A stretch of 63,737 bases of DNA, filler included, from Guillardia theta CCMP2712 (Eukaryota > Protista > Cryptophyta), in NCBI RefSeq assembly GCF_000315625.1. It is 5 parts of 5 records of this genome, joined end to end, with 100 filler letters (N's around TTAATTAATTAA, not from the genome) between each part and the next. Parts side by side here need not be neighbours in the genome. Positions count along the whole stretch, not along the records: positions 53,996 to 59,766 come from NW_005434422.1; 4 more parts are not named here. The stretch is one strand, 5' to 3'. The position numbers and the translations under genes were made by a program. Positions 1 through 63,737 of the stretch are shown here, one piece after another. A model generated the notes under the pieces. It searched no databases and was not told where the DNA came from. It saw nothing but the letters and a program-made list of their open reading frames with translations. How positions within the stretch are numbered: position 1 is the stretch's first letter; each line of letters begins with the position of its first letter.

Positions 1-549
1 GAGTCGTCAATCAACTTTGAGCAGTCCCAACGATCCTCCTGGAGTCAAGTTCCCAGACTCCCCAAAACCCGTTTCCCCCATTTCGGAAGGCGTTGTGATG
101 GATTATGAGGCAGCCACCTCATCCTTCCCGTCTCCAAGCTTCCCTTCCGGCCTGACCCTCCATATTCCTCGAAGCCCAAGAAGACGAACAAAGAGGAGCA
201 GAAGAAGCAGAAAAAGACGAACAAAGAGGAGCAGAAGAAGCAGAAACAGCGAGGAGGAGGAGGAGGAGGAGGTAGAGCGAGGAGGTAGAGCGAGGAGGAG
301 GAGGAGTAGGAGGAGGAGGTAGAGCGAGAAGAAGGAGGTAGAGCGAGGAGAAGGAGGTAGAGCGAGGAGAAGGAGGTAGGGCGAGGAGGAGGAGGTCGAG
401 CGAGGATGAGGAGGAAGAAGAATCAGGGCAAGGAGGAGAAATAGGAGGGAAACGTCGGAATGTGTGCATGGCAGGAAGAAAGCAAAAGATGTAGAAAGGA
501 GGAAGGAGATGATGAAGGAGGAGAAGCAGCAGGAGGGGATGCAGAAGGT

Positions 550-3500
550 CACCGAGACAGTGTCCAATCATGCTCTTGGTGGAAGAGATGCGAGTCTTGT
601 ATGCATGCTCGCCCAGCGCCTTCTTGATCGCCACTGAGAGCCCGTCACTTGAGAAGGAAGGAGAGAGGAGGAGAAAGAGGAGATGGAGGAGGAGGAGATG
701 AAGGAAAAGTAGTTGAGGAGGAGAAGATGGAACAGATAGAGTAGGAGGACATGGAGGACATGGAGGACATGGAGGAGAAGAGGGAGGAGGAGGATAGTGG
801 CATACTTGTCTCAAACTTGTCGTTGTAAGGCGTTGAGGTACCGTGAGCGTTGATGTAGTCAACCTCCTCCGGCTTTACTTCTCCTGCTCCCGTTCAATCG
901 TGATCTTCCCTCTCCCCTCCTCCTCCCTCCTGTCCCCTACCGCAACTCCTTACCCCTTTTCCCTCTTTTTCCTCTCCCCATGAAAACCCCTCTCGTCCTC
1001 CTCCCAATCGCCATCTCTTTCTCTCTTCCCGTCTCTCCTCTTTGCAACTCACCCGATCGCAGCGCCATCGAGATGGCGGCGGCGAGTCCTCGACCCTCGG
1101 GATGAGGAGCAGTGATGTGATAGGCGTCGCAAGAGGCTCCGTAGCTGAGGATGAGTATAAGGTCCCAGCGAGAGAGGAGGAGAGAAGAGGAGAAGACGGA
1201 GTGAGAGAACAAGGCGAGAGGAGGAGGAAGAGGAGGAGAAAGAGGTTGAGGAGGAGGTTGGGGTGGTTGAGGAGCTTCAGGACTCACCCGGCAAATTCGC
1301 AGTAGATCTCAGCTCCTCGAGCAAGAGCATGCTGCATAGGATGTCACTCGTAGAGACATGGAGAGGACAAAGAGAGGAGAGGGAGGGATGGGATGGAAGA
1401 GAAGAGTTCAGGGTTGCTGCTGCTGCTGCTGATGATGGTGGTGGTGGTGGTGGTGGTGGTGGTGGTGGCAATGCCGATGACGATGTAGAGGAGGAGGAAG
1501 GAAGAAAGAGAAGGAGCAAACCTCTTCAGTCTCAAGGAGCAGGACACCAGCCCCCTCTCCCATGACGAACCCATCCCTCCTGCACCTCCCGCTTAGCCCA
1601 CAAGCTCGTTCAGCTTCACCTACTTCTTGTCGAAGGGACGAGACGCTGCCAGCGGGTCCTCGTTGAAGCTGCCTCCTCCGTCAGACTTTTCTCTTCTTCT
1701 TCCTCTTCCTCTTCCTCTTCCTCTTCCTCTTCCTCCTCCTCTTTCGTTGTGCGCTCCTCCTTCCCTATCCTCCTCTACCTTGTAGTCATGGCACGGAGAG
1801 CAGCAAAGCCCGCAAAGGCTGAGGGTTCAACGTCAAGGCCACGAGCAAAGGTGGGCAACGAGAGGGAAAGGAGGACAGAAGAGAGGAGAACGAGAGTCTG
1901 AATGCCAACGGGTGGGACAGGAAGAAAACGAAAGAAGCGCGGAGGAGCAGGTAGAGGAAAGGAACAGCAGTTAGGTACCGAGGGGAGTAAGTGAGCATTC
2001 CGATCCGCCGGCAAGCATTACATCTGCCTGCTCTCGCGATTATCACCAGTCATCCCCCTCCTTCTTCTCCCTCCCCACCTTCCCGCTCTGCAAGAAGTGC
2101 AGGGCGTCTCCGAGAGCATGAGTCCCTGTCGTAAAGATCATCATTTCCATCCTCCTCTCTTTCACAAGCAACAACACAATCTCCTCCTCCCATCCCCTTC
2201 CTCTCCTCCTTTGTCTTGCTGGTAACCTGTTGCACATGCTGACACGACGCTATAGCTTGGCCCCTGAAGCAAATGCAGTGAGACGACCTCCTCTACACTA
2301 CCCACTCTGACCAATACTCCTCCTCCTCCTCCTCCTCCTCCTCCTGCCGCCCCCCTGCCCCTGCCCTATTTTTTCCTTTACCTTGGCGCCAACTTCCCAT
2401 GCCACAGCATTGGAGGCGGTGTTGGAGACGAGAGCAGGAATGAGGGAGGAGGAGACCTGTATAGGTTGTGACGGACAAGGAGGAGGGAGAGATCAGCAGC
2501 AGAACCTCCTGCATGCCCTTCGCTCCTCCCTTGAGCCGAGAAATACTGCAAATANNNNNNNNNNNNNNNNNNNNNNNNNNNNNNNNNNNNNNNNNNNNNN
2601 NNNNNNNNNNNNNNNNNNNNNNNNNNNNNNNNNNNNNNNNNNNNNNNNNNNNNNNNNNNNNNNNNNNNNNNNNNNNNNNNNNNNNNNNNNNNNNNNNNNN
2701 NNNNNNNNNNNNNNNNNNNNNNNNNNNNNNNNNNNNNNNNNNNNNNNNNNNNNNNNNNNNNNNNNNNNNNTGTTGACGTTATCCTCGAAGAATTCGACTC
2801 CTCCCGTGCCAGACCCAATGATACATCCTTGTTGCTCTTCAGGTTTTCATCGCCCTCCTGCTCTTCATTTCTTACCGAATCGTGACTTGTCGACCTTGGT
2901 TACATCCATCTGCCATGGCGAAATCAGAAGCGCTGAACCTTCCTCGCTCTCCTGCTTTCTCTCGCAGATGCTTCATCTCCCTTTCAACTTTCTGTTCTCC
3001 TTTCGTTTCCTCCCTCAATCTTCAGCCACTCTCCGTGACCTCCTCCACCTCCTCCTTTCTTCTTTCCTCACCTTCGCGTCATCAATTGCCATTTTTGCTG
3101 CTGCCATCGAGAAACTTTTGACGAAAATTAACCAGATTGCTGATAGGCGTGATGATCAAACTCACTGAACAAATCTTCCTTGCGTCTTTGCCATCTTGCT
3201 GTCCATGTAATCCTGAACATACATGCATCACAATCACCACCATCACAACAACAACTAAAACTACAACTACAACTACAACAACTATCACGAGTAGCGGCAG
3301 CATCTTCTTATTCTCACCTCTGGTCCATGCCAGCCTGCTTCTTCTCCTACGACGGCTCCAACTTGGCAAGGGAACTGTGCTTCCTTTCATTCCCTTCCCC
3401 TCCCTCCTTGTGGTCGTTGACCTCATCAAACGCCTTGGGGAGTCTGACGATGCCGCTCTTGCCCTCAACCAGCGCCTGCCAGCAGGAAAGTGAGGACACG

Positions 3501-4023
3501 TCGCTTCCCCTCCCTCATGCGGCTGCTCACGTTGAAAAACTTGTCTGCCCCAACGCCGACAGGACTGTGACGCCCGTCAGAACATTCAAGGTACAAGCTC
3601 TCCTTACCTGACGGCTCCGACACCAGTGATGACAACCTTCTTCCTCGACGCCTGCAATGAAGTGCTTGAGATCGCATGCTTGCACGGCGACAGTCACTTA
3701 CCTCCGCCATCACTGTCGTGGCTTTGGACCTCATGTGCGCATATCGCGACCTCTTGTGCGATGCCAAGTTCAATGCCGGCTGAGACGAAAGGGTCAGAGC
3801 AAACAAGAGCGGGACACAAGAAATCGGATTGACAAGAAGAGATCTAGAGGAGAAGCTCATCGTCAGCCATGTATTCGCATGCCACAACAACAGAACGACG
3901 ACATTGAAAAGAAATTCGGATCCTCGTTTTGGCCTTCACCTGGAAAGCTTCGACTTGAAGAGAAGCGAGGCCCATGAGCAGCACAATGAGAGGAGGGAGA
4001 GAAGGGAGAGATCGCATCTGCAT
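550..4023 (-). CDS. fabF: Plastid-targeted beta-ketoacyl-ACP synthase II (KAS II), multi-exon; last exon(s) not located
   Basis: Minus-strand exons in the expected order: [17 protein letters not shown] (~3640-3540), LVEGKSGI (~3460), [11 protein letters not shown] (~2810), [12 protein letters not shown] with catalytic Cys (~2260-2225), ADVMLAGG (~2020), ASRPFDK (~1645), [17 protein letters not shown] (~1140), [11 protein letters not shown] (~860), [13 protein letters not shown] (~590-550). N-terminus [27 protein letters not shown] resembles a signal peptide followed by Phe. Confidence 0.93.
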
Positions 4024-4251
4024 GGAAGCTCCTCCTCTCCTCCTCTCCTCCTCCTCCCCTGCCTTCCGCATGGCCTCCGCAGCCATCCTTGAATGTCGTG
4101 ACAGATGTCGCAGAGTGATTCGGGCATGAGCGGAGATGAGGTCATCCGCCCGGGGCCCGGGGAGTCGGTTCGCTCGCCCATGGCTGCACGTGGGTTTGAG
4201 TGCGAGGCTGCCATGGCTCGGCAGCGCGTCGGCGGTGAGTGATCTAGCTGC

Positions 4252-6333
4252 ATGTCTGTGGCGACCGTGTTGCAGTCGACGAGGGCTGTGCTGTCCTCCA
4301 AGGGAAAGGCAGCAAGCAAGAGATGGTTGGAAGCAAGCTTTCCCAAATGTGTGATTCCGATATCGCCAAGGTCGCCCAGTTTCAAGTTCGATCACGTTCT
4401 GTTCGATATGAACGACATGCTTCATACCTGCGCTCGCAACTGCAAGAACTCGAGCGCTGTCTGCAAGAGAGTTTTCAGACAAGTGGATTCGTATCTGCGG
4501 ATTTTCACGCCAGGAAAAAGTGTGGTGTTATGCTTTGATGGCCCTGGACCCATCGCCAAGATACCGAAGCAAGTTGAGAGCAGAGAGAAGAGGACGAAAG
4601 TGGCGTCAAGTACACTCGACAGCATTGACATCACCCCTGGGACTCGATTCATGTCTGAGGTGCGCGAGCTCTGCTTCGCTCACGTTGTGCAAAGTCTGGA
4701 GCAAAGGGGGGGATATCGAGACATTTCTTTCTACTTGTCTTGCTCAGATGTGGCGGGAGAAGGCGAGCTGAAGCTGGTCGAGTGGATTCATACGTTTGTG
4801 GAATCAGCAAGTAAAGATAGGATCCTCTTCATAGGCGGAGACTCGGACTTGACGATCCAGTCCCTCGCACTAAGAGGCCATTCTCAGGTATATCTGCTCA
4901 ACCGAAAAGATGGTGTTGGCTTGCAGCGTATAAAGCCGATGCATTTCATTTCCCTGTCGGAGTTGAAGAAGGAGCTGGAAACCATCTTCCCGGATCACAG
5001 CGATATCATCCGATTTGATCTCTTGCTGCTGATTATCTTCAACGGAAACGACTACCTTCCGCCCCTAAAACATTTCAACCTGCAGGTGTCCTTTGAGGTT
5101 TACACCTTGGTGAGTCAGAATCTACCATCTGCTCTGCTTGCCGTGAAATCTTCACAGATGAAATCTCAAGAGAAGTTCAGATCGCGATTCCTCCTGGATG
5201 GACGAGAGAAGACGTTTGACTATGAATTTCTAGCAGAGTTTTTGAAACAGGTCGACGCACGTCTTAAGACCTGGAAGATCTCGAATCCCATTGTTGAGCT
5301 TCATCAATACGTGCAAGAAGGCTCCTTGGAATACTCTGTTGAAGACTTGCAATTCGAGTTCTCCCAAGAGATTCGTGAGGAGGTGACAATGTGGACATGT
5401 ACTCTTACGATAGGAGATTTAAAATTCGAAGGAAAACCATTCCGAACAAAAATGGAATCAAAGAATGTAAGTGTCACGTGTCTCTTGATTGTGATTTGAG
5501 TGTTGCTCTGATTTAATGATTGTTGCTTCCTTCCAGAGTGCAGCAACTGTCGCACTTTCAACGTTTTACGGTATTCATGATAGTGAGGTTTTGATTGTTT
5601 CCTGCAAAGTTTCCGATTCTGATCAACATGAACGCAGCATTCTGCCAGCATTGACAAACATCAGAAGGATTTCGTGGATCTGTTGACTAATCACCGGAAA
5701 GGAACAAGCATTCCAAAACGTTATGAACCTCCTGAAATGATAGAACGCTATTTGAAAGGAGTACTCTGGAATATCAAGATGTACATAGATGGATTCGTGC
5801 CAGACTTCGAATTCATGTATTCATTCAAGAAAGGACCGAGTTCTTCTTCCGTCGTCAACTGGATTGAGTCCAAGGTCAAACCCTCGTTGAAGGCGGAGAG
5901 CTCAAACAGTCGACCGCTAGCTCCAGCTGAATTGTGCCTTGCGGTGACCCCTGTGCGAGCCGCAGATCGTCTGCCCTTGCAGTACCGCAACATTCTTCTA
6001 GATGAGACGTGTCAATTTCACAGGCACTTCAAGGCGAAAGATGCGCTGTTTCAACCTCATCTCTTTTTGCCACTCCTTCGAAAAGAGCTCACCAGGATTG
6101 ATCCGAATCTCATGACGGATGAGGAGAAGTTTATCGTAGCAATGAACTCTGCATGGACTTTGCTGTTTCACGTTCGAAATCGTCACATGGAAAGTTACTT
6201 GCAGCAGGGATTCTGGGAGGGGAGGAAGAATACAGAATGGAGTAACAGACCTCTGCCTTTTCAAAACCTTACAGAAGCCAAGCTGATGCTCCTCGACCAC
6301 GTCAAGAAAGCTGTACAGGAGACTGCTAAGTGA
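4252..6333 (+). CDS. XRN1/Rat1-family 5'-3' exonuclease with an internal double-stranded RNA-binding motif; spliced, true start uncertain
   Basis: XRN_N motifs FDHVLFDMNDMLH, DGPGPIAK, ITPGTRFM, GEGELKL, GGDSDL, GNDYLP. XRN helical-type motif YLKGVLWNIKMYIDG...P in the last exon. Intron donor AAT|GTAAGT at ~5468. Confidence 0.85.
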
Positions 6334-6345
6334 GTTCTCAATGAC

Positions 6346-6417
6346 TTCCCTGGCATGCACTGCACTGCTTCTGCTCGCTTTCCTCCCTGGCATGCACTGC
6401 ACTGCTTCTGCTCGCTT
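6346..6417. repeat. Two-copy ~37-bp tandem duplication just 3' of the XRN stop
   Basis: TCCCTGGCATGCACTGCACTGCTTCTGCTCGCTT occurs twice in tandem. Confidence 0.85.
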
Positions 6418-7401
6418 AACTCCTTCCTTTGCGTCTTGCCTGAACTGAAAAAAAATCCTCCTCAGGAAAGAGTGTATCAGGTTTGTGCAAATTCCTTCTA
6501 GGGTGAGGACAATGGCTGGCGAGTGCTGCCCTCTGACTGGTAGCTCAGATGCATTCTCCCGAGCTACGATGGCCGACGATGAGACCCAAGAGCAAAATCG
6601 CGCGCGAGACGATAGCAGACTCGGCAAGCTCAAGAGAGACTTTGACCCGTCGACAGGGTTCACGGGACGTGCCTTCCCGTCCTCCGCCCTCCAAGTTGAA
6701 CTTGAAACAGTCAGAGAAGGCTCTGAGGTGATCTGCCTCACATCCTGAACATGTCCTTGCATCTCAATTTCTGTCTGCTCCGGTCATTCTTGTTGACGGC
6801 AGCAATGAAACTTGAGCTGCTGAGCAAGACGCGAAGGCTGACGAAACAGCCTCGCACACATCAATCTGATCAGCCGTATCCTCGCTGAGATATGCAATCA
6901 GCAGTGCTCGAATCGATACATTCCTTTCGGCCTTCGGCTGTCATGGTTTTGCTTGCGGTAGAGATGGATATGCTGCTCCAGAAACGACGTAAGAGCCTAC
7001 CGCTGAAATTTTTTGCCTCCGATTAGCATTACACATGGAGAGCAACATTGAGATTAAAACAAAACTGCCAGTGACATCACATAACTTTGAACTCTGTGGG
7101 TCACATCACTTTGACTTCAATCCCTCTGTCATCGCATGTTTGTTTTGTAGTGAAATCGCTGTTAGGGTTGAGTACAATTGATGCAGTACCGGTACTGTGT
7201 GCGTTCAAAAGTGGGGTGGTGGGATACCACACGGGGATTGCGATTCAACATGGCGGGTTAGGTATCTGACAGACACTTTCCTTGTCCCCCCTCCCCCCCC
7301 CACCACCTCCTTCTCCTTCTCCTGCTCGTTTCCCTCCTCCTCCTTCTCCTCCTCCTCCTCCTTCAACCACCCCGCCTACCCCTCTCTCCCCCCTCCTTCC
7401 C

Positions 7402-10100
7402 ATGTCATTCGGTAGATTCTCTTGGCGCTACATTCTCCTGCTTCTGAGCTTGTACGCCACGGGAGCGAAGGAGGTTGAGGAGGAAGAGGAGAATTATCCT
7501 CCTCGAATTTTGTTGTCTCTCATCGGCGATGACGGTCGTCCTCGTGCACCCCCCCTCACGCACATGCTCGAGATCGAGACCCAGGTCTGCTTCTTCCGTC
7601 TCCCCACCTGCTCTTCCAGCTCCTCCTTGTCTGACAGCCGTGCAAGTCGTTCGACCCCGCGGAAGGCTACTTGGAGGTCTGGTCCGGATCAAACGTGAGC
7701 ATCATGCCAGGCCTACAGCCAGTCAGCTCTTGACTTGCTGCTTGAAGATGCTTCGGAGAATTCTGGACCCTCCCCCTCTGGACATCTTCAAAGTGTACCT
7801 TGTGTGTTTGCCTCTCCAGCCTCTCCCGCTCTCATACTTGACAAGAGCGCTTCCTCGTGCGAAGGAGCGGGCAGAGTTTGTCATGGAATGTACACCGTGA
7901 AACTCTTCTCTTTCGCGTCAAACCTTGAGGTGAATGACAATGCCACTGGGGGAGGGAAAGGAGGGAGGGGAGGGACGGACGGACGGACGGACGGACGGAC
8001 GGACGGAGGGAGGGAGGGAGGGGATGTTTGTGACAGCAAAGACAACGAATGTGATCTATGCCTCATTTCGAATGCTCTTTAAAAAGGTTACCACGTCACA
8101 TATCGGCTACATGTTGCAAGGAATTGAAGCTGAAGTGAAGAGTGAGAGAATGAAAGCTGCTGTCAACGAGACGTCATCGCCAGAAGAAGGGTACGATGAT
8201 TCTTGCAACCTGCCACATCGTTTTCCATACCAGAGAAAGACGATTGAGTGAATGAACAGGTGGGACGTCGACTTTCTCAAAGAAGCATGGCCGCTTCCAT
8301 GCAAGAAGGTATTTCAAGTCCCCAAAGTTGATACCTACCACTGATAGAGCTTCCAAACAAGATCGTAACATTTCCTGGCTTTCCGGATCCCGCCGCATAC
8401 CTGCAGAGGCCTCAGATCTTCCTGGCGGTTCCTCCTCACGACCTGGGGTAGCGCCTGTCACTGTTATGCGATGGGATGGACGTTTGTCCCAGGTGGATGC
8501 ACTTTGACCCCAGGGAAGTTTTGAGATGTCAAACTCCATGTCTCTGGCTTCTGGTCTCGATGTCAAGATTGAGATGTCAACCTGAACTGCGTGCAGGAGC
8601 TGTCTTGCATGGATGCTGCCGACGTGCTAATCTTCAGCTGCTGGTGGTCTCAGGTCTGTGAACTCGTGAACGACATGAGCTGTGCTCATGGTAGAGCAGG
8701 GCAGGCAAGGAGGAGGGAAACCAAACGTTCCCAAGGTTGTTGTATGTCTGTATGTATCGCTTCTGATTCGTTCCAGCATCCCCACCAACTCTGGATGAAC
8801 TTGTGTCTTGAAAGCACCGGAGGAAGAGAAGATAAAGTGAGTTAGGTGTTACGTTCTTGATCTGACTGGCGGATCAGGAGTTTCTTCATGCAATGGACAT
8901 CTCGGCAACTTATCAGGCAACTTGATGCATTGAAGGGAAATTGCTCAAACCACGAAATAGTTGCATTCAGATATTCCTTTGCTCTATGCACCAGGAAATC
9001 TTTCGCTTTTTGATAGAAGCGAAAGTGTAACAAGAGATCGATTTGCTATGTTTGTGATTTCTCATTGCGGACTGGCACGGGATGTATATCTCAGGCAGGT
9101 AATCTTCTTTCTCTAACTGTTAATCTCCTCTCTCTCCCTTTCTCTCCCTTTCCTTCTCTTCACATGTTTAAAGTTGTTTTCAAGCTCATGAAATACATTC
9201 CCGTCGACTCGTTTGGCAAATGTCTCAACAACGCAAGACTTCCTTCCACAGTGGAATATGAAGTGAGAGAAAGCGCTGCCCTAGACCCTTACAACTAGAA
9301 CAAGCAGTCGTAGCAACCCTACAATCAGTAGCAGTAGCAGGTCTTAGATGGTTAAACCATTGTAGTAGCAGCAGATCAATAGTCCTTTAGATTGCTAACC
9401 CTGTCATCTCCTTCATCTACATAGTTCATTAACTCTTTGATCTTCTTAGTTCAATCTTTTATTGTGATGAGCGTTGGCAGGCAAGCGACAAGAATCCAAT
9501 CTCACCTTTAGTTCCGGTATTACTTCTGAGATGTTGTTTCACGTCATTGTGAACAGTTTCAAATAGCTTATGAAGCAGTACAAGTTTGTCCTGTGCTTTG
9601 AAAACTCCATTCAGGTTCATTGTTTGATTGGAATTCGCGGTAGAAGATGAAATATTTGCAGACGGACTATGTTACCGAAAAGTTTTACATTCCTTTGATG
9701 GCTGGAGCTGTTCCTGTTTACAAGGGCGCTCCAAACATTCGGCAGTTCTCGCCGGACGATCATTCATTCATCAGTCTGCGCAGCTTCAAACTATTCGCAG
9801 AACGCTGACATTGATCAGATGTCGATGACTTCGACGGGCCAGAAGAGCTTGCATCTTATCTCACCGCTCTGCTTCAAGACCCTGTGAGGTGCGTGTCTAC
9901 CCCATCTTCTGTTGTCTCACGAACTGTAGGTATGATGAGTACCACGCCTGGCGGCGGAGGCCCTGGACCTCGCAATTTCTCAACATCTCAGCCATGGCAT
10001 TCAATCAGGTGAAGCTTCATCGTCAGAGTCGACAAGTGATAGGGACCGACAGGGTCAAATCTACAATGAGGGAGCTGTGCATGGGACCGCACAGGTAGGA
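7402..10100 (+). CDS. Alpha-1,3/4-fucosyltransferase (GT10), multi-exon, secretory; 5' and 3' limits uncertain
   Basis: LMKYIPVDSFGKCLNN (~9185), YKFVLCFENS (~9578), DYVTEKFYIPLMAGAVPVYKGAPNI..F.PDDHSFI (~9666-9772), DDFDGPEELASYL, YDEYHAWR. Hydrophobic N-terminus MSFGRFSWRYILLLLSLYATG at 7402; its linkage to the catalytic exons is inferred. Confidence 0.85.
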
Positions 10101-10899
10101 AGAGGAATGTGTTACTGGCGTCGAGTCATGAGCTCTTTCAGCGAATCAGTCCGGTGCGGGTCACAGATGGAATTATTCGTAAGCTAAGGGGTGAAGGAAA
10201 GGTTTGCTGCAAAACTCTTAGACTGTCGCCTTCGACTTACAACTACTCCAGCACAAATCTGCTGAGGGCTTGCTGGACCTCAATGCCTCTTGGGTCAGGA
10301 GACTTTCTCGTCCGGCGCTGGTTCATCCCTCGCTTGCCTTGGCGATCATTCAGCCGGCCGAGGGGCAGGAGGTGTGTCATGCTCCTGCCAGAGAACAATG
10401 TTTATCGTGATGCAGATTCCCTCGTCCCTCCTCGCGGGCATTGAACTGAAAGTTTCAGTTGTTCAGTCAGGGCACATTCAGGAGGAGGATTTCAGAGACA
10501 ACCACATGCAAGTCGCGGTCATTCTCGATGGAAGAGTTTTCAGCCACCTAGAGGCTTAGGATTGCTGCAGCCCTGCAATCATCTAATCGAGTACACAGGT
10601 CAACCCACAAGCCCCTCAGATCCGATCGATCGTTCTCGAAGGTGTGAAGAATGGTCCACACACCGTCCAGGTACTTGCAGAATCTCTGAGACCTCTCATT
10701 GAAGATCAAAACAGCTTGGCATTCTGAAAGATGAACATTCGCAATATGATTCTGATGTCTCTTGGGAGAATGTCTCTGGTGCAGTTTCCTTTCGCGTCTG
10801 GAGGTCGTTAGAATCAAAGTGTGACTCCTCGGATCGAAACGATTCGCTTCTTCACAAGTACCTGGATGGTTGTCTGGATGGCATGGAAGCATTCACATC

Positions 10900-13800
10900 T
10901 GGTGACGGAGACGAGGGGAAGAGTTGCTGCAAATGTTTTTCACGAGATGGAAATATGGGAGGGCATGTTGCTTTCATCAATCTTGAGAGGTTGAATGCCT
11001 TCAGCTGAGCTTGGTTTGAGCTGCTTCCAGGAGACCTGACAGGCTTGAGCATGTAAGGCTGGAGCTAAGGAGGTGCGAGTCTTGAGTCCTGGTGTTGTTG
11101 CGATACTGATGCTTGTTCAGAGCAGGGATTCTCAACTTCACCAGAGTGCCGGCAGCTGATGGGCGCTTGTTGGATCCAAGTCACCAGGTGCCTTGTACGA
11201 ATTGAGGCAGGTCTGACCCGCTTCGTCAGAGCTTGCAGTGGCTGTTCCGTCGAAATCACTTCGGGTCAGATCCGGCCGTTGAAGCCTGTGCGATCTCGCA
11301 TCTTCGGTAGCCTTGTCTCGGTCTCATCAGATCTTTGACCAGTCAGTGAAGGATGTGGAGGACGATGTTAGAATGCTGGGGCGAATCGGGGTCAGAGTGG
11401 TTGCTTGTTTTAGAAGACGATGTCTTGCTTGGTCTTGCCTGCCCTGCTCTATCAGTCACTTTCTGACTTGCCATCAGCGTCAAACTTTGCCGATCGTTTC
11501 AAAGAACTTCTCAGCCATCTCGTCAGTCTTCGACCTTTCGGCTGTCGTCCTGACTTTAGTTTTTGAAGGAAGCGTCGGGTGATGGAGAGCAGTGGGATCT
11601 GGTATGAAGTGCTGACTGAAAGCTTCTTCTCATTCGGCCGTAGATCTGCGTGGGTTCACGGCTGAACATGGGGGAGCACGTGGATTTTGACGAGGAGCAT
11701 ACGGTTCCAGGTAGAGGAGATCCCTACTCTCCTTCCTACTCTCCTTCCTTACGCGAGTTCAGGAGTGATGAGAATCAGAAATTACCGCAACTGTCACACG
11801 CATGCGTACGCCATCCGTCCCAGGCAAGCAACGGCTTCGCTTCAACGTCATGCGCTGACGTCTCACTTTGCGGCCTCAGGGCAGCGTCGCTTCTGATCGC
11901 CAAGGCAGAGGAGGAGGGGATCATCTGCGGCATGGACTGGTTCATGGTGCGTGCGAGGAGAGGAGGCTGACGGCTTGACACGCTTCTCAGGCTATTCAGC
12001 ATCGCCGTATGAACTCCTTCGCTTTCATGCCCTCCCTAGCTGGCCAGCTCGACGCCATGGCTCATCCGAGCGACATTGCGGCACATAATGCGAAGTGGGG
12101 GACGGCGAACGATTTTCATGTGCTCTCAGAGTCCGGCGTGCTTGGTTGATGAAGAAAAAGCATCTTGAACATGCATCGGAGAACCTGAAATAAATGCATG
12201 AAGTAATTGTTTACAAGAATACTAGAATTAATGCTTCACAGTGTCAAAGTTGAAGAACTTTTCCTACAAAACAATCTGTGGTTTCTCACCTGCTATGCTC
12301 CTACAGTTTTGTTGGAGGTAGTATTCATAAGAGTGAGAGGTGTGATATTTCGGAAATGTTTGTGTACCTTTAATATTGTGTTTCATCCCTGAGCAACAAT
12401 GGAAGAGAATTCGAAACCTCGCTCAACATCTGCCTTAGCTTCTGTGGCATGTCAAGATTCATGTACAAGCACATCTGATAACGATTTCTGAAAGCTTGTC
12501 CAACTTGCATGGACGACAAGATCAAGTGGTTGCCAATGATTCGTCAAGAATAGAAATACATAAAATACAGAAGAGCTAAAAACACTTTCTTGATTCAGAG
12601 GACCCGTTCTCAAATCAATCTGTCGACGGTGGCAATGTTCAAATCATTTCCATTTTCTGAAACAACTTTGTTGCTTGTGGTATCCGCTGGCATCATTCAG
12701 TATGATCTAATGCAAGCCATCGGAGCAGCTCCCAACAGGATTGAAAGAATAAATGATACAAATTGACATGTCTCAGCAGGAGAATTCAAACCACAAGCCC
12801 TGAGTCCGTGTCGCCATGAACATCCGGATGGCTGAGATCAGAGGAGTGCACACCTTCTTCCCCTCCACTCCCCTCGCCCCCCACCTGTTTACGCCATGAG
12901 AGGCTCATAGCGAGTGAGGCGGGCATGACCTGGATTGAGTTTGCTCCGCCGCTTTCAGACGGGTGAACCAATTGTACCTGCAACGGCTGATGCTGTATCG
13001 CGACTGCGTCAGCATCATGAAACACAAACGATTCTTCCCACCAGATTCCCCATCGCCCACATCCTCTGCGACTCAAGTCAAAACTTCAGCTTGGCATGGA
13101 AGGGTTGATACAAAGAACCTGAAGAGCTGTTCCATCTGACGTGTAAGCTCCTTGGGACTGGAGCTCCTGCAGGCTGTTGTTTGCTGAAATGGAAATTTCA
13201 GCGACTTCTCGTTTGAGTCAATGCTTCACCTTTCATGCTCGATGTTTCCTCCGTCTGGAATCCATATTTTTCTAACCCATATCTACAGGAGGATTAGGAT
13301 CAAACATCAGGTCATAACACATTCTACCTCTTGACGAAGTTTGAAAACCAACTGTTGGATGCCTTGAACTCTGATGCAACACATTTAAATGTATCGTTCA
13401 GACCAGAACAAGCACAAAAGTGCAAACCTTACCTCCCTGAACGCCTTTCATTACAGCCATTTGTATCGCTCTTTCCTGCGACGAGCATGTCTTGAGTTTG
13501 TCGGACGAGAACGGGATGCAGCTACTTGTAAGGAGGCCATGGTAACCGGAGGCCTCAAGTGAGGATTAGCTGCAATCTGCATTAGGATGTTGATAAGAGC
13601 AGCAGTGATTTCAAACCTGCAGCTACGTCTCTTATCCATCTGTTCAACTCTTCTTCCATCTAGGAATTTTCAATAATACCGCCCAGAAGAAGAAACTCCT
13701 CCCTGACAAACCTGTGGAAATTTGGGGAGATGCGCCTTGGTCAATTTCAGATCCAAACCTAAGCACAAAATCAAAGTCCGCCGAAATTGCGGGAGATAGC

Positions 13801-15463
13801 ATTACCCAATTCAGCTTTCTTTTTCAGCTTAGCCAAGTTGCATGGTTTCTGCCACAGGAAGATCACTTTCAAAGAATCCCACAAGAAAAGATTTTGACCA
13901 TCAACTGCGAGATGTAAGATTTACAGCATCCGAGAATGGATTGTGCCTCTTTGGGAGTTATTTCCTAGACACGGTCAATCTTGCTCAGGCATGGTGATAC
14001 TCAATCTCACCTTGTTCTCGAGTCTTTGTGCAACCATCAGTCGATCTCCAAGTGAAATGCGTTGCTCATTATCCCTGCGACTGTAAGGCATAGTTAATTC
14101 GACTCAACACAGTTAAGATAAAGAATATTTTACGTAGTCGCCTTGGCTTTCATCCCAGCAGAAACAGCTACAACCATTCGTTTAAGCAGAATTCAAGATG
14201 AATCCAAATACACCTGCTCTAGCTTCTGACGAGCGCTTTCCATATCTTACCATAACCTTTCACAACATCTCGTGCACTCCAACACAGCATACCTCTTATC
14301 AACTTTTTCACCACCCTGCGGAGATCCAAGGAGGTTACCACCTTGAGAGTGATTATGCGACGAAAAGAAAGATTCACAGCGAACCTGGAATCGAATTCCC
14401 ATATACACCCACCATCACTTCAGGCTTGATAGACAAGCCACTGGTTATCTGAATATACATATCTTTGACCATGAAAACATGAAAGTTCTGATTCTGACCT
14501 GGTTCAATGCCTGCAATATGGATGGAGATTGAGAGGGGACGGCAGGCAAGTCCACGCCTGCGATTTGAATGATGAGAGATGGACTCAAGACGAAATCGAC
14601 ACCAGGGCTGGGCGAAATGATGGGGTGAAGAGCATCAACAGATGAGTCGCCGCCCTGCATGAATTCAGACATCTGTCTTTGAGGCTTTCATCATAGTACA
14701 GTCTCATGAGACGCTGCAATAGATGACAACCTTCGGTTAACAGTAGAAGATGGTGCTGACGGACTTGTCAGTTTTCCATCATGCATTACAATCCGAATAC
14801 CTTCTCCGCTCACATCCTATGTCAACAAAACAACAACATGAAGATGTCAGTAAGTAACAGCTCAAAAACAACTCAACCTGTACTTCATCTGCGCGAAAAG
14901 TGAATGACCAATGTCATGTTAAAACATTTTACCATGATCTCCAATCGCATTGAAATCTTGAATCACCATCAGCGTATGTCTCGACGACGTGTCAAAAACT
15001 GCCGTCAAAAATCCTGCCGATCATCTCATAATGTGAACTACAGGCAAAAAGTCTCCAGTGTTTCAATCTGTCTCAAGTGATCGATTTCTAGTCTCCGGCA
15101 GTCTTCAGGATCAACTAATCTCTATTTTTACCCCACATCATCATTGCTGGTTGCTGCCCTCTTGCATATTATTCCCTCTCTATTTGTCTTGCCACACCTC
15201 CAATGTTCACGAATGTTCGATGTTGCTTTCCACACTCCAACGCCATAACATTTGTGCTACATTCTTCTGAACGATTAATATGTTCCTTGTCTCCTTGAAT
15301 TTCGAACTTGCATTTCTGTCATGCGAGATTCAAGTCGCAGCTCTTGTGTGTATCTACTTCTCTTCTCCGCATCTTGTCCTCTACCCTTCACTGTTCGCAT
15401 CCTCCAGTCAGGAATTCTCCAAGATGAGCGAACCGGATTAGTCGCCGAGGAGCGGACGACCAC
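10900..15463 (-). other. Probable multi-exon gene(s) of unknown function
   Basis: Short minus-strand open segments bounded by GT/AG. One weakly C2-like stretch (WWEESFVFHDAD...LQVQL, ~13045-12970). No confident family. Confidence 0.3.
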
Positions 15464-15548
15464 CCAAGCCTTTCCTGCGACAGACTAGTAGATTGGTGGG
15501 GTACAGGTATCCAGGGTTAGATCTGGAGTTTAGTTAGGGTCGAACAAC

Positions 15549-15777
15549 GGTTTAGGGTTTAGGGTTTAGGGTTTAGGAGGCGCCGTTATTTTCGGCAGGC
15601 GCCGTTTAGGGTTTAGGGTTTAGAAACCAGGTGTGTCGGGGCCGAGGAAGCAACACAAGTAAAGCACGGACGACCCAGGCCAAGGCCGGCGGAGGAAACT
15701 GCCTGAGGCCGGGGAAGACCAGCACAGCAGAAGCACGGCTGCCATAGGGCCCAGCCAAGTCGGGTTTAGGGTTTAGG
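15549..15777 (+). repeat. Interstitial telomere-type (TTTAGGG)n tracts
   Basis: Tracts at 15549-15577 (~4 units), 15604-15623 (~3) and 15762-15777 (~2), plus a fourth at 16485-16499 (~2). Confidence 0.9.
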
Positions 15778-16004
15778 AGGCGCCGTTATTTTCGGCAGGC
15801 GCCGTTATTTTCGGCAGGCGCCGTTATTTTCGGCAGGCGCCGTTATTTTCGGCAGGCGCCGTTATTTTCGGCAGGCGCCGTTATTTTCGGCAGGCGCCGT
15901 TATTTTCGGCAGGCGCCGTTATTTTCGGCAGGCGCCGTTATTTTCGGCAGGCGCCGTTATTTTCGGCAGGCGCCGTTATTTTCGGCAGGCGCCGTTATTT
16001 TCAG
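15778..16004 (+). repeat. 19-bp minisatellite (AGGCGCCGTTATTTTCGGC), ~12 copies
   Basis: Perfect period-19 array. An extra ~1.4 copies lie at 15578-15605, also directly after a telomere tract. The last copy ends TTATTTTCAG. Confidence 0.95.
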
Positions 16005-16051
16005 GTGTAGGGGAAGCCGCCAGGGCGCCAAGGAAGCTGCAAGCGAGAGGT

Positions 16052-16492
16052 TTGTATACTTCAAATAGCTTTCTAAGTATGGTTCTTCAGTATGATGAAA
16101 ATGTTCGCAACCTGCTGTATCGGAGATCATGCCAATACACGCAGAGCGGACTTGTGGATGCCTCTGTCCTCGAAGCTGATCTCGTCGAGAGGGTGAAGAG
16201 CTTCGCGAAGCGTTATCCGAACAGCAGGACAGCCCAGGCTTGCAAGGCTGTGGAGGGATGCACCCCCGACGCTATCGCAGAAGCCATCCGCTCGACATGT
16301 CAGCAGGCACGACGTGAGCTTCTGCAAGAAGCGATGGCTGGATGGAGTGACGCATCCAGAGAGTGGTTTATGCAGCAGATTGAAGAAGCCAAGAAAGAGA
16401 AGGTCGAGACATACACCGCCTCAGCAGGCAACGAGGTGACTTCCTTCATCTTCATGACTCTCCTGGGCATCTCCTCGGTGTATGGGGTTTAG
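16052..16492 (+). CDS. Short 5' ORF of the retroelement (ORF1-like or N-terminal polyprotein fragment), unknown function
   Basis: 146-codon ORF with helical-looking composition. Its TAG stop is supplied by a TTTAGGG tract. Confidence 0.5.
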   Translation: MYTSNSFLSMVLQYDENVRNLLYRRSCQYTQSGLVDASVLEADLVERVKSFAKRYPNSRTAQACKAVEGCTPDAIAEAIRSTCQQARRELLQEAMAGWSDASREWFMQQIEEAKKEKVETYTASAGNEVTSFIFMTLLGISSVYGV

Positions 16493-16498
16493 GGTTTA

Positions 16499-16626
16499 GA
16501 TAGGGGAGATCCCCTGGAGTCTACGATAGGGGAGATCCCCTGGAGTCTATATAGGGGAGATCCCCTGGAGTCTACGATAGGGGAGATCCCCTGGAGTCTT
16601 GATAGGGGAGATCCCCTGGAGTCTAC
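16499..16626 (+). repeat. Five-copy 25/26-bp hairpin tandem repeat (GATAGGGGAGATCCCCTGGAGTCTAC)
   Basis: Unit lengths alternate 26/25 bp. Each unit contains the inverted repeat AGGGG-AGAT-CCCCT. Confidence 0.9.
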
Positions 16627-17021
16627 GGGAAAACAATAGAGAGTACGGAGCAGCGGCGCTGCTCAACTCAGGAGAAGATGGATTTCTCTCTGAGGACGTT
16701 ATGGAGGCATTAATCGTTGAGGTAAACCGCAATTTAGAACCAGCGGAAGACAGATTTCAAATAGCATGGCCCCAAGGCACGAGGTATGCCAGCGAGCAAA
16801 CTAGAAACCAATTTGGGCTGCAGAGAGGGACCATTGTTCTCCCGAGAATAGTAGCGGGTTTGAGAGATCAGGAGGGAAGGGCACGGAGAGCAAAACGACT
16901 GCTAGCCGGGGCAGCTCAACCATTCTTATTCCCTTGCGTAGAGAACGGCAATCATTGGATCCTAATCGTGGCAGATGCTAACACAAAAAGAATACACATC
17001 GTCGACTCGCTTAGCCCTTGA
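16599..17021 (+). CDS. N-terminal part of Ulp1/C48 SUMO-protease-like domain of the retroelement
   Basis: GFLSEDVMEALI...FLFPCVENGNHWILIVADANTKRIHIVDSL provides the catalytic His and Asp. The Gln/Cys motif QQTDGYNCGIFVL lies in the +1 frame ORF (~17191-17232). Confidence 0.85.
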   Translation: MIGEIPWSLRENNREYGAAALLNSGEDGFLSEDVMEALIVEVNRNLEPAEDRFQIAWPQGTRYASEQTRNQFGLQRGTIVLPRIVAGLRDQEGRARRAKRLLAGAAQPFLFPCVENGNHWILIVADANTKRIHIVDSLSP

Positions 17022-20000
17022 GAGAGACCTGGGGACAGTCAGAAGCCAAAGGGAGGCACAGTTTCAATTGGGGGGCGCACAGCGAATGGACCTAGCATCA
17101 CTCATGGCGACGATTATCACCGAGGCAATTAGCGATCAACAAGAACACTGTGACGACACGGCATGGAGGGCATGTGTGTCAACTGGGCTGCAACAAACAG
17201 ACGGCTACAATTGTGGAATTTTCGTTTTGCTGCATCTGCTGCTGATCGCAAAGACACGAAGGAAAACACAACAACAAGATATCTTCAACACAGGGAGGCA
17301 ACAAGGCGTCCCCCCCCATCAGCAATGGCTCATGCGAACAAGACATCTGCTGCTGGATGGGCTCTGGGGGGGGGGTATGGAACATGTGCACACGCGATGC
17401 ATCTGCAGAGCTCTACAGCACGCGCAAGATACAGGTTACAAGGAATGGCAAGCTGCAGAGCTCACCATGGAACGTATACCTAACCGGATGGAAAGGCGAG
17501 AAGACGGCCAAGAACGCGCAGGCGATCTACAGGCGACCCAGGCATCTGAAGATGCACGGCTACAGGAGAGATTGGAAGACGAGCAGGAGCAAGGAGGACA
17601 AGGATCAACGAAGCTCATAGCCGCGACGGTCCTGCAACTACAAGACAGGTCAGCACAGGTAGACATCCTGACGTCCTCCCCTCCCCCACCTCCTGCTTCA
17701 TGCCCCGTCTCTCCACTCCAGCCACCTCCTCCGCCACAAGCAATGCACACAGCGCCAATCTCGAAGAATGACAAGGAGACAAGGGGAGAGGAGGAGCTAC
17801 CAGGCCCAACAAAGATGCAAGATGGGAACTCGTCTCACCTTCAATGGGCAACGGGGGCGGAGGAGCAAATCCTGCCAGCAGGCAGCAAACCATCCACGAC
17901 TACCACCGACAGGTCAGTGCAATCAGCATGGGTGGAAACGCACAGGAAGGACAACGCCCCTGGCAACATCATTTCTCACAATGTCAATGGATGCAGTCAA
18001 TTTGTGCTGAAACACATCCTAGGATACCTGATTGAAACATATCAACCAACAGTCGTGCTACTTCAAGAAGTTTTGGTCGGGGGAAAACGAAAGGAGGCAG
18101 ATCTCCGAATGATGATCAAGAAAGAATGGGGATGCTACCGAGTGTTCATGACGAAAGGTGCAGGGGAGGGGAGAAAGGGTAAGAGCGATCTTCGCCTTGT
18201 GACGCTCGTACATGCGGACCTTCTCCCTCGTCCCTCCCCCCTGCTCTGCCGCCGCGCTGACATGTTGGAAGAGCAGAATCTCCAAAAAAGAATACAACTT
18301 TTACAGATCGGAAAAAAAGAACCGATAGGGATCTGTAACATCCACTTTCCTACTGCAGCGCAAGGGGAGGATCAAGACGAGATGTGGGCAACGCTGAGCC
18401 AGATGCTCAAGACGGAGCCAAGTGTCAAGCTCACCATCATAGGAGGCGACTTCAATGCATCTCGACAACATCCAGAGATCCTCATGAGAGTCGGATACGG
18501 GAGCAAATCGAGTGTGCACCGTGCAGATGAGAGAATGGAACAAGGCTTAAACGAACTTGGACGATCACAGATGGTCACTTGCGAGAAGATGAGCAGAAGC
18601 AGCACGCACTTCACCTTCTCCACATGGTACAAGCAGGGCCATCACCAAGCAAAACTGGATCATGTCTTTGCATTACATCATCCATCTCGCACAGTAAGCT
18701 TAATATCGCAGACCGCAGAGGATTGCATCATAGGAGCCGCAGTCGACCACAGAGCACTTGTAGTGAATGTGAGCTCTCTCGATGCTGAGGGTAAGCAAGC
18801 CATCCCAAAGATTGAAATCCTCCCGCAAAGGAGGGATCGAGAAGCAACCCCTCGACGAAAGAAAAGGGTGGTCGAGATGGACAAGCTATCGGGAAGACTA
18901 GGCGTGGAATGGGCAATAGCACTTGATGAGAAGATAAAAGCGGCACAAGCTCTACATCAAGATTGCGACATTCTCGAATTGATAACAACAGCCCTCCCCA
19001 TCAAGGAAATTCCGCTACGAGGCTCCAGCGGGAAAAGACATGCATCCAAAACTCAAATGGATCTGAAGCGAAAAATCAAGCAACTTCACAAGGACTTAAG
19101 AAACGCTTCAGAAATTCCAGACTTTATTGATCGCGCACACAAGGAGTCGAGCTTACATGCAGAAATAAGAGAGAATATGACCAAATTCAAGGAGATCTGC
19201 GCAGCACAAGACCAAGAGATATTCCTGAAAATATGCGAAGAACGAAGAAGACGCTTGGGCACGATAGGGAGTAAAGAGTCTCAAAATGCAATGGGCAAGA
19301 AGTCAGACTTTAAGCCCAAAGCCCCAATGCTGAGTCAACTGCCAGAGAAGTGCCACCCAAACACAATCGAACTTACGTCATGGAGAGATCTCCAGCCAGC
19401 GATGCAACAGCCGGAGACAGCATATCTTCAAGAACTGAACCCGTTAATCGAGACATTCCTCCAGAGCAACTCCAAAGAATCAAGCAAAACCTTTTGGAAT
19501 GCAAGACATCAAACCATGCTGCACGTCGAGGTTCTCGGGGCGAGGAACCAGGCAACACTGACACAAAAGCTGTTCATAACTCTGGCGCCTGCACACGCAA
19601 TCGTACCCATCATCCGAGGACTGATCACACAGCCAGGAGGGTGGCGCCTGGAAGGATACAAAAACATCGAGCAATTCCTCCCCATGAGATTGGCAAGAGA
19701 TCTAGAAGATGAAACCCACACGGCAACCTTCTTTGCAGTCAACGGATGTACCATGAACGGAACCTGTGCAAGAGCTGAATGTCAAACAAAAGGACGACTG
19801 ATCCCGTTATATGACAAAAGCCAGAAAAACGAAGAAGCATCAATCCTCTTCTTCTGCAAAAGCTGTCAATCACTGACTTCCGTCAAACCACCGGACTTCG
19901 AACCCCCAGAGCAAATCAATCAACACCCGACCAGGGATGTAGAGATAGCTTACCCGCTGGAGCCAGGCGAGATCCAAGTATGGATTCAAAAACTGGCCAA

Positions 20001-23000
20001 CCGGAAAGCAGCAGGCATGGATTTGATTTCAAACGAGATTCTGAAAGCTCTGCCTGACAGTGCAAAGGAGGAAATAGGCAAGACAATCAGCCGAGCCTTG
20101 ATCGGAGACAAGCAAACACTAAAGATGCTCGCGAGAGTTAGGCTCCTCCCAAAAAATGAGATATGTCACGTCTTGGAGAATCAAAGACCTATATGCGTCC
20201 TCTCCTCGATAACGAGGATCTTCCAGGCAGTCATAGCGCACAGACTGGCAAAAGCTGCTGAAAAACATAAGCTACTCACTAACAACCAGGAAGGTTTCAG
20301 ACCAGAGGGAGGAACGATCAGGCAGGGTCATCGGCTACTCAACATCATCGAGGAGGCTCAGAGTAATCAACACGACCTCATCCTGCTGTACCTCGACTTT
20401 GCAAACTTCTTTAACAATGTGGCAGTCGAATCCATTGCAAAAATCATGGAAGTATACGGCTTTCACCAGTGTGATGTAGACGTCGCAATCAGTTGTAGCC
20501 AAGGGATAGCGCTGCAAATTCAGACAGAGAGGTTCGAAACAACAGCCATCCCACTTCTCAGAGGATTACCCCAAGGCAGCCCCGCAAGTCCGCCAAAAAC
20601 AAATCTTCTGCTAAGCATCTTGTCCAAACAGCTCGATCAACAACAAGACGAGATTGCAACTCAACACCCTAATAATCTGTCATTTGCAGACGACCTTGTC
20701 CTGATAGCACATTCAGTGAGAGAGATGAAAACGCTTGTCCAAGTGGTAGAGCGATTCTGTCGATGGAGTGGATTAGAACTGAACACGAAGAAATCTGAAA
20801 TCACCAGCTTTGATTATCGGCTAAGAAGGGAGATCCCAGGAACACAGACCATCAAGTTCTTCGACAAGGAGTTTGTGAACCTACCACCGACGAAATGGTT
20901 CAAATATCTAGGGATCCGGATCAGCTTGTGGAGACCAGGAGGAAGAGGCAACAAGGCGCACACCTGCCCCTTCACGTGGGGGGAGAAAGAACACATCTTG
21001 GAGAAGACAAAAGAACTGACAAAGCTGATTGAATCATCTGCTTACTCGGCAGCCCAAAAATATTACCTGGTGAAGGTAGGCATCGTCAATATATTTAGAT
21101 ACTCGGCGGTACTGGTGAGCTGGTCTTGGTCAGACTTACAAACCTTAGATACCCTCTGGACCAGAGCATTCAAAAGAGCTATGGGATTGAGCAAGAGTAC
21201 AAGCAACGCTATCTTTCACCTACCTTGGGACAAAGGAGGCCTCCAACTCCCCCATCCAGCACCCATCTTGGGAAGGGCGGCGATTCGGTATCTAGAGAAA
21301 GAAACGAATAAGAAATGCAGGGTGGATGATGATATCAAAAGCAGTCTGATCCACAAACTAACATCATGGTGCAACCAATGGGGGTGTCAAACAATAAACC
21401 AGCTACAACGAGAAATCAGATCGGGCAGACTCAAAGAGAACGAAGAGATAAGAGGACCGGAGAGACTCGCAATCTGGATAGCGGAAAAAATGCAGACCAC
21501 CATCAGTTGGGAAATGATTGAAAGCAAGATGAAACCGGGGACAATAGCCATCTTACATGACCTGGAGGACAAGATGCTCTCAGAAGAAAACTCCCTGCGG
21601 TCCGGAGAAAACTCCCTACCTACATCTCCTGCTCGGCAAGGCTGGGAGAGTTTTGCAAAGGCATGGAGACTACTGCCCCAAGTAGGCTTCCACTCCATGA
21701 CAAGTATCTTACCCGTCCCAGATACCGAGGGCATCTCCCTGCACCTGCCCATCCGACTCTGGCCATTCCCAAAGCAAAGGGAACAAGCAGAAGAAATCCT
21801 TGCACAATATCTGCAAGCGAATGTCATCTGGACAAAACTCGGACTTGAGCAGGCAGGAACAGGGAAGAGAAGAAGGCCAGCCAGGGAGGAGGGGAAGCCT
21901 CTAAACAAGAGAAGGAAAGGAAAAAGGGAGGCTAGCCCACATGAACTTCAGCCACACAAGAAACTAGCCAGACCGGACCAAGGGAGAGAGGAAACGAATA
22001 CGAAGGCTTGTACCCGGGTAATTTTGAGGCGGTGGCTCCAACATGACCCCACCTGTTATGATGAAGGAGGGAATCCGCAAGAAAGATTCTGTTACACTAC
22101 AAGCAATATACCTTTCAAAGTTCAAGGGAACATAGCCATCTTTGAGCGATCTCAAATTGAAGAAAGCAAGACCATGGATCCACCAATAGAATGGTTGGAA
22201 GCGTCACTGGACTCGGCTCCCTTCGCATCTGCAACAAGGGAAGAGGACGGTAATAACCGAAGAGACTGCAATCAAAGCATCCATCTGTTGCTGGAAATAG
22301 TTAATGCATTGGACGACGGCGAAACAGAAGCTACAGCATGGTGGCAACATCTCGAGGAGGTAGTATCAGAGGTTCGCCAAGAAACAACACAACCATTGGC
22401 ATACGAGTTTTTACAACATCTAGCAGAGATTACAGCATGCGACATCAGTACATTTCGTAACTGGCCTACCCTACACACACATCCCCAGGCTCTGGACAAG
22501 AAGAGAGCAAGGGAACCGCACAGAGTGGTGGTTTGGATGGACAAACAAAAGAGATTTCGTGAACAAATCCTGGATACAATGCATGTCATTCTGATAGGAT
22601 GGAAGAATAACATTGATGAGATACCAGAAGGTTTTGAAATTATCAGCCGGGTCCCGAAAGGCGCTCAAATAGCTTATGCAGCAAACTTCTGGCAATCAGG
22701 GAATAGGTGTTTGATGAAGACTGCAGAGGAGTTATGGATACTAGTTAGGCACACACTCCCAACATACTTACGAGTCCAGCTTCAGGACAACATCCTCCCA
22801 ACGTATGAGGAGCTGTGTAACAGACGAAGGGATCAGATCCAGCCGTCCAGCGATCATCAAGGCGGAAGGCATCATCATCAAGGCGGAAGGCATTTCACAG
22901 CAGCTATTGAAGGAGACATCATGCAGGGCAGAAAAAACAGATCCATGCGAGTAGGATATGTTCTCCAACAAAAAGAGATGACGTCAGGAGGAGGGATGAA

Positions 23001-23439
23001 AATCAATGGGAAGTGCAGCATCATCCGAGCGAACACAATCGCAATCGGTTTACTTCTGCAACATGTCCTTGAGGAAGGAATACAGATCAAAAGGGGAAAT
23101 CAAGTCACAATAATGTACCAGTCCACACGTTTCCACCGCTTTATGACAAATACGTTGCGAATGGATACCATGCGATACGAAGACGAACTGCTGGAGGACT
23201 TACATGATCGGTTACTCACTTGCATGAGGAAACTCGAAGGGAGGGGAATCAGGATCCGACTCCAACTAGCAAAAGAATCTCATAGACACATTCAAGAGGC
23301 AAAGGAAATGGCCAAGCAAGCAAAACAAACATTTGCCTCGGGATGGGAGAAAGCAATCTACGATAGTCCAATGGAATTCATCATTGCAGGAGAAGAAAAT
23401 CCTACATCAGGATTCGATCGCTTGAAGAAATGGGACTAA
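16975..23439 (+). CDS. Retrotransposon polyprotein: Ulp1 C-terminus, AP endonuclease, reverse transcriptase, degenerate RNase H
   Basis: APE (~17960-18780): ISHNVNG, VLLQEV, NIHFP, IIGGDFNA, FTF, KLDHVF, DHRAL. RT (~19970-20925): KAAGMD, RPICVLS, QEGFRP, YLDFANFFNNV, RGLPQGSPASP, FADDLVL, GLELNTKKS, FKYLGI; then KGGLQL. RNase H-like segment ~22890-23340. Confidence 0.95.
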   Translation: MLTQKEYTSSTRLALERDLGTVRSQREAQFQLGGAQRMDLASLMATIITEAISDQQEHCDDTAWRACVSTGLQQTDGYNCGIFVLLHLLLIAKTRRKTQQQDIFNTGRQQGVPPHQQWLMRTRHLLLDGLWGGGMEHVHTRCICRALQHAQDTGYKEWQAAELTMERIPNRMERREDGQERAGDLQATQASEDARLQERLEDEQEQGGQGSTKLIAATVLQLQDRSAQVDILTSSPPPPPASCPVSPLQPPPPPQAMHTAPISKNDKETRGEEELPGPTKMQDGNSSHLQWATGAEEQILPAGSKPSTTTTDRSVQSAWVETHRKDNAPGNIISHNVNGCSQFVLKHILGYLIETYQPTVVLLQEVLVGGKRKEADLRMMIKKEWGCYRVFMTKGAGEGRKGKSDLRLVTLVHADLLPRPSPLLCRRADMLEEQNLQKRIQLLQIGKKEPIGICNIHFPTAAQGEDQDEMWATLSQMLKTEPSVKLTIIGGDFNASRQHPEILMRVGYGSKSSVHRADERMEQGLNELGRSQMVTCEKMSRSSTHFTFSTWYKQGHHQAKLDHVFALHHPSRTVSLISQTAEDCIIGAAVDHRALVVNVSSLDAEGKQAIPKIEILPQRRDREATPRRKKRVVEMDKLSGRLGVEWAIALDEKIKAAQALHQDCDILELITTALPIKEIPLRGSSGKRHASKTQMDLKRKIKQLHKDLRNASEIPDFIDRAHKESSLHAEIRENMTKFKEICAAQDQEIFLKICEERRRRLGTIGSKESQNAMGKKSDFKPKAPMLSQLPEKCHPNTIELTSWRDLQPAMQQPETAYLQELNPLIETFLQSNSKESSKTFWNARHQTMLHVEVLGARNQATLTQKLFITLAPAHAIVPIIRGLITQPGGWRLEGYKNIEQFLPMRLARDLEDETHTATFFAVNGCTMNGTCARAECQTKGRLIPLYDKSQKNEEASILFFCKSCQSLTSVKPPDFEPPEQINQHPTRDVEIAYPLEPGEIQVWIQKLANRKAAGMDLISNEILKALPDSAKEEIGKTISRALIGDKQTLKMLARVRLLPKNEICHVLENQRPICVLSSITRIFQAVIAHRLAKAAEKHKLLTNNQEGFRPEGGTIRQGHRLLNIIEEAQSNQHDLILLYLDFANFFNNVAVESIAKIMEVYGFHQCDVDVAISCSQGIALQIQTERFETTAIPLLRGLPQGSPASPPKTNLLLSILSKQLDQQQDEIATQHPNNLSFADDLVLIAHSVREMKTLVQVVERFCRWSGLELNTKKSEITSFDYRLRREIPGTQTIKFFDKEFVNLPPTKWFKYLGIRISLWRPGGRGNKAHTCPFTWGEKEHILEKTKELTKLIESSAYSAAQKYYLVKVGIVNIFRYSAVLVSWSWSDLQTLDTLWTRAFKRAMGLSKSTSNAIFHLPWDKGGLQLPHPAPILGRAAIRYLEKETNKKCRVDDDIKSSLIHKLTSWCNQWGCQTINQLQREIRSGRLKENEEIRGPERLAIWIAEKMQTTISWEMIESKMKPGTIAILHDLEDKMLSEENSLRSGENSLPTSPARQGWESFAKAWRLLPQVGFHSMTSILPVPDTEGISLHLPIRLWPFPKQREQAEEILAQYLQANVIWTKLGLEQAGTGKRRRPAREEGKPLNKRRKGKREASPHELQPHKKLARPDQGREETNTKACTRVILRRWLQHDPTCYDEGGNPQERFCYTTSNIPFKVQGNIAIFERSQIEESKTMDPPIEWLEASLDSAPFASATREEDGNNRRDCNQSIHLLLEIVNALDDGETEATAWWQHLEEVVSEVRQETTQPLAYEFLQHLAEITACDISTFRNWPTLHTHPQALDKKRAREPHRVVVWMDKQKRFREQILDTMHVILIGWKNNIDEIPEGFEIISRVPKGAQIAYAANFWQSGNRCLMKTAEELWILVRHTLPTYLRVQLQDNILPTYEELCNRRRDQIQPSSDHQGGRHHHQGGRHFTAAIEGDIMQGRKNRSMRVGYVLQQKEMTSGGGMKINGKCSIIRANTIAIGLLLQHVLEEGIQIKRGNQVTIMYQSTRFHRFMTNTLRMDTMRYEDELLEDLHDRLLTCMRKLEGRGIRIRLQLAKESHRHIQEAKEMAKQAKQTFASGWEKAIYDSPMEFIIAGEENPTSGFDRLKKWD

Positions 23440-24254
23440 CAGACAATGGTGGCAAGGATTCGAGCGGGAGACCTCACCTTGACAGAGAAATGACAGAGAA
23501 ATTCATGCTCGAAATGCATGTGGGAAGAGATTTACTAGGGAGAGGGTTCAAACAATGCGAAGGGTCAGTTACGCGAACAGCTATCCAAGCGATCACCTTC
23601 TCAGCACCGACGAGGAAGAAGCTCTTTCAATGGGGGAAGACTAACTCACCATGTTGTCCTCACTGTCCAGACCGAGAAGAAACCTGGGGTCATGTTCAGC
23701 TAGCGTGCAAGCAGTTCCAAGATATGATTCAAAAAGCACACAATGAAGTCATGAAGAAGATCAAGGTAAGACTGCAGCAGAGTTGGAGGAAACAAAGGGT
23801 ACAGGTCAATTCATGGTGGGACACCCCAATACGCAGCGTGATGGAAGCGATGGGGACTTCAATGCACCGAGAAGGGCACTGGATACCTGACGGTTGCTGC
23901 TACTTTGCAAGCATCAAACGCATTGTCCTCATCGAATTTGCAAGGACATCGGAGTATGACGGAGTCGAACAAACAAGCCTGGAATGCCTGAAGAAGAAAT
24001 TTCAGGAAAAGGAAGAGAAATATGCCCCCCTACGAGCAGAAATCACAGCTTTGCTACCTGACCATGAAGTTGAACAAGCAACATTCATAGCAGGAGTGAA
24101 AGGATCGATCATGGAAAGGGAATGGCATGAGAATTTCAGGGTGCTAAGGGTGGAAGACACGGAATGGGAAGGCATCAAGACAGCAGCAATCAAGCAACTG
24201 CTGGTGGTGCAACACATGCTATGGACGGCAAGAAGGGGAAGCGAGTCGACCTAG
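23430..24254 (+). CDS. C-terminal CCHC zinc knuckle plus restriction-like (PD-(D/E)xK) endonuclease of the retroelement, -1 frame relative to the main ORF
   Basis: CPHCPDREETWGHVQLAC, KAHNEV, IPDG...IVLIEF, KFQEKEEKYAPL, FIAGVKG are typical R2/RLE-type C-terminal motifs. Confidence 0.9.
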   Translation: MGLTDNGGKDSSGRPHLDREMTEKFMLEMHVGRDLLGRGFKQCEGSVTRTAIQAITFSAPTRKKLFQWGKTNSPCCPHCPDREETWGHVQLACKQFQDMIQKAHNEVMKKIKVRLQQSWRKQRVQVNSWWDTPIRSVMEAMGTSMHREGHWIPDGCCYFASIKRIVLIEFARTSEYDGVEQTSLECLKKKFQEKEEKYAPLRAEITALLPDHEVEQATFIAGVKGSIMEREWHENFRVLRVEDTEWEGIKTAAIKQLLVVQHMLWTARRGSEST

Positions 24255-24261
24255 TCCGATG

Positions 24262-24528
24262 GGGGGCAGGCGCGGCTCATGGGCAAGCCACCTATGGAGC
24301 ACAGGCAGGGAAGGAAAACAAGCCTAGCACCAAGGAGACAGGCGCAGCTCAGGGTCATGGAGGGAAAAGGTGGGCGACTGGGGGGGGAAGGGGCAGGACA
24401 GGCGCAGCTCATGGTCTTGGAGGGAAGAGGCGGGCGAATGAGGAGGGAAGGGGCAGGACAGACGCAGCTCAAGTCATGGAGGGAAGAGGTGGGCGACTGG
24501 GGGGGGGGAAGGGGCAGGACAGGCGTGG
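24262..24528 (+). repeat. Imperfect ~60-bp G-rich tandem repeats in the element 3' UTR
   Basis: GGGGCAGGACAGGCGCAGCTCA...GGAGGGAAGAGG recurs 3-4 times up to the gap. Confidence 0.75.
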
Positions 24529-24708
24529 ANNNNNNNNNNNNNNNNNNNNNNNNNNNNNNNNNNNNNNNNNNNNTTAATTAATTAANNNNNNNNNNNNNNN
24601 NNNNNNNNNNNNNNNNNNNNNNNNNNNNNCCTCCCTCCTCCTCCTCCTCCTCCTCCTCCTCCTCCTCCTTCTGTCTCATCTTTCTGCTTTTCTCTGAAAT
24701 CTTGCCAA

Positions 24709-26905
24709 GGAGGAAGATATTCTACGTGCTGCATCATCCATCGCGTGGGCATACGTCGCCGACATTGAAGAGCTGTCACTAGGTAAGCTTATCCTCCTCC
24801 TCCTCCTCCTCCTCCTCCTCCTCCTCCTCTCTTCTCGTCTCCTCCTCCTCCCCCAACATCATTATCTTGATCTTCTTTCTCATCATCACTTCTTCATCAT
24901 CGTCTCATCTCTTGGTGACGTTGTTTGCAATTAACAACTACTTACTCATCCAACCACTTCCTTCCTCCGTCTCCTTCTCGTTCTCTCCGTCCATCCTAAT
25001 TTTCTTCAGGTTCTTCAGTTGGAGCGATTGGGCCCGAACAAGAGTTTCTCTACCATGACAGTGACTCCTCCTCCTCCTCCTCCTCCTCTCCTCCCCCATC
25101 CTCACCAGCTGAGTCTCAAGAGGACTCTTGGATGACACCTGGAGCTTCCTGCGAAGTCTACGAGGACGGAGACTGGTGGAAGGCGAAGGTGAGTAGAGGA
25201 GGAGGTAGCTTGAGAAGAAGAGGAGGAGGAGAGGAGCTGAAGGAGAGGAGGAGAAGGAGGTGGAGGGCTGATGGAGAAGGGAAGGTGGTTCAAGTGCGAG
25301 GAGGGCGCGTCCTCGTCAAGTTCGTTGGGTCTACTCAGACCAGAAGGGTCGAGCTCGAGCCCAGCTGTGAGTTTGTTCTTCTCTCCATTGCTATGTTCAC
25401 CAGGTGTCAGGTATCCGCCAGATGTCAGAGGACAAGCAGGAGACTTACGGTCCGGGGGAGGGGGGGGGGGGAGGAGAAGGAGGAGGGGGGAAGAGGAGAA
25501 GGAAGGAAGGGGGGGGGGGAAAACCCTGGAGGAAGAGGTCAGGGGTTGTGACGGGGGGGAGGATTAAACGTGGAAACAGCTGATCTTGACGAAGGGGTGG
25601 TGCTGGGAGGGCTACTCCAACTTCCTCGTCCGAGCTCTGGAGCAGGTTCCACATCCTCTTACTCTTCTCTAATCCCTTCTCTCCTCTACTCCCTCCTGTC
25701 TGCTCTACTCCCTCCTCCCTTCTCTACTCACTATTGGCCCGGCAGGAGATTGCTGTCAGCCTTCACTCCAAGGTGACGAGGATCGTGGTGGAGGAGAAGG
25801 AGCAGTCGAGCTGCCGGGTTGAGTTTGTGCGGAGAGAGGTTGGAGAGAGTGAGAGCGGGAGGAGGAGGGTGATGGTCTCAGCGCAGGCAAAGGAGAAGAA
25901 GGAGCAGAAAGCTGCAGACTTCGTTATCGTCACTCTCCCCCTTGGAGTCCTACAGGCCTCAGCCGTCTCCTTCTCTCCTCCTCTCCCCGACGAGAAGCTG
26001 CAGGCCATTCACGCGCTAGGCATGGGGGTCGAGAACAAGGTGACAGAGCGAGGGAAGGAGAGGGGGAAGAAGGAGCGTCAGGTTCATTCAGCATGCAGGT
26101 CATCTTGCGGTTCTCGCGCTGCTTTTGGCCAAAAGACGTTCCCTACCTTCAGTGTATCCACCCCTGCGTGAGGTGACTCCTCCTTCTCCTCCTCTCCCTC
26201 CTTCTCTCCTTCTTCCTTCTTTCATCTCACCCTCTTCATCATCTGCTCGAGTACTCTTCAGCTCATTTTCAATCAACTTTCGTTACCCCTCCCCTCTCCT
26301 CCTCCCCTCTCCTCCTCCCCTCTCCCCCTCCCCTCTTCTCCCCTCCGCTTGCATCGTCCTCGCAAGCTGCAGCAGCTTACGCCCGTCAGGTTCTTGAACG
26401 GACATTTCTTCGGCAAGGAGCACACGCTCATCGCCCACCTCTCGCCTCCTCTCTCGCATGCTGACATCCCCGACGAGCTGCTCCTCGAGGAGGTTCTTAG
26501 GTCCTCCATGCTCGTCTACCTCCGTCCTCTCACCGGCGCTATTCTCGTGCAGCTGCTTGCAGGACATGTTCGGAAATCTTCTCCCAGAGCTCGCAGATTA
26601 TCTAGTCACAAGGTCCTCCTCCTCCTCCTCCTCTACCCCTCTCTTTCTGCTCTGTTCGCACTCCCGACTCTCTCGACAGGTGGGACAAGGATGAATTTTC
26701 GCGTGGTTCGTATTCTTATATGAAGGTCTCATCCTCTCCCCTCCCTCTCAGTCGCATCCTCAAACCTATTCAGCTGGGGTCCAACTCGGAGCATGTGAGG
26801 GCTCTATCAGCTCCTTCGCATGGGGGTCGCGTGTATTGGGCGGGAGAAGCATGCTCTCTAGAGGGCCATCAGTGCGTTCATGGCGCCTACTTGACTGGCG
26901 AGGTT
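24709..26905 (+). CDS. Flavin-containing amine oxidase (PAO/LSD1 family) with Tudor/Agenet-like insert; 5' end lost in gap
   Basis: AWAYVADIEELSL, ADFVIVTLPLGVLQ...FSPPLPDEKLQAIHALGMGVENKV/ILRFSRCFW, WDKDEFSRGSYSY, GRVYWAGEACS..GHQCVHGAYLTG. Tudor-like PGASCEVYEDGDWWKAKV-VQVRGGRVLVKFVG at 25132-25340. Confidence 0.88.
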
Positions 26906-27309
26906 TGCTCCCTCCTGCCCCCCCTCCTCCTCCTGCTCGACCCCCTGTTTCCATGTATGTTTCATTCTATCTACTTCCCTCCACCTCCATTGATCTGTCT
27001 CGCTCGCTGACAGGTCTCTTCCTCCCCTCCTGCCATTCCTGCTCTGCTTCTGCTTCTCTCATGCATCTCACCAGGCAGCGGCGACAAGCATCTTGGACGC
27101 GATTGAGAAGAGCAGCAGAAGGCAGCGACGACGACGATGATGGAGACGAAGGCGAACACAATGATGATGAGGAGAAGAAGGCGAACACAATGATGAGGAG
27201 GAGAAGGAGATGGGGAAGGAGATGGGGAATGCTTTATCTAAGGAAACATCGTTTGCCTGGTCTAACTCGTTCCGCCCCCTCGACCCATCCGACCGGGAGG
27301 CCAGTGCGT

Positions 27310-27470
27310 GGGAGCAGCCGAAGAGGCAGCTGGGAGGCGAGGAGCAGCTGGGGAGGCAGCTGGGAGGCGAGGAGCAGCTGGGGAGGCAGCTGGGAGGCGA
27401 GGAGCAGCTGGGGAGGCAGCTGAGAGGCGAGGAGCAGCTGGGGAGGCAGCTGAGAGGCGAGGAGCAGCTC
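27310..27470. repeat. 30-bp tandem repeat, ~5 copies
   Basis: GGCAGCTGGGAGGCGAGGAGCAGCTGGGGA repeated; reads AASPAAPRLP on the minus strand. Confidence 0.85.
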
Positions 27471-27499
27471 CTCTCCCCCCTGCTGTCATCTGCCCAGCT

Positions 27500-27763
27500 C
27501 CATCAGAACTTCTCCAGTCTGCCCAGCTGCCCCTAACCTGCCCTCCTACTCCTCCTATTGCCCCTCCTATCGCCCCCCCCGCCCCTCCCATCGCCCCTCC
27601 CGCTGATCCTGCAGCAGCTCCTGCAGCAGCAGCTCCCGGCACCGATCCAGCTGGAGGGGGAGCCCGAGAGCCCGCGTCTGTGACAAAAAAACACTGGAGA
27701 CACCTTGAGCATAGGCTGTCCACGTAGACGGTAGCCTGCTCAAATATAAGACACTGCCTCCTC

Positions 27764-27802
<39 letters not shown>

Positions 27803-30150
27803 CTCCTCCTCTCAATTGTCTGCTCCTGCTCACCTGTTGGTTGGAGCTGCGACGGTGGAAAATGACCTGGATGAGGTCCGAGCGATTTTCAACCTTGTGT
27901 TCCTCCGGCCTGCGAGTGTGCGTAAGGAGCAGCAGAGCGAGGGGAAGGGAGGGAGGGGAAGAGGAAGAGCGAGGAAGGGGAGGGTGGAGAGCAACAGGGA
28001 GGGGCAGTGCTAGCAGCATGGTCTGACTTGCAAGGAGCGCGATCGTGCTCTGTGCCGAGCCTGACGTTGTCGTTGAGGTCGAGGATGACCATGGCGGTAT
28101 TCACATCGAGCCCGCTAGGCAGCATGACAGTGAAGGGAGGCCTGAGAGATGCGTCAGGCTGTGAGGACCCAACGGGCGAGGGGCAAGATGAGACCTGCGT
28201 ACGAGGGTCTTGTCTATGACCTTCTTTCTGAGGTTGTACTGAGACAGAGAGTGAGTGCGAACAAGAGAGGACAGAGGAGAAGAGAGGAAGGGCGGAGAGA
28301 GGGTGGAAAAGAGGAGGAGGAGGAGGAGGAGGACGTGGAGGAGGAGGACGTGGAGGAGGAGGAGGAGGACGGAGGGTGAGGGCACCGGCCACTTGAAGGC
28401 TTGTCGGACGCGGAGCTGCTGGTTGGGGGGCTGCGCAAGGTAAGGAGAGGAGAAGCGAGCTACGGGAACCTGGCGAGATACTGGAGGAGTCGAAGTGGAA
28501 GGGGAAGTGGAGGGAATAGCAGAGGGATGAGGCATGCTCGGTGTCTGCCGCAGGCGTCAGCGCAAGCTGCTCGCTCCCTCCTTGTCTCGCACCTGGCGGA
28601 TATTTTGCGTCCTATGGAAAGAAACAAGGTGAGAGGAAGGAGGTCGAGGACGCAAGATCCACCTGCTCAGATCCTTCGGACCTCCTGCAGCAGCAGCAGC
28701 AGCAGCGGTCGGGGTTCCGGTGGGTTTCGAAGTCGCTCCCTGAAGAGCCAGTGAGGGCAGGGGACACTGGAGGGGAGCATACGGAGATCCCATGCACTTG
28801 CGTGCCAACGAGGCTGGTTGGAGCCCCTGCACTCGTCCACATCAGCATTCGCCTGCTGGCATGGGCAGCGGAAGGCGGAGAGGACGAAGAGGAAGAGGAG
28901 CAGGAAGAGTCTATAGGCTTCAGCAGAGGAGATTCAGGTCGCGACCTTTGGGCTTGTTTTTGTTGGCGGCGTAAGCAAGGTTGGCTCCCGGGGCTTCTTG
29001 GTAGGGTAGGGAGGAGGCTGCTGAGTCTGACAGCTTTTGGGCCCCCTTTGTCTTCTTCTTTGGCTGTCCGTTGACCTGCTCCTCACATCATTCTCTCCTC
29101 ACGTCATTCTCTCCTCACATCATTCTCTCCCTTTCCCCTCTCCTCTCCCTCCATCCTCCTCCCCTTTCTCTTCTCCACTTACAGCCGGCTTGACCATCAC
29201 CTTCGGCGGCAACGCCTCCTGCCCCCCAGAAAGCGCCCGAGCAGCTTCTGTGGGCGTAGGCGGCATGGAGGAGGACTTGGAGGAGGCATCGTCAGGAGCC
29301 CTGTTGACTGCCTTCTTCTGAAGGTTCCGCAACCTGATCCATGAGGAAGAAGGAGTGTTGAAGGACAAAAACATGCAGAGGAAAAGGAAGACAGGGGTTT
29401 GAGAGAATAGGAGAGGAGGAAGGAAGAGAGGTGATGGCAATCGTTAGTTAAGCTAGATGCTATTAACAGGACAAACCGATCAGAATCTCCCAGGGAAGCA
29501 ACTGGGTGATTGGAGGACAGGCCTGTTCCAACCTCAACTCCCTCTCCTCCTTCCTCTCTGTCTCACCGAGAAACGGCAAAGGTGGAGCATACGCTTGGCC
29601 AATAAAGCTGAACAGCCATAAGCGAACTGCGAATCGAGCAGGCAGAGGAGGATAACGAGGTGTGAAGAGTTTGCAGACAGCATGATGAAAGGGAGATAGG
29701 AAACAAGGATAGACAAGGAAGCTGAAGAGGGGAAGGACGTGGAGGAGAGGAATACCCTTTCTCTTTCCGGCTAAAGATGTCAAATGCTGAGATCGTTCTC
29801 AGCGGAAATGACTTGAAAGCTAGAGGAGCGATCAAGCCTGCACCGGCATGGTCAACTCTCATTCCCCTCCATGTTCAGCTACCGCTCGAGCTGACACACA
29901 TCTCCTCCCAGGACGGAAGTCTGCGAGCACATGAGGGGGCTCACTAATCGCGCCATGAGCAAGGCACCTCGAGAACAGCTCTCCGTCGACTTCTAGCCTG
30001 CTCCTCGCTTCTTCGTAACCCTTGCCAGAAGCGTCAGAAGGAGGAAGGGGATCGGCTGATCTGACCGCTTCGATGCTCTCCAGCTTCCTCTTCCTCCCCA
30101 TCAGGCCGTAGGGGCTGCCGCACCCGTCAGACACTCTCAGCTGCTCTTGG
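27500..30150 (-). other. Minus-strand exons: 3' part of the Sgf73-like gene or a separate unknown gene
   Basis: Clean CAG|...|GTGAG-bounded open segments (e.g. ~27910-27834 and 30134-29870). No family recognised. Confidence 0.4.
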
Positions 30151-30154
30151 AGCC

Positions 30155-31377
30155 CTACCCAATCTCTTCCTCGTCCCCAAGGTCGTTCCTTCCCTTGTGC
30201 GGGCGGAGCGCCATGGCACCGTTGGGAGCAGCGAGGGCGGCGGCCTGCTGATTCGCTTTGAACGCTTTCCTCTCGGCCAGCAGGTCGTCATAGGGTCGCG
30301 ACCGCCCCGTCACCTCGCGCTTCGCTACCTGCGTGTGCGCTTTGCAGTCGATGGTCCGCATGCACCTGCCGCCGGTCTCGAGCATCACCCCGCAGATGCG
30401 GTCGAGGTCCATGGCGTTGGTCTTCTTGGGCTTCATCAAGTCTCCCTTGCCTGACGGGCTTCCCCCTGGGTTCACGTTCTCGGCGTTGGGAGCAGACACT
30501 ACGGGAATGGCAACGAGGCAGAAGGTGTGGGAGGGGTCGTGCCGGTCCGCAGGAAGACCTCGCGCATGGCAAGTTTGGCAGAGGTCAAAATCATCGCATT
30601 CGTTGCAGCTGAAGCGACTTCCTGTGATCGGGGAGAGCCCGCAGCCGTCGCATGTGATCACCTCGATCTCTATCTCCAGCGCTCCTCCGCCTTCCACCCC
30701 TGCTCCTCCCTCCACCTTGCGCCGCTTGGACGGGATTGCACTTCCCTTATTCACGTTAGGGAGTCCGAACTTAGTGGGCACGTTGAGCTTGGGCTGCGGC
30801 TTGTTGGGCAACTTGAGCTTCAGGTTCCCGTTCCCCTGCCTCTCCTTCTCGTACTCGATCTGCGAACACTCTTGCCAGTGCGCGGCGAACCTGCGCTGGA
30901 GAACAACTCGCCCGCATCTTTCGCAACCGGCAAGACGCAAGACATCACCTTCCACCAAGCTCTCCTTGGCCGGTTTTCCTTCCTTCCCATCCCCAGAGTC
31001 GTTACCCTGAATCTCCTCGGCGATACTCGAAGCGCATGCCTGAAAGGCGTCCGATATCGCCGGGAACGCCTGATCCCACGACGAGAATTTCTTCAAGTCG
31101 AGGAGCGCATCAGACTCCTTGTGAAGATGAGGTACAGGCTGGAGAGGCTGCAAAAGCGCGGGAAGGAGGAGACGGCAGAAGGACAACACGTCATTCGATC
31201 TGAGAGACGCTGGCAGGCAATCTATTCCTTGCTTCGCTTTTGTCTGTAATTCCTTGAGCTTCTCTGATAGCTTGCCGGGTTCTGCTGGTTCTGCTGCCAG
31301 GTTTTGGTCCTCCCTCATCATGGGATCATCCCCTTGCTGGCAGTCACCTCCTTCCTTCATCAGGAGGGTGACATCCT
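30155..31377 (-). CDS. Ataxin-7/Sgf73 (SAGA DUB module) homolog with an added ZZ zinc finger; main exon
   Basis: ZnF CERCGRVVLQRRFAAHWQEC. ZZ finger CDGCGLSPITGSRFSCNECDDFDLCQTCH...HDPSHTF. SCA7 domain DLDRICGVMLETGGRCMRTIDCKAH...KREVTGRSRPYDDLL. Confidence 0.88.
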
Positions 31378-31689
31378 GGTGAACAGAAACGGTGTTAAGA
31401 AAATGAGAGACAGCAAAGAACTGTGTCTTGAAATCAGTTCAAGTTAGGTGCAAACCAAAGTGTGATACAATACGACTCATATGACAACAAGTGTTAACAG
31501 CGAGCAGCCTGAAAGCGTGGTTCGACAACGGTCGTTTTTGTATGACGACGATGGGGATTTAGCCGTGTGGATGGGAAATAGCAGCAAGGAGGCAACGAGC
31601 TATCGTACTGCACAGGTGGAAGAGGGAAACTGGCAGGGAGGAGGGGGGGAGAGAGAGTTGGAAGCACGAGCAGGACTAAGAACAAAATG

Positions 31690-32112
31690 AGCAGAAGCAT
31701 GATGAGCACGAGCACGAGCATGATGAGCACGAGCACGACCAGGACCAGGACCAGGACCAGGATGAGCAGGAGCAGGAGCAGGACCAAGACCAGGACCAGG
31801 ACCAGGACCAGGACCAGGACCAGGACCAGGACCAGGACCAGGACCAGGACCAGGACCAGGACCAGGACCAGGACCAGGACCAGGACCAGGACCAGGACCA
31901 GCAGCAGCAGCAGGGGCAGGGGCAGGGGCAGGGGCAGGGGCAGGGGCAGGGGCAGGGGCAGGGGCAGGGGCAGGGGCAGGGGCAGTAGCAGTAGCAGTAG
32001 CAGTAGCAGTAGCAGTAGCAGTAGCAGGAGCAGTAGCAGTAGCAGGAGCAGGAGCAGGAGCAGTAGCAGTAGCAGTAGCAGGAGCAGGAGCAGGAGCAGT
32101 AGCAGTAGCAGT

Positions 32113-32147
<35 letters not shown>

Positions 32148-32148
32148 T

Positions 32149-32189
<41 letters not shown>

Positions 32190-32190
32190 T

Positions 32191-32253
<63 letters not shown>

Positions 32254-32260
32254 ATCCAGG
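31690..32260. repeat. Compound hexamer microsatellite (AGGACC)n-(AGGGGC)n-(AGTAGC)n-(AGGAGC)n
   Basis: Direct reading of the sequence. Confidence 0.95.
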
Positions 32261-32339
32261 ATGAAAACGCGGTGTGTTAGTGGCTCACAGCATGGCGGGC
32301 TGAACCGTTATAAACGCAACGGTCGAAACGTTCCATCAA

Positions 32340-32660
32340 GGGATTCGGGCGGCGGCCGCCGGGCCTGGTGGCCTGAGTGCGCCCGGGCCGGGCCCGGCTG
32401 GGACTAGCCTCACCTGGGACAGGCCCGGCCGGGCCCGTGACTCGGTGACGGTCCGTGACACCAGTTTGAAGGCGACCAGGTTGCCGGTGTACTGGGCCGC
32501 ATCGTCACCCGGCAGTCCGCCATGATCACACTGTGACAGGTTGTGCAGCTTGACCCAAAGTTAAGTTAAAAAGCAGTGGGGCAGTGCCGGGCAGCCTGAG
32601 CGCCGGCCCTGACCGTACTCCCGGCTCACTGAGTGAGCCGGGCGCAAGGGCCGGGCGACA
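32340..32660. repeat. GC-rich, CCGG/GGCC palindrome-rich intergenic element upstream of the thioredoxin gene
   Basis: Very high GC and many short palindromes; similar in character to 35940-36760. Confidence 0.55.
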
Positions 32661-32716
32661 CGATCCCCAAGTAACGGTTTGTAACCTATTTAACTGTTGT
32701 AACGTAATAAAATATC

Positions 32717-33370
32717 ATGGCGGCCGCAATGCGACAAACGCGGACAATGTTGGTTGTGATGATGACAATGGCTCTGATGCTGATGTCAGTTGTTCCCATT
32801 GCTCGATCAGATCCTGGTACTTGCGGACTTAGACCTCCTACAGAAGAAACTCATCCTGCAGATCTGAATGCAGATGGGGAAGTTACAAGTGAAGAATTTG
32901 TTGAGTACGCTGAATCACAGGAGAACGCAGATACCACAAAACAAGAGATGGACGCCGATGGTGATGGCAAGGTAACAACAGAAGAATTCGTGGCATTTGC
33001 AGAGGGACAGGAATTAGGTCCTGTTGAACTGACACCGGAAAATTTCGATGCCAAAACCAAGCAGTTCAAAGCTGCTTTTGTGAAATTTATGGCGCCCTGG
33101 TGTGGACACTGTCAAAACATGGCCAAATCTTTTCATGATTTGGCAAAAAAAATCCACTCTGAGAATCCTGGGACAGTGCTGATCGGGACTGTGAACTGTG
33201 ATCAACAGAGAGAGTTCTGTGAAATGTTCCAGGTAGAGGGGCTGCCGACCCTCCTCCTCATGAAGGACCCCGAGGTATTCGAAGACGCTACTCCAGTCTT
33301 GTTTCAAGGAGACAGAAATTTTGAAGGAATGCTCTCTTTTCTCGAGCAGGAAGGAGTGTTGCCAAAGTAG
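32717..33370 (+). CDS. Secreted protein with an EF-hand pair and one thioredoxin/PDI domain (WCGHC), single exon
   Basis: Hydrophobic signal peptide. EF loops DLNADGEVTSEEF and DADGDGKVTTEEF. VELTPENFD...FVKFMAPWCGHC...VNCD...VEGLPTL...FQGDRNFEGMLSFL. Confidence 0.93.
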   Translation: MAAAMRQTRTMLVVMMTMALMLMSVVPIARSDPGTCGLRPPTEETHPADLNADGEVTSEEFVEYAESQENADTTKQEMDADGDGKVTTEEFVAFAEGQELGPVELTPENFDAKTKQFKAAFVKFMAPWCGHCQNMAKSFHDLAKKIHSENPGTVLIGTVNCDQQREFCEMFQVEGLPTLLLMKDPEVFEDATPVLFQGDRNFEGMLSFLEQEGVLPK

Positions 33371-33566
33371 GGAACTTACAAAAGACCAATACAAGCAACC
33401 AGGACGAACAGGATGCAGTCCTGACAGCCGGTCTGTGCATCCTTTTATTCTTGGACTCTTCGAATACAATTTACGTTTGTCAAGTCATGGCTTTGTTCAG
33501 ACTGAGGAACAATTGATTAGCTTTATCATTAAAACTACAACACTAGTTTACACTGTTTGAACAACA

Positions 33567-34553
33567 TCAATTTGCAACGGCCTTTCTCTTGCGCGCCATG
33601 CTAGGCAGTCCCTTTCCCTGAAAAGTCTCCAGCTTCTTGAAAAATTTCTGAGAATGGCTCCGAACTTGGGCCGAATTTCTTGTGACCACATAAGCAGCTA
33701 TTGCTTTGTGATTATGTGCTCCGAAACAACGGACAGCTTCTAAAAATTTCTTGTGCTCAGCTTCCGACCAATATCTTGACTGACTCGTCTGCAAAGCAAG
33801 GATTAATACAGGATCGTGCAAAGAATAAATCCTCTTCACCTCAATCTTGCTTTGAGTCGAGCTGGTCGGTTCTTTAGTCATCCGATCCACAAGCTGATAA
33901 CACAACTTGATTTTCTGCTCATTCTCTTCCAGTTGAGCCTTAAGTGCCTTGTTCCTAGTAATCAAATCAACCATGTTTTCACCCTCCAGTGTCGGACTTG
34001 ACGACGATGATTGAGTTCCTTGTGGAGAGGATGTACTGCCATTAACTTGCTCCTGTTTGAACATGTTGGGTGCCATCATATTGTTGTTCCACACAGGAGA
34101 TTGGTTGCAAGAGGGTTGTCCTTGTGCGATCTTGGTCCAATCGCACTCCTGTTGTGTTTGGGAGATCCTGTTCGGAAAATTTCTCATGTCGGGCTCATTC
34201 ATCTTGGTTTGCGCAGCAATTTGCATCCTGAGTAGAGCAGCAATATCGACCGCCCCTAGATTGTTCATTTGAACATTGGTTGCAGTTTGTGGTCTGTTTG
34301 CCAGGAGCGGGGGAACAAAGCTGTTGTCCCTCAGGGATGGCAACATCTTGAAGATGTCGACATCCTTAGAGTTTGACATGCCTGATGCATTTTGAAACGG
34401 TTGCTGGATACCAGCAAATGAATCGCACAACAAGTTTTCCCTCGGCATATTGAAAACGGGCGTTGTGGCTGAAGGAGCAACATTGCTGCATAAAGTATGA
34501 ATGGAAGGAAGCTGATTGTTGGAATGAAGTGCGACCATCCCACTTTGGGTCAT
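33567..34553 (-). CDS. Single-repeat MYB transcription factor (SHAQKYF class); probable small in-frame intron ~33793-33838
   Basis: RYWSEAEHKKFLEAVRCFG..NHKAIAAYVVTRNSAQVRSHSQKFF, preceded by a coiled-coil segment. Confidence 0.92.
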   Translation of the reverse strand: MTQSGMVALHSNNQLPSIHTLCSNVAPSATTPVFNMPRENLLCDSFAGIQQPFQNASGMSNSKDVDIFKMLPSLRDNSFVPPLLANRPQTATNVQMNNLGAVDIAALLRMQIAAQTKMNEPDMRNFPNRISQTQQECDWTKIAQGQPSCNQSPVWNNNMMAPNMFKQEQVNGSTSSPQGTQSSSSSPTLEGENMVDLITRNKALKAQLEENEQKIKLCYQLVDRMTKEPTSSTQSKIEVKRIYSLHDPVLILALQTSQSRYWSEAEHKKFLEAVRCFGAHNHKAIAAYVVTRNSAQVRSHSQKFFKKLETFQGKGLPSMARKRKAVAN

Positions 34554-35939
34554 AGCTGCAATATAGGTAGGAAAGAGGGTGAGGAGGGGAGGAGAAGATT
34601 GAACGCTGAGACGGCTCTAATGCACTGAGAAAACAAGCGTGCTGAAAGAAGGCTAACAACTGTGAGAGAAGAACGAAGGTGGAGAAAGTTTGTACGAGAT
34701 GGAGGAAACGAGAGGACGGAACCTTATATGAGGGGGGAGGTCGGAAGCGATCTCACCATTCCAGGGTCGTGGAGGTGGGTCGTGTCTGCCAAGAAGTAGA
34801 AGGAAAAAGGTATGGGAAAAAGGTAGATGAAGTTATATGTCAGATACTAATACAAAAAGGTCCGCATATCCTCCTGGAGTGTCAAGGCTACCTGATCTCC
34901 TTTACCTACTGTCTTCAAACTCGATTTACTGGGGGTGGGGGGTGGTAGTTGTGGTTGAGATTCGTGGAGGTTATGTAGTGAAGGAAGTGGGTGGGGTGGG
35001 GTAAGGTTCATTTAAACCGTTTTGTACCCCAAAAGATCTATTTTCGAGGAGATCAGTCTACTAATGGTATCTCAGAAAACCTAAGAGTCTGAAATAGCAA
35101 CTTTTCGGATACAAGAGACTCAAGATAAGGGATCAAACGTTGGGTTTTCTTGATCTGCTGACGATGTGAGGTCACGGCATCCAGACCGCAGCCCCCTGCA
35201 GCAAACCCGCGATTTTTCAGGTAAAGATTTGAAAGTTTGAAATCTGCTAGAAAGGACAAGGAGGAAAGAGTTGATATCGTATGCACTAGATTCAATTGTT
35301 TTTACTACTTGAATCGTATGAAGCCTCTTCAGTTCTGAGTCTCAATGGCCCCACCCCTCAACCACCCCACTGATATCGCATGGAGTTCCCCACCTACCCC
35401 CCCTATAAACCTTTAAGTATGATAATTATCCTCCCCCACCCCCCACCCCGACTTTTCCAAGATTCAGATTTGATCAGGGTGTCGTCGAGATCGCTCAGAT
35501 CGACTTTCCAGTACCGCCCATTTTCGATACATTTTGACCAAAGTTCTCCACAAATTTCACAGTTAAACGGGAAAAAATCAATCTCTTTCAGAAAATCACG
35601 ATTGATTCCCAACTTCAATCCTGAATGACGGTAATGGTACGGATACGACCGTACTCCACCAGTCAAGTCAGATACCGCGATCTCGGTGCCCTGCACCTGT
35701 GTTGCTGTACCCAAGCGACCTCCCGTCCTCGAAACGTTTCTTCTTCACAAGAATTGGTAACGTAAATATTATTTGACGCACGAAGAGGTGTATTCGAAGG
35801 TCCGAGAGCGATCTGAGATCGTGTCACACGGTATCTCTTTTGAAACGATTAGTCTTTGAGACGATGCGATATGAAGGTATCTCAGACCTGGAGATCTCCC
35901 GACTTCTTGTTTGTAAAACCAATCAAACCTAGCCTACTG

Positions 35940-36760
35940 AGCTGGTCACCGGGTGCGGCTGAGTTCCCGCACAGCCCGGCGCAGGGGGCCGAGCCGGCGA
36001 CAGTGAGCCGCCGGGCCCACCGGGCGGCCAGCCGCGCCGCGAGGCTGGCAGCCGTCCGGCGGAACCGTCTCGTGTGAAGTTCCCTGAGCCTGGTGACTCG
36101 GACTCAGGGCCCGCCGGGCCGCCGCCCGGCAGTGGCACCAGGCGCGGCCGCCTGAGCTCCGACCGTACGCCGGAGGCCCTCCGCCCGCCGGCCGGCGGCC
36201 GCGGGGCCCGCCGCCGCCGAGCCTGATGGTAGTACGGTAACGGGAAGTTAACTTGGCTTGAGGTACGGTAACACCCTCGTCCACACGTGGTAGTAGCGGT
36301 GCAAGCGCTGGAAGATGCTGGTCTGCATGCCAAGCTCCAGCACGAGGGTGGGATTGTAAAACCTCCGACGAGGCTCGGAATCGGAAGCTTGCCAAGTTGA
36401 AGGACGGCCGGGCGGTAGGCGGTACTGCCTCGCCCGCCGCTGATACCCGGCGTCAGGCTGCGGGCCGCCGCGGCGCCGCGCCCGCCGGGCCCGGGCCGGC
36501 CGGGCCGGGCCATCACCGTGACTCGCCGCGGTGACGGCCCGCGCCGGTCTCACTGCCGGGCCGGCCCGGGGCCCCGGGCCGCCTGCCGCCCGGTCACCGG
36601 CCGGGGCCCGTGCCATGATCGGATCCCCGGGGCCGCCCGGCTCGGATCCGGCGCCGCGGCGCGTCGCGGCAGTCCGGCCCGCCGGTGACCACCGTGCCGC
36701 AGTGCCGCACGGTCTGTCAACCGTCAGTCGCGGCTCACCGTGGAGTCAACGGGCGGCCCA
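35940..36760. repeat. GC-rich palindrome-dense intergenic element
   Basis: Dense CCGG/GGCC/CGCG runs; the ORFs here are low-complexity A/G/P/R. Confidence 0.55.
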
Positions 36761-37003
36761 CTGCATCGAACTTTCAAGGCCGCTGCTTCATTCGGAATCA
36801 TCAGGAATCATTGAGAGCCTGAATCAGTCAGGACTGGCCAAAAATAAATTCTACTATACTATACTATAGTTACACGCATCAGATCCGAGGCTGCCAGTCC
36901 ACGGAACTGACTACCGTTTTCGGAAGTCAACTTGGCAACTCCGAAACTTTGGCCTTGGGCCCCTGCCACCATCAGTACTACGGTATGCCCGTGAGCCTCT
37001 CAG

Positions 37004-37966
37004 TCATCGTCTTGGCTTCTCTTTGCCTCTTCCTTTCCCCTTTCCTTTCGACGCCGCCGCAGCAGCAGCAGCAGCCGCCGCCGCCAATTTCTTTTTCCTG
37101 TCATCTACCCGCAGCTGAGCTGCCGCCATCTGAGCATGAGTGCGCGCATTCTTGTAGCAGCTGGCGGTTTGACCAGCATCAAAGCCTGATCCCAAGGTTT
37201 TGCCATCTCCAGTGAAGTACTCCAACGTCATCCCTCCATCTGCTAGGTTCTCCACGCCCTCTTCTGCTCCCATCATGAGCGAGACCGCCAGCTCTGTGTG
37301 GCCTTGCATGGCTGCCAAGTGCAAGGGGCTCCATCCATTGGACGCTGTGATGTTGACGTCTGCTGCCGCTCGGAGGAGGAGCCGGGCGGCTTCGACGTTC
37401 CCGTTGGACGCGCTCAAGTGCAGCGGCGTCCACATTAGCTCCTTGGAGTGCGCGTCCATCTGAGCACCGGAGGAGAGGAGCAGGGCGATGGCATCCTGGC
37501 AGTCGTGCGCGCATGCGAGATGCAGGGGCGTCCAGCCCTCCCGGTCCTGCACGTTGACGTCTGCCGCACTCCTGATTAGGAGTTTCGCCATGTCGTACTC
37601 GCTAGAAGCCACCGCATGATGGAGAGCTGTCCAACCCCTGGCGTCTTGGCTGTTGACTATGGCGCGTCCGTGTTGGAGCTGGAGGAGGCGGTGAAGCTCG
37701 GGCATGCTCCCGTTCTTGATGGCGGCTGTCAGCTGCAAGTCTGGCCCCGTGACTATGATCTCCTCCCCATCGAAGACGTTGAGAGGAAGAGGAGGCTCGC
37801 GCTCTTTGGCTCGCTCCTCCGACTTGGCGAGTTCCAGCAGACCTTTCATCTCTCCCAGCCTCTTGACAAACTCTTCTATCGTTCCCATGCCTCCTTCCCT
37901 ACTGTCAACCCACGAGATAACATTCCGGCACAGTGACCGCAGATGTTCTTCATACGTAGCATCCAC
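37004..37966 (-). CDS. Ankyrin-repeat protein (4 repeats)
   Basis: GWTALHHAV, GWTPLHLAC, MWTPLHLSA and GWSPLHLAA, with ADVN spacers. Confidence 0.92.
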   Translation of the reverse strand: MDATYEEHLRSLCRNVISWVDSREGGMGTIEEFVKRLGEMKGLLELAKSEERAKEREPPLPLNVFDGEEIIVTGPDLQLTAAIKNGSMPELHRLLQLQHGRAIVNSQDARGWTALHHAVASSEYDMAKLLIRSAADVNVQDREGWTPLHLACAHDCQDAIALLLSSGAQMDAHSKELMWTPLHLSASNGNVEAARLLLRAAADVNITASNGWSPLHLAAMQGHTELAVSLMMGAEEGVENLADGGMTLEYFTGDGKTLGSGFDAGQTASCYKNARTHAQMAAAQLRVDDRKKKLAAAAAAAAAAASKGKGKGRGKEKPRR

Positions 37967-38309
37967 TTTGATGCCGCCGATGTCCAGATTCTATGAAGTA
38001 AAATCATTGGATCCATCTCATCTCCTTCAACATCAACATCAACATTTCTGTCATCACATCCATCATTATCGTCTCTATCACCATCAGCATCTCCATCATC
38101 TCCATCATCATCGTCTCCATCACCAACGCCGCCTCCTCCTCCTTCATCTCCTTCATCCATGTTCCTCTCGTTCATCGTACCTGCATAGTTTGTCTTGCGA
38201 AGTCTCTCGCCTCCTCCCTTGCTTTTCTTCGCTCCTCCTCTACCGCCATCGCCACTGCTTTGGCTTTCCCCGCCATTTTCCGTTTGGCCCGGCGCAGCCC
38301 GCAGAGACC

Positions 38310-40032
38310 ATGAGAGGGCAGCAAAAAAGAAGAGGAGGGAGAGGGAGGGGGGAGGCTGCTGCCCTCCTGGTGTGTCCAGTCATCGATGATGCGACAATGA
38401 CGACGAAGACGAGGAGGGGGACGACGAAGACGAGGAGGGGGAGGAGGAGCTACCCTCCCCTCTCTCTCCTTCTCCTCTTGCTTGCTGTCTGTCATGCTGC
38501 TTTTACTTCAGCACAGCTCGTGCCATGGCGTCAGGAGGAGGACGAGAGTGTGCTCGAGGGCCTGCTGTCGCACTCCAACCTGCTCACAGCCGTCGCCTAC
38601 TTTCACAGCGTAAGTGAAAGCACGAGGATATGAGAGAGAGGAGAAAGAGGGCGGGGGCGGGGGTGGAAGAGGAGGGGAGAGGGCGGGGGGGATGGGGGGA
38701 TGGGGTGGGGGGAGGGAGGTGACGAGATCTGGCAGGATTGCAGTGCCTGGAGTCTGTTCGCAGCTGAATGGGATGCAGCTGCTGCCCATCTCCGCCACCT
38801 CGTCGGCTTCGTCTCTCTCAACATCGACCAGGCGCCTCGAACAGCCTCCAAGTATCTGAAGCGACAGGAGGGGAAGGTAAACTTGAAGCCTCTCCCTTTA
38901 GTCTCTCCCTCTCCTCTAGCCTCTCCCTCTCCTCTAGTCTCTCCCTCTCCTTCTAGCCTCTAGTCTCTCTTCCTTTCCACTCTCCTTTCCACTTACTTGC
39001 CTCGTCAGGCTCATCCAACAGTTTTGCTCTTCTTGCCCAGGGTTGAGGGAGGAGGGCATCGTGTTGTGCGAATGGACACGAGGAGAACGAGGAGGAGGGA
39101 CGACATCCTCGTCTTTCTTACCTCCCACATGCCCGACTACGTGCAGGTGAGCTGCGCATCAGCCTCCTCCTTCTCATTCCTCGCAGATGCTCAGAGACAA
39201 GGACGCGAGTCACAGCCGCTTCCTCGCCCATCCCATGCCGAAGCTCGTCTACATTGCAGATCAGGTGCTAGCTCTTCCTCCTCCTCCCTCCTTCCTCTCC
39301 CTCCCTCCCTCCCTCTCTCCCTCCCTCTCTCCCTCTCTCCCTCCCTTTCTCCCTCCCTCCCTCCCTCCCTCCCTCCCTCCCTCCCCTCCTAACCCTGTAG
39401 CAGCTTCATGTGCTCCCGATATTCAAGGCACTGTCTGCTGAGTTCCGAGAACAAGTAACCATTGGAGAGGTTTGATTTGGCGTCCCCCTCCCATCCTCCC
39501 TCACGCTCCTCTGCAGGTTCGTCGATCTGAGTTCGCTGTCTTCCGCCAGTACGGACCGGACGCGCTTCCTTCTTTCCTGCAGGCGCGTCCTTGTCGTGCA
39601 GCCGTCAACTCACAGTCTGTCAGGTGGTCGAGAACTCACAAGGCAGGATGATCGCGCTCCTAGCTTACGACTTCACTCGCAGCAATGCCATGTGATTGCT
39701 CCTTGTTTCCTCCTCGCCCACAACTTCCTCCCCCTCCCTCCCTTCCCTTCTCTCCTCCCCGCAACCCCCTCCCTCCTCCCTCATCTTCCATCCTTCTCAT
39801 CATCACCCGTAGGTCCTTTGCCAGCATCGGCTTCTTCGTCAACCTCGCGGCGAAAGAGGTAGCTGCCGTCGCTGCCTCTTCCTCCCTGACCGCCTGCAGT
39901 GGCGGCAGATCAAGTGAAGGATGGCAAGCAGCCTCCCTCAGCATGCCAATCAGCACCCTTGACATGGCGGATCAGCCGATAGCGCGGGGGAGGGGAGGGG
40001 AGGGGAGGGGGAGAAGGCGAGGAGAAGATTGA
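38310..40032 (+). CDS. Secretory thioredoxin-fold (PDI-like, no CxxC) protein, multi-exon
   Basis: Signal-like LSLLLLLLAVCHA. AVAYFHS/DCSAWSLFAAEWDAAAAHLRHLVGFVSLNID, HPTVLLF, DILVFLTSHMPDYV, LPIFKALSAEF. Confidence 0.6.
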
Positions 40033-40074
40033 GAGCGCGCGGAGTTTGAAGTAAATTTCAGGAGGGGAGGAGGC

Positions 40075-44231
<4,157 letters not shown>

Positions 44232-45018
44232 GTTGGTTTCCAGTCAAGTCGGTGAAGTAAGATACTCTTTAGATCATTCCCCAGGTAGCTTCTTCATCCC
44301 TTTGATTTCTCACAGATATCTTTCCTCACTCTCCTTCTGTTGCTTCCCTTCTGTAGTCAAACCTCCCCTCCCTCCCTCCCTCCCTCCCTCCCTCCCTCCC
44401 TCCCTCCCTCCCTCCCTCCCTCCCTCCCTCCCTCCCCTCCCCTCCCTCCCTCCCTTCCCACTCCCTTCCTGGCCTATCATTTTGTATTTTGGCGCGCTTT
44501 CTTGGGAAACACTTCACAATCATTCAAAATAGATACATATTATTTCAAATCTTGACACAAAATTTATTCATTGCTGAGAACCAATCCCACAAGCAGAGTA
44601 GCTTCGGGCCGGCGGACTACTCGGCCCGGCCCGGGTCACTGAAAGTCTCGGGCTCAACTGGACACTTTCAAAGTTCTTCTTCACCCCCCCTCTCTAGTGC
44701 CTCAGCGGGTAGATGAGGGGGTAGGGTGATCATATTGTTATATCCGGGCATCCGGAGACGAACTTGAGGGAGGTGGGGGGTACCAAATGTGGGGTGGTAA
44801 GTGCTATAATTTACATTTGAAGGGGTGGTAGGAAGATGATTTTGAGATCTGATTGTCTATAGGGGGTTATTGCCCTATTTACATCAGGAGAAAGAGAGGG
44901 TGGGTCCAATTGTAGGGGTAGTATCACAGTCCAGGGGTGATGTTTGAGCGAGGTGGGGTGGGGAAGCGAGAGCTTGACGTGGGATGGCGAAACGTGAAAA
45001 CGCAAGAGGTGGAGAGGG

Positions 45019-45028
45019 TGAGAGAGAC

Positions 45029-45111
<83 letters not shown>

Positions 45112-45112
45112 C
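45019..45112. repeat. (AG)n microsatellite flanking a gap
   Basis: Direct reading of the sequence. Confidence 0.95.
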
Positions 45113-45613
45113 GNNNNNNNNNNNNNNNNNNNNNNNNNNNNNNNNNNNNNNNNNNNNNNNNNNNNNNNNNNNNNNNNNNNNNNNNNNNNNNNNNNNNNNN
45201 NNNNNNNNNNNNNNNNNNNNNNNNNNNNNNNNNNNNNNNNNNNNNNNNNNNNNNNNNNNNNNNNNNNNNNNNNNNNNNNNNNNNNNNNNNNNNNNNNNNN
45301 NNNNNNNNNNNNNNNNNNNNNNNNNNNNNNNNNNNNNNNNNNNNNNNNNNNNNNNNNNNNNNNNNNNNNNNNNNNNNNNNNNNNNNNNNNNNNNNNNNNN
45401 NNNNNNNNGAGAGAGCGGTGGGGGGGGGGGGGAGGGTGACAAAATGATGAAAAGGTGTTGATAGGTAGTGATTTCTATGGGCGCAAGGTTCTGATCAAAA
45501 TCACTGACTTATGTTACAGACTTGAAGAAACGAGGAAGATCGTCCTTCTCCTTGCACAGCAAAACAGCGAGAGAGGAATGCCTTATTTCAGCTCTTGTCA
45601 GCCTCGTGACAAG

Positions 45614-48600
45614 ATGGATGGAGGGCATTTATGAGTGAGGGGAGGAACCTGATCAGCTCGCAGGGGATCGAGCGAAGTTGATGAGCTTGAGTCACTCGCA
45701 TCCCAATCGCCCCGTGTGGGTCCCTGACAGCACGGTGAGCGCATGCTCGCGATGCAAGTCTAGCTTCTCCTTCGAGCTGAGGAGGCATCACTGCCGGCAC
45801 TGCGGCCTCATCTTCTGCCACTACTGCAGCGCCAAGTCGCGGCCCCTCCTCCTCCTCGGCTATCTCGAGCCCGTCCGTGTCTGCGATCCCTGCTTCGAGA
45901 TCTGCTCCCTCCGTGACAGCCTGGTAGAGGCTGTGCGGCAGGCAGATGCTCGTACGACTCAGTTTCTTCTCGACCATCACAACCTCCGGGCTGACGACAC
46001 TACGGGAAGCCAGACGCCTCTTCTCGTCGCAGCGATCAAGGGAAATGCCGAGATCATGCGCATCCTGCTCGACCGAGGAGCCGACGTGGACGCGAGTTCT
46101 GTGACAGGCCGGAGCATGCAGGAGGTGGGTCAGTCTCCCAGGGGAGACTCGCCGCTTCACTACGCGGCGATCAATGGGGGGGAGGACTGCGTGGAGATGC
46201 TGCTGCTGCTGCAAGCCGATGTCAACCGTCGTTCCGCAAGGTACGGCGAGACACCGCTGCATAAGGCTATTCTGTTTGGGAGGACGGGAGTGGTGCGGCA
46301 GCTGCTCGCTGCTGGTGCTGACTGCCGCGTCGACAACGACCGGGGAGTGTCTCCTCTCCGACTTTGCGAGCTGCTGGGGGACGAGGACACTGCAAGGGTG
46401 CTGGAAGAGCACGGGTGAGGCTGTTTGCTCCTTGTGCTCTGCTGACCCTCAAATAGTGCGGAATGCACGAGAGTGTCGCCGGAGAGGATCATGTCGGGCG
46501 GGTTGAGCAGGAGCGAATGTGCAAAGCTGCTGTGGGACATCATCCTCTGCTGCTTCCTCTACAAACGACCCCGTCGAGCTCGGGTTGCTCTGTCGCAGCA
46601 CCTCCTCGCTGGTGAGCATGAACACTCCTCTCAACTCCTCCTCCTTCCTAGTCCTTGCCTGCCCTCCTGACAGTCTGAGGCAGTTCATCGGGTTGGAGGG
46701 CAAGTGGAAGCCTTCCTCCCTCAACTTTGTGATTTGGCGCTGCACGAGCCGACGGGGGATCCCTCGCTCAAGCACGCGCTGCTGCAGATGTCTGTGCATA
46801 GCTGCTCCCTCGCCTTCGCGATCTCCTCGTTTGTTCGATCCGTCCAGGTCGCTCCCCGCCCCCCTCGCTCTGAGCTGACGAGAGGAGACAGGAAGCAGCT
46901 CCCCGAGTCGCTCAGAACTTCCTCGAGATGATGGAGACGGTTGTCTTCGGAGCATCGTCACCTGAACGCTTTCCTCCTACCACTCTCCCTATTCCCTCTC
47001 CTGCTGAAGACTCACTGGGCATCGTTGACAACCCTAGCACACCGCGTTACAGGAGGTGCAAGCTCCTCTCGTTTCCACCCTCTTCTCCCTGAGCTAATGC
47101 TGCCTGTCCAGAAGTCCAGGGGGGTCCTCGTCGGCTGAAGTTTTGGCGGAGAGGAGAGAAGGGAGCAGCAAGGGAGAAGCAGAGGCAGCGGAGGAGCACG
47201 AAGAGAGCGTGGAAGGGCTTACGAGGGAGTACGGGAGGCTTCACTGCTCCTGGTCTGTCGCTCCAACGGCGAGGGAGCGACGTGCTCTGCTCCTGAAGTC
47301 GAACAAGTTCCTCCGCGTTCTCCGCGAGCTTGGGCACAAGCTGCGTGAAGTCAACCCGACCCTCCGCCATCGTGAGCTGCAGACAGCACTTGACAAGATC
47401 AACGACCGGCTGCCCCCTTGCCTCTACCTCCCCATCTTCCAGAGCCGCTTCTCAGTTTTTTGGATTCTCTCGATCCTCGCAGAAGAAGCCAAAGTCTTCA
47501 GGTGAGGGAGGAGTAGGTGGCGACGGAGGGGCTGAAAGGTGCGCAGCACAAACAAGCGCGCTCCCTTCTACTGCGTCGCAGAGATCGACATCGCTGTGGC
47601 GAATCGTCAGGGGCAGCTGCAGGAGGAGAACTTTCTGTTTCTCGACGAGCACATGTACTCCCTGCAGGAGAACGATCATTCTCATGAGCTTGACGCCCGA
47701 CGGCCTCCTGCCCGCAGCGTTGGGCCTGAAAGTGTGGAGGAGCGACGGGAGAGCGAAGAGAGGAGAAGCTGCATACTTTGTGAGGGGGAGGGAGGAGGAA
47801 GGAGAGCAGGAGAGGGGGCGAAGGGACGAGGGCTGCGGGCATCAAGAGGAGGAGGAGAGGAGGAGAGGAGCTTGTCTGATATCGTGGAGGCTGAGAGCTG
47901 GTGGCCGACGGGCCCAGGGCTCCCGACTGACGCCTCCTCCTCTTGTGGGCATAAGTCGCTCCTAGATGAGACGTACGGGGAGAGTTGGAGGGAGAAGCGA
48001 GGGAGGATACGTCGAAGCTCGCGGCATGGGGGGCGAGGAACGTGGGACCTGGTCGCGTTCATAGTGAAGAGCGGAGACGACTTGCGGCAGGAGCAGTTTG
48101 CGATGCAATTGATCTCTTGCTTCCACTCCATCTTCCGGTCCTGCAAGTCAAACCTCTGGCTGCGGCCATACCAGGTGACAAGCATAAAGACTAACCCAAG
48201 AAAGCGGCGAGGAGATGGAGAAGCTAAGCCGTGGGAGGGGGAAGAGGAGAGAAGTGGGAAGGAGGTGGTGATGGTGATGGTGATGCAGGTGGTGTCAACA
48301 GCTGACGACGCTGGGCTGATTGAAGTTGTTCCTGACGCCATCTCACTGCACGCGCTCAGAGACAAGTGGATCGCGATGAAGTGGGCACCGAGCGAGCAGA
48401 ATCTCTACTCTTACTTCCTCAAGGTTCTCTTGTTCCCCCTCTCAATTTCTCACAGAGCCATCTCCGTCCAACCACCACCATCGTCATTATCACCATCATC
48501 ATCATCATCATCATCATCCCCTAGCTCTACTGCAATCTCCTCCTAGCGGTCTGACGTGTTCTCAAACGTTTTTCCTCTCTTCGTGCAGGCTTACGGCCCA

Positions 48601-49983
48601 GAGCATTCTGCGTCTTACAAGCAAGCGCAGAGGAACTTCATTGAGAGCATGGCAGCATATGCGGTTGTCTGCTACATTCTCAAGGTAGACGAGGATTGAT
48701 GAAGCAGGGGAGAGGGAAATGCAGAGGGGAGACGGGGGAGGAGAAAGAGAGGGAGAGAGGAGGGGAAGGAGAAAGAGAGGGAGAGAGGAGGGGAAGGAGA
48801 AAGAAAGGGAGAGAGGAGGGGAAGGAGAAAGAGAGGGAGAGAGGAGGGGTCTGCGAGTCTCAGCAGGGGAACAGGTGAAGGATCGCAACGACGGGAACCT
48901 GATGATCACCCGCGCGGGTCATCTCGTCCACATCGACTTCGGCTTCATGCTCTCCAACACCCCCGGGAGACATGGCCTTCGAGCAGGCACCCTTCAAGCT
49001 CACCTCAGAATACGTCCAGGTAGACAGTGGGCGAAGGAGATCAGCCCAGCTGAAGGCCAGCAGGTGATGGGGGGGAAGGAGTCGGCGAGCTTCGCCTACT
49101 TCCGAGAGCTTTGCGTGCAAGGTGACCCCCGGCCTCCTCCTCCCTCCCTCCCTCCCTCCCTCCCTCCCTCCCTCCCTCCCTCCCTCCCTCCCCACGCCAC
49201 CTCCCCTCCTTCCTCCTCCTCCTCTCCCTCCTCCTCCTCCCCCTCCTCGTCCTTTCCCTCCTTTTGCTCCCCTCCTCATCCCTCTTCTTCCTCCTCCCAA
49301 CTTGATCTCCCACTACCTCCTATTTCATCTTCTCCTACTCGTCATTTCCCACTCTTTTTCCTTTTTAGTCTGCAGGCTCCTTATTGTCATTCACTCGTCA
49401 CTCTCCACAGGGTTTCTTGAAGTTCGCAGGCCACAAAATTGTCGGAAGATTCTGTTCCTCATCGAGATGATGTCGAGCGGTTTAGGAGGAGATCTCAGCA
49501 TGCCCTGTGTGGCTGGCCAGGTTTCCCCCTCCCCCCCCACCTCCACTCTGCTCCTGCTTCTCGTTCTCCTCTCGTCCTTCTGCCGTATTCTCTTCTTCCT
49601 GATTTCACCCTCTTGTCGTCATGTCACTCATTCGCTTTCTCTTCCTTTCAACTGATAAAGTCTCAGGCCACCAGCTCTCTTGTGCTCTCCATTAAAGAGC
49701 AGTAAGTCCTTCCCTCCCCCCCCTTCCCCCCCCCCCCCCTGCCGGCGCGGCCACTTCCCCTCCCCCTCGTCGCACGCTCTTACGTTCATCCCCTCCTCTC
49801 CCTCTCTCTCTCCTACGACCTTTCTTGCTGAGGGGTCACAGGTTCATGCTGAGGAGGAGAGAGGAAGAAGTTCGCGACTTTGTGCATCATCTAGTGGACG
49901 ACTCGCTTGACAACTGGTACACTCGCCAGTACGACAACTACCAGACCTTACAGAAGACTCTATCAAACATGTTCTTCTGGTGA
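45614..49983 (+). CDS. Type III-beta-like phosphatidylinositol 4-kinase with N-terminal FYVE and ankyrin domains, multi-exon
   Basis: FYVE WVPD..CSRC..RRHHCRHCGLIFCHYCS. Ankyrins TPLLVAA/SPLHYAA/TPLHKA. EAFLPQL, YGESW, FIVKSGDDLRQEQFAMQLI, GLIEVVPDAISLH, AQRNFIESMAAY, VKDRNDGNL..GHLVHIDFGFML, FEQAPFKLT, SLDNWYTRQYDNYQ. Stop at 49981-49983. Confidence 0.9.
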
Positions 49984-50139
49984 CCTCAGTCCCTCTCCCG
50001 TCTGTCTCCTCCGCCTCCTCCTCTTATCTCTTTGAAAACGCGAGCAAATAAATTTCCTAGTTTCACTGCGCTGTCGGTGATGGTACTTCTCAAGGGCCAG
50101 ATGGCTGCCGTGCTCAGCAGCTGAGGATATTGAGGAGGT

Positions 50140-53100
50140 AGGAGGACTGTTTGCATTACTCGGAGCGGTACCGTCAGCATGCGCCCAGCCTCCATCTGTC
50201 CGCTGCCCCCGGCGGACCCCCGGGCAGCGCCGGCTCCCACTTTCTCCGTCCGCGGTGGCGGACGCGTCGACTGACAGCCCAGCATTATGAAAGTAATAAT
50301 GTTTACTCGCTCAAGGTAAAAAGTGCCTCAAGCAAAAGAAACAAAGTCGTGCGCCTCAACGAAGAAGGTCGCCAGAGGATGCTTCTGGGCACGGAGAGAT
50401 CTCGAGCAGTGAACGTACAGGCTATGAGGAGAGGGCAGCGTCCTTGACATCGGCTGGTCAGAGGCAGCTTCTCGCTATGGCGCTGTGTGCATGCAGGTAT
50501 AGCTTGTTCCTGCTTTCTTTTGCTTGAGGCACTTCATACTTTATGCGAATAAACATACATAGAGTACCACGCGAGGAATCGAGTAGCTACCGCTGACTCG
50601 GCTACCGCTGACTCGGAGGCTAGCGAGGAGGACTACCTCGAGCGGTACCGTGTTCCTGTGTCCAGCCTCCCTCCGTCCGCTGCCCCAGGCGGACCCCCGG
50701 GCAGCGCCGGCTCCTTGTCGGCGGCTGCCCTTTCTCCGTCCGCGGCCGCCCGCTTTGTGGCGGCAGCGGACGTCTCGACTGACAGTGGTCAGTCGGCTGC
50801 CTCCGGGTATCGCGTCTAAGGGATTTTCTTCCTCCTGCATGCTCCTGCTGCTTGTTGCTTGATTGCTTGACCCTTAGGCTGCTTGTCTGCGCGGCTTCGC
50901 GCTTGGGCTGGCGCTGCCGCGTCTGGGTGCCAGCAGTGCTGGTTCTTTTCGGGCTTGTGTTTTGTGTGTGATTGTGCAGCTTCTCGCTGTGCGCTGTGTG
51001 CCTGGAGGTTTAGCTTGGCAGCGACCACAACCGCGCGGGCCGAGGGAGCAGCGGCAGTCCGGCCAATCGTCTCAGGAGTCTGAGCCTGCTCCTCCGCCGC
51101 GACCTACGCTGTCCCTCACCTCTGCGAGCGAGCGCCAAGGACACTACTGAGCTCCGGCATCTACAGGGCTGAATCTTTCGCTGATCTTCTTGCTGAAGCA
51201 CAAGAGAAGTTCCCTGATGGTGCGTCGCCTGCCTTTGCAAGTGCTTCCGCGGATCATCTCTTCCAGCAAGCGCTTGCAGTACTGCAGGTGGATTTGACTG
51301 ACATCCTCGACACCACTAGCCTGATCCAGGCGATCAAGCGCTACAGCTCCTTTGCGGGGACCGATGACCAAGGGTGGAGGATTCGGCAACACCTGTCACC
51401 CCTTTCTAGTCATCCTGCAGCTTTGAAGCTCTACTGCAAACATATCCTCCAAGGGGTCCTTCTTGGCCAAATGCCGGATCTTCTTATTCCTGCCCTGTCA
51501 GCCATTCGTCGAGGAGGCAGATTTATTCCCCTCTCCAAGGGAGCTGATAAACCTGGTCTCCGGCCAATTGTCATCGGTTCTGCACACCGTCGACTCGCGA
51601 CGAAGCTTGCTTTGGCAGGGATTCGCTCATTTCTTGACCAGCACTTCCTCTCGTCTCACCCTCGAGCGATTCAGTTCGGGCTCGATCGAGACGGCTGTCT
51701 GAAGTTCTCGCAAACCGCGTCAGCGCTCCTGCCCCTTCACGCTCGCGGTGATGATGAGGATGTTGCCAACCCCACAGTGCTGGTGAGTTTGGCTTCAACT
51801 CCCTCGACCGCCAGGCTCTCTTCGATGCAATCGAGGGACGTGCGAGTCGCGACTACTTTGATGGGAGCATCACTGAAGGCGCTCGCATGCGAGCATCTCC
51901 GTTTGTTCGCCTCCTACCTCTCCAGCTACTATGGAGACTCTGCTGACCTTCGACTCTTTCACAAAAGTCAGTCAGCCTCCGTTCAGTGTACCTCGGGCGT
52001 CTGTCAGGGCGATGTCCCCTCCAGCGTGTTTTTCTGCCACAGTATCCACCCCCTGCTCCTCCATATCGCAGAGCTTTTTCCCTCTGTTCGAGTCTTGGCC
52101 TATGCTGACAACGTCGTGCTTGTCGGTCCACTCGAGGATGCCGTTGCCTGGCATCAACACCCTGATCTCTCGCAGCTGAAGAAGAGCCTTAAGCGCCGTC
52201 TCAAGACTCAGCTTCTTCACTTCGAGGTCGTCACTGGCGGGATTACACTTGGCGGCCTGCCTATCGGCACGGATGGATTTCATGCAAGTCAGCTCCGAGC
52301 GAAGGTTTCTACCCTCAACGAAGAGCTCTCGAAGCTCGGGCTCGTCCAGCATGGCTTCATGTTCAAGACGCTGGTGAGGGCGAGCCATCTTCAGAAGCTG
52401 CGCTTCTTCCTCCAGGGGTCTTCTCCGTTTCTCCCGCGGGTCCAATCACAGATTCGTCGCTTTGACCTCTCTGTCCACCTGGCGCTTGAGAAATACCACC
52501 GCTGGCCTTCCTCGCAGTACCTCGCCGCGCATCCCGACCTGCTAGAGTTTGCGAGGTTCAAGCGGGAGCTTCCGCATAGTCGGGGAGGGGACGAGTTCAC
52601 GCCCTCGGAGGGTCTACACCCCGCTGTTTACTATACCGCTATCGCTCGCTTCCTCGCTTGGTACTCTGACCAGCCCATGTCCCGGACCTTGCCCTCTCCT
52701 CATAGCCTGGACGTTCACTGCTCGAGATCTCTCCGTGCCCAGAAGCATCCTCTGGCGACCTTCTTCGTTGAGGCGCACGACTTCGTTCATAATGCTGGAG
52801 CGATCCTCTACCGTCGTGTCAAGGCTCCTGCACCGGCTGCAGATGGCGCGGCGATCCCACCTGCCCCGGCTGCTGTGCCTGATGACGCAGGACGCCCCCC
52901 GGCATCTGTGGTACACATCCCTGGTTTGCGCGCTCTCGTCGACTCGTCTCATGAGCACTTCATTCCTCCCCCTGCGCAGCGAAATGTGACCCCTCTTGTC
53001 ATGCGCGTCTTCCCTCGCCATGTCTTGCAGTCTACCATCTTCGCTCATTTTCCTGAGCGTGACCTGAGCCACTCTCCGATGCGAGTCTCGAGCTACTACC

Positions 53101-53895
53101 CCCTCAAGGCCTTCCCGCACCGCTATGCTCAGATGCTCGACTGCTATCTCCATGGCATGCCGATCTGCCAGTGTCCGACGGAATGTGATGGATGTCAGCG
53201 CGAGCTCGATCCCTCCGTTGCTGCACATCATCTCCAGACCTGCAAACGCCGATCCTCCAAGCTTCCCACGGCGCATGACAACCTTACTCGTACGATTCGG
53301 TCGATGCTGAACGAAGCTGGTCTTCAGAGCGTCATCGATACAGTCGGGGATCCTCGTTCTCGACGGCAGGTACCCTCCCATCCTCATGGCCGCAAGATGA
53401 AGGGCGATATCCACATCCCTGGAATCCGCGATCGAGGGTCCGAGCAGTACGAGGGCTTGATGGCGGACGTGACGTTGGTCCACCCTTACATTGGTAGCTC
53501 TGCCGACCTGACCAAGTGGGGGGAGGTCAACCTCGACGCCCTCCATGTTGCAGCGTCTGAGAAGATTCGCAAACATCGCGCTGCATATGCCATGACTACT
53601 CCTCCTCGAGCGTTCATCCCTCTTGCCATCTCGACGGACGGTACCCTGCATCCTGACACCCTCCGCTTCATCTGGTATCTTGCGGACATCATTGCTCATC
53701 CCTGGAATCCGCGATCGAGGGTCCGAGCAGTACGAGGGCTTGATGGCGGACGTGACGTTGGTCCACCCTTACATTGGTAGCTCTGCCGACCTGACCAAGT
53801 GGGGGGAGGTCAACCTCGACGCCCTCCATGTTGCAGCGTCTGAGAAGATTCGCAAACATCGCGCAGCATATGCCATGACTACTCCTCCTCGAGCG
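50140..53895 (+). mobile_element. Decayed CRE-clade-like non-LTR retrotransposon (RT + zinc finger + RLE); 3' end in gap
   Basis: LRPIVIG..RRL, IQFG, GVCQGDVPSS, AYADNV, LGGLPIGT, CDGC...HHLQTC, AHDNL, KGDI...ADVTLVHP, AASEKIRKH, FIPLAISTDG. Confidence 0.88.
51288..53780 (+). pseudogene. RT-RLE ORF of the CRE-like element, probably inactive
   Basis: The motif-A remnant FNSLDRQALFDAI is out of frame (~51794-51885) and the catalytic Asp before it is missing. The 3' end is garbled by a duplication. Confidence 0.75.
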
Positions 53896-53995
53896 NNNNN
53901 NNNNNNNNNNNNNNNNNNNNNNNNNNNNNNNNNNNNNNNTTAATTAATTAANNNNNNNNNNNNNNNNNNNNNNNNNNNNNNNNNNNNNNNNNNNN

Positions 53996-54894
53996 GACCG
54001 GTCACGGCCGCCCGGAGAGATCAGGCCCCCGGCCAATCTCCGGACACTTAGCCTCCTTGGCGGGCCTCCAGGGGGTTTGAGGCGGGCTTGAAGCCTGCAG
54101 TCGGTCTACTGACCGGCCCGGCCGGCAGGATCCGTCGAGAAACAGGGGGGTCAAGGGAGCTTTTCTTCCCCCTGGGAGAAATGTCCTATGGGTTTTTGGA
54201 TCTGCGATATAAAAAAGTCTTGTCTCGGTCACGTGATGTGTCACGTGACCGGTCAGGTGAGCCTGTCAGCCGGGTCACGGACCCTGTCAGCCGGCTGACA
54301 TGTCACGGGCCTGCTGACACGGTCCGCTGACCGGTCACGGCCGCCCGGAGAGATCAGGCCCCCGGCCAATCTCCGGACACTTAGCCTCCTGGCGGGCCTC
54401 CAGGGGGTCTGAGGCGGGGCTGAAGGCTGCAGTCGGTCTACTGACCGGCCCGGCCGGCAGGATCCGTCGAGAAACAGGGGGGTCAAGGGAGGTTTTCTTC
54501 CCATAGCGTTGCTTTTCTCAATTGACCTTAGCGCTCTAAAACGTTTCGCTGTGAGGGTGGTAAATTCAAATCCACATATACCACGCCTCAAGTGGGGGCG
54601 GGGTGGGTCTTCACGATTCAAATCACGAAGAGCCAAGCAAGAGTTTTTAGGGGTAGGGTCCTACTTACATACAATTTCTTGGTACCAGTTGGTACAGTCC
54701 GAAACATGTGACTTTGGTACTCTCGGGGTACCATTCGGGGTTCTCCCCTAGGTATTGTACACATCCGGTACAAATATAACCCCACCCCCATGAAAAACTT
54801 CAAGCATGCTGGTTGAATTGCTTCATCCCTTGAACCTGGGGCCTGTCCGATCAAATCATATGGGCATACATAAGAAAACTGCAAGCCTGTGTGG
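53996..54894 (+). repeat. Left copy of long direct repeat (partial + full 331-bp unit, then ~395-bp tail)
   Basis: 54169-54894 is near-identical to 59040-59765 (offset 4871). The partial first unit carries several substitutions. Confidence 0.95.
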
Positions 54895-55123
54895 GGGTTC
54901 GGCCTGATACAATATGCATTTGCATGAGAAGGGGTGTTGTCCCCGTACTTGCACACAGTGGGAAAAGAAGGGGTACTTGACAAGGTATGATGGAGGCGGC
55001 GAGGGAAGGCGGCGAGCCTTTACCTGAGCGCCAGGATCATGGTGCTAAGCTGCCTCACCGGCGACAAGCTTCAGCCCTTGGAGAGCGCAGGAGACGAGAA
55101 AGAGAACTCAGACTCAACAGAAA

Positions 55124-56821
55124 TCACTGAGCCTTGACACAACAGCAAACTGATTGCATGTTTCTGCACTTCAAGCAAATGTTCCTGAACGATTGGCAAC
55201 TGAGGTTGGCTTGAACTTCCATGCTCGTTATCTGCTTTTTCGTGAGGGGTTCGACCGCATCCGACCGGAACCTGTCCGATCGTTTCCGGTTACAACATGC
55301 CGTCTGCCCTCTACGATACGCAACTTTTCCAACCTCAAGATGCCGTTTCTCCATGGCTGTCATATTCAACAAACCAAGAGGAATCTTGTTCTGAATAAAA
55401 TATTTGAATTGCTCTGTCACATGCCCGGAAGCCAGAAAGTGCAGGTAAATTCCTTTGCAATAATCCAATCTATTTGTTTGATACCGCAAGAAGCGAGAGC
55501 TGGCCGTAGAAACCTCACAGGGCAAGATGTTGCCGATGCTGCGGCCTGATGAAGGCGATAGTCCTTTGGAAATTCCCTGAGCGGTGGTCTGCATTTGTTT
55601 CTCTGCCAGCCCAAAGTCCACGAGCAAGTACTTCTTGTTCCTTCTGTTGTAGAGGAAGTTATTCAATTTCACGTCTCGATGTATAATCCCGAGGGCATGT
55701 ACAGAGCGCAAAGCAACAAACAAATTCTTCATGTAGTGGGCAATCTCGCTCATGGTCAAATCTTTGACGTAAACCGAGGGCCTGTCATGTTCCAAGTATT
55801 CAAAAATCAAAGCCTGCTGCTCCTCGATAAGGATTATCCCATCAGGAGCCAGTGGCGGACATTTCACTATCTGTACAATGTTGGATTTTCCATTCAAGCT
55901 CGATATAAACCTTTGTTCCTCCTTGTACGCATCGAGTCTGTGAAATGGTAACAATCGTTTGATTGCTACTCGGCGACCATTTACCCTGTCGTAGGCCGCA
56001 TATACCTCCCCGAATGTTCCGGATCCAACCATTCTTGTTATGTCAAACTGCTTTTCCACTTCATTGAGAAACCGCATGTCCACTGGGTAGATCATCAGCT
56101 CTTCTCGTATTGAGTTTTTCTTGCGTGCAGTGCCATTGTTGCCTTTGGTCAATGACATGTCCTTGTGTGCACCCTCTTGATCCAGCGATTCATCGCATGC
56201 CATGCCATTGTTGCCTTTGGTCAATGACATGTCCTTGTGTGCACCCTCTTGATCCAGCGATTCATCGCATGCCATGCCATTGTTGCCTTTGGTCAATGAC
56301 ATGTCCTTGTGTGCACCCTCTTGATCCAGCGATTCATCGCATGCCATGCCATTGTTGCCTTTGGTCAATGACATGTCCTTGTGTGCACCCTCTTGATCCA
56401 GCGATTCATCGCATGCCATGCCATTGTTGCCTTTGGTCAATGACATGTCAGGCCTGTGTTGCAATCCAAGCTGGTGGAAGCTCTGCATCCTCTCTGGTAC
56501 CTCACCTCTTTCGTCCTCCATACTGTGACGTGCCGGTTGTTCTTTGTTGTCTTTGGTCAATGACATGTCAGGCCTGTGTTGCAATCCAAGGTTGTGCGCC
56601 GGTCCTTCTTCCGTCTTTGCCGGCGTCATGTTAAATTGTTTCATACTCCTATTCTTGACTTGACGTGCTGCATTGCTTGCGTTTCGTGCAGATTTTTGTT
56701 CCGGGGTTTCCAAACTCCTCTTCTTCTGTTGCCTCAATCTAGCATTTTTCCTCTTCCGTGCAAGTTTTTCTTCTTCTGTCCCCAACACTTCGTTGCCCTC
56801 CTTTTGCACTGTGAAGGGCAT
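55124..56821 (-). pseudogene. CDC7: N-terminal half of a Cdc7-type Ser/Thr kinase (subdomains I-VII), inverted relative to its C-terminal half
   Basis: VGSGTFGEVY, VAIKRL, FEYLEHD, YMKNLFVALRSVHALGIIHRDVKLNNFLYN..KYLLVDFGLAE, then a long insert ending in Cys-rich CLKC...CCCVK. Confidence 0.85.
56131..56448 (-). repeat. In-frame 72-bp (24-aa) tandem repeat, ~4.4 copies, in the kinase N-terminal extension
   Basis: DMSLTKGNNGMACDESLDQEGAHK repeated. Confidence 0.95.
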
Positions 56822-56857
56822 GCCATGCGTGACACACTAATAGCGTGACACACTAAT

Positions 56858-57663
56858 AAGGAGCAGCAGAAGCTAAAGTTGGCGCAGGTGATGGCGCAGG
56901 AGATGGCGAAGAGGCGGAGGTTGGGCGTGAGCAAGACGAACGCATCGGTGACAGTGAGGAACTCAGGGGTCAAATTCGAACGTCCAGTCAGTGTCAACCG
57001 CGCGGGAACTCGGGGATACCGAGCGCCAGAAGTGCTCATGGGCATGGAGTGCCAGACCACAGCAGTGGACGTGTGGGCTGCTGGTGTAGTACTGCTTACC
57101 CTGCTGTGCCGCACGACACACTTCCAGTGGTTCCAGTCCAACGACATAATCACGGCAATGATGGAAATCTACGGGTACGCTCTTTGTGTACCTTGGAAGT
57201 GCGCTTGCCTGACTGTCTGAGCAGCTTGCGCATGTACATCAAGAGCATGGATGCTGTGTGGAAGCAAAACTATGGGTATACGGGTAAGTACAGAGATAAG
57301 ATCAGAGATGTTATCGAAGATTTCAAGCTCGACGTTAAGGTAAAATTGTTGTCGTCGGCGTTGTTGTATCAAGAGGATGAGGATGAGGGTGATATGGAGG
57401 CGGGAGGCCTGAGGTTGCTAATTTGATGTCATTCAGATTCCACCATTGGACCTGCATCTCAGCTATGCCCGTGGTTTGAAGCAAACATGGCGGACCTTGT
57501 CAAGCTCCCTGGGCGCGGATGCGGATGCAAGGCTGGGCTGGAGGTGGAGGAGAAACATGCGATCTGGGACTTCCTCAACCGCTGCCTCGACATCGATCCT
57601 CGCACGAGAATGACAGCAGAGGAGGCTCTGAAGCATCCCTTCCTGGTTAGTGCTGAACCCTAA
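56858..57663 (+). pseudogene. CDC7: C-terminal half of the Cdc7-type kinase (subdomains VIII-XI) with two introns
   Basis: VNRAGTRGYRAPEVLM...QTTAVDVWAAGVVLL, ...WDFLNRCLDIDPRTRMTAEEALKHPFL. Introns at ~57176-57223 and ~57340-57437. Confidence 0.85.
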
Positions 57664-58708
57664 ACCGTCTCTACCCGTAGCTTTCTCCTTCCTCTCCTCN
57701 NNNNNNNNNNNNNNNNNNNNNNNNNNNNNNNNNNNNNNNNNNNNNNNNNNNNNNNNNNNNNNNNNNNNNNNNNNNNNNNNNNNNNNNNNNNNNNNNNNNG
57801 GTCTTGAGTAAACAGTCTCTCCTCCGGCATCTCCTCTCGCATCGATCAGGCATATCAAACTAGCCTGGCCTCCCAGGCGTCCATTTCCCTTCCAACCCCT
57901 CCCCTCTCCTTCCCCCAGCCTCTCAAACCGCAATCATGGCAAAGCAACAGGAAGTCTCTTGAAATATGTTTCATATTCAACCGACGAAGCCTTCAGGTAA
58001 AGGAAGCTAGGGCGTCAACACAACAAGGAGAATCGAATTTCCTTTATATCTTCGAAGGTTGCTTCTCTGATCGGTTCCCTTCATGTTTCCCTTCTTCTGG
58101 AAGTGATCAACCATGACCTATAGCTGATGAGTGCTTTGGTACGCAAGTGCAAATTTCGATGCATACCTTACACATTCAACCTACTATAGGTGTGATTCTC
58201 AGCCAAGAATTGAGCTGTTTGATCTCAGTACTTGCCTTGCACTTTCAGAAGTTAGCATTGAGGGGCCATGGTCCTTGACTGCGCTCAGCAGCTGATCAAA
58301 CAGTCCCTGAGTACATTGGGAGTAGTGGGATAGGGAAGAGACGAGGCAAGTGTGAGGTCGTCTACAAGTGTTTTAGATTTGTACGAGAAGTTTGCACTAC
58401 CCCCTACCCCTCAACACGGGCTGGAGGCCGTTGGAAAGATTCAAATCATTTGAATACCTACCCCGAGCCACCTCATGATTATTTAGTCAACTATACACGC
58501 CTATTCATATCAAATAGAGGAAGGTTTTGCTCAACATTGCCCTTCTTGTCTTGAATGGACCGGCAGCCCTGGCAACGAAAAAGGTACATAAATTGACGGA
58601 GCAAACATTTTTGGTCAATTTTCTCTTGCCGCTTGAATTTGACTAAAACTACTACGAGAACCACCCTGGTTAACTGATCCGAAAAGGGTACGGAACGGCA
58701 ACGCTATG

Positions 58709-59765
58709 CCCCTGGGAGAAATGTCCTATGGGTTTTTGGATCTGCGATATAAAAAAGTCTTGTCTCGGTCACGTGATGTGTCACGTGACCGGTCAGGTGA
58801 GCCTGTCAGCCGGGTCACGGACCCTGTCAGCCGGCTGACATGTCACGGGCCTGCTGACACGGTCCGCTGACCGGTCACGGCCGCCCGGAGAGATCAGGCC
58901 CCCGGCCAATCTCCGGACACTTAGCCTCCTGGCGGGCCTCCAGGGGGTCTGAGGCGGGGCTGAAGGCTGCAGTCGGTCTACTGACCGGCCCGGCCGGCAG
59001 GATCCGTCGAGAAACAGGGGGGTCAAGGGAGGTTTTCTTCCCCTGGGAGAAATGTCCTATGGGTTTTTGGATCTGCGATATAAAAAAGTCTTGTCTCGGT
59101 CACGTGATGTGTCACGTGACCGGTCAGGTGAGCCTGTCAGCCGGGTCACGGACCCTGTCAGCCGGCTGACATGTCACGGGCCTGCTGACACGGTCCGCTG
59201 ACCGGTCACGGCCGCCCGGAGAGATCAGGCCCCCGGCCAATCTCCGGACACTTAGCCTCCTGGCGGGCCTCCAGGGGGTCTGAGGCGGGGCTGAAGGCTG
59301 CAGTCGGTCTACTGACCGGCCCGGCCGGCAGGATCCGTCGAGAAACAGGGGGGTCAAGGGAGGTTTTCTTCCCATAGCGTTGCTTTTCTCAATTGACCTT
59401 AGCGCTCTAAAACGTTTCGCTGTGAGGGTGGTAAATTCAAATCCACATATACCACGCCTCAAGTGGGGGCGGGGTGGGTCTTCACGATTCAAATCACGAA
59501 GAGCCAAGCAAGAGTTTTTAGGGGTAGGGTCCTACTTACATACAATTTCTTGGTACCAGTTGGTACAGTCCGAAACATGTGACTTTGGTACTCTCGGGGT
59601 ACCATTCGGGGTTCTCCCCTAGGTATTGTACACATCCGGTACAAATATAACCCCACCCCCATGAAAAACTTCAAGCATGCTGGTTGAATTGCTTCATCCC
59701 TTGAACCTGGGGCCTGTCCGATCAAATCATATGGGCATACATAAGAAAACTGCAAGCCTGTGTGG
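58709..59765 (+). repeat. Right copy of long direct repeat (2 x 331-bp units + tail), ends at gap
   Basis: Units start at ~58709 and ~59040; the tail matches 54501-54894. Confidence 0.95.
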
Positions 59766-60158
59766 TNNNNNNNNNNNNNNNNNNNNNNNNNNNNNNNNNN
59801 NNNNNNNNNNTTAATTAATTAANNNNNNNNNNNNNNNNNNNNNNNNNNNNNNNNNNNNNNNNNNNNGCATCCGCCCCGAGGATAGTCGTAGGTTCCCCCA
59901 CCAATTAATTAAAAACTGCATAAGGAGAAGAAGTGTTAATAAAATGTTTGATGAAGCTGTGTGGCAGTTGAGAGGAGTTTGAAGAAGGGAAGGAGTGAGC
60001 AGGAGATGGGCTATTACGAGACTCACCATCTAAGTTACCAGAAATCTGGTGGTACAACTACCTCCTCCTCCCTCCCTTCTCCCCCCCCCCCCCCTCTCTC
60101 CTCCTCTCCTCCTCTCCTCCTCCTCCTCCTCCTCTCTGGTCTCAATCTCTTGTTACCA

Positions 60159-62157
60159 TGATGTTTCAATTCGGCCGCAAGAGCAGAATCTGTTTCCTGC
60201 AATCAGCATCATTCAGACACCCTCCTCCAACTCCTCCGCCACCATCTCCTCCTCTTAGTCCTTCTCCTCCCGTCTGTCTCTCCTCCTCTCCCTCCCCCTA
60301 TCCTCCTCCTCACCGTCCTATCCTGCAGGCAGGACACCACGAGGCTCGCAGAGTGGAGGGAGTAGTGGTGCCAGCTCTCAGGGTTCTCAGGATCAGCATA
60401 CTGCGAGTAGATGTTGCTTCCTGTCTGTGACGAAGGAGGGAGAGGATTTTCAACATCCTTCCCCTCCTCCTTCCCTCCTCCCTTCCCGTTCTCCTTCCTC
60501 GTCTCCTTCCCGTTCTCCTTCTTCTTCTCCTCCCCCTCCTTCCCGTTCTCCTTCTTCTCCTCCCCATTCTTCTCCTCCCCCTCCTTCCCGTCTTCCATAC
60601 ACTCCTCAAACATTGGCTTGACCTGTTCCGCGCTGACTTCTCCCTCCTCCTTCTTCCCTCCTCCTTCTCCTCCTCCTCCTACGTCCCGTGCTGCCTGCCC
60701 GAGCACAAACATCCTCTGGAACGTCTCATGCAGGGAGGCGTCGAGGTGGATGCAGAGCACGTCCTTGCCGCGCTTGCGGAAGAATTCAGCGACTTCGAAC
60801 CCGGCCTCGTTGAATCCTAGGAGCACAACGTGTTGCTCCATCAGGAACGCCTCCTCCGCCTCCTCCTTCACCCTGCACCACTTGTCCAGGGGGTAGAGAA
60901 GGCAGCTGATCTTGCCGTAGATCTGATCGGCGAGGACGTGGCCGGAGGAGGAGAGGAGAAGCGTGATGAGGGTGCCGAGGGTTATGATCATGAAGATCTT
61001 CTCGTCGAAGACCCCGTAGCCCTTGGCGAGAGAGGCGATGATGAGCGAGAACTCTGAGACCTGATTGCATCCTGTCAGCTAAAGCTCCAACCCTCCTCCT
61101 CTCCTGTCCTTGCCTCTCCTCTTCTCTCCTATCCTCGCTCCTCCTTCTGTCGTCCCGTCGTCTTCTCCACTCCTGCCTCGCTACCGCCCTCTGTCTCCCT
61201 CCCCCTCCTTCTCAATCCTCACTTTCTCCCAGTTCTCCTCGTCTCTCCTCTCCTTCCTCCCCTCCCCTCCCCGACCTGGTTGATCGTATTTCCGATCAAG
61301 AACGCTGACCTCCCGTCCACTCCCGCCATCATCCCGCACAACCACATGAGCGACGGCAGCACAAACACCGTCAGCAGTGCGACCGCAACTGCCATGGGCG
61401 CTGCTTCCCGGAGTCCCTCAGGGGTCAGGTGGAGGTCGATGCCGAGGATGAAGAAGAAGAGAACGACTCCGAAGGCCTTGATCGGCTCTACCTTGGTCTC
61501 GATCTGAAGCCTGTAGGGCAGGGCGGCAACGCTGACGCCTGCATAGAAAGCTCCGATCTCCGCCAGCCCGAACTGAGAGCAGATGCCGGCGACGCCGAGG
61601 GCGTAGGCGAAGGTACCGATGAAGAGCATCTCGCCGTTGACGGCAAAGAGGCGGAAGAGAGGAGTGAGGACGAACTTGTTGAGGAAGATGAGGACGACCA
61701 TGATCGCGATGAGCTCGCCGATGATGACGCCGATGACTTGCCCGATGGGAGGAGGGTTCTCCACGGACTTGTCGAAGCCCGAGAGGATGGAAAGGGCGAG
61801 GACGGCAGTGATATCTTGCAGAACCATGAGACCAAGAATGATCTGCCCGTGCACTGATGGACAAGAATCAGCGTGCAAGACAAGAGAAACATGATGTTCA
61901 GACAACACAGACGCCACATCTCGACAACTCCGACCCCCAGCTCCACCCCAGCTCCCCACAAGTCAACAGCATCCTCACTTGTCTCCATCTCCCCGCGGCT
62001 CTTGAGTGCTCCCAGCACGAGGATGGTGGAGCTGAAGGTGCAGGCGAGGCCGAAGTAGACGGTCGCGACCGTGTCCTTGGTGGTTCCCGTCCCTGCTGCC
62101 AGCCCAGCAAAGACTGCGAAGTTGAGGGCGATCTGGCCGAACCCGTTGATGAGGACT
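60159..62157 (-). CDS. CPA2-family (KefB/KEA-like) K+/H+ antiporter with C-terminal TrkA-N/RCK domain; partial, both ends near gaps
   Basis: FSSTILVLGALKSRGEMET, HGQIILGLMVLQDITAV, GEMLF, EIGAFYAGV, VEPIKAFGVVLFFFILG, QVSEFSLIIA, HVVLLGFNEAGFEVA, YADPENPESW. Confidence 0.9.
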
Positions 62158-62329
62158 GGACAAGAGCCGATCGTGAGTGACTTGCAGTGTGGTTGGAGGT
62201 AGGGCGCGATGTNNNNNNNNNNNNNNNNNNNNNNNNNNNNNNNNNNNNNNNNNNNNTTAATTAATTAANNNNNNNNNNNNNNNNNNNNNNNNNNNNNNNN
62301 NNNNNNNNNNNNATGATGATGGAGTCAGC

Positions 62330-63480
62330 TTGAGCTGTGAGTACCGGGAAGTAGATTTCCTCACGAGTGATCTTGTCGTACAACCCAGGGGGTTGGGAGT
62401 CGAAGAAGGGAGGATACCTGCAGCTCTTCTCAGCTCCTCCCCCCAGCTGATGCTCAGCTCACCCGCAGAGCATCTCATGGATCAGAATCCCCAGCGACCA
62501 CCAGTCTGCCTCCTTGCCATGCCTGCGGAGCGAGACGACTTCTGGAGCCTGCGAGAGGAGGGGAGGTGGAAGAAACAGGAAGGAGCAGACAGTCAAAGAG
62601 TGCAAGATTAGGGGCAGGGCGAATAAGGAGGGGGAACGTCGAGGAGGCAGAGGAGGGAGAGGGGGAGGAGGAGGAGGAGGGAGAGGAGGAGGAGGAGGAG
62701 GAGGCAGAGGAGGAGGAGGGAGAGGAGGGAGAGGAGGAGGAGGGAGAGGAGGGAGAGGAGCAGCAGCAGCAGCAGGAGCAACATGAGGACAGAGGAAGAG
62801 GAGGAACCAGGTAATGTGGGGTAGTCTGTCTCCTGTCGTGCTGGTGGACAGGTCGCTCGGGAGGAGACTTGGCGAGTTTGCTGATCAAGGCAGGAGCTGC
62901 CCAGCTGTCAGAGAGGACGTCACAAGGTCGAGCAGACCCGGATGGCTCGTGACGGTCCAGTACTCGTGACGTTTGAGCCGCTCGCCGGTGAACTCGTTGC
63001 GGCCGTTGTTGGGCCTGTGAGAAGAGCAACGAGCAGAGAGCAGACAAGTATAGCACGAGAGAAGGAGAGAGGGAGGGAGGGAGAGGAGTGAAGAGAGAGG
63101 AGTGAGGGGACAGGTGTGAGGGGAACACGGAGAGTAAGACAGTTGAAAGCCAAGCAAGCAGATGGAGGGAAAGGAAGAAGGAAGCAAGGGTTATCGCTTG
63201 AGAGCATGTAACGATTGTTCACCTAGCAACTATTCCCTCAGCCTGCTGAAAGTCAGTCAGCTTGATGTATCCTCTGACGTCGACAAGGACCTGAAGCAGC
63301 AGTGTGAGCGAGAAATAAGAGTTATCAATGTAAGAGTGGAGGAATAGAAAGCAGCTCGTCCGCACTCACATTCTCAGGATTGAGGTTGCGGTAGAGAATG
63401 TCTCTGTTGTGCAGGTACATGAACGCAAGCACGATGCCTGCTGCATAGAACTTGGACTGCGACTCGGTAAAATGCCTGAA
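62330..63480 (-). CDS. PKA/PKG-like AGC-family kinase domain (pseudokinase-like), partial
   Basis: [34 protein letters not shown] | [15 protein letters not shown] | TTPHYL | [25 protein letters not shown] | YPPFFDSNPLGLYDKI. Confidence 0.85.
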
Positions 63481-63504
63481 CAGCAGCTCAGGACAATGCA
63501 GCAA

Positions 63505-63737
63505 GGAGAAGAGAAGAAGGGATGGAAGGAGGGGGAAGAGAGAAGGAGGGGAAGAGAGAAGGAGGGAGGAGGGAGGAGGGAGGAGGGAGGAGGGAGGAGG
63601 GAGGAGGGAGGAGGGAGGAGGGAGGAGGGAGGAGGGAGGAGGGAGGAGGGAGGAGGGAGGAGGGAGGAGGGAGGAGGGAGGAGGGAGGAGGGAGGAGGGA
63701 GGAGGGAGGAGGGAGGAGGGAGGAGGGAGGAGGGAGG
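63505..63737. repeat. Intronic (GGAGGGA)n polypurine satellite
   Basis: Direct reading of the sequence. Confidence 0.9.

Follow-up and report, generated by a model that had tools for sequence, protein, structure and literature searches.

To our knowledge, Dualen is the only group of LINEs in which the ancestral restriction-like nuclease has been kept alongside the later APE. The green-algal members (Dualen/RandI; Kojima and Fujiwara, 2005) combine an APE-type endonuclease with a reverse transcriptase (RT), a catalytic RNase H and a CCHC/restriction-like endonuclease (RLE) module. According to the literature, they consist of a single ORF and insert in a dispersed manner with long target duplications, and related Haematococcus proteins (P0004, P0005) carry Josephin together with APE, RT and RNase_H. 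For the cryptophyte element Dualen-1_GCr, a SET domain, C48 peptidase, APE, RT, RNase H, CCHC and RLE were described in one polyprotein of 5287 aa, a configuration "unique to the cryptophyte Dualen" (Lescot et al., 2015; PMC5029228). Ulp1 has otherwise been reported from the RLE-only NeSL and Utopia elements, of which the nematode representatives NeSL-1 and Utopia-1_TSP feature neither APE nor an RNase H-like domain and target spliced-leader and U2 genes. R2, likewise equipped with a zinc knuckle and RLE, lacks APE, protease and RNase H-like domain and targets 28S rDNA.

Retrotransposons dedicated to chromosome ends are known from Bombyx and Drosophila. In the telomerase-positive Bombyx mori, SART1 and TRAS1 (R1-clade) occupy a fixed position and orientation in the telomeric repeats and include 5'-truncated copies, with the two ORFs of SART1 being joined by UAAUG; both belong to another clade than Dualen, encode APE only, without RLE or protease, and end in poly(A). 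In Drosophila, HeT-A, TART and TAHRE form head-to-tail terminal arrays in which an ORF1(Gag)-only element accompanies an RT-encoding one, and TART gives rise to antisense transcripts with multiple introns (PMC1636488).

The window considered here is a stretch of 63,737 nucleotides from Guillardia theta CCMP2712. A reading made from the sequence alone had proposed that positions 16599 to 24254 hold a retrotransposon with two endonucleases and an Ulp1 protease in an apparently new domain combination. The analysis below indicates that the region is very probably a dead copy, 5'-truncated and with three ORF-breaking lesions, of a cryptophyte-type Dualen element, an autonomous non-LTR retrotransposon specific for telomere repeats.

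Domain architecture of ORF2

The coding remnant (16599..24254, plus strand) is distributed over three frames (16599-17021, 16975-23439 and 23430-24254). Pfam profiles, motifs and AlphaFold2 (AF2) models compared by Foldseek recovered Ulp1, APE, RT, an RNase H-like fold, CCHC and RLE in the order which the sequence-only reading had given for one colinear coding region. The RT (19966..21264, plus strand; Pfam core 20149-20922) reached 99 bits with RVT_1 (E 3.7e-28, amino acids 1059-1316 of the window translation) and features YLDF, PQG and FADD at 20383-20703. The Ulp1/Peptidase_C48 core (16926..17290, plus strand) shows His at 16953-16955, Asp at 17004-17006 and Gln...Cys at 17191-17214, the Cys lying at 17212. 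Its Pfam score in the window copy is only 16 bits because a 5-bp deletion at 17014 splits the domain by a frameshift; in the intact C23 copy, where it shares an ORF with APE and RT, it reaches 30 bits, the gathering cut-off being 20.7. The APE-type endonuclease (17968..18762, plus strand), located N-terminal to the RT in the same ORF, possesses all of the catalytic motifs (SHNVNG, LQE, GGDFN, LDH, VDH). Exo_endo_phos scored 20-23 bits on it, below the cut-off of 24.5, while exonuclease III (E 0.003) and the L1 endonuclease were the best PDB sequence matches and the APE of database protein P0109 was found to be homologous (E 3.5e-12).

A PDB sequence search with the C-terminal 674 aa returned zero matches, and the domains of this part became visible only by a fold search. 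The AF2 model had a pLDDT of 79, exceeding 90 across the RLE, and Foldseek retrieved R2 proteins (9dou, 9nl2, 8gh6) by their zinc knuckle and RLE fold at E 3e-10 to 6e-7, as well as RNase HI at about 2e-6 with TM 0.65-0.75. The R2-type RLE of the PD-(D/E)xK kind is C-terminal and, together with the CCHC, belongs to the same ORF as the RT (CCHC plus RLE 23652..24251, plus strand). Its PD (23880-23900), E (23928-23948) and K..KY (24009-24032) motifs are conserved, as is the C-x2-C-x8-H-x4-C motif of the zinc knuckle (23652-23708, plus strand). The RNase H-like fold (22891..23328, plus strand), assigned by the AF2 model, the Foldseek matches to RNase HI and an alignment with catalytic relatives, has a degenerate active site (D to E, E to N, D to Q, D to E) where the relatives keep D-E-D-D; with its catalytic residues lost, the domain is predicted to be non-catalytic, yet it is under constraint. 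Purifying selection was evident for every ORF2 domain, with dN/dS values of 0.07 for the RT, 0.09 for the RNase H-like fold, 0.11-0.14 for CCHC and RLE, 0.17 for Ulp1 and 0.29 for the APE, as compared to 0.76 in one linker.

The genome holds more than 25 copies at 85-99% identity. Ulp1, APE and RT are read in a single ORF in the C23 copy and RT through RLE in the C90 and C5 copies, and an intact ORF of 2573 aa occurs on two metagenome contigs. Because single ORFs span these domains in several copies, an origin of Ulp1 or RLE from a nested foreign element, an objection which the sequence-only reading had itself raised, is ruled out.

The full-length element and the window copy

The full-length element measures about 10.5 kb. 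It begins with short tandem repeats of 19-20 bp, followed by ORF1 (about 712 aa) and, via a TAATG overlap, by ORF2 (2573 aa; Ulp1/C48, APE, RT, RNase H-like, CCHC, RLE), and its 3' UTR comprises G-rich 60-bp repeats, the terminal motif TCTAATAAACTCA[A/C], which is conserved, and a tail of (ATA)n units. C183 and L027/L028 show this 3' end in full. No intact full-length copy was seen in the G. theta assembly. ORF1 matched no Pfam family and gave no lead in the ESM Atlas. Its AF2 model is poor (pLDDT 48), and the Foldseek matches, mostly RRM proteins at weak E values of 4e-4 to 0.1, are only a hint of RRM-like domains.

Compared to full-length elements, the window copy lacks ORF1 and approximately the first 56 codons of ORF2. 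The coding remnant indeed starts at 16599, but this position is merely the truncation point of the individual copy: as the 5' end of the element it is ruled out, with other copies extending 2.3-2.6 kb further upstream and a read loose end at 16598 running on into full-length upstream sequence. Where the copy is cut off at its 5' end, GATAGGGGAGATCCCCTGGAGTCTAC, a sequence of 26 bp from the interior of the element, occurs in five tandem copies (16499..16627, plus strand), whereas full-length elements have a single one. Besides the 5-bp deletion in Ulp1, the ORF is broken at 23437..23490 (plus strand) by a 12-bp deletion at 23438, which creates a TAA stop, and by an 11-bp tandem duplication (23480-23490); the C5 and C90 copies read through this region. 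The 3' UTR is incomplete (24255..24529, plus strand), with its G-rich 60-bp tandem repeats (24337-24525) reaching the contig end. As the contig ends inside these repeats, the copy's own 3' junction is not assembled; missing from it are the terminal approximately 300 nt, the tail of (ATA)n and the telomere tract beyond.

Partner elements and location in telomere repeats

The DNA upstream of about 15500 has no further copies in the genome. The terminal array starts at 15549..15777 (plus strand) with (GGTTTAG)n tracts at 15549-15577, 15604-15623 and 15763-15777, among which a 27-bp scrap of the partner-element 5' repeat (15578-15604, plus strand) and another piece of 137 bp (15624-15760, plus strand) are found. 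It continues with a fragment from the 5' part of family A, a partner element with ORF1 only (15778..16484, plus strand), comprising 19-bp tandem repeats (15778-16002) and an ORF with its ATG at 16079. The repeat upstream of 16599 belongs to this separate element and is thereby ruled out as a target site of the LINE. The family A fragment is cut off at 16484 and followed by the telomere-repeat tract GGGTTTAGGGTTTAG (16485..16498, plus strand), which separates it from the LINE copy; other family A copies run past this point, and a read loose end at 16484 gives the same continuation. Family A yields about 95 matches in the genome, mostly close to contig ends. Its full ORF of about 700-715 aa from the first ATG is 30% identical to the ORF1 of the LINE (E 1e-88), both share a common 3' end, and together they form head-to-tail arrays, as do the elements of Drosophila. 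Another autonomous family, with 43% identity, terminates in (CTA)n followed by TTTAGGG.

All copies examined, complete or 5'-truncated, lie between TTTAGGG tracts, with the sense strand corresponding to the G-rich strand and the 3' end pointing towards the chromosome end. At the 5' junction in the window, the telomere tract directly abuts the element, and the complete 3' junction reads ...ATAATAATA followed by GGGTTTAGGG (C183, L027, L028). Across all fetched loci, the junction survey showed truncation at many independent 5' positions, always directly next to TTTAGGG, and 3' ends that are uniform. The genome contains 119 exact matches to the 3' motif, as opposed to 0 in the reversed control; the motif is located on the minus strand near contig starts and on the plus strand near contig ends, with a few interior exceptions, and nearly all of the listed 3' ends carry (ATA)n and then telomere repeats. 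LINE copies likewise cluster at contig ends with the same polarity, a few being found at interior telomere tracts (e.g., C6:355793, C31:424017); the repeat-rich contig ends are possibly collapsed or chimeric in the assembly. Thus telomeric flanks on both sides, one orientation, a constant 3' junction and variable 5' truncation, the features of the telomere-repeat-specific class of LINEs, are all present here, as is the fixed position and orientation known from SART1 and TRAS1 in a host with telomerase.

Antisense transcripts

At least 12 GT..AG introns of 45-203 nt are spliced out of antisense ORF2 transcripts (17638..22111, minus strand), as described for TART. The splice joints have CT..AC ends, and most were present in all four RNA runs. 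This splicing of the RNA contigs shows that transcription of the element takes place, in the antisense direction at least. A conserved antisense gene is ruled out, the longest ORF after removal of 12 introns comprising 134 aa, and the antisense splice sites are only partly conserved between subfamilies.

Discussion

The sequence-only reading correctly recognized a non-LTR element with APE and RLE that carries C48/Ulp1 where the green-algal Dualens (P0004, P0005) have Josephin, as well as its red-plastid host: this is a cryptophyte, and homologues occur in Hanusia phi, along with a Guillardia theta protein of a sister cluster. It had overlooked the telomeric setting, the truncation at the 5' end and the lost RNase H active site, and the roles it suggested for the protease are speculative. 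The further proposal of that reading, a previously unknown domain combination representing either a new dual-endonuclease lineage or a protease-swapped Dualen, is very improbable. The Josephin of the green-algal proteins and the reports of Ulp1 from RLE-only NeSL and Utopia speak in favor of it, but the same set of domains was published in 2015 for cryptophyte Dualen (PMC5029228), and several database proteins are colinear. Among these, P0032 (SET, C48, APE, RT, RLE) has the layout described for Dualen-1_GCr and matches ORF2 in RT (E 1.6e-59) and RLE (E 6e-19), and P0099 combines C48, RT, RNase_H and RLE. That reading had made novelty depend on there being no described family of the same architecture; because cryptophyte Dualen is such a family, the claim falls. 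The window family, from a cryptophyte as well, nevertheless differs from the published element by its separate ORF1, the lost RNase H active site, the shorter ORF2 and the missing SET domain, for which a profile search gave no match in ORF1 or ORF2 of full-length elements. P0032 does have a SET match, and the family is therefore a SET-less relative. The RT scores alike against R2 and L1 (R2 match E 2.5e-21), and the placement within Dualen is suggested by the architecture, the 2015 description and the green-algal Dualen-like proteins, which are the best non-cryptophyte RT matches (HMMER E 9e-17, BLASTP E 3e-30).

Regarding the arrays, their terminal, head-to-tail arrangement and the ORF1-only partner, as for HeT-A, might point to endonuclease-independent addition to eroded ends, as in Drosophila HeT-A/TART and terminal Penelope-like elements, instead of nicking within telomere repeats. 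Elements truncated distally (3') and then followed by fresh telomere repeats demonstrate that erosion and healing of ends occur. Still, this explanation is quite improbable: HeT-A and TART are joined to the chromosome by their 3' end with the 5' end facing the terminus, an orientation absent here, where the G strand is the sense strand and the 3' tail points towards the terminus, opposite to what priming by the G-strand 3' overhang would produce. In addition, both endonucleases keep their catalytic motifs under purifying selection, and telomerase-type repeats flank each element on both sides, neither of which resembles the Drosophila system. Subtelomeric segmental duplication or recombination of a few old insertions would be compatible with the recombining nature of subtelomeres and with some element-to-element junctions devoid of telomere repeats (C11, C5). 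It is scarcely credible in view of the 5' truncation at many different positions, each directly next to TTTAGGG, the varying (ATA)n tail lengths, the several families obeying the same rule, the copies being 96-99% identical with long open frames, and the same flanks on independent metagenome contigs.

Site-specific retrotransposition into telomere repeats, the reading preferred here, could proceed as follows. One bicistronic RNA would be produced, and ribosomes terminating at the UAAUG overlap would reinitiate there to translate ORF2, as they do in Bombyx SART1; ORF1p, a putative multi-RRM protein, would coat the RNA. One of the two endonucleases would introduce a nick in the C-rich strand, either at CCC^TAAA or 2 nt beyond it, and the freed 3'-OH would serve as the primer for reverse transcription, with the (AUA)n or read-through 3' end as template; we infer both the nick position and the assignment of nucleases to cuts, the junction sequences being ambiguous by 2 nt. 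Incomplete synthesis would account for the 5' truncations, and the second endonuclease would cut the G strand. Erosion of chromosome ends and subsequent healing by telomerase would generate the 3'-truncated elements with fresh repeats after them. The protease is kept by selection, with the polyprotein or SUMO conjugates as candidate substrates.

A far-reaching extension, considered rather unlikely, would be that telomerase and a guild of telomere-repeat-specific Dualen LINEs with ORF1-only partners jointly build the chromosome ends of this cryptophyte. Retrotransposon-laden telomeres would then have arisen independently a third time, Drosophila and Bombyx being the two earlier cases. Telomere or silencing proteins bearing SUMO would be the substrates of the SUMO-type protease, whose action would open the target, and the elements would aid end protection or length homeostasis instead of being mere tenants.

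As the combination of APE, RLE and C48 is already in the literature, this part of the finding is ordinary. Telomere-repeat targeting is not mentioned for cryptophyte Dualen in PMC5029228, and no description of a telomere-specific Dualen was found in the literature on Dualen or on cryptophytes with telomeres, Repbase lying outside this search. Telomere-repeat specificity and arrays built with helper elements thus look undescribed for a Dualen-type family. They add a protist example of chromosome ends where telomere repeats alternate with dedicated retrotransposons and a partner of the Gag-only-like kind, converging with Drosophila TART/HeT-A in the partner element and the spliced antisense RNA and with Bombyx SART1 in orientation and UAAUG coupling. 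Moreover, the simple, repetitive and strand-asymmetric target (TTTAGGG/CCCTAAA) with its precise junctions offers a clean system to assign first- and second-strand cleavage to APE or RLE. SUMO matters at telomeres, and a selectively maintained SUMO-family protease is placed there, so that its role becomes testable.

The coding region and its lesions

The part of the window that carries the LINE copy is the final 24.5 kb of contig C245 of the Guillardia theta genome (87.1 Mb, 669 contigs). The remnant of the second reading frame, ORF2, lies on the plus strand in three overlapping frames (16599-17021, 16975-23439 and 23430-24254), which together make up one colinear coding region with a Pfam match to RVT_1 (99 bits) and weak matches to Exo_endo_phos, zf-RVT and Peptidase_C48. 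More than 25 repeats of the element, at 85-99% identity, occur in the genome. Compared with near-identical copies (99%), the copy in the window is defective: it has lost 5 bp at 17014, between the Asp and Cys of Ulp1, 12 bp in frame at 17397 and, with a resulting TAA stop, another 12 bp at 23438, and it carries a duplication of 11 bp at 23480.

It is also 5' truncated, as six other copies extend upstream past 16598 with a common sequence that encodes ORF1, and a loose end of reads at 16598 shows the same continuation. The terminal 26 bp of the truncated end are tandemly repeated five times (16499-16627), with the inverted repeat GGGGAGATCCCC inside. Another truncated copy (plus strand of locus L025, from 5022) begins with a 16-bp unit present twice, and 19-20-bp tandem repeats open the full-length elements; such 5' repeats may arise during integration through template slippage or jumping at the RNA 5' end. 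Upstream of the copy, unique DNA gives way to short TTTAGGG tracts and small element scraps (15549-15777), followed by a 5' fragment of a second element, family A (15778-16484), and two telomere repeats (16485-16498) directly before the LINE. A 137-bp piece flanked by telomere tracts (15624-15760) matches none of the examined element families.

Domains and unity of ORF2

The sequence-only reading had described this region as a colinear coding region uniting Ulp1, APE, RT and RLE, and this is borne out by single frames in other genomic copies. The copy in contig C23 keeps one frame of 1461 aa from upstream of the Ulp1 region via APE into RT, and those in contigs C90 (2261 aa) and C5 are open from APE or RT through the CCHC knuckle and RLE to the stop. 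Peptidase_C48 scores 30 bits in the intact copy (cut-off 20.7). The APE region lies slightly below its Pfam cut-off, has every catalytic motif and finds exonuclease III and the L1 endonuclease as top PDB matches. The C-terminal 674 residues were modelled with AlphaFold2 from 59 homologues, with a mean pLDDT of 79 and values above 90 across the final 280 residues; Foldseek paired this model with proteins of the R2 retrotransposon (E 3e-10 to 6e-7) and with RNase HI (TM 0.65-0.75, E about 2e-6). In the family alignment, a C-x2-C-x8-H-x4-C knuckle precedes the PD...E...K..KY motifs.

At the RNase H positions occupied by D, E, D and D in catalytic relatives, the window lineage has E, N, Q and E, and judging from these residues the domain is probably inactive. 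Between two intact elements its dN/dS was 0.09, and thus the fold has been retained. The same pair gave values of 0.17 for the Ulp1 core, 0.29 for APE, 0.07 for RT and 0.14 for RLE, with 0.76 in one linker. The low values of Ulp1, APE and RLE show that the protease and both nucleases are maintained by selection.

Published architecture and relatives

Cryptophyte Dualen elements have already been reconstructed by Lescot et al. (2015; PMC5029228), whose Dualen-1_GCr carries SET, C48 peptidase, APE, RT, RNase H, CCHC and RLE, a layout called 'unique to the cryptophyte Dualen'. The interpretation is partly supported: by its architecture the element is a Dualen with a C48 protease in a cryptophyte, but the proposed novelty of Ulp1 combined with APE and RLE does not stand. 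Two database relatives colinear with the window ORF2, P0032 (SET+C48+APE+RT+RLE) and P0099 (C48+RT+RNase_H+RLE), have the same layouts. Apart from the 2015 paper, the background given by that reading was sound: green-algal Dualen-like proteins do carry Josephin, and Ulp1 has been reported from NeSL and Utopia elements. The nearest named protein is from Hanusia phi (46% identity), and a sister-family cluster includes a protein of G. theta CCMP2712 itself. Searches of published papers on Dualen gave no description of telomere targeting, an ORF1-only partner or a dead RNase H. Near-identical element copies (60-80% of sampled 31-mers) occurred in several freshwater, aquatic and runoff metagenome runs of 2023, and such copies were also present in runs of two coded organisms, A and B.

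The full-length element and its partners

Complete elements that share 83-86% identity with the window family are present on two metagenome contigs of about 10.7 kb each (L027, L028). Their order, 5' to 3', is a telomere tract, 19-20-bp tandem repeats, ORF1 (712-713 aa), a TAATG stop-start overlap, ORF2 (2573-2575 aa), a 3' UTR with G-rich repeats, the terminal motif TCTAATAAACTCA[A/C], (ATA)n and TTTAGGG repeats. The TAATG overlap, also found in the genome's own copies, is the arrangement by which ORF1 and ORF2 translation is coupled in Bombyx SART1. ORF1 matched no Pfam family, and its predicted model, of low confidence, weakly recalls multi-RRM proteins. On the minus strand of locus L006 (C35), about 190 bp past the ORF2 stop, the 3' UTR repeats end abruptly in AT-rich sequence of different composition that contains a tRNA-like stretch; this join may reflect an assembly error or a boundary with unrelated DNA.

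Family A is an abundant upstream repeat (about 95 matches) of about 2.9 kb. Its only ORF, about 700-715 aa from the first ATG or 814-856 aa as open frames entering the 5' repeats, lacks RT and aligns with the LINE's ORF1 over its whole length (30% identity, E 1e-88). Family C is a shorter derivative, whose ORF of about 327 aa is 92% identical to the C-terminal part of the family A ORF. Both outnumber the LINE and combine 5' repeats of their own with the LINE's 3' motif and tail (15778-16484; L016:648-3089; L015:7615-9001). Contig depth at 16400-16599 is far above that of the LINE, such contig-derived depth being unreliable. Because family A and the LINE have the same 3' end, we infer that the partner would be mobilised in trans by the LINE, and an ORF1-only partner beside an RT-bearing LINE resembles the division of labour between HeT-A and TART.

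Antisense transcription

Contigs from four runs of four studies, presumptively RNA, were aligned to 16400-22399. They contained at least 13 deletions, most in all four runs and every one with CT..AC ends on the plus strand, which correspond to GT..AG introns of 45-203 nt on the minus strand; at least 12 such introns, antisense to ORF2, fall within 17638-22111. Transcripts of the ORF2 antisense strand are therefore made and spliced. No long ORF was found in the spliced ORF2 antisense transcript, and its splice sites are only partially conserved between subfamilies. Spliced antisense RNAs with multiple introns are likewise known from Drosophila TART (PMC1636488).

Telomere specificity

The concatenated contig ends C149, C28, C4 and C321 consist of repeating units of telomere tract and element in a single orientation. 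In a survey of all telomere tracts in the fetched loci, the sequence downstream of a tract was either a full-length 5' end, from one of several families that each have a 19-20-bp repeat of their own, or one of many distinct 5' truncation points. Upstream of the tracts stood mostly the constant 3' motif with (ATA)n or, for another family, (CTA)n, and the remaining tracts came after arbitrary 3' truncation points. The 3' motif occurs 119 times in the genome, as opposed to zero occurrences of a reversed control, and at nearly all listed sites it is followed by (ATA)n and GGGTTTAGGG. Sites on the minus strand are found towards the starts of contigs and those on the plus strand towards their ends, with a few interior exceptions. 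At C6:355793, C31:424017 and C54:320920, the 3' ends of elements carry telomere repeats well inside the contig; interstitial telomere tracts, ancient fusions or joins made in assembly could account for them.

A second autonomous family, 43% identical (ORF1 701 aa, ORF2 2481 aa), ends in (CTA)n and a long TTTAGGG tract. A more distant C48-APE-RT-RNase H-RLE relative, on the metagenome contigs L031/L032 that carry P0118, keeps the catalytic residues of RNase H and terminates in a long (CAG)n tract, with no telomere repeats. Tails of trinucleotide repeats may be a general trait of the clade, and so, perhaps, may microsatellite targets.

With the G strand as sense strand, first-strand synthesis would have to be primed at a nick in the C strand; the junctions suggest that it would fall after CCC or CCCTA. 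If the natural G overhang served as primer, the orientation would be reversed. Distally truncated elements followed by fresh repeats point to erosion of chromosome ends that were healed by telomerase between insertions. The LINE in the window is most probably a dead copy of a cryptophyte Dualen element specific for telomere repeats, within a terminal array.

Follow-up and report, generated by a model that had tools for sequence, protein, structure and literature searches.

The window analysed here is a 63,737-nt stretch of Guillardia theta CCMP2712 DNA, filler included, in which positions 53996-59766 are the terminal 5,771 bp of scaffold JH993216.1 (66,777 bp). On its inner side this region borders on a 1,129-N gap, beyond which lie 331-bp satellite arrays and more gaps. 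It holds pieces of a repeat unit that has a period of 4,871 bp on JH993216, including satellite DNA, remains of an element that we call element X, the 3' end of a putative transposase gene (P0005 type), and a protein kinase gene in two oppositely oriented parts (Table 1). The three junctions between the rearranged pieces (J1, J2, and J3) are all located within one gap-free contig, 53996-57699. Rfam and tRNA scans of 53996-59766 were empty. Bacterial-type GTG/TTG starts of open reading frames were disregarded, since the organism is a eukaryote with introns.

Table 1. Features of the terminal region of JH993216.1, in window coordinates
Feature	Position	Strand	Basis or remark
331-bp satellite, ~1.5 units	53996-54501		Period 331
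Element X part A (end region, predicted RAG1/Transib-like; includes orf383 start 54990)	54502-55118	+	99.7% identity to L002 4741-4125
J1, 1,071-bp internal deletion in element X (most of orf383)	55115-55118		Compared with L002 3054-4124
Putative transposase gene, 3' remnant and stop TGA (55124-6)	55124-55477	-	99.7% nucleotide and ~92% amino acid identity (P0005)
J2, transposase remnant joined to broken 3' end of kinase 5' half	55477-55478		1-bp microhomology
Flipped kinase 5' segment, 1.38 kb	55478-56858	-	Pfam; identity to L001 and L003
72-bp tandem repeat, 4.4 copies, coding for 24-aa repeats of the N-terminal region	56131-56449	-	Repeat scan
J3, head-to-head joint of 16-bp-repeat leader and first base of kinase 3' half	56858-56859		2-3 bp microhomology (AAG)
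Kinase 3' half, exon A: remaining insert, APE, subdomains VIII-IX	56859-57174	+	Intron site common with intact L006
Kinase 3' half, exon B	57225-57339	+	Introns 57175-57224 and 57340-57436
Last kinase exon, 1-bp deletion in G run 57523-4	57437-57663	+	Premature stop 57611-3
100-N scaffold gap	57700-57799		N run
DNA 3' of kinase	57800-58708	+	99.2% identity, common to sister copy L001
331-bp satellite, two units	58709-59372		Period 331
Second copy of element X part A, start of next unit (59373-59765 match)	59373-59766	+	Scaffold end

A Cdc7-like kinase in two head-to-head halves

The locus carries one kinase domain that is cut between the DFG and APE motifs, with its two halves lying head to head. 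Pkinase profile positions 3-151 were found in the minus-strand open reading frame 55127-56821 (565 aa), which is annotated as a protein of G. theta on scaffold JH993216, and positions 155-207 and 235-263 on the plus strand at 56861-57175 and 57487-57660, respectively. The opposite orientation of the halves claimed in the original prediction was thereby confirmed by Pfam (3-151 on the minus strand, 155-263 on the plus strand). This copy lacks a continuous, complete catalytic domain. The flipped 5' segment comprises a 37-bp leader with two 16-bp repeats (three in the colinear copies L001 and L003), the start codon at 56821, the N-terminal region, and subdomains I-VII, and its 3' limit is within the insert that follows DFG.

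Judged by domain similarity, the kinase belongs to the Cdc7 family, in agreement with the earlier assignment. Against solved structures, the intact paralogue P0003 scored 146 bits with human CDC7 and 119 bits with yeast Cdc7, compared to 90 bits with CK2, and the named database matches of the kinase are Cdc7. The DFG-to-APE distance is ~75-95 residues in P0003 and in the colinear P0002, in line with the long DFG-APE insert of Cdc7 (Hsk1; the catalytic subunit of DDK), and it is inside this insert that the copy in the window is broken. In contrast to Cdc7, the JH993216 copy is split, chimeric, and frameshifted, and the G. theta family as a whole differs in being multi-copy, in carrying N-terminal 69/72-bp coding repeats, and in its location between satellite arrays. 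The number of 72-bp coding repeats varies between paralogues.

Intact, expressed Cdc7-like copies are present elsewhere in G. theta. A search of the genome for an intact paralogue, advised along with the original prediction, identified colinear kinase genes on three scaffolds (L006, L007, and L008). The mRNA L004 matches L006 at 99.9%, and the records of G. theta include a transcript protein of 463 aa. The sister copy L001, on the 270-kb scaffold JH993065, is also dead, a deletion of 675 bp having removed its sequence from HRD up to the last intron. The gene model of this copy, GUITHDRAFT_116856 of G. theta CCMP2712, which is the best protein hit of the 565-aa open reading frame, spans the deletion as an intron.

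The JH993216 copy appears to be a pseudogene as well: the gene is split, nothing is left of its upstream region, and its last exon is frameshifted. The 1-bp deletion in the G run is unique to JH993216, the G being kept in four other copies, and the resulting premature stop removes subdomain XI. The 3' half keeps both intron sites of the intact L006 and has no upstream region of its own. The open reading frame of the 5' half, in turn, continues into the transposase tail, producing a 565-aa chimera of a kinase N-lobe and a transposase C-terminus, and element X on JH993216 is itself deleted and truncated. The RNA reads covering the 5' half in run X21, ~6% of which was read, all carried paralogue variants. 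The proposed search of RNA data for junction transcripts found no reads bridging J2 or J3 in the same ~6% of X21, a fraction in which low-level transcription may escape. The split of this kinase is in itself ordinary, and its value is chiefly in annotation housekeeping, in that the 565-aa JH993216 model and GUITHDRAFT_116856 should not be used as Cdc7 orthologues.

Breakpoints and origin of the rearrangement

The junctions were mapped against four reference loci, namely the colinear kinase copy L003, the sister copy L001, the mRNA L004, and L002, a 4.8-kb contig with convergent genes for P0005 (868 aa) and orf383. Positions 55115-55477 matched L002 3053-2691 at 99.7%, and contain the last codons and the stop of P0005 on the minus strand. 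The adjoining 55477-56858 matched L003 1949-784 and L001, with an identity of the kinase 5' half to these two copies of 96-99.8% (99.7% for L001, 96.5-99.4% for L003), and the sequence from 56859 onward matched L003 from ~1950 at 82-95%. Homology to the kinase breaks off at 55477/8 (J2), a point within codon 449 of the 565-aa open reading frame, and the homology of both colinear copies is lost exactly at 56858/9 (J3). At the nucleotide level, the 5' half ends in ...GCGGTATCAAA and the 3' half starts with (A)AGGAGCAG, and a colinear copy reads GCGGAATGAAAAGGAGCAG across the same site. In the colinear sequence, one half ends where the other starts, to within 0-3 bp, so that the halves represent both sides of a single break from which nothing was lost.

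Both L001 and the combination of L002 and L003 have the order X part A, orf383 forward, P0005 reverse, ~0.9 kb of kinase upstream DNA (region U), the 16-bp repeats, and the kinase forward. On JH993216, the order is X part A, the P0005 tail, the flipped 16-bp repeats with the kinase 5' half, and the kinase 3' half. The comparison with the colinear copies calls for at least three breaks and for a loss of ~3.6 kb, consisting of the 5' portion of P0005 (~2.7 kb, the 5' three-quarters) and region U. The left flank of the flipped segment is the 3' end of the transposase gene and not U, whereas a simple two-break inversion would have left both flanks ancestral. The ancestral order is here the one deduced from sister and paralogous copies rather than from an orthologous unrearranged locus.

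We conclude with good confidence that the locus is probably a degenerate copy of the repeat unit that was turned into a pseudogene by one complex three-break deletion-inversion. In its intact form, the unit has the order 331-bp satellite, element X (transposase and second gene), Cdc7-like kinase, and satellite. One break would have occurred inside the transposase gene, another in the 16-bp repeats, ~37 bp before the start codon of the kinase, and the third between DFG and APE, inside the kinase insert. The piece with the kinase 5' half, 1.38 kb long, would then have been rejoined upside down, and ~3.6 kb would have been lost, namely three-quarters of the transposase gene from its 5' end together with the DNA upstream of the kinase. 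The joins may have formed by end-joining of multiple breaks or by replicative template switching at 1-3 bp of microhomology. A single event is suggested, since it is very improbable that a later deletion would have ended exactly where the kinase is broken. The proposed rearrangement resembles known complex deletion-inversions (multi-break end joining, FoSTeS/MMBIR) in its three breakpoints, inverted segment, adjacent loss, and 1-3 bp of microhomology, and differs from them in that the mechanism is read from the junction sequences alone and the ancestral allele from sister copies. An inactivating inversion mediated by microhomology had been favoured originally; the rearranged, inactive copy and the 1-3 bp of microhomology agree with this view in kind, but the junctions are not those of a simple inversion.

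A quite unlikely alternative is that the two halves derive from different, separately truncated paralogues that came to be adjacent by chance. The unequal divergence of the halves would suit such an origin, as the 5' half is 96-99.8% identical to the colinear copies, while exon A of the 3' half reaches no more than 80-82% with each of the other known copies. However, exon A identity is ~80% between all kinase lineages, which points to a fast-evolving or mosaic region, and independent truncations are very unlikely to have met at the same colinear nucleotide within 0-3 bp. Because of the contrast between exon A and the 5' half, the kinase family may be a mosaic, and its history may possibly be more complicated than the single deletion-inversion that we prefer.

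An assembly or cloning artefact, such as a chimeric clone in this Sanger-era scaffold of 2012, is a very unlikely source of the junctions. The region is located where the scaffold ends, amid satellite arrays and N gaps, and the kinase family is multi-copy, both of which are circumstances that could favour a false join. However, two contigs at 54861/2-55521, one of 660 bp from run X1 (2011) and one of 661 bp from run X3 (2021), cross J1 and J2 without difference and extend 44 bases past J2, and J3 was crossed without difference by a 384-bp contig of run X16 (2023; 56576-56959, depth 4.4). The depth of the J1/J2 contig in X3 was 59.9, compared to 162-209 on contigs of the 5' half, which fits one copy of the junction versus ~three known copies of the 5' half. 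All four sampled 31-mer words across J3 were found in X16 and in no other run, so that the support for J3 outside the assembly comes from one run. The words are missing from X1 and X3, whose contigs show no crossing of J3 and have holes at 56930-57149 that make them uninformative there. JGI metagenome contigs contained no exact match to 30- and 31-mers spanning J3 and J2, which carries no weight either way. The base-for-base recurrence of the junctions in separate runs is not expected of an artefact, and the 2012 assembly cannot have been built from runs made in 2021 and 2023, which makes the misassembly considered in the original prediction unlikely.

Another option raised there, an invertible switch or a two-piece kinase made from divergent transcripts or by trans-splicing, is highly improbable. 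Both halves contain open exons with catalytic motifs (HRD and DFG in one, APE in the other), the 3' half has an in-frame ATG at 56891, and a few RNA reads fall on 56930-57039. However, no inverted repeats flanking the flipped segment (55477, 56858) were present among the repeat pairs of the stretch, only 37 bp separate the ATG of the 5' half from J3, the 5' reading frame runs into the transposase tail, the frameshifted 3' half ends without subdomain XI, and intact expressed paralogues exist. Neither the RNA reads (~6% of run X21) nor contigs showed a junction transcript or the other orientation; rare variants are, however, lost from contigs, and an alternative joint would be hard to tell from the colinear paralogues. 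The copy shares with Hin/Gin and shufflon-type switches the inversion of one gene segment relative to the rest of the gene, but it differs from them by the lack of flanking inverted repeats and of an adjacent active recombinase, and by its occurrence in a eukaryotic alga; a second orientation was not seen in the reads, within the limits just given.

The reading originally put forward, a precise two-break inversion of 55132-56861 with a native insert and leader that could be flipped back to restore the gene, retains next to no probability, given that 55115-55477 matches the 3' end of an unrelated gene (868 aa) at 99.7% and reaches as far as the stop codon of that gene, that the colinear paralogues read ...STRSSRNEK/EQEKL... 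without a Cys-rich insert, that the leader region belongs to orf383 of element X, and that region U of L001 and L003 is missing. The flipped segment is 55478-56858, or 1.38 kb, rather than the 1.73 kb claimed. Both of the proposed bounds, CCTT at 55132-5 and AAGG at 56858-61, do exist, and 56858/9 is a true breakpoint; 55132, on the other hand, is inside unbroken 99.7% homology, so the pairing of the two motifs does not coincide with the true junctions and carries no weight. The frame arithmetic of the VK/EQQ join is likewise correct, but the open frame is a coincidence of entering the last codons of another gene: the Cys-rich insert (VCCCVK...) taken as native to Cdc7 is the C-terminal end of P0005, closed by the stop codon of that gene at 55124-6. 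The plus-strand leader at ~55039, which had been expected to line up with the N-terminal reading frame, is within the first codons of orf383 (start 54990) in another frame. Re-inversion would not restore the gene, as ~3.6 kb are gone, the outer end is joined to the transposase remnant, and the 3' half is frameshifted.

Element X and a predicted RAG1/Transib-like transposase

The remnant at 55124-55477 represents the last ~117-130 codons of a P0005-type gene, roughly residues 750-868, and retains H764, H770, E794, and the Cys-rich tail. Residues 1-31 of the convergent gene orf383 are kept on JH993216 with a 100% match. No Pfam match was obtained for P0005, including none to the RAG1 model, and a PDB sequence search with P0005 gave no RAG1 or Transib hit; coiled-coil matches in Pfam and PDB, among them a P-element leucine zipper at E 0.08, were rejected as non-specific. 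The relatives of P0005 numbered 21 among 1.84 billion representative proteins, and word-based searches for homologues, with P0005 or with orf383 as the query, found the query itself alone.

In contrast to the sequence searches, the AlphaFold model of P0005, with a core pLDDT of 75-95, had RAG1, HzTransib, or BbRAGL as each of its top 49 PDB structure hits (best E 2.3e-7), and the next hit was at E 0.18. Residues D352, D464, E794, C484/C487, and H764/H770 are conserved in the P0005 family alignment. Their spacing, which is compared here as spacing and not by a residue-level structural alignment, presumably resembles that of mouse RAG1 D600, D708, E962, C727/C730, and H937/H942. The predicted fold and the DDE/C2/H2 pattern, shared with RAG1, Transib, and RAGL (ProtoRAG), suggest that P0005 is a RAG1/Transib-like transposase. 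P0005 differs from RAG1 and Transib in the lack of a Pfam RAG1 match and in the sparseness of its family, and its partner gene looks tentatively BAH-like rather than RAG2-like.

This adjoining family is more notable than the kinase, being sparse, with a predicted RAG1/Transib fold and a DDE/zinc pattern, and missed by Pfam. RAG1-like genes in a unicellular alga have already been published, in a report that does not name Guillardia in its main text (PMC9435367). The P0005 family would bring a further lineage into the debate on the early history of RAG1-like transposases among unicellular eukaryotes. Scans of element X for terminal inverted repeats and for a 5-bp target-site duplication gave none, in copies whose ends are blurred by abutting satellites and gaps.

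The second gene of the element, orf383, is a candidate BAH-like gene, a lead from a language model together with a WFYR-type motif recognized by eye; its structure model has a pLDDT of 35. Its convergent arrangement with P0005 had raised the idea of a RAG2-like protein, which was discarded, as no supporting evidence was obtained.

A related trio of genes is present at L006, L007, and L008, where a transposase (~23.5% identical to P0005) and a small open reading frame (22% identical to orf383) accompany the intact kinase. The units are ~10 kb each, and the orientation of the transposase/small-gene pair relative to the kinase is opposite to that in the element X units. The trio thus occurs in two subfamilies with transposases ~23.5% identical to each other, always between 331-bp satellite arrays. 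The kinases near the transposase-like gene of L010 are not Cdc7-like, and this cluster was given no weight as evidence of linkage. It is conceivable, though unlikely, that the RAG1/Transib-like transposase, the convergent BAH-like gene, and the Cdc7-like kinase form one functional or mobile unit and that the deletion-inversion on JH993216 was a by-product of aberrant transposase cleavage. If so, a cryptophyte transposon lineage would carry a chromatin reader and a replication-type kinase. The kinase may be cargo of the element or may merely be co-amplified with it.

The 331-bp satellite flanks every unit of the kinase/element X neighbourhood, and its arrays adjoin L005 as well as L006, L007, and L008. 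Within the window, the summed read depth was extreme over the satellite at 53996-54501.

Putative transposase family and its partner gene

The transposase family to which P0005 (868 aa) belongs is sparse, with 21 matches among 1.84 billion representative proteins, and a Pfam search with it returned no match. The top 49 PDB matches to the predicted fold were RAG1, Transib, or RAGL only, and the DDE and C2/H2 pattern is kept across the family. The family appears to be a divergent RAG1/Transib-like lineage in cryptophytes. The gene orf383, convergent with the transposase gene, encodes a WFYR-type motif and has language-model features similar to those of BAH domains, a candidate likeness. Its tail-to-tail placement is retained by the distant homologue in the L006-type units, which combine transposase, small gene, and intact kinase. 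In these units, the transposase/small-gene pair is bracketed by an approximately 400-bp direct repeat with a spacing of 4,789 bp, the two copies in L006 being 99% identical across 259 nt; terminal inverted repeats were not found in the L006-type unit.

Coordinates of the transposase, kinase, and repeat features in the window and the compared loci
Feature	Location	Strand
331-bp satellite	window 53996-54501 and 58709-59372; L005:6901-14059; L006:10191-13187; L008:31-657 and 10797 onward	
orf383 first codons	window 54990-55118	
Transposase remnant	window 55124-55477	
Full-length transposase	L002:438-3044	
Transposase homologues	L006:3286-5907; L008:3757-6378; L010:9001-10941; L009:847-3150	
orf383	L002:3102-4253	minus
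Distant orf383 homologue	L006:5923-6756	minus
~400-bp direct repeat	L006:2016-2423 and 6805-7223	
N-terminal coding tandem repeat	window 56131-56449; L001:6373-6771; L003:1193-1303; L006:7257-7560	
Sister kinase copy GUITHDRAFT_116856	L001:5964-7539 (JH993065)	

Intact, deleted, and probable additional copies

Undeleted and unrearranged versions, with full transposase and orf383 (L002) and a colinear kinase (L003), were found in the ENA assembly ERZ930071, which is labelled metagenome; the contigs that carry them are 99.7% identical to the element X (RAG1/Transib-like) parts of the window. Since the contig spanning junctions J1-J2 of the rearranged kinase copy is unbranched and at single-copy depth in the 2021 DNA run (X3), the intact version may come from another strain or population. 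The sister kinase copy (L001) has lost 675 bp in a deletion that begins immediately after HRD and reaches the last intron. In the public gene model GUITHDRAFT_116856, this deletion is treated as an intron, and the product of the model is a 482-aa "kinase" without the part from DFG to subdomain X.

At window positions 55552-55589 and 57265-57328, 36 bp and 62 bp are absent from high-depth contigs of DNA runs X1 and X3 and from RNA reads. The X3 contigs skipping these segments have depths of about 900 and 700, and the skipping contigs and RNA reads also bear fixed variants (for example, 55622 G>A), which points to additional paralogue classes, more abundant or expressed, beyond the loci compared here.

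Repeats within and around the kinase copies

The copy number of the N-terminal coding tandem repeat differs among kinase copies: the window has 4.4 units of 72 bp, L001 more, and L003 fewer, and the L006-type kinase has a 69-bp unit instead. At window 56380-56599, RNA reads of run X21 have their first mate on the strand opposite to that of reads at 55500-55719, and all carry variants. This pattern suggests that paralogues, or a different family of repeats, are transcribed antisense to the N-terminal repeat region.

Every copy of the transposase/kinase unit is flanked by a 331-bp satellite, which is also the terminus of several scaffolds. Its summed depth in the DNA runs is enormous, at about 1.4 million, compared to a depth of about 60 in X3 for unique sequence, and the repeat is therefore probably a major satellite of G. 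theta.
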